From positions 1 to 32,473 of the forward strand of contig NGBS01000632.1 of NCBI GenBank assembly GCA_002245135.1: 32,473 nucleotides of DNA. The letters are read 5' to 3'. The DNA comes from Proteromonas lacertae. Taxonomy: Eukaryota. Shown here piece after piece: positions 1 to 32,473 of the stretch; position 1 is the stretch's first letter; each line of letters begins with the position of its first letter. Below the pieces are notes generated by a model. The model did not search any database, was not told the origin of the DNA, and saw nothing but the letters and a program-made list of their open reading frames with translations. A program made the position numbers and the translations under genes.

Positions 1-705
1 GAAACATAAATACATTCTCTCTCCAAAGAATACATCACTTTTCATTGATAAAAATGTATTGTAATAATTTACCTAAAAACATCTTTACATGAATAGTTTT
101 AGACTTCTTATACTGTTGATATTTATCTGTTGTTCCAGTAGGCTGTAACAAATGTAGCTTCTTCTTTATCCATTTCCCATTCATTTTCATCAAGAATTAA
201 ATGATCATGGTATTCATCATTCCATTTTAATTGAATTCCATCATAATAATTAGATTGATAAAAAATGTCAGATCTTTTTCTCACTAATTCATCCATAAAC
301 ACTCTATAGTGTTCATAATTGTCATCAAGCTTAACTAGATCTGTTCCTGTATTATTACATAAACGAAATGCTGCTAATCCAAATCCTTCTTTCATTCCTT
401 TTATATACTTTGGATATAACTCACCACTAGCTGCTACATTACCACTAAGATCAATTTTTTTAAATGCATTTGCTGCAGCAAGTGAATGAGTTTCAATTTC
501 GATATCATATTGAATGTAAGACTTTGCAAGGTTTATAATGTTCTCACCACTTAATTCGAACCTTATTTCATCTGAATAAGTGTTATCTTTAAGTTGATAG
601 AATGATTTAGTTTCCATTGGTGTCAACTTGAACATACTGGTAAAAGGCCATCATTGCTGGAACGTCTACACCGTGTTTTTGCTCTTTTGGGATAGTTAGA
701 GACAT
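1..705 (-). pseudogene. Major capsid protein-like gene (double jelly-roll type), N-terminal part, with three apparent +1 frameshifts; runs off the window start
   Basis: ATG at 705 gives MSLTIPKEQKHGVDVPAMMAFYQYV. A shift near 631 continues into KLTPM...DEIRFELSGENIINLAKSYIQYDIEI...FRLCNNTGTDLVKLDDNYEHY. Shifts near 147 and 63 give ...IHVKMFLGKLYNTFLSMKSDVFFGERMYLCF. The IRFEL..G..INL..SYI.Y.I pattern and the position right after a penton-like gene resemble PLV-type MCPs. Confidence 0.62.
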
Positions 706-1700
706 CAGAAACACAAAATAAAAATAAAATAAAAATTAGACTTTAAGACAACAATATCTAAATTAAACTCGATATTATCAAGATTGAGTTCATAACCATT
801 TTGTTGAGTAATCTGAATAGTAATTTGACCATTGGTATAAGTATTATTGAACATTTTACTAGTATTAAGAATGTCATTGTTCTGGTATGTAATGAATGGT
901 AACTCAGGGTTTGCTATTGGTATATTTTCTAACACATTTGAATCTTGAATGATGTTTACAATATCTAAACGAATGGATATCGCACTAACCCATATAAGAG
1001 ATGGACGATATGGTAATTGAGTAAATGGGAAATCTACTGAAAATGCAGCTAATGCTTTTTCTGTTCCTTGAGGTCCTGGAACAAATTTATCATAACATAA
1101 CCAATAGTTATTATTTGGAATACCTAATATCTTGTAGGCTAAATCTTTTGTTACTATTTCTATTTTTGAAATCCAAAAAATAGGTTTTGTTAAACTATAT
1201 AATGCATTCATTTTACTTGCAATTTTTAAATGTCTGGTATGTTCATCATCTTTATCATCTAGCTTAAATAAATCACCATTACCTTCTATTACAGGTGTAT
1301 ATAGTATATCCTTAACTATAAACAAATCATCATCAGGAATTTCAAAATCTATATATTTTATAGAACGTATTCCATCATTGATTAACTTAATAATCTGATT
1401 CTCATCATAAAAACCTTCAGGAATTTGTACTGATACACATACTGTGGGTTTTTCTGGCGCTGCGCCATCTTCTTTATCATAATCACATGTAAATAAGAAC
1501 TGAAACGTATCGTTTGTCTCTGCTTGTATAGTAGGGAAAGAATTAGGGACAACTGCGTGTAATAACGACACATGAGTATAATCTTGATCAAATGATGGTA
1601 AGGCTAAGGTCTTTTTGTATCTATTCCCTACTCCGAATGTCCCTGTAGTCATTACCATATCAGAATTTAAATAGTATACACGGTGATTAGAGACTAACAT
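705..1700 (-). CDS. Minor capsid (penton, single jelly-roll) protein-like, 331 aa
   Basis: Motif order typical of PLV/virophage/NCLDV pentons: N-terminal YYLNS, VSLLHAVVPNSFPTI, VQIPEGFYD, KILG, VLENIPI, and C-terminal ITIQITQQNGYELNLDNIEFNLDI. Intronless. Confidence 0.75.
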   Translation of the reverse strand: MLVSNHRVYYLNSDMVMTTGTFGVGNRYKKTLALPSFDQDYTHVSLLHAVVPNSFPTIQAETNDTFQFLFTCDYDKEDGAAPEKPTVCVSVQIPEGFYDENQIIKLINDGIRSIKYIDFEIPDDDLFIVKDILYTPVIEGNGDLFKLDDKDDEHTRHLKIASKMNALYSLTKPIFWISKIEIVTKDLAYKILGIPNNNYWLCYDKFVPGPQGTEKALAAFSVDFPFTQLPYRPSLIWVSAISIRLDIVNIIQDSNVLENIPIANPELPFITYQNNDILNTSKMFNNTYTNGQITIQITQQNGYELNLDNIEFNLDIVVLKSNFYFIFILCF

Positions 1701-1712
1701 TTTGAAAAAAAT

Positions 1713-1754
1713 AATAATGTCAATATTGGTAATATTAGTAATATTGACACTATT
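1713..1754. promoter_or_regulatory. Near-palindromic element in the 62-bp divergent intergenic region (putative bidirectional viral promoter)
   Basis: TGTCAATATT (1718-1727) and AATATTGACA (1740-1749) form a perfect inverted pair. Three AATATT hexamers sit at 1722, 1731 and 1740 (9-bp period), between ATGs at 1700(-) and 1763(+). Confidence 0.6.
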
Positions 1755-1762
1755 TTTATTTT

Positions 1763-2386
1763 ATGGAAGATAATAAAAAACCTAAACATAGAACAGTTCC
1801 ATTCAAATTAACAGAATTAGACAAACAAGTAATCATCAGAAGCTTCAGAAAAGACGGTAAAATCAGAGCTCCCACAAAATCGAAATTATATCATTTAATT
1901 TCAGGATCAAAATCAAGACTTACATACTCAGAGATAAGATATATATTGAAATACATCGAAGATGAGTACAAATATTACATAGAATCAAAGTTTAAGACAG
2001 GTTGTTTTAATGGACCAATCATTGAACAAGTAAAAGTACCTCTTAACGCGCCAAAACTAACCGCTTCAAGCTTCGCTCAAGCCTTAAGTAAACACAAAGA
2101 ACACAGAATTGCAGGTCAAAAGAAGACAAGAATGATGTTAGAACAGATTTTAGCATTACATAAGAAGGAAGAAGAGGACTTTTTACCTCCACAAGAGATA
2201 ATTGACATAAAAGATGACGAAATTAAGGTAAAAGAAGAGGTAAATTACATAAAACCGGTCACAAAATCGAATGTAAACAGTTTAAGTGGTTTAGAAGACT
2301 TGTCTCCTGTTAACTCAGTTCCTAGTTTAAGTCCAAAATCAATAACAGATAAAAGCATTATAAGGCCTAATTGTATTATATTTTAA
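1763..2386 (+). CDS. Hypothetical viral protein, 207 aa: basic helical N-terminus, SP-rich tail, C-terminal CaaX-like CIIF
   Basis: Intact intronless ORF divergent from the capsid genes; ends RPNCIIF-stop; contains EIIDIKDDE. Confidence 0.75.
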   Translation: MEDNKKPKHRTVPFKLTELDKQVIIRSFRKDGKIRAPTKSKLYHLISGSKSRLTYSEIRYILKYIEDEYKYYIESKFKTGCFNGPIIEQVKVPLNAPKLTASSFAQALSKHKEHRIAGQKKTRMMLEQILALHKKEEEDFLPPQEIIDIKDDEIKVKEEVNYIKPVTKSNVNSLSGLEDLSPVNSVPSLSPKSITDKSIIRPNCIIF

Positions 2387-2418
2387 TTTTTTTGTTAATT
2401 GATTTAAAATTTTTTCTT

Positions 2419-2655
2419 ATGGGGAACGATATAATGACAATTTTACTCTCTGTATTAGTATTTATACTCTATATGCTCGCTTTGGCACTGTACAAATACT
2501 TCAAAGCACACAATTGTATTCCAAATGAGGTAGATATCGCAGACATTCGTTCAAATATGACCGATATGATGGAGAAAGGCTTGCAGCATGACAAGACATT
2601 GGAAGATATAAAGACATATATAGACATTGTGAATAAAAGAAAGCACACAGTTTAA
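2419..2655 (+). CDS. Small single-pass membrane protein, 78 aa (element-encoded)
   Basis: The first ATG is at 2419 (MGNDIM...). A hydrophobic stretch ILLSVLVFILYMLALALY is followed by KYFK and a short amphipathic helix. The track's TTG start at 2371 overlaps the previous gene and is unlikely. Confidence 0.65.
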   Translation: MGNDIMTILLSVLVFILYMLALALYKYFKAHNCIPNEVDIADIRSNMTDMMEKGLQHDKTLEDIKTYIDIVNKRKHTV

Positions 2656-2690
2656 ATAATTTGTAACGAATTAATTTTTTATTATATAAT

Positions 2691-2783
2691 AAACGGCTAT
2701 TTTTTTTAGGGAAAGTGAAACGACTCTTTATTTAGGGAAAGTAAAACGACTATTTTTTCAGGGAAAGTAAAACGACTATTTTT
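2691..2783 (+). repeat. Tandem 26-27 bp repeat, about 3.5 copies (AAACGACTATTTTTTTAGGGAAAGTA consensus)
   Basis: Units start at 2691, 2718, 2744 and 2770 (partial). A related single copy lies at 3974-3994. Confidence 0.9.
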
Positions 2784-2999
2784 CTTTTAAAAAAATGAAA
2801 GTTATTATTGAGATTCGAACGCGTTTTCATCATTTAAATAGCAACGGTTAAACAGTTAGACTAAATAATTGCCTAAAATAAAGTACATGTGACGATTCAT
2901 TTTGTACAATGTCGATTGAAGAATAATTCTCAATCGTTGCGTCAAAAATAGAATATGAAGAAATTTCTTAGAAAATTCAAAAATTTGAATTTTCAAATA

Positions 3000-3122
3000 T
3001 TCAAATCTATTTTGACGAGGTTTGACTTGAACGGTTGGTTTGTGCATCAAATTTCAAATCTAATTTGACAAATGCTTGACTTGAACAGTCGGTTTGTGCA
3101 TCAAACTTCAATTTAATTTGAA
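3000..3122 (+). repeat. Tandem 53-54 bp imperfect repeat, about 2.3 copies
   Basis: TTCAAATCTAwTTTGAC...TTGACTTGAACrGTyGGTTTGTGCATCAAA at 3000 and 3053, with a partial third copy at 3107. Confidence 0.85.
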
Positions 3123-3283
3123 AAATAAGAAATTGGCTTGCAAATTCATTTTGAAAATAATTATTTGGCTTGTCCGAAATGAAATTGAAGAACCGTTTCA
3201 GAATTATTGTGTTTCGTCATTTTTGAAAATGATGAAACGGCATTTTAGGCAAATTTTAAAATTTAAATTTTTGAATTTTTAAA

Positions 3284-3380
3284 TTTCGCGCGCTCTCTGT
3301 CTAAAATTTGAATTATTTAAAAAAACTAGCGAGTTTTAATAATTTAGCGCGAGCTAGCTTAATTGGTTTTCGCGCCAAAA
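3284..3380. promoter_or_regulatory. Cluster of E2F-consensus sites upstream of the 3499 gene
   Basis: TTTCGCGC at 3284-3291, variant TTTAGCGCG at 3343-3351, and dyad TTTTCGCGCCAAAA at 3367-3380, in otherwise CG-poor DNA. Confidence 0.55.
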
Positions 3381-3498
3381 ACTATTTTTTAGTTATAATG
3401 ATTAGTTCAAAATAGAATTTAAATTTTATATAGGAATTGTATACTATTCATTCAAATCTATTTTGAAAATTACAATTAATCTTAAAATTATTGAAAAA

Positions 3499-3783
3499 AT
3501 GTCTTCACCCATTAATCCTAAAGAACCAGTCGATTTAACTACTGAAAACAATGAACCTTGTATAAATACACATTCAATTTAATTTTCAATAGCGCATTTC
3601 ATCATCGATTTAACGAATGAAGATGATGAAGTGCCAAAGAAGAGAAGTTACGCTGTCATGACAACCAACGGTCGCACAAAACGTTACAAAACAAGAACGG
3701 TTACAAAAATGCGAACAATTGATGAACAAGATTTACCTGAAGAAGAAGGACCCGTCAGTAGATTAATTAATTCAACTCATTAA
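3499..3783 (+). CDS. Spliced 83-aa microprotein with two SIM-like motifs and a basic NLS-like patch (exons 3499-3559, 3593-3783)
   Basis: AAAAATG start. The 33-nt GTATAA...CAATAG intron contains an in-frame TAA. Spliced product: MSSPINPKEPVDLTTENNEPSHFIIDLTNEDDEVPKKRSYAVMTTNGRTKRYKTRTVTKMRTIDEQDLPEEEGPVSRLINSTH. Absent from the ORF track. Confidence 0.7.
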
Positions 3784-3992
3784 TTGTTTTTATGATTGAA
3801 TTATGACTCTAAATGCTTTTTTTGATACTTTAAAAAAAAAAAAAAAAAACATAAAAAAAACTGTGCATGAGCACAGGCCCGTACTCGCCATACTTCAAAT
3901 TTTAAAAAAGCTTGATTCACAAACCGCCAGTTTAAAAATTCAAAAATTCAAATTTTTAAAAATTCAAAAAATGAAACGGCTATTTTTATTTT

Positions 3993-4035
3993 AGCCTCGG
4001 GTCCAGCGTCAAGCCTCGTGGTCCAGCGTCAAGCC
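3993..4035 (+). repeat. GC-rich 19-20 bp tandem repeat near the putative element terminus
   Basis: AGCCTCGGGTCCAGCGTCA (3993-4011), AGCCTCGTGGTCCAGCGTCA (4012-4031), then AGCC. Confidence 0.9.
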
Positions 4036-4054
4036 ATTTTGGGTCTGTAGCCCT

Positions 4055-4400
4055 TAATATATATTATTATGTCGTTTGTGTTTATTTCTTGATTGAGTGT
4101 ACAATGCTGTTTATTCGTAATATTTTCTTCCAGTCTAAAGAAAAGAAACAACGCTGTAAATATAGAGGAATAGTATGATATAGTTTTATTGTAACTTGAC
4201 TAGAATCAGTTTATTCAGTATTTTACCGTAATAAATCTGATTAAGGAAGTGTTAAGATGTAGCGTTTCTAGATTAGCATCGATAAGTAAAGCATTAATGT
4301 CATCTATCTGTTCATCTTGTTATAAATGTTCATTTCTTCATTTAGAAAAAAATACTTACTACAACATGCTCATTATGCCGGTAAGCAGCATTCTAAATCA
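4055..4400 (-). pseudogene. Remnant of a host-type intron-containing gene running into the element boundary
   Basis: The minus strand reads QDEQIDDINALLIDANLETLHLNTSLIRFIT, then a 27-nt GT-AG intron (4226-4200), then SSYNKTISYYSSIFTALFLFFRLEENITNKQHCTLNQEINTNDIIIYI up to about 4055. There is an upstream in-frame TAA and a second candidate intron at 4359-4336. Confidence 0.4.
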
Positions 4401-4419
4401 ATGTGTCGCTTTTACTAAA

Positions 4420-7400
4420 ATGAGAAAAATATGTGGATGTATTAATATATATATTCTCATTTTTATATAATAGGTTTCATGTTTTACTTGCTGATATGTT
4501 CAAATGTTTGTTTATGTGATGATAATGCTTATTTTGCTGATTTGTTGAATGGACCAAATACTGTTATTTTGGATCATCCTATTACACTTCATTCGCAAGA
4601 TTTTTCAAGTTATTTTAAAGCAACATATTTAATAGGACTTAGAGAAGTTTCACCTATTACAATAGTAGTGGATGAAAATAGATCTATCAATTTGTTTAGT
4701 GAGCTAAATGGAAAATATATAGAACGTATTACATTTGTAATTAACACAACATTACCAATAAATGGAGGTGGAATTATTAAATTCATGAATAGTTCAACTT
4801 TAAGTGATATTGTAGTTAATATTAATGGAAGATTATTAATTGAATCATCATCAAATGAAAAAAATGCGATATTGTGTAATGAAATGAAAGATAGTACAAT
4901 TACAGGTGATATTGTATTCGATGATATGGAAGTTAGTATTAAAGAAAATTCATATTTTGGTTTAATTTGTGGTTGTATTGATGAATCAACCAATCAAAAT
5001 AAAGAATTATCATATGGTTTTATGAATGTCATAGGAGATACAATAAAAATAAATAATAAAAAAGAATCTATAGTTGGCTTGGTATTTGGTGCATCGTTCA
5101 CAAATATAAATATAGATGTTGCATATGTTCTAATAAAAACAGACATAAGCATTGAATCAAATGATGATTATGAAAGTGTAGGATTCTTTATAGGTTATAG
5201 TAATTGTAGTACTAAATTTGGTAAAAATTCAATTGATATACACTTAGGGAATATAACTAAATTTGGTGGATTGGTAGGTAAAGAAGACCAAGAATTGACT
5301 GTAACAACTGCTTTGATTAGATTGTATTTAACTGATAATTTCAATATGAGTAGTAAATTTGGATTGATTGGTTATGAAAGTGTTCATGATATGACTATGG
5401 ATAATAGTTATTTTGATATAATAGACAATAGAAGCAATAGTGGATCTATATTATCCGATAATATAATAACAGTCAAAGTAATATATTCTGCTACAGGTAG
5501 AATATCAGTTACTAATAGTTATATGACTGTATCTAATTCTTCAATAGTAGAAAATGATATTAGCAATAATATAGAATTACTTTCATCATACTGTATTCCA
5601 TCAGATTCAAATCTCGCAACTCATGATTACATACGAAATGGTATTTCCTTCATTATTATATTGGAAGTTCCATATTACTATAATAATGAATTCTACAGAG
5701 GACAACCTTTATATGATTCAACTAGTATAATATGTACAGAAATATCTATATCTCCAGCTTTAGAAAAGATAGAATTCATTAATGTAGATTATGTTCCAAA
5801 AGAATTACAGATCACAATTAATAAACATGATATGCCTACTCCAGTAATAGTGATTCTATCATTTAATGAAAGTTATTTCAGAGTAATACCAACAATAATT
5901 GAATTAAGAGACAGTAGTAGTTTTACAATAACTCCAAAGGATACTCATAGAAATATTTCTTCTTTATTGTCATTTGAAGTGAAAAGTGAAAGTATATTCA
6001 TTAATAATTTTCAAATAAATCCAATTATACTTTCTACAATATTTGTTGCTATATCTGCACCAAAATTATTATCATGCAGATTAAGAGATGAAGATTATAT
6101 TTTGGTATTAGAATTTGATAAAAAATGTATAATGAAAGGAGTAAAAGTTAATGAGATCTTTACATCGAATGAAAATGAGTTATTAATATTTGATCCATCC
6201 ACTACCATTGATGTTTTATTTTTTATGTGGACAAATGATGAAACCTTATATGTTTATTATAATTCAACAACTGAGAATGTTACAGTCGATTCAAAAGTAA
6301 CAATTAAAGAAGGATATATATATCCAAATGTAGATTATAGTACTTCTACAAATGATACATTACCCATTAAATTAAGAACAAATATTCCACAAGTAATAAA
6401 AAGTGAGTTTATGGATGAAAATACTGTAGTAATAAAATTTGATGTTGATATAAAAGATGGAATAGATATAAATGGAAGAAAATGTAATGAAATATTTAAC
6501 GATACTTCATTTAGTTTATCATCAATGTGCTATTTATCATCACCAAAAGAAATAACAATGAAATTATCAAATCCAACTACATTAAGTCTAAATGATTATT
6601 TACATTTTATTCCAAATGTAATTAAGAGTAGTAAGAATCATATAAAAGGATGTGAAGGTAAAATAATTATAACAACAAATATATTTTATTCTATTCAACT
6701 AAGTATAATAAAACCACGATTTGTTTCTCCTTGCTATGATTTTATTATATATGGAAAGTCTTCAAATGAAATAAGGCCATTAATATATCATTGGAGTTCT
6801 TCAAATGAAACATTGAATAGTATAATTAAATCATTAAATGAACCAATGATTGTAATACCAAAGAACTCATTAGATGGTGATAATGATTATAATATTACAT
6901 TAGAGGTTGAAAGTCCTTTTAGTCATGAAACATATTACATAAACGAAACATTTCGTGTAGGTTCAGATTCTGAATTAAACATAAATATAGAAGGAGATGA
7001 TTATGTAAGTGTAGTAGTTGATCAAAGTGTTTATGTTCGGGGAAGAGTGTCATTATATCAATGTAATGAGAATATTCCAAAACCAGAAATCAATTATAAT
7101 TGGTCAATAAAAAATGAAATTGATGATGAAATTGAAATTGATATATCCAAATATGAAATAGTAGATGAAACTAGATTGTTTTTCGACTCATTTACAATAG
7201 AAAAAGGTCAATATACAATTGTTTTAAATTCTTCAGTTAGTGGTTTACATTCTAGTTATTCAATTAATTTTTATGTAGAAGGATCACAAACAATTGAAGT
7301 TTTATATCCAATTTTTTTGAGTCAAAACAAATCAGAACCAATAATAATAGATTTATCAAATTTGAAGGATCATTATTCAGGAATGATGATTGCCTATAAT

Positions 7401-10400
7401 TGGAGATGTAGATTTAATAAATATGATTATTGTGATAATGTAATTAAAGGCATAACAAGTTCTAGAATTGAAATTCCAAGCAGAAGCTTAGAAGTTGGAG
7501 TATATGAATTAAGTGTTGGTATAACAGGTATTGAAATTCCTTATTCTAAGACATTTATAAGAGATATTAAAGAGTTGCCTTTCTCTTTATTTATTAAAAA
7601 TCTAAATTCAAATGCAACTGCATTTAGTCCAAATGATATGTTTCAGTTAAAAGTTATTATATCAATTAATAGTAATGAAGTTAAATATAAATGGATTTAT
7701 TCAAATGATGAAAATGTTAATCCATTTATAGGCAAAACTAATTCTAATATAGTGAATATAAATTGTGGGGTTTTAAATCCATCAATTACTTCTCACAGAA
7801 TAACATTAGAAATAATATATAATGGTGTTAAAGTAGACTCATATTACGAATTTAAAGTTAATGAAGGACCAATATTTGGTTTTTTATATTCATCAACATT
7901 AGAATACAAATTTGGTGATAATATACTATTATCAACATTCGGTTGGAAAGGAGTAAAAGATGTTGAACAATTTAGTTATAGATTTGGTGTAATTGTGGAT
8001 AATTCAACATATTATCTACAAGCTGTGTTTGGACTAGCATGTTACTATTTTGGACCATTACCACTAGGTTCAAAACAATATAATTATACTTTAACTCCTA
8101 TTGTGTTTGTGAAAGATAAATTTGGTGCAGTATCAAATTCAACTTTAGATAAGAATGGTGATGTTATTCAAATATATTCTCCTCCTTTAGAACTAGATGA
8201 TTTATCAACAATAACTGATGATTTAAAGAGTGTAATAGATGATTTAAAAAACGAAAAATATTATGACTATTTATATCCAATTATTGAAGGAATATCCTCA
8301 CAAATGAAAATGAAAAGTTGTGAGTATATAATGTGTGAAAATAATGCTGAATGCTATGATGGTCATTGTCAATGTTTAGAAGGATTCTATGGTGAATTAT
8401 GTGAAAATCGAATTCCAATTGATGGTGGATTAAGTTTAACTTATACTTATGGTGAATGTGATCATAAATGTGGCCTTGGATTAAGACCAAAATGGAAAGA
8501 GTGTAACTATCCAAAACCGGAATATGGTGGAAAAGAGTGTAAAATTATTGTTGAATATGAAATATGCATTGGTGAAGATGGATATGACTGCGTTGATATG
8601 GATGGAAAATGGACTGAATGGAGTAGTTGGGGTGATTGTAATTCAATTTGTGATGTTTATGATGGAAAAAGAAAATATGGAATTAAAACAAGTAGTAGAA
8701 ATTGTACAAATCCAAAACCATCAGGAAATGGTATAAATTGTGTTGGTGAAAGTATTAGAAGTGAAGAATGTTATATAGTATGTGAATCTGTTAGAAAATT
8801 ATGTCCAGGTGAATATTTATCAAGAAATGGAACAATAGTTGGAAATAAATGCAGTAATAAAGGAACTTGTGTTGTTAGTAGAAATGGATGTAAAGAATAT
8901 GAACCGAATTGTCATAGTAAATGTAAATGCGATAATGGATTTAAAGGTGAAAAATGTGAATATTTAGAAAGTGAATATGATATTAGATTGAATTTAAATA
9001 AAATATTGTTAGATGGTATGATAGAAGCTTCAAAGAATAATGTGTTAGTATATGATTCAATTGACCAATATTCTTCTGTATTATTATCCGTAATAAATCC
9101 TCCAGATCAATTAACTCTAGAAAATAAAACCTCTACAATATCAATAATAAAATCTACAATTAATCTGTTGAAAGAAAATTGTTCCAACGAATTATCATAT
9201 GAATCAATAGCTAATTATTTGAAAACAACTTCATTGTTATTGAAAGATGAATGGAAAGATAGAAAAGAGGATAATTCAAGGTTGCTTGAAACATCAACTG
9301 TAATAGGTAAACAATTACCAGAGATATTCAATGATATAAGTGAAATACATTTAAATCAAGATAAATCAATGATTCCTATAGAAGTTAATACTAATATGTT
9401 TAGTTTCAAATCAATAAAGTATGATGGAAGTATTGATTTAAATGAGGTAGGATATTCAGTCAAATTTCCAGATTCAATATTAGGAAAAGTCGGAGAAACA
9501 AATGAAATATCAATAATTGATTGATTAGATAATCCAAATGAAGATGATTTTGAATTAAGTAATAGAACTGCAGGAGTAACAACAATCTCAATAATGGATA
9601 AAGAAGAAGAAAAGAAGATGGATAGTTTAAAACAACCAATATATTTCATTCAAAGATTGAATGATAATGCTACTTTAAGAAATGTTGAATGTACTTATTA
9701 TATAGATGGCGAATTATTATCAAAAGGTTTAATAGTAATGGGAATAACTGGTGATGAAAAAGGGAATAAATATGTTCTATGTGCTTCTGTTCATTTAAGT
9801 GATTTTTCAACTAGAAAGAAATCTATATTACCAAAAATGAATTTAGTAAATCCAATCAGTGATGCGAAATTATTAGGTAATTATAATAAAGATAATATGG
9901 TAGTTCCTATAGTATTAGGAAGTGTGATACTGATATGTATTATTGCATGGACTTTTACTAAATTCAAAGATTTAAGTGAATATGCAGCATTAGAAACATA
10001 CAAAAGTGATTATTTTAAATTAACAGGAAGATTAGATGACAAAGAAACAGATTGTATTAAGATAGAAAAGAAGCGAAAGAACATATTCCAGAAATTTTGG
10101 GATATTTTGATAGATGAACATAGTTGGTTATCACCACAGTTAGGTCCAACTGAAAGATTAATAGTAATCAATAGAAGTCAAAGAATTTTATGTTTGACTG
10201 CTCAAATATTGACTTCTACAGCTGTAAGCGCATTATTCTTTGGTAATAATGCTGACAATACATCACAGTTAGCAATGACTTCAATAATATCTTGTTTATG
10301 TATGTTACCTGCTACAATATTCATTCCTAGTATATATAAACTTGCAAATGGTTATAGTTCAAAAAAATCTTCAAGAAAAACAGTATCTAAATCCATAATT

Positions 10401-11419
10401 ATTTTAAATAAAATAAGAAGATCAATAAATGGTTTTAAAAAAAGAAGTCAAGTATGTATATGATGAAAGTTTTACTATTGATAACAGATCTTGTGTTTGA
10501 TGGATTGAGTGCCTGTTTCTTTATATCGTTTATGGCAATATTGCCGCCTGGTTATATTACTTTGGTATTGTTCATCATTTATGTTGTGTTTATTATTGAA
10601 ACAGTAGCAAATATTATAATTTCAAATGAGAAAAATATTAAATTTTTCTTTATAATAGTATTAGTAAATATGATTATATTGCTGTTATATGTCAATTTAT
10701 TCATTTTATATGTGCTTTACATGGGTGATTCATCAGTGGCATATTCAATATGGAAGAATTGTTATAATGGTGGAGTATTACAAGATATTAATGAATATAT
10801 AGAAAATAATTTAGAATGTTGTGGTTTTAAATTGATTAATGATTATAATACAACTGACTGTACTGCTCCAAAGATAATTGCATTAGGTATAGATCTTACT
10901 GGATGCAAATTCTTATTAGTTGATAAATTCAAGCAATATGCTGCTTTGTGGCTGATATATTTTAGTATTAGTTTAATTTTAGTGTTGATGAAAATTGTTT
11001 GTTTAGTTAGATTATCGTTTGTTAAATATAATACCGTAGCTGTAGATATAGAGTCTAAAGATTTAAATGAAAAATATAAAAATGATTCAATATCAAAAGA
11101 ATCAGCAGATAAAATAAAATGCATGATGAAATACAGCGTTACAAGAATGTATTATAAAAGGAAGATTGAATATCTACATTTAAAAAGACAAAGAAGAATA
11201 AGAGCTGGGTTGATAATATTAGCAAATTCATTTGTGTTTTTGTACATTTTAATAATGGTTTATATCAATTTGTTATATGGAGTGAAATTCAGTAGTGATC
11301 AAGCTACACAATGGATATTGAGTTCAGTAATTTCTATGGTTATAAATGTAGTAATACAAGAACCTTCAATGATATTGTTATCAACAGTAGCATCAACAAC
11401 AATTGGATCTCTTTTTTAG
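4420..11419 (+). CDS. Giant polycystin-1-like (REJ / EGF / TSP1 / GPS, multi-TM) receptor, about 2300 aa, with one in-frame TGA at 9522-9524
   Basis: ATG at 4420 plus intron 4439-4473 gives a signal peptide. Features: REJ-like beta repeats (YNWS, YNWRC, YKW, NEGPIFG), EGF repeats, TSP1 (WTEWSSWGDC...RNCTNPKP), GPS (CASVHLSDF), TM, HSWLS...RSQRILCL...SALFF and terminal YGVKF...WILS...QEP segments. ORFs 4479 and 9594 are in the same frame. A probable intron at 10456-10487 joins ORF 10454. Confidence 0.8.
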
Positions 11420-11469
11420 ATTTATTATTATTATTAAACTCATTTTGTTATATATATTGTTTTTGTTAT

Positions 11470-12084
11470 GATGATCATGTGTGTTTTGCAATTCTTTTGT
11501 AGATGAAATTCTACCATCAATCGTGCCATGTAATACTAAGGTATTCTAATTATTTTATATATTTAGATAAAAGAAAGGGTAGATATGAGTAATAATGAAG
11601 TATCTTTTGTTGTACAACATCAAAAATGTGTTAGTATGTTTAAAGTCCTTAATATCTATGGAATAAAAGAAAATACAATACTCAGCTTCAAAGAGAAAAA
11701 TACATTACCATTACCATTAAATTATTCTATATCGTTCATCTCTCCTTCGAAAATGTTTTAAGTTGATAGTGATAGTGAACAGATATTGGAATAAGTGAAA
11801 AGGGATTAACAATTCTAATCGAAAGATTAAACAATTATAAAAAATTAAAAATATTAGACTGTGAAGGATGTATATTAAATGAAGTTGGAATAAGAATAAT
11901 TACTAAAAACAAAGAAATATTTGAGAATCTTCATTACTTGGCAATAACAATAAAAGAGAATGTAGATATAATGGAATTAAAATCATTCTTAAAGTCATTT
12001 TCATCAATTACGACAATACAATAAAAAGGAATGAAAGAAGAATTAAAGACTGAATTATCTAGAGAATTCACAAATAAAACCTAA
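11470..12084 (+). pseudogene. Decayed leucine-rich-repeat gene fragment
   Basis: Intron-like 11541-11566. The frame ...IGISEKGLTILIERLNNYKKLKILDCEGCILNEVGIRII...FENLHYLAI is LRR-like but interrupted by stops and a frameshift, and has no in-frame ATG. Confidence 0.45.
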
Positions 12085-12159
12085 TTATATATTATTGTAA
12101 TATGTTATTATATTATGGTTTCATTTTTATTTAAATAATAAAACAACATAATACAATAA

Positions 12160-12633
12160 TTAATACATACTTGATAAAAAGACTGGAATATCTTGTTTAT
12201 CTTCCTCAAAAATCCTTTTCAACTCTTTAACTAAATTTGCATTTATCTTTTTATCAACATAAGATGTTACAACCCCTATTTTATCTCTTCTTCCACACAC
12301 ACTACTTTGATAAATATAATCATCAATAGTTAATGGGAAATCAAAATTTATAACTTGATTCACATTAGGCAGATGATAATAACCATTCAATTCGTTATTA
12401 ATGATTAATATTTCATATTTACCATCTCTAAAATCATCAAGCAACAATTCACATTTTTCTTTGGGGACTTCTTTGTCTACATATACAAAACTCATTTTCA
12501 TTTCCTCAAAATAGTTTGGTAATTGTAAAACATATTCATATGGGTTCACAAATATAATAGTTGGAGGGGGAGTCTTTGTTAATGTAGTTAAAATATACTT
12601 CAATTTATTGATATTTCCTAACCTCTCTATCTA

Positions 12634-12664
<31 letters not shown>

Positions 12665-13593
12665 CTTCATGTTTTGCATTAACACTTATTAAACTATTAC
12701 TACAATAATCAATACGACTACAATTAGGAATACATAACTTAATATATTCCTCTATTACATCATTCATCTCTGTTGTACAACTAACCACTTGAACATCATC
12801 ATAAATGTGTTTAAATAAACTTTTGACCGTTTCAAAATCACTTATAGTTATTAAACGATTAATATCTGTAATAAATACAGTTTGTAATTGATGAAATTTG
12901 ATTGTATTCTTTGAGATATGTTGTAACAGTCTTCCTATTGTACAAATAATTATATCATTTCCTTCTCTTATATTAACCTCTTGTTCTTCAACACTTTCTC
13001 CACCAATACATACACTCATTCTTATATTTTTTAACTTTGATTTTAATTCTAAGTTCATTTTAGAGATGAATTTATAATAATTCTTTGCTTCTTCTTTTGA
13101 TAGACAGATTATTATTATAAATGGACCTTCATTCTTTTCAATTGTCATTTTCATCTCATTTTCAACACTTAACAGATATGAACCTAATTTTATTGACAGA
13201 CTCTTACCACAAAATCTATTCCCTTTGATTATTACATTTTCATGGTTAAGAATAGAAGGTATTAGTTGACTTTCAACTGGTGTAGGTCTACATATATCCA
13301 AATTCTGTAAATAATCAGTTAAACATCTGGGAAACCTCATTAATTCAAACAAACGTAAAACATTAGTAATATTTTCGTTACCAGTGACATTAAGATGTAA
13401 ATAAGATCTGATTTTCTATTAATGTATATTAATAAAAATAAAATACATCATTTTCTCTGGAAGAAACTTCATATTCAGCTAATGGTTCCCAATGAACTAG
13501 CTTTATTCTTTTATCTTCATCATGCATATTATTTTCATTGTCTTTTCTATTTTCTTTGTTGTACTTTTCTTGACTGTTTGATTTTCTCTTCAT
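12160..13593 (-). CDS. Divergent DDX41/Abstrakt-like DEAD-box helicase with degenerate catalytic motifs
   Basis: ATG at 13593; introns 13446-13416 and 12665-12631. DDX41-like segments FELMRFP, PTPVESQ, EGPFIIIIC, CIGG, LTKTPPPTIIF and VINFDFP are present. Confidence 0.8.
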
Positions 13594-13834
13594 AAATGAT
13601 TTTTTAATGAGTTGGTGTTCCGAAAGTTTCGGTAACAAAAATTGAAATTATGTGAATAACAATCTGTTTATGTTAATGCTGCTATAAAATTTATTTATAC
13701 GATGTTTTGTATCTATAACTATTGAATTGAATGAGATTTTTGTGTTTTTGTTTAAATGAAGCTTGAGTAGGCTTGACATTAATCATTTTTGAATTTAAGC
13801 GAAGTTGGTTAATTAAAGCCATATCAATAATTTC

Positions 13835-16015
13835 ATGAAAATGATTGAACCTTTTAAAAGTAGTCATATCAAATTTTATTTATAGATGGAGTAAATTATG
13901 TTGGTCAACTTAACGATGCAATATCAGCTAAATCAATTCCTGATTGCAGTCCAGAGTATATTTTATCAATCACATTATTAGGTTTGAACCAGAAATATTC
14001 ATCAATGGAAGAAGACATTTTGTGTGTGACTACTGTTTTAAAAACGGAAAAAGAATAGTTTCAGATCCTCAAACTAAGAAACAACAAGCAAAACACGTAT
14101 ACGATATTGTGTTATTAATTATTGGATTAGAATGCAGCATATAAAGTATTATGTGAATTTAAAGCAATAAAAGACAAGCCAAGTATATACATTAATATAC
14201 TTATATATTTATTTAGTTGATAATTCATTATATGAACAAGCAATGAAATATTATCACAATAAGAAATATATTCAAACCATTCATTATTTAAACATATTAA
14301 TAGATGAAAAGAGAATAGAAAATCACTTGTATTACTATTACAGAGCTGATTGTTATTTCCATATTAAAGATTATGATAGTTCTATTACAGATTGTTTGTT
14401 AGTATTGAATATTTCTATTATAATATAATAATAATAGTGTATTAAATTAAATGAAAATTATTCTGAAGTATATATACTGCTACAGAATGTATATTGTTAC
14501 ATCGGTCTATTTAATAAAGCTAAAACTTTAATTGAAGGATATATCTTAAAATACAGTAGAAATTCACAAATAGAATCAGCATCAGTAAAGATCAAAGAGA
14601 CAATGGAATTAATAGAGAAATTTAAGTCAATATATAAAAGTTCAGTGGATACAAGAAGGAAATTAGTCCAATTAGATTCAATATTTGAAAAGTTAGAGAA
14701 ATTCTATCCAGATTCTATATATTTAAAATTATTAGAATGTCAATTATTTGAATTGAAAGATGAATCTTATGAGATTAAAGATATATTAATGGAATTTTAC
14801 AATTATCCAGTAACACCATATTCGGTTGAAATATTGAAATTAATTGGAAAGTGCAATTTATTAATTGGTAATTTGAATAAAGCATTGAAAATATACAGAT
14901 CTGTAAAAGGAGTTGATCCAACATGTAAAAGTAATAAAACAAAGAATATATCATTATTAATATCAGAAATGAAAGATTGTGAAAAAGTAACATCCATTGA
15001 TTCAATGAAAGGAATAGCAAAATATACAAATTTAATCTCAACCAATAAACTAGTATTGAAATACAGAAAAATAAAAATGGAATTAATATCTAAAAGATCA
15101 CAAATTTATTATAAATTAAAGAAGTATGAAGATTGTATTGAAGATTGTAACATGGTGTTAGATATTGATGAATATGATAGTTGTGCCAATTATTATAAAT
15201 ATTTATGTTATTTTGATAAAAAGGAATATAGTAGATATGAAGAAGCTCTTGAAATATTAAATGAAGTAAACAACATGGATGATGATAACGATTATTATGA
15301 TGATATTAATGAATTGTTAATAAAAATACAGGCAGAGATGAGGAGAAGGAGAACAAATGAAAGACAACAACAACAACAACAACAACAACATTACAATGAC
15401 AGTAATAGAAATAGAAATAAAAGAATGGAAGAAGAAGAAGATGATGATAATGATGATAAAGATCATAATTCTAAAAAATCTAAAGATTATTATGAATTAT
15501 TAGGTTTAAAAAGAGAAGCAAGTGAAGATGAAATACGTAAGGCATATATGAAATTAGCCAAGAAATGGCATCCTGATCGACATAGTAATGAATCTGAAGA
15601 AGAACAGAAAACTGCTACTGAGAAGTTTAAAGAAATATCACAAGCATATAGTGTATTGAGTGATACTGAAAAGAGACAGCATTATGATATGTTTGGAGAT
15701 GATAATGAGGATGATGGAAGAAGTGAAGAATTTGCTAATGTTTCATTGGAAGAACTAATGATGATGATGTTTGGTATGAATTTATTTGGTGGAGGAATGG
15801 GAGGAGGAGGTAGAAGAGGTGGATTTCAGAGAGAAATGAGTCCTCTTGATATGTTGTTTGGAATGGGAGGTATGGGTGGTATGGGATTTGGCGGAATGGG
15901 AATGGGATTTGGAGGTGGCTTTGGTGGAATGGATTATGATTATGACGATGATGATGGTTTTATATATGTTGGAGATGATAGTGATGATGATTATGATGAT
16001 GATGATTACTTTTAA
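13835..16015 (+). CDS. TPR + J-domain co-chaperone (DNAJC7/DNAJC3-like) with an N-terminal dsRBD-like domain
   Basis: Introns at 13860-13885, 13956-13981, 14097-14130, 14183-14216 and about 14402-14437. TPR-like helices; J domain DYYELLG...KWHPD...[16 protein letters not shown]-rich and acidic tail. Confidence 0.85.
15365..15388 (+). repeat. (CAA)n coding microsatellite, poly-Gln
   Basis: Eight CAA codons in the linker between the TPR region and the J domain. Confidence 0.9.
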
Positions 16016-16123
16016 ATTTAATATTGCTTACATTATTCATTTTATACTTTTGAAATGGGTTATTGAAAAACTCAAACTGTCAAACCTAATTCAAACTTTT
16101 TTTATTCTTCTTTTTGAAATAAA

Positions 16124-17843
16124 ATGTCTAAGCTGCTAAAAATGGCAGGCCAATTTTTAGATTCTGTAGATAAAGAAGCTGGCCAAATGTTGAAAAGTAT
16201 TTTCTGTTTCTTATACAATTAGATGAAAATACAGGTGCAACTTACAATCCAATACCATATACATCTCCAAGGTATTTTCATATTTCAAATATTGTTATAG
16301 AACTGGACTGAATAAAAGTCAATTAAAAGAATCTGATGTTAAAGATACATACAAAGAACCATATGTTCCTTTGGAAGTATTCTCAAATATAAAATATAAT
16401 ATGAATAGAAAAGAAAGGAAAAAGAAGTACCAGTAGAAGATGGAGTATATTGATAATATTTATTCATTTAATGATTAGCAAACATCTACAGTAATGTTAG
16501 GAAATGAAGAACTATTAAAAGAGCTTGAAGCGGTAGAAAAGAGATTAATTGTAACAGAATATAACTACGATCAAACAGTAGAAGAATGTAAAGAATACAA
16601 AAACAAATATACTCAAGTACTGTTAGAAAGAAAGACTTTAGAAGAAGCCAATAAAATGTTAGAATCAAAAATAAAAGAATTAAAGAAAGAATTAAACAAA
16701 TTAACAGAAGAAAGAGAAAATACAACAAAATCGTTAATCAATGAAAAGGATACTCTTGATAAAAACTATAATAGTGAAATGAAAATGAAGTATTATATAT
16801 TATTATATATATATATATAATAGAGAAGAAGAAATAAATCAATTACAAGAAACTTCAACAACTTATTTAAAAACAATCGAACAGCAATCTGAATTATATA
16901 CAACAATAGATGAATATAAAAGGCATGAAGCAGAATATCAAACGACTATTATATCCCAGAAGAACAAAATATCTGATTTAGAAACATTATTATCAAATAG
17001 AGTATAATTATAGAGTATATATTATTTATTTAGAATCATGATATTGAATCATATATGGAACAAATTGATACTTTAGAGTCTGAAAAAGAGAGTTTATATA
17101 AGGAAATATCAAATTTTAAGAGTTTATTGCAAGAAGAGAATGAGAATAATACTGTATATAAATATATATATGTATATATGTAGAAAATAAAGCAAGATTA
17201 TCGATTATTAACAGATAATTACCATAATCTCCAATATGAATATAAAAACTTAGAAATAAAATATAATACTGCAAATGAAGAGTATTCAAAACAAATCACT
17301 GAATTGAATGAAAAGCTAATCTCAATTCCATCATCATCAACAACAATACCAAGTTATTTACACGAGCCAAACCCTGAACAATCCAAAACAATAAATGAAT
17401 TAAAAGAACAGATAAAAGTACTACAACACTCTGTGATGCAAAAACAGAGAGATATAGATTCAATATCTAGTGAAAGATCAATTTTAGAAGATAGAAATAG
17501 GCATTTAACTGATGAGTTATATAGAGTGAATAAACAGTATAAAGATCCAGAATCTTTAGAATATAATTCTTCTTCATCATCTTCTAAAAGAAGTATTGTT
17601 CCATTATCAAGTCTATGTCCAAATGCCTCTCCTTCCTTGAAAAGAGTATTGTTATTTATGTTTATAACATGTTTATAGAATATAAATGTATTAGATGCTA
17701 TTGTATTGAAAGTATCATCTTTATTTCAAAGAATTCCTTTAATGAGATTGGGATGTTTGTTATATCTAGCAATTTTGCATTTGTTCTTATTCGTTTATAT
17801 GTTTTTCCAAACTAATAATCTTGATACTGGAAATGAAAAATAA
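16124..17843 (+). CDS. Golgin-84 (GOLGA5)-like coiled-coil tail-anchored protein, multi-exon
   Basis: N-terminus MSKLLKMAGQFLDSVDKEA, long coiled coil, and C-terminal LDAIVLKVSSLFQRIPLMRLGCLLYLAILHLFLFVYMF TM signature; several short GT-AG introns. Confidence 0.75.
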
Positions 17844-17939
17844 ATTTAAGTATTTCTTCATTTTTATAAATGTGTTGTTGTAATTGGAATAAAACAAAAG
17901 AATAATAATAAGAAAAATATAGAGAGAATGTTTATGAAT

Positions 17940-20076
17940 TTATTTAGATGTAAAAATTTTATACCAAATGAATATTCCATTAATAAAAAGAGGTGATAAA
18001 AATGACCAAGGAAACATCATCAAACTCCATAATAAAATAATACCTACACTTCCTATAATCATTAAAATAATAGCTAATATTTTCACCACTTTAAACATAT
18101 ATTTCACAACAGAAGTTGATATTGAATTTATATCATTTTTATTATTACAGAATAACAAATAAAACAAGGATGGAATATATATTGCAATAGCCAAAGCAGT
18201 ATTCCAACAACTTCCATCAATAGTACCACTTAATATTCCTTTATAAATGAAATAACTACCAAATTTCCCCCATAAATAACCATATTCATCATTCAAATCA
18301 TCAAATAATATTGGACCAAATGGAATATACATTAATAAATAATAGAAATAATATAACAAGTGTTTGGTATTGTAAAATTTTAAACTTCGATATATTACAT
18401 AATTGAGTAATTCTTTTAATATATTGTTATTAACAACCCACTTTGGATAATCCAATATCTCAATTAAATCATTTCTATATCTTATTAAACTCTATTATAA
18501 TAATATAAATATGAATATTTATACTTTTTCAAATGTTTCTTTATGATCAAATTTTACTGATAGTTTTTTATTCCAACTAATCATTATTAAGAAAAATATC
18601 CAAAATAATATTTCCATAATATCAAAGCCAATTCGAGGAATTAAATGAAAATAAGTTGTCATAAATAAAGTTGCAAAACCTTCCTTATATAATTCACTAT
18701 CTTCACCATTTAAACTGAAATATTGTGATGATTTCACACATTTAGAATCAACACATACTTCAATTTCTAATAAATGTTTTCCTTTTAAATACTTCTGATT
18801 TGGATATTTCATTGAATAAATGTTCTTCTCATTCCTTAATTCACCTTTTATCTCTTCATTATCAATTCTTACTGTTATTTTCTTATTCTTCATTTCACCA
18901 AATACCAAAAATCGAATAATTCCTGAATTCTTCATTCTACATAATGGTTCTGTTTCACTTACGAATTCCATATTTTTAGGACTTAATATCAATATTGTAG
19001 GTTTAGCTAAATAAGTATTAATATCAGTATCTACAAATGATATTAAATCATTATCAATTCCATAAATTCGAAAACTATTCATTTATAATAATAATAATAA
19101 CTGTAATATATATACTGTCCATGTAGTTTAAAATCTCTCATTTCCATTTCCCAATATGGAGAAACATTTCTATGTTTCTAAATAATAATAATATTAATAA
19201 ATATACAGCAATAAAAGGAGCTAAACCACCATGCATATGTCCTAATATATAAATTGACACTTTATGAGATGATAATATTGTCATTAAATCATTTCCTTTA
19301 CTACTTTTCATTGATATATCAGTCATTCTAATAGGATGATGAACAAATATGAATGTATGATTAGCAGGCTTATCTAATAATAATTCCAATTTATCTAATC
19401 TTTCTTTTGTCATTAAACCAAAGGTTGCAATCATTAAAGATCCACCTATTTTAATTAATAATAATAATAATATATATAATATACATTGATTACTAGTAGT
19501 ATCCATTCCAATAAAATGATAAGAACCGTGACTTGTATTTTTATAAAAATCATACACTTCTCCTCTTTTAAATTTACCTGTTACAGAATAATCATAAAAG
19601 TAATTTGTATTCTTGTTTTTTACACAATCATGATTGCCTTTCACATCATACCAATAACTTGAATTGTATAAATTATGCTCAGTCAAGAATTCTTCATATT
19701 CTTCCCATTCTTTCAAGATAGGATGTACTAAAATGATGTAAATGATTTAATAATACTTTGAACAAACGGAGCAATTCCATTACTAATATCTCCAGTAGCA
19801 ACGACGTGAGATGGATTTATTGATGGCAATACCTTATCTCCAAATAATTTGAGTTTTCTATATTGATCAGCTCGTTCAATTTCTTGAAGATGAATATCTG
19901 ATATTTGAATGAACCACAGGAGATCATCATTATTTTCATCTAAAAAATAAAAATTTAATAGAAAAAAATAAAATACTAAAGTGACAGTCATCTTTTCTAA
20001 GATTATTTTGCCATGGATGAGGTAGAGAATTAGAAAATGTAATGAAATAGCATAAGATGAAAAAAGAACACTTCAT
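17940..20076 (-). CDS. TMEM62: TMEM62-like metallophosphoesterase membrane protein, multi-exon
   Basis: Signal peptide from ATG 20076; calcineurin-like motifs QISDIH, ATGDIS, KGNHD, FVHHP and GHMH; multi-TM C-terminus. Confidence 0.8.
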
Positions 20077-20134
20077 ATTCAAAATATTCTAAAACTGAAA
20101 CGATCAAAAATTCAAAAACGTTTTTATTTTTTAA

Positions 20135-20710
20135 ATGAATGATAGAGATTCATCAGATTCAGATGAAGTATATATTTTAATATATGTGACAATCTAGATT
20201 CCAGAGATTGTAATGACTGTAGTAAAAGATTTACAGAATCAGATTAGAAGAGCAAATAGAGAATTAAATGATATACAATTGAAACTGAATAATTTAGAGA
20301 ATTCCGATAGACTAAATGCTGAAGACTCAATAGAACAGTTTGATACTCTTTCTGAATTAGTTAGTCTTAGAGAGAAAGAAACTGATTTAACAAAAAAAAT
20401 AGCTAGGCTACATAATGATTTAGTTAATTTAATGGATGGTAAATCAATCCTTCCAGAAATTGAACCAGGACATAATATGAACGAAATGTATAACTCACAA
20501 AATAGTAGTGCAATTAAATCATCGGAAATAAGAAAAGCAGATTTTGATAAATCAACCATTGTGAAGAAGAAAAGTTCAAAAAGAATAGTATTTTCATTTT
20601 ATTAATTTTTATTTTAGAGCCGATTAGATTCAATATCTGAATCTCCTGAACATGCTTCTACAATCAGTATGACTACTGAATCAAAATCAACCACATGTTG
20701 TATACAGTAA
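20135..20710 (+). CDS. Small coiled-coil protein with C-terminal CaaX (TTCCIQ)
   Basis: ATG at 20135, two short introns (about 20168-20197 and about 20588-20617); the spliced product ends ESKSTTCCIQ-stop. Confidence 0.7.
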
Positions 20711-20845
20711 ACGTACTAGTTTAAAATATGATTTAATTCCTTTAGTTAATATAAATATTAGTATTTAGAACTACTTTAATTTGGTAATGATGTAAAAAGA
20801 AAAAAGCATATAAAAATCAAGCCGACGTTATTAACCAACTACTAA

Positions 20846-21838
20846 TTAATTTGATTCATCTGGTAATAGTACTCTCTTTGCACTTTCTAAAGTATTCTAT
20901 TTAAATAAATATATAAAATATAAAAAAAATACTTTCAATAACATTGCAATTGTCATTGGACCAACACCACCTGGTACTGGAGTGATTTTAGAAGCAACTT
21001 CTTTACATTCATTGAAGTCACAGTCACCTACTAACTTATATCCTCTCTTATCTGTAGCATCTGGTTTTGAATTCATGCCAACATCAATAACAACACATCC
21101 TGGCTTTAACCAATCACCTTTCACAAGCTCGGTTTGACCAACAGCAGCAATTAAGATATCAGCTGTCTTTACAACTTCCTTCAAGTTTGGTGTTCTTGAA
21201 TGGCAAATAGTCAATGTTGCATTTCTCTCCAATAATAATAAAGCAACAGGAATACCTACAATGTTACTTCTTCCTAATACAACAGCTTGTTTGCCTTCAA
21301 TTGTCACTCCTGAACGGTCTAATAATTCTATACATCCTTTAGGTGTACAAGCAACGAATAATGGTTTTCTACCTTTCATTGCTAATTTACCGATATTTAA
21401 AGGATGAAATCCATCTACATCCTTTTCAATCGAAATTTCTGATAATACAGCTTCTTCGTTAATGTGTGATGGTAATGGCAATTGAATTAAAATACCATTT
21501 ACTTCTGGATTGGCATTTAATGTCTTTACTAATTCAATTAATTCTTCCTAATATATTCATATATACATAAATATAAATACTTGAGTAATGTCAGCTCGTT
21601 TAACATAATCAAAAGCAGCAATTCCTACTTCTGCGCATGCCTTCTTCTTCATACGTACATATGTTTGTGAATCTTTTCTTTCTCCTACAAGAACAACAGC
21701 TAATCCAGGAACCTAAATTAAATCAATTTGAATTATTAATACTTTACCAGTCTTTTCTTTTAAAGCAGCTACTGCTTCTTTTATTTCTTGTCTAATTGTC
21801 TTTGCAATCTCGTTACCATTGATTAATTCAGCTGGCAT
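20846..21838 (-). CDS. folD: Bifunctional methylenetetrahydrofolate dehydrogenase/cyclohydrolase
   Basis: [55 protein letters not shown] and [16 protein letters not shown]; three short introns. Confidence 0.96.
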
Positions 21839-21919
21839 TTTGGGATGTGAATCAAATAGGAATTCGAGCTTTTTTCTTTTTTTTTTCATTTTCAAAAGAA
21901 GTAAGTTCTTTTCTGTATA

Positions 21920-24287
21920 ATGTTTATTCCAAAAATTGGTAGTAGAATAAGTTATGACAAATTATATAAAATATATAGTTATTCATTACATCATTCAAAG
22001 AAGTGTGATTATTTTAAACATATGTGCTATTTATTATCAACTAATGCAATGTCCGAATCGTATGGACTATTTGGTATTTCCAATATTACTAAATCAGAGG
22101 ATTTAAGTAAATTAACTGCAGTATAAGACATATATATATCTATAAAATGATAAATTATAGCAAGTGAAAATAGATGTTATGCAATTAGTGCATGATCTTC
22201 AATCACTTACTGAAACAAAATCAATAATTAAAACGGTTGATAGAATATCATTAACAATCTGCAATGTAATTGATGTAGCACAAGCTATATGGAATTCACA
22301 CGAAGATCCAATATATCGCAAAGCAGCAAGTCAGTGTTACTCTGAATTATCCACTTTCATATCAGAAATCAATAAGAATCCATTAATAGCAAACTCTATT
22401 CAAAATGTAATAGAAAATAAGAATAAATTCGACAGTTTAACACGAGAAGAAAAAATGGTTGCTAAAAAGTTATATAATGAGTTTTTAAGAGATGGAGTTT
22501 ATCTTTCGCCAGAAGTTAAAAGAAAAGTAACACAATTACAATCTGAAATAGATAATTTAGGAAATCAGTTTCAAATGAATATTTATACAAGAGTTCCATT
22601 TTTTGAATTGCCAAAAGATATTGTTCGATTTATACCTCCTTCATTATCAATATATTTACATCCTATATCTTTTATACTGTTTAATAATATTATCATTATT
22701 TCTTTAATTATAATGTAATGTAGAAATGGTAATTCTAAAGTCTCTTTAGATGTTAATACTATTTCAAATATAATAAAAAATATTCCCTATTCAAATGTGA
22801 GAAAATTATTATTTGAAAATTGTTATAGATCATGTCCTCAAAATCTCAAAATTTTGGATGAAATAATACAGAAAAGATCAGAATTTGCTAAACTGTTAGG
22901 TTTTAATTCGTTTGCTGAATATACAGTGATTGACAATATGTTAAATACTCCAACAAAAATAATGGATTTTTTAAAAGAAACATATGAACTATTAACTCCA
23001 AGAGCAAATTATGAATTAAAAGAACTTAAAAAAATTGCTAAAATATATGGAGATAATACAACTATTCAAGCTTGGGATGTAGGATATTATAGTTCATTAT
23101 ATTTTGGTAGTAAATTCAATTTAGATAGTGGAGTATATATATATAAGAATATAATAAATAGAAAATTTCACAATATTTCCCATTAGAAAACGTAATAAAT
23201 GGTTTAAAAATAATCACCAAATCATTATTTGATATTGATTTAAAGGAAGTAACAATAGATTCTAGTGAAAGATGGACATTTGAACAAATATATAAATATG
23301 AATTAATACATCCAAAATATGTATATTATTGTAATGAATAATATATTTATAGGGATTATTAGGAGTAATATATTTTGATCCATTTCCACGTAATGGTAAA
23401 TATGATCAAGCTGCAAACTTCACACTGCATTGTGGTTGTGAAATAGAAAATAATAAAAACAATAATTATCAAATTCCTAAAGTATTGTTAATATGTAATT
23501 TTCAACCACCCACTCATGATTGTCCATCATTGTTAAGACAATCACATGTATTTATTATCATTATTATATATATATATATATTATTAGATTCAAACATTAT
23601 TTCATGAATATGGTCATGCTCTTCATACGATATTAGCTAGAACTAAATACCATCATCTATCAGGAAGCAGAGGACAAGTATTTTTATATATTTTATGAAA
23701 ATAGATGGATTTTGTGGAAGTACCATCTCAATTAATGGAATATTTCTCATGGAATAAAGAAGTATTAAAGAAGTTTGGATTTCATTATAAATCAAAAAAT
23801 CCAATTCCAGATGAATATGTATAATATTTAAATAACATTTATTAATATCAAATAGTTGGATAATATAGAAAAATCTCATTTTGGACTATTTGCAGTTGAA
23901 TTACAGATACAAATACTTTATGCAATGTTGGACCAATTATATTGTGGTAAATATCCATTAAATAAGTCAACTTCTGAAATATTCTATGATTTAACCAAAC
24001 AGTATAGTCCTATACCTTATCCAAATGATATTCATTGGCAAACAAAGTTTGGTCATTTAATAGGATATGCTTCTTCTTATTATAGTTACACAGTTGATGC
24101 AATTGTTGCTGGTTCCATTTGGAAATGTCTTTTTGATAAAGATCCTTTAAATCGTGATGCTGGTATGAATTATTGGAACAATTTATTAATTTATGGTGGA
24201 TCTATGGATGCAATGGATATTCTTCCAAAAATGTTGGGAAAACCTCCATCTATTAATGATTTAATATTAATGACTGATAAATATTAA
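21920..24287 (+). CDS. MIPEP: Mitochondrial intermediate peptidase (M3A family), multi-exon
   Basis: DRISLTICNVIDVA, KRSEFAKLLGFNSFAEY, zinc motif LFHEYGHALH (about 23600), DFVEVPSQLME and FGHLIGYASSYYSY; basic N-terminal extension. Confidence 0.9.
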
Positions 24288-24361
24288 TTATTATGTTTTT
24301 TATAAATTTTAAATAATGTAACGAATAAAAAACGATCATATTTTAATTTTCAGTTTTTGAA

Positions 24362-25588
24362 ATGAAAGAAAGTATATATTATATTTTACGCTATTTAGAT
24401 GATACATACTTCTCACCAATTAGACCTTTATCAGCTGATAGAAAAAGGATATTACAGGCAACGCTAAATCGGTATTATAGTATTATATATTATTAGAAGA
24501 TTAGCAAATGATAATTGTAACGAATGGCATCAGGTTAAACATAGTAATAATAGTAAAAATAATAAGAAACGAGAAAATGATGCTAAACCAATATTTCCAC
24601 CTCCAGGACCTAGTCAATATCACGCTAGCCCTATAAATATAAAACTAAAACGACAAGCTAGACTTAAAACTCCAAATGTTATACCTGTTGAAGATTCAGA
24701 CCCACTCCATCCTTCTATACTAACATCAATTCGTTCTATGTATTATCAGCCGAAAATTAAAAATAAACACAGATGTAATTCAGAGAATAATCTCTTAATT
24801 CTGGCTAAACCGTCTTTTACTTCACCATATCTTAACTATACAAAATCATCACATTCTTCTTCGTCACAAACTACTGCCTCAAATAATAAGCCAAATATAG
24901 AAAAGAAATTACCTCCAGATTCGCTATTATACAATGATACATTGAAAAGAACATTAGCAGATCGATATACAAAGAGTAAAAAAAGAATTCCGCCTCCTGT
25001 AAAATCAATATTAGATAATCGTTCAATATCAAGATATGGGATTAGAAATGATCAAATATTCGTGTATGCATCGAAGCAAGAAAATACTGAAAGAATTAGC
25101 ATTGATGATGATGTACAACCAGTTATGTTTGATAATAGAGGTAGATTTATAACTGTTGAAGAAAAGAAGAAAGTGATTGATAAAATGACTATACCTGAAA
25201 TAGCACATGAAATAAAAGTATTGTATTTATCACTTATGTTATGTATAGCAACTTGGAGAAGCACAGATTATAAAATCTTCTCCTTTACCAGAATTCCTAG
25301 GATTAAATGATATAATTAATCCATCTGTTAGTGAAGACGATAATAATAATAATCAAAAGAAAAAAAAGAGTTTTACAAAACTGAAAAAGTCAAAATCAGA
25401 AAATGAGCTTTTAAAAATAGATCCTTATTCAGAAAAACAGATAAAAAGGATAGTTAAAAAATTGGATAGTAAAATACATAGTCAAGTATATAATAATAAT
25501 GTACATTTCTCTTTCTTTATAGGATGTACAGTTGTATGAACTTCATAAACAATTGATAGAAACAAAACAGACAATAGAATCTTTATAA
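24362..25588 (+). CDS. Hypothetical basic low-complexity protein, multi-exon
   Basis: ATG at 24362; short GT-AG introns link open frames including ORF 24738-25310; ends ...ETKQTIESL-TAA at 25588. No recognisable family. Confidence 0.6.
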
Positions 25589-25709
25589 CTTATAATTCAT
25601 ATCATTTATTCTTTTATTTTTGTTCAACCCTAATCAAAAACAATATATTTATTTTGATAAGCATTTATGAATATAATAAGAATTTGTTAATTATGTTTTT
25701 TGTTTTAGT

Positions 25710-28700
25710 TTATACTCTCACTCCATCCTTCTTAGCTTCTTTCTTTTCTTCTGGTTTTACATCTTTTCCATCAGCTTTAGCAGCAGCCTTCTTCTTTCCA
25801 GTTGGTCTCTTCTTTCTTTCAACACTCTTTGATATACATCTACAATAAACACAACCAAGCACAATTATCAATACAGCAGCTCCAGCTACAACAAGACCAA
25901 TTATCATACCAATATTTGTTCCTGTACTTGCATCTCCAGAAGCACTTGCTGTTGGTCCTTCAATTTCACCTGAAGTGTCAATACTTATAAATGTTGATCC
26001 AAACAAATCTGTATAACCTTCTCCTACTAATCTATTAAATTCTTCCATAACAAGTTGTGTATTTGGATTGAAATATGAAGTTAATTTCTTTGCATTAGCT
26101 TCAGCATCGGCAATTCTTACTTCCACTTTAAGATTATTTTCTCCTTCTTCTGTTTGTTCATCAATGAAATCTAATAAAACTGAAGATGGTTTAACAATAA
26201 CACCAGAAGCATTTAATGCACTATTCAATGATTGAGCAACCAATTGCTGGAATACTTGATAATGTAAACCAGATATATCAGATTTAGATTTTAATGGAAT
26301 AGACATATCGAATTTAAGATATACTTTTTCTGGTGGTGGTATTTCTTTATCATCTACAGCCACACAACTTGAATTATTTGGAGTTCCCCATCTACCAATT
26401 GGAACTGATCCACTAACAGTAAATGAATTACATGGTCTTACTTCAGTACCTAAGAATCCAGTTGGACACAAAACAGCAGCTTCTGAACCATAATCAGTAG
26501 TAATCCATACACCTTCACCATTACATTGGAATGTTTCGATATTCAATGAGATTAATTGACGAATAGAATCACCTTGAGCATTGTGAGCAACAACATAATA
26601 TACATCACTACCACGAGGAACTGTTGTTGATACTTTACCAGATATTTTACCAGTTGTTTCATCAAGTGATAATCCTTTTGGTAATGCTGGAGATAAATCA
26701 TGTAATCTATAAGAATCTGGTTCACCTTGAACATTAGTTGGACTTACTTCAAATGGTACATCCCAATAGACGTTATTATCTTTTGAAGCATATTGGAATG
26801 ATGGAACATCTACTTTACATGTATCTACTGGACTTTGCCATTTTGGATCTTCAACATTTGGACAATATCTACTTCTTTGACCTACTTTTGTTGAATCAGT
26901 ACATGCTAATACAGCTTGTGAACCAGCTCTTGTTTCTGGCCATTCACCTTCTTCTGGACATACTGCTAATACAACTCTAATCTTAAATTTTGTTTCTTTT
27001 TGACCTACATTGTTTTTACCCAAAATTATAATATCACTGGGAAAGTATTCTGCTGAACTCATACCTTGTAAATGACCAGTGTTTTTATTCAATGTAATAC
27101 CTAACGGTAATTTTGAAGACCCAGTCATAAGCGAAAATTCAGTTGGCATACCACCACTTGTTCTCCTTGGTGGTAATGATTTATAGAAACCTACACTGAA
27201 TGTTACATAACCATCCTTCATTTCATATCCCCATACTTCTGGAGCTGGAGTTGTACAACCTGAATCATCTTCATCACCCCATGATGGATTTGCTGTATAT
27301 GGACATCTAATAATTATATGACCATTATAACCTTCTGGACATGGCTTTGTTACTTCTGTACCAGCTTCACCTGATGGTAAATCTCTACTTGGAATAGCTG
27401 CACACATTGCATCTGCAACTACAATTGTCAAAGTAGTAGTTAGTTCTTGATTTCCAAATGCACTTATTACTATATCTGAATAAGTTTTTGTTTCTGTTGG
27501 TGCACCTCCTATTGAACCATCTGTATTTAATTCTACACCTGGTGGTAATGTTCCAGATTTTACTGAATATGTAATATTATTCTTATTACCTACTATTACT
27601 GGAACTACATTTGTGATTGGAACGTTTTTATATGCATTTATATAACTAATCGAATAAGAGAAGGATGTTGGATTTGGATTTTCACATGTACTAATAGGAT
27701 CTTCTAATGTTGGATTATACTTCAATGGACAATATCTACTGATTTTACCAATTTGTGGTAGAGGACAGTCTGAAGAATAATATTCACCTGCAGGAACAGT
27801 TCCTGAACCAGGAAGACTACATGTAGCTTGTTGTACATTTATAGTAATAGGTTCTGCAACACCATTAATTGAAAGTGTATATGTTTTTGTGCCAACTTCC
27901 TTTGGTATTCCTTTAAAACATCCAGTGATTGGTGAAACAACATAATCTTGTGGTGTTATTGTAAGAGAAGTAACAGCTCCAGATACAAATACTACACTAC
28001 TGTTGAAACTCTTAGAACAATCTACTTCAATATCTTTATAAAGTGTAAATGCTTTGTTTATATATGCAATTGTTCCTGTTGAAGTAAATGCTTGAATCTT
28101 TAATGCTTGAGTATATGATGAATCTCCATTATCAGCTGTTAAACTAAATTCATATAATCCAACATTTGGAGTATCACATGTTAATTGAGCTGTAGTCGAA
28201 CTTGAGGTTAATTTACATACATTCTGTGGATCATCTTTACTCCAAGTGGTTACTTGTCTTCCAGATATAACTGCGGCTGTCAATGGACTAGTTGATCCTG
28301 CAGTAACTGCAAATTCTGTATTGATTTGGCCATTTAAAGAAACTGTGAATTCTGGTGGTAATAATTTACATCCAGATGTATCTTCAGCATCCCATGAAGA
28401 TTCTCGTGTAGTTGAACATCTTCTAGTTCTATTTCCTGAATAACCATTTTCACATGCAATTGAAGCAGAATCACCAGCTTTTGTTTGTGGCCATGTTCCA
28501 TCTGCATTGCAATATACAATTGTAACAGTAATAGCAACTGATGCTTTTAATTCTTTACCATCTCCTGTTGTTCCTGTAACATCACATGAATATGTTTTAG
28601 CTTCATTATCATTCTCAATCATAGCTATACCAGATAATATACCAGTTTCTGATTCAAATGAAATACCCATTGGTAAACCATTTGAGCATGATATATAATA

Positions 28701-31700
28701 GCTATTTACACCACCATTAGTAGTTGGTGAAACAGAACTAGCAAATCCTACTTTAAATGTTGTTGGTGTATAGGAAATAGATGTTGCATGACTCTGACAT
28801 CCAGCTATTTCATTTTCCCAATTTGCTGTTACTCCATCTGAATTAGCTACACATTTACGAGAAATCCATCCACTTTGAGTTGAATTACATGCTATTCTGG
28901 CAGTATAACCAGCTGCTGTTGAAGGCCATTTGCCATCTTCTGTTGCATTACAATAAGCTGGTATACAATTGTATTGTAATAAATCTGCCATTTGATAACC
29001 ATAAACTCCATTTTCTGGTTGTTTTACACCTGCTATTTGTAATCTAAATGCATTGTATGATTTGTAAATATTATTTAGATTAAACTTAGTTTGTACTGCA
29101 TTAGCTGATGGTAAGTTAACAGATAATTGTGTATCAATCAATTCCCAATCATTAGTACCATATTCTGATGAACCATATACTCTCCATCCTGTTGGATTTC
29201 TATATTCCCATCTATCATTAGCTGTCCAGAAGTCATACATATTGAAATATTCAGCTCTTTTATTTGGCCAATAAATATCAAAATTAACAGGATAATCTTC
29301 TTTAGTATGAATAACATATGTTTTAGTACCATGGTTATTATCAATTGCTTTGCTAGCTTCTTCACCTCCATTAGTTGTTCCTGATGTATAAGCTTGAACA
29401 CCATTCATTGTTGTTTTTAATGAACATTTACCTGTTTGAGTTGTTGAACTAGCTGTTGGTAATAAAGATGCTTTAAATGGATCATATGCTATACTGCTTC
29501 TATATCTATGACATTCTACAGCCATATAATTCTTACCAGCCTTAATCAACATTTGTGGAATTACAACAGTTCTTGCTGCTATTGGATCAATTAATCTCTT
29601 TCCCCATGTTGTTTCTGTTACTAATCCAATTGGTAAACCATTTCTGTATATTTCTACTCCATTCAAATAAATGATAATACCAGAATCATGTGTTACTGAT
29701 AAATCTAAACTGGAAATAAATGTTAATTCATCATAGAAATTAAACTCTATTCCATAATAACTAGCTATTGTTGTTCTTGTTGGGAATAATCCTGATCTAT
29801 ATTTATTTGGCATATATGATTTATCTAATTCACTCTTCCATTTATCATTATTTGGCTTGCTATTTGAGAAATGCCATTCAGAACTATCTGTTAAATAACT
29901 TGTTAATGAAACTACATACTGAGTAGTTTTTACTGTTGTTGAATCATGTCTATATGTATCAAGTAATTGTGTTGCTAAATAAATATAGAAATTAGTATCA
30001 GATGTCCAAGAATGCTTATTAGAATTTCCAACTACTAATTCATATGCACCTAATGTAACACAAGCTGACATCCATTTATCATGATTCAATATATTACCTG
30101 CATTGCTTATAACATAGGATGATGATGAAAATGATTTGAATGTATAATAGTTTCTTGGGCATTCATTATCACATGTAAATCTAAATACAGCTAATTCTTT
30201 TGTTCCTGGACATTGTTGATCTGCAATAATTTGAATTGTTGTTGGACTTGATTCACCACTTGGATTTATGGCTTTTAATGTTATAGAAATACCATTTCTT
30301 CCCATTCCCATTGTTGTACCAACAACACATCCTGTTTCTTCACTAAATCTTAAAAATTCTGGGAATTCACCAGATTCTACTATTTCTACTCTACTTGCAC
30401 CATTTTGAATAGATGGACATAAAGAAACAATTTGACCTGGAATTACATTCACTTGAGGTGTTGGATAAACTAAAATTGGTGGAGCATTTACTGTATTTCC
30501 ATTAACAACATATGCATCTGTAGTCCAAGCACCATCAGTATTATTAGCTGAATATACAACCAAATTATCCATAGATATTCTAAACCAACCACCACTAGCA
30601 GCTCCTCTTCTTGTAAATGTCACATTGTACATATCTGGTGTATTACATTCAGTGTAAATATATTCTTGAAATCCTACTAATCCAGAACCTTGATGAAGTA
30701 ATATACCTCTGCTATTCATTAATTGAACAACTACATCAGCATTTTGTATCGTATATTCAAATCTTAAGAATTTCATTGATCCTGGACAACCTGTTACTGT
30801 AATTGATACTTTTGCTTCTGTTGATCCTGATGGATTTGATGCTTCAATTGTCACTGGTTCACTCCATTGTTCATAAGGAATGCCAGATATTTCACCTGTA
30901 TTAGGATTAAGTGATAAACCTGTAGGTAATGGTGATTTTAATGTATAAATTACACCAATCGCATTATCCAATGATGGAGATACTGAATTAACAGTAACTC
31001 CATTTACTGTTAATTTTTGACCAATACTTGTTGATATTGTTGGATATACTAAGTTTTGTGGATTGAATCTTTGTTCAACAGTAAATGTAATTTGAGTTGT
31101 ATAGGTTGGTAAACTTGCATCTGATGAACTTGATGCTGTAATTGTATAAGTTGTTTCTAATACACCAAGATCAGTTGGAGTACCTGATATAACACCTGTT
31201 GATGGATTAATCATTATACCTGATGGTAATAATGGATTGATTAAGAAATTGTTATATTTTGATGATTGTACTTGGAAGAATATTGGTTCATTACTTTTAA
31301 TTGCAATACCACTTACATATGTTGCCAATTTATAAGTATATTCTAAATAACCTTCTGGTACATGAAGTAAATATTCAAAATCAACCTCTTTTCTACTGAA
31401 TGGATAATTTCCACTATCATGTGTCCATTCAAGTGAATGTGATTTATTACCTGAATTTTGTGCTTTACCAAATAATATACCAAAATATGTCAAACCACCA
31501 TTTTCAAATTTTATTGTTATATCCCTACTCTGTGAACCACAAGCTGTATTTTTATTTGAATAATAAGCACTTTCACTTGCTATATATAATCTTGACCAAT
31601 CAGTTGCTTCAGCATGAAATGTATAATCTCCTGCTTCGGGTATATTAAGATAACCTTTCCAATAAGCAACGAATGAACTCTTAAAATCATTAGTTAAACC

Positions 31701-32473
31701 ATCCCAAACAGCAGCGCTTGATGGGAATTGTACACCTTTAGTTTCATATCTTGTAAATTTCAATGTTAATTGTTTAGGAACTTTATCAAGATCAATAATA
31801 TCACATCCAACATTTCCACTATAATAATAACCAGTTACACCTCTTGATAAACTATTTCCATTATTATCTAATATACCAAATGATATTTTAATAACTACTG
31901 TAACTACATTTGTAGCTGTAATTGTATATTCTCTTCTGTTGTATGCAATTGTTGGAGTACCACTAATAACACCATTGTTAAACACAACTCCTGGTGGAAG
32001 ATCTGGTTCAATTCTCCATGTTTTAACTGGTCCAACAAGAGTTGGAGTAATTGGTTCAATTTTAAGACCTTTTACAAAGATAAAATCATTTGTAGCATAC
32101 GATACTTTCTGTAATATTGAACCTGTTGGTCTGGCAAATGCACTATCAGGAATATTAGTATAATCTGTAATTCCAGCATTTATACTTCTCCATTTTATAT
32201 CATAATATTGTGCAGTTCCACCATTGTAGAAATAAATTGCTAATTTTCTATAACCAGCTTGTAATGTCTTTGTATATGTGCCTGCTGCATTATAACTACC
32301 TGTCATAACATTTGCAACACTCATATCATCAATAAATACCCACATTTCATCATCTCCTTGTATTTTAAACTGCCATTCACCTCCTGCTGGAATATTAATA
32401 TAACCTGTGAATCTAGTAGCATAATATTCTTTTCCTATAACTGATGAACTTGAATCTCGAACTGGATAAGCAA
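25710..32473 (-). CDS. Giant type I surface protein (>2250 aa, 5'-truncated): PA14 domains, He_PIG-type Ig-like repeats, discoidin/galactose-binding-like domain, Cys-rich HRM-like repeats, C-terminal TM
   Basis: The frame is open to the window end (YATRFTGYINIPAGGEWQFKIQGDD). Repeated LPxGLxLNxxTGxISGTP and CxxDGxWPxTxAGxxAxxxC...GxxxRxC motifs; TM IIGLVVAGAAVLIIVLGCVYC followed by a Lys-rich tail. Confidence 0.9.
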   Translation of the reverse strand, partial: AYPVRDSSSSVIGKEYYATRFTGYINIPAGGEWQFKIQGDDEMWVFIDDMSVANVMTGSYNAAGTYTKTLQAGYRKLAIYFYNGGTAQYYDIKWRSINAGITDYTNIPDSAFARPTGSILQKVSYATNDFIFVKGLKIEPITPTLVGPVKTWRIEPDLPPGVVFNNGVISGTPTIAYNRREYTITATNVVTVVIKISFGILDNNGNSLSRGVTGYYYSGNVGCDIIDLDKVPKQLTLKFTRYETKGVQFPSSAAVWDGLTNDFKSSFVAYWKGYLNIPEAGDYTFHAEATDWSRLYIASESAYYSNKNTACGSQSRDITIKFENGGLTYFGILFGKAQNSGNKSHSLEWTHDSGNYPFSRKEVDFEYLLHVPEGYLEYTYKLATYVSGIAIKSNEPIFFQVQSSKYNNFLINPLLPSGIMINPSTGVISGTPTDLGVLETTYTITASSSSDASLPTYTTQITFTVEQRFNPQNLVYPTISTSIGQKLTVNGVTVNSVSPSLDNAIGVIYTLKSPLPTGLSLNPNTGEISGIPYEQWSEPVTIEASNPSGSTEAKVSITVTGCPGSMKFLRFEYTIQNADVVVQLMNSRGILLHQGSGLVGFQEYIYTECNTPDMYNVTFTRRGAASGGWFRISMDNLVVYSANNTDGAWTTDAYVVNGNTVNAPPILVYPTPQVNVIPGQIVSLCPSIQNGASRVEIVESGEFPEFLRFSEETGCVVGTTMGMGRNGISITLKAINPSGESSPTTIQIIADQQCPGTKELAVFRFTCDNECPRNYYTFKSFSSSSYVISNAGNILNHDKWMSACVTLGAYELVVGNSNKHSWTSDTNFYIYLATQLLDTYRHDSTTVKTTQYVVSLTSYLTDSSEWHFSNSKPNNDKWKSELDKSYMPNKYRSGLFPTRTTIASYYGIEFNFYDELTFISSLDLSVTHDSGIIIYLNGVEIYRNGLPIGLVTETTWGKRLIDPIAARTVVIPQMLIKAGKNYMAVECHRYRSSIAYDPFKASLLPTASSTTQTGKCSLKTTMNGVQAYTSGTTNGGEEASKAIDNNHGTKTYVIHTKEDYPVNFDIYWPNKRAEYFNMYDFWTANDRWEYRNPTGWRVYGSSEYGTNDWELIDTQLSVNLPSANAVQTKFNLNNIYKSYNAFRLQIAGVKQPENGVYGYQMADLLQYNCIPAYCNATEDGKWPSTAAGYTARIACNSTQSGWISRKCVANSDGVTANWENEIAGCQSHATSISYTPTTFKVGFASSVSPTTNGGVNSYYISCSNGLPMGISFESETGILSGIAMIENDNEAKTYSCDVTGTTGDGKELKASVAITVTIVYCNADGTWPQTKAGDSASIACENGYSGNRTRRCSTTRESSWDAEDTSGCKLLPPEFTVSLNGQINTEFAVTAGSTSPLTAAVISGRQVTTWSKDDPQNVCKLTSSSTTAQLTCDTPNVGLYEFSLTADNGDSSYTQALKIQAFTSTGTIAYINKAFTLYKDIEVDCSKSFNSSVVFVSGAVTSLTITPQDYVVSPITGCFKGIPKEVGTKTYTLSINGVAEPITINVQQATCSLPGSGTVPAGEYYSSDCPLPQIGKISRYCPLKYNPTLEDPISTCENPNPTSFSYSISYINAYKNVPITNVVPVIVGNKNNITYSVKSGTLPPGVELNTDGSIGGAPTETKTYSDIVISAFGNQELTTTLTIVVADAMCAAIPSRDLPSGEAGTEVTKPCPEGYNGHIIIRCPYTANPSWGDEDDSGCTTPAPEVWGYEMKDGYVTFSVGFYKSLPPRRTSGGMPTEFSLMTGSSKLPLGITLNKNTGHLQGMSSAEYFPSDIIILGKNNVGQKETKFKIRVVLAVCPEEGEWPETRAGSQAVLACTDSTKVGQRSRYCPNVEDPKWQSPVDTCKVDVPSFQYASKDNNVYWDVPFEVSPTNVQGEPDSYRLHDLSPALPKGLSLDETTGKISGKVSTTVPRGSDVYYVVAHNAQGDSIRQLISLNIETFQCNGEGVWITTDYGSEAAVLCPTGFLGTEVRPCNSFTVSGSVPIGRWGTPNNSSCVAVDDKEIPPPEKVYLKFDMSIPLKSKSDISGLHYQVFQQLVAQSLNSALNASGVIVKPSSVLLDFIDEQTEEGENNLKVEVRIADAEANAKKLTSYFNPNTQLVMEEFNRLVGEGYTDLFGSTFISIDTSGEIEGPTASASGDASTGTNIGMIIGLVVAGAAVLIIVLGCVYCRCISKSVERKKRPTGKKKAAAKADGKDVKPEEKKEAKKDGVRV

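Follow-up and report, generated by a model that had tools for sequence, protein, structure and literature searches.

The stretch of DNA analyzed here (the window, 32,473 nt) opens with two capsid-type genes in tandem, which point away from a repeat-rich arm that in turn adjoins intron-bearing host genes (Table 1). The original prediction had read positions 1 to 4054 as one end of an endogenous Polinton-like DNA virus in a protist with tiny introns, and the motifs and orphan ORFs on which it drew were recovered. PNSFPTI, IPEGFY, and ITQQNGYELNLDN lie in the minus-strand ORF 1700–705, IRFELSG..INLAKSYI lies in the minus-strand frame next to it, and three orphan ORFs are found on the plus strand.

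Table 1. Features at the start of the window
Feature	Coordinates	Strand	Remarks
Major capsid protein (MCP) gene, 5′ half	1..705	−	ATG at 705; four frame pieces; window start cuts it off near residue 237 of about 480
Minor capsid (penton)-like gene	705..1700	−	About 320 homologous residues; frame leaves relatives near 745
Palindromic spacer	1705..1762		Separates penton gene from divergently oriented ORF3; inverted repeat I8
ORF3, 207 aa, orphan	1763..2386	+	Intact; N-terminal half basic, tail acidic and Ser/Pro-rich
ORF4, 78 aa, orphan	2419..2655	+	Hydrophobic segment at N-terminus
Repeat-rich, CpG-rich arm	2690..4054		Ends in CCCT; likely terminal inverted repeat or subterminal region
ORF5, inside arm	3499..3783	+	Two exons; predicted 33-nt GTA..TAG intron 3560–3592; 83-aa predicted product
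Flank, probably host DNA	4055..4478		Assigned from sequence
Host REJ/TSP1/EGF-like gene	Starts ~4420	+	35-nt intron 4439–4473; Pfam TSP1/EGF matches below cut-off

A predicted MCP gene and its penton-like neighbor

A tblastn search of the window with 12 intact relatives of the MCP returned four collinear pieces at 54 to 81% identity, separated by frame changes of a single base near 625, 150, and 66. Intact relatives in Logan assemblies are 477 to 484 aa long and 54 to 65% identical, and the window MCP matched family alignment A4 with a probability of 100 (hhalign). The fold was examined with an intact relative, P0010 (65% identical to the window piece), rather than with the window's own broken gene. 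Its model has two jelly-roll halves; mean pLDDT values of 47.0 for this model and 56.5 for that of the penton-like protein denote low confidence. A Foldseek search of the PDB with the P0010 model placed Sputnik MCP first (3j26_A, E 6.4e-7), with mavirus MCP (6g44, E 8.3e-6) and African swine fever virus p72 (E 2.4e-5) also matched. The search of BFVD agreed with this result, and the Atlas neighbors carried Sputnik_MCP, Capsid_N, and Capsid_NCLDV. TM-scores were near 0.2, and VIA reached a Z of 6.8 at best, which is within the range of chance arrangements. By way of P0010, we infer that the MCP probably adopts a double jelly roll. Against Pfam at E ≤ 1, none of 12 family members matched a capsid family, and the MCP/penton family gave no match by sequence in Pfam, PHROGs, or the PDB. 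Weak Endotoxin_C matches, below the cut-off, occurred in two of nine proteins and were read as a generic jelly roll.

The 331-aa penton-like protein of the original prediction has eight relatives (47–62% identity), but its frame departs from theirs at about 745, so that the last 10 or so residues are nonhomologous. Its best Atlas cluster was the Sputnik V18/19 domain (0.98; 216/256 features; family on 26% of members), and mavirus penton ranked second in VIA (Z 5.2, rmsd 3.9, 119 aligned). The model had no match in BFVD at E ≤ 0.001, and its jelly-roll part did not fold. Jelly-roll prediction, which had been proposed as the check on both proteins, succeeded at low confidence for the MCP relative but not for the penton-like protein, whose assignment as a putative minor capsid protein is of moderate strength. 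Taken together, matches from Atlas, Foldseek, BFVD, and VIA support the claim that the locus holds MCP and penton genes forming the capsid module of a Polinton-like virus (PLV). In Logan assemblies, the two members of each of five penton/MCP pairs have longest contigs of equal length, which suggests that the linkage is conserved. All of the relatives looked up lie on short contigs, the longest being 7,818 bp.

The spacer between the penton-like gene and ORF3 has a fold z of −4.4, reached by none of 200 shuffles, and upstream extensions of relatives P0003 and P0004 align onto it. It is likely to be a bidirectional promoter. A sigma-70 scan, which is not applicable to this host, stayed at chance level.

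Orphan ORFs and a predicted host-style intron

ORF3 had no match in Pfam or among viral contigs, and in PHROGs only one at E 0.17. Weak matches alone were obtained for ORF4: COX2_TM at E 0.006, below the cut-off, and PHROGs entries at E 0.01 to 0.03. ORF5 appears, from its reading frame, to carry a 33-nt intron of host style. The predicted intron contains the sole in-frame stop, its removal keeps the frame, and a segment this intron-like arose in 135 of 20,000 shuffles. It matches the host folD introns in size and style; these are 30, 33, and 36 nt long, which bears out the tiny host introns of the original prediction. The predicted product has two V/I-D-L-T plus acidic motifs and a KKR. The predicted intron is a hint of nuclear transcription.

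Repeat-rich arm, junction, and host

The 1.4-kb arm is repeat-rich, as originally described, with tandem and inverted repeats shared along its length. Tandem repeats occupy 2691–2783 (26 bp, 3.5 copies), 2993–3126 (54 bp, 2.5 copies), 3110–3172 (32 bp, 1.9 copies), and 3993–4035 (20 bp, 2.2 copies). The arm contains 22 repeated 14-mers, whereas 20 host stretches of that length have 0 to 2 apiece, and its CpG observed/expected ratio is 1.57 versus 0.30 in the rest. Its pattern had no match in the viral contig collection. The sharp junction with host-type genes was upheld only in part: intron-bearing host genes do adjoin the arm, but GC content shifts little (29.6% versus 27.5%), the CpG change point falls at 4264–4482, and no clear host gene begins before about 4420. 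CpG was rejected as a junction marker because host intergenic DNA is CpG-richer too. Position 4054, where the GC-rich terminal repeats end, is a plausible but unproven boundary of the element.

The host had been called Blastocystis-like, which holds no further than the level of Opalinata; the signature of the human subtypes (39–55% GC and an end-of-gene motif) is absent, the motif not being enriched (5 occurrences against 3.3 expected). A folD search gave no host assignment, and PMC5608401 contained nothing relevant on Ig/PA14 proteins as a Blastocystis marker. The host is likely a low-GC protist similar to Blastocystis or Proteromonas. An alternative genetic code was rejected, as the standard code leaves frames of 1,692 and 2,253 codons uninterrupted.

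Probable integration and a proposed model of the element

We consider it probable that positions 1 to 4054 are one end of an integrated PLV, with a capsid family of Proteromonas type, in a low-GC gut protist similar to Blastocystis or Proteromonas. Integration into the host genome is likely because the viral part runs into the host genes without a single N (none occurs in the whole window), the arm resembles a terminal repeat, and Proteromonas carries an endogenous relative of this family. The PLV core gene set consists of MCP, minor capsid protein, and packaging ATPase. No integrase, polymerase, packaging ATPase, second terminal repeat, or target-site duplication was seen in the window, the other end of the element probably lying beyond it. 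Searched against the window, 79 family proteins had no match outside 1–1760, and Rfam had none within 1–5000. Related loci were absent from the viral, metagenome, and genome contig collections and from INPHARED.

In the proposed model, the arm would be one terminal inverted repeat, and the remainder, which in elements of this sort typically measures 15 to 30 kb, would extend past the window start and carry the packaging ATPase, replicase, and integrase; the last of these would have mediated entry into the chromosome. Folded as the predicted double jelly roll, the MCP would form an icosahedral shell, whose vertices the penton protein would occupy. The predicted ORF5 intron suggests nuclear transcription and host splicing of at least one gene. 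A bolder version, which we regard as unlikely, is an intact and still mobile PLV of a low-GC Blastocystis lineage. It would belong to a family of gut-protist viruses as yet without a name (21 representatives at 50% identity), which would have co-diverged with Opalinata. The host nucleus would transcribe it, and its terminal repeat would encode a spliced early protein that binds SUMO.

Alternative readings of the locus

Capsid proteins of Sputnik and mavirus are the best structural neighbors, and vertebrate guts do contain large DNA viruses, two points in favor of a genuine virophage, one relying on a co-infecting giant virus and residing in the host genome as mavirus does in Cafeteria. We judge this quite unlikely: the 12 family members match no virophage MCP family in Pfam and no PDB sequence, a 2026 preprint places Proteromonas MCPs as PLVs separate from the virophage cluster, and there is no gene flux between egoviruses and Blastocystis. 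The predicted intron would also imply nuclear splicing rather than transcription in a cytoplasmic giant-virus factory. Helper dependence as such is compatible with a PLV, since the PLV Gezel-14T requires a giant virus. The short Logan contigs of all relatives looked up would suit the end of a free virus genome misassembled onto a host contig. This is very unlikely given a join free of N or gap, an arm that terminates in terminal-type repeats instead of mid-gene, the host-style intron predicted in the arm gene, and a related family that is endogenous in Proteromonas. Host genes, whether domesticated capsid derivatives or unrelated beta-rich proteins, would explain the missing Pfam matches and a GC content near that of the host. 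Capsid genes that abut and lack introns next to host genes that mostly have them, a broken MCP, and relatives that come as linked penton/MCP pairs in diverged variants make such an origin extremely improbable.

An integrated PLV could also be a dead copy, its capsid module inactivated after insertion by four real single-base mutations. The rest of the assembly is accurate. Three long host frames totaling 13,377 nt have a single in-frame stop and never change frame, against four breaks in 750 nt here (Fisher p 4e-5, a contrast inflated by choosing the frames as uninterrupted). Yet all four breaks fall within the first 750 nt of the window (p about 0.007 if they were even over 2,568 coding nt), and the main pieces are free of stops. 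Nor are substitutions in excess at invariant columns. The MCP piece departs at 7 to 13 of 70 to 82 such columns and intact relatives at 4 to 16 of 70 to 82; the penton-like protein departs at 5 to 7 of 95 to 108 and intact relatives at 0 to 13. Relatives align over each MCP break without a gap, so introns were rejected as an explanation. Because the breaks are confined to the first 750 nt and substitutions are not in excess, assembly errors in a multicopy element are favored over long decay, and the dead copy is possible but doubtful. Assemblies of such elements are reported to contain spurious frameshifts (Bellas et al., PMC10120064).

Relation to known systems

The closest published counterpart is the endogenous MCP cluster of Proteromonas lacertae, with 285 hits in one cluster, some of them more than 100 kb into their contigs (Bellas et al. 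2023, PMC10120064, Tables S3/S4). Five published Proteromonas MCP motifs, picked by eye and compared singly rather than in a full alignment, are found in the same order in relatives P0010 to P0012 with 7/9, 5/7, 9/10, 7/8, and 9/10 positions matching, compared with 4 or fewer in 119 control proteins. On these motifs, the window MCP appears to belong to the P. lacertae family. The two are also similar in size (450 aa versus 477–484 aa) and share an Opalinata host and an MCP recognized only by structure prediction. The window's branch (P0009–P0012 and P0165) is clearly diverged from the P. lacertae representative, about one-third identical as estimated by eye. In the portion of Table S1 covered here, all 10 Blastocystis assemblies are blank in the column that gives 285 for Proteromonas (PMC10120064). 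The suggestion of an undescribed lineage therefore needs narrowing: the sub-branch was found only in Logan assemblies, but its MCP family fits the published P. lacertae cluster. Rather than a novel kind of virus, the element probably adds a member to a group of which little has been described.

Together with its Logan relatives, the locus provides profile seeds for both capsid genes of the family, which it would place on a host chromosome. Should that host be Blastocystis, the viruses of gut protists would become searchable in metagenomes; if it is Proteromonas-like, the locus is another copy of a family already counted though undescribed. If the arm gene is indeed spliced, it would offer a direct clue to transcription in the nucleus, of which nothing is known in most PLVs.

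The Blastocystis MELD virus, a mid-size DNA virus from Blastocystis datasets that has pPolB and an integrase, is alike by description in that its virion proteins are unrecognizable by sequence (Starrett et al. 2021, PMC8502044). In BFVD, the third-ranked match of the MCP model was a protein entered as "MELD virus sp." and not identified as the Blastocystis virus (E 1.3e-5, 8% identity). Sputnik and mavirus (Maveriviricetes, including EMALEs) provide the nearest solved folds for both capsid proteins and, like the proposed element, integrate in stramenopile hosts, but identity is about 10% and there is no profile match. Of the genes of Maverick-Polintons sensu stricto, pPolB, rve integrase, and protease do not occur within the window, and its MCP has no Pfam match; the arm is within the 100 to 1500 bp given for Polinton terminal inverted repeats. 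Polinton ends follow a 5′-AG...CT-3′ rule, which the CT at the end of the arm fits.

Capsid genes and a repeat-rich arm adjoin host DNA

The feature is a real viral one: a capsid module and a repeat-rich arm are contiguous with host genes. All three penton-like motifs cited in the original prediction occur in the penton-like gene, and the repeat-rich character of the arm held up, with 22 repeated 14-mers against 0–2 per stretch in 20 equally long pieces of host DNA. The proposed sharp junction stood in part: host genes follow contiguously (N count in the window, 0), but the CpG change point falls at 4264–4482, GC hardly shifts, and clear host DNA starts at about 4420.

Features of the element end and the neighboring host DNA (MCP, major capsid protein)
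Feature	Position	Strand	Remarks
MCP gene	ATG 705, continues past window start	−	Abuts penton-like gene
Penton-like gene	start 1700	−	Abuts MCP gene; first of two within first 1,700 bases
Spacer	1705–1762		Palindromic, between divergent genes; z −4.4
ORF3	1763–2386	+	
ORF4	2419–2655	+	
Arm	2690–4054		Repeat-rich; contains ORF5; host genes beyond
ORF5	3499–3783	+	Small arm gene; predicted 33-nt host-style intron; A-rich run after (3832–3860)
Possible short host gene	4055–4372	−	Intron-like segments, reads toward element; no Pfam hit; one open frame enters junction, so the gene may have been interrupted by insertion
REJ/TSP1/EGF-like membrane-protein gene	4420–11419	+	Very large; sole in-frame TGA, 9522–9524, a nonsense change or base error
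folD	20870–21838	−	Likely lateral transfer into protist
Surface-protein frame	25710–32471	−	At least 2,253 open codons; He_PIG repeats, PA14, C-terminal membrane anchor; CpG o/e merely 0.12

The MCP and penton-like genes

When the main MCP piece was used to look for longer relatives, four intact proteins came up (477–484 aa, 55–65% identity). By tblastn, 12 such relatives align as four collinear pieces on 705–4, with frame changes near 625, 150, and 66, and the window start cuts the MCP at about residue 237. The fold was modeled from a four-sequence alignment on the intact relative P0010, in place of the window's own broken gene; the resulting model, of low confidence (mean pLDDT 47.0), has two beta-rich halves (22–290 and 303–476). 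Consistent with the MCP originally proposed, Foldseek against the PDB gave 23 matches at E ≤ 0.001, with TM-scores near 0.2, led by Sputnik MCP (E 6.4e-7), mavirus MCP (8.3e-6), and ASFV p72 (2.4e-5), then an iridovirus capsid chain. BFVD gave 26 matches at the same threshold, mainly double-jelly-roll capsids plus a few unrelated rows. The top VIA score (Z 6.8, p72; rmsd 13.2, 262 aligned) is by itself within background. Atlas placed the MCP relative, at 0.96–0.97, near clusters in which 10 to 24% of members carry Sputnik_MCP, Capsid_N, or Capsid_NCLDV; the recognition was 1716, below the tool's mark of 2300. Taken as a whole, these results indicate that the gene very likely encodes a double-jelly-roll MCP. 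The third-nearest Atlas cluster is 53% eukaryotic, mainly Fornicata, which hints at similar endogenous capsids in that other protist group.

The penton-like gene has eight relatives, at 47–62%; its frame leaves them near 745, and they end about ten residues sooner. In Atlas it falls closest to the cluster named 'Sputnik minor capsid V18/19 domain' (0.98, 216/256 features). In the structural model, the folded part is the central insertion domain only, and BFVD returned no match at E ≤ 0.001. VIA ranked an EhV-201 capsid chain first (Z 6.6), ahead of mavirus penton (Z 5.2) and a flagellin (4.6); next came a chain from PBCV-1, an adenovirus-derived binder, and chain N of Sputnik, which we take to be the penton. 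Taken alone, these data argue moderately for a penton (minor capsid protein, mCP); the assignment gains strength because the gene adjoins that of the MCP. Mis-called N-terminal extensions of two penton relatives (P0003 and P0004) suggest similar DNA 5′ of their genes.

The four frame breaks all lie within the first 750 nt, with none in the element's remaining ~1,820 coding nt (p about 0.007). Changes at invariant columns are no more frequent than in intact relatives, and the main capsid pieces contain no stops. False frameshifts are described by Bellas et al. (PMC10120064) in assemblies of multi-copy elements. We favor assembly error or very recent damage over long decay.

The capsid family

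The family profile retrieved 21 proteins at E ≤ 0.001 from 1.84 billion representatives; the 20 clusters checked are all Logan-only, and none of their contigs exceeds 7,818 bp. In five penton/MCP pairs, the longest contig has the same length for both partners (5409, 3319, 4457, 4759, and 4779), an indirect sign that the linkage is conserved. In a tree of 16 rows, excluding fragments (P0169, P0175–P0184) and near-identical members, the window MCP piece clusters with P0009 and P0010 (support 99/99).

Bellas et al. 2023 (PMC10120064) identified a 450-aa P. lacertae MCP via structure prediction and assigned 285 hits to a single cluster. Of this protein's motifs, five picked by eye recur in P0010–P0012 in the same order (7/9, 5/7, 9/10, 7/8, and 9/10); across 119 FolD control proteins, there were at most four matches. 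In the part of Table S1 of that work that was covered, the 10 Blastocystis rows are blank in the column where Proteromonas has 285, and the gene maps of the paper (SI Appendix, Dataset S1) may already cover these elements. The mainly open-access literature on Blastocystis with Polintons, endogenous viral capsids, or virophages, and on Proteromonas with Polintons, yielded no dedicated paper on the family. The analysis also covered 10.1101/2024.03.23.586382, 10.1101/2022.05.25.493380, and PMC5608401.

The arm and its candidate intron

Motif families flank ORF5 on both sides (2691/3974, 3081/3894, and 3241/3931) and have only short low-complexity matches elsewhere in the window; ORF5 therefore lies within the element's terminal region. 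Its sole in-frame stop falls inside a 33-nt AT-rich GTA..TAG segment (3560–3592), whose excision preserves the frame and leaves 83 codons; such a segment arose in 135 of 20,000 shuffles. The same scan found 15 other GT..AG candidates in 1–4500, several in or opposite coding frames; the pattern by itself is not unusual, and the weight rests on the stop-removing fit. Three host folD introns measure 30, 33, and 36 nt. In the predicted product, two V/I-D-L-T plus acidic motifs resemble SUMO-interacting motifs, and a KKR is also present.

The host

Host DNA in the window has the standard code, a GC content of 27.5%, introns of about 25–37 nt, and DNA-encoded stops. The folD product is of gut-bacterial type (about 75% identical to prokaryotic proteins), and its 97% identical Logan cluster has 16 members. 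Given the capsid family's tie to Proteromonas, an Opalinata host is likely. In Lind et al. 2025 (PMC12129017), human Blastocystis subtypes have 39–55% GC and 30-nt introns and tortoise isolates 21–23% GC, longer introns, and canonical stops, neither profile exactly matching the window.

Comparison with known systems

The virion is predicted to be icosahedral, with MCP trimers and pentons at the vertices. Insertion would use an element-encoded integrase, the palindromic spacer may drive transcription of the capsid genes one way and ORF3 the other, and replication and packaging genes would lie outside the window. ORF5 may be spliced in the nucleus; its predicted intron is a clue to nuclear transcription and would be no first case, because dinoflagellate introners already supply examples of introns within integrated viruses of the Polinton type (PMC12166617). 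A Blastocystis host with a spliced arm gene would, if true, make the finding more notable.

Endogenous Polinton-like viruses (PLVs) are common among protists, and in the sources available the record of the Proteromonas-type capsid family is confined to a supplementary table. A 2026 preprint (10.64898/2026.07.28.741278) classes Proteromonas MCPs as PLVs. Of the PLV core genes, given as MCP, mCP, and ATPase (PMC7805220), the window holds two of three (MCP and mCP). The Blastocystis MELD virus of Starrett et al. 2021 (PMC8502044) has pPolB and integrase.

The arm's GC-rich 20-bp repeats stop with CCCT at 4054. This end agrees with the 5′-AG...CT-3′ termini of Polintons. The arm's size falls in the range of 100–1500 bp given for Polinton TIRs (10.1101/2023.08.22.554363).
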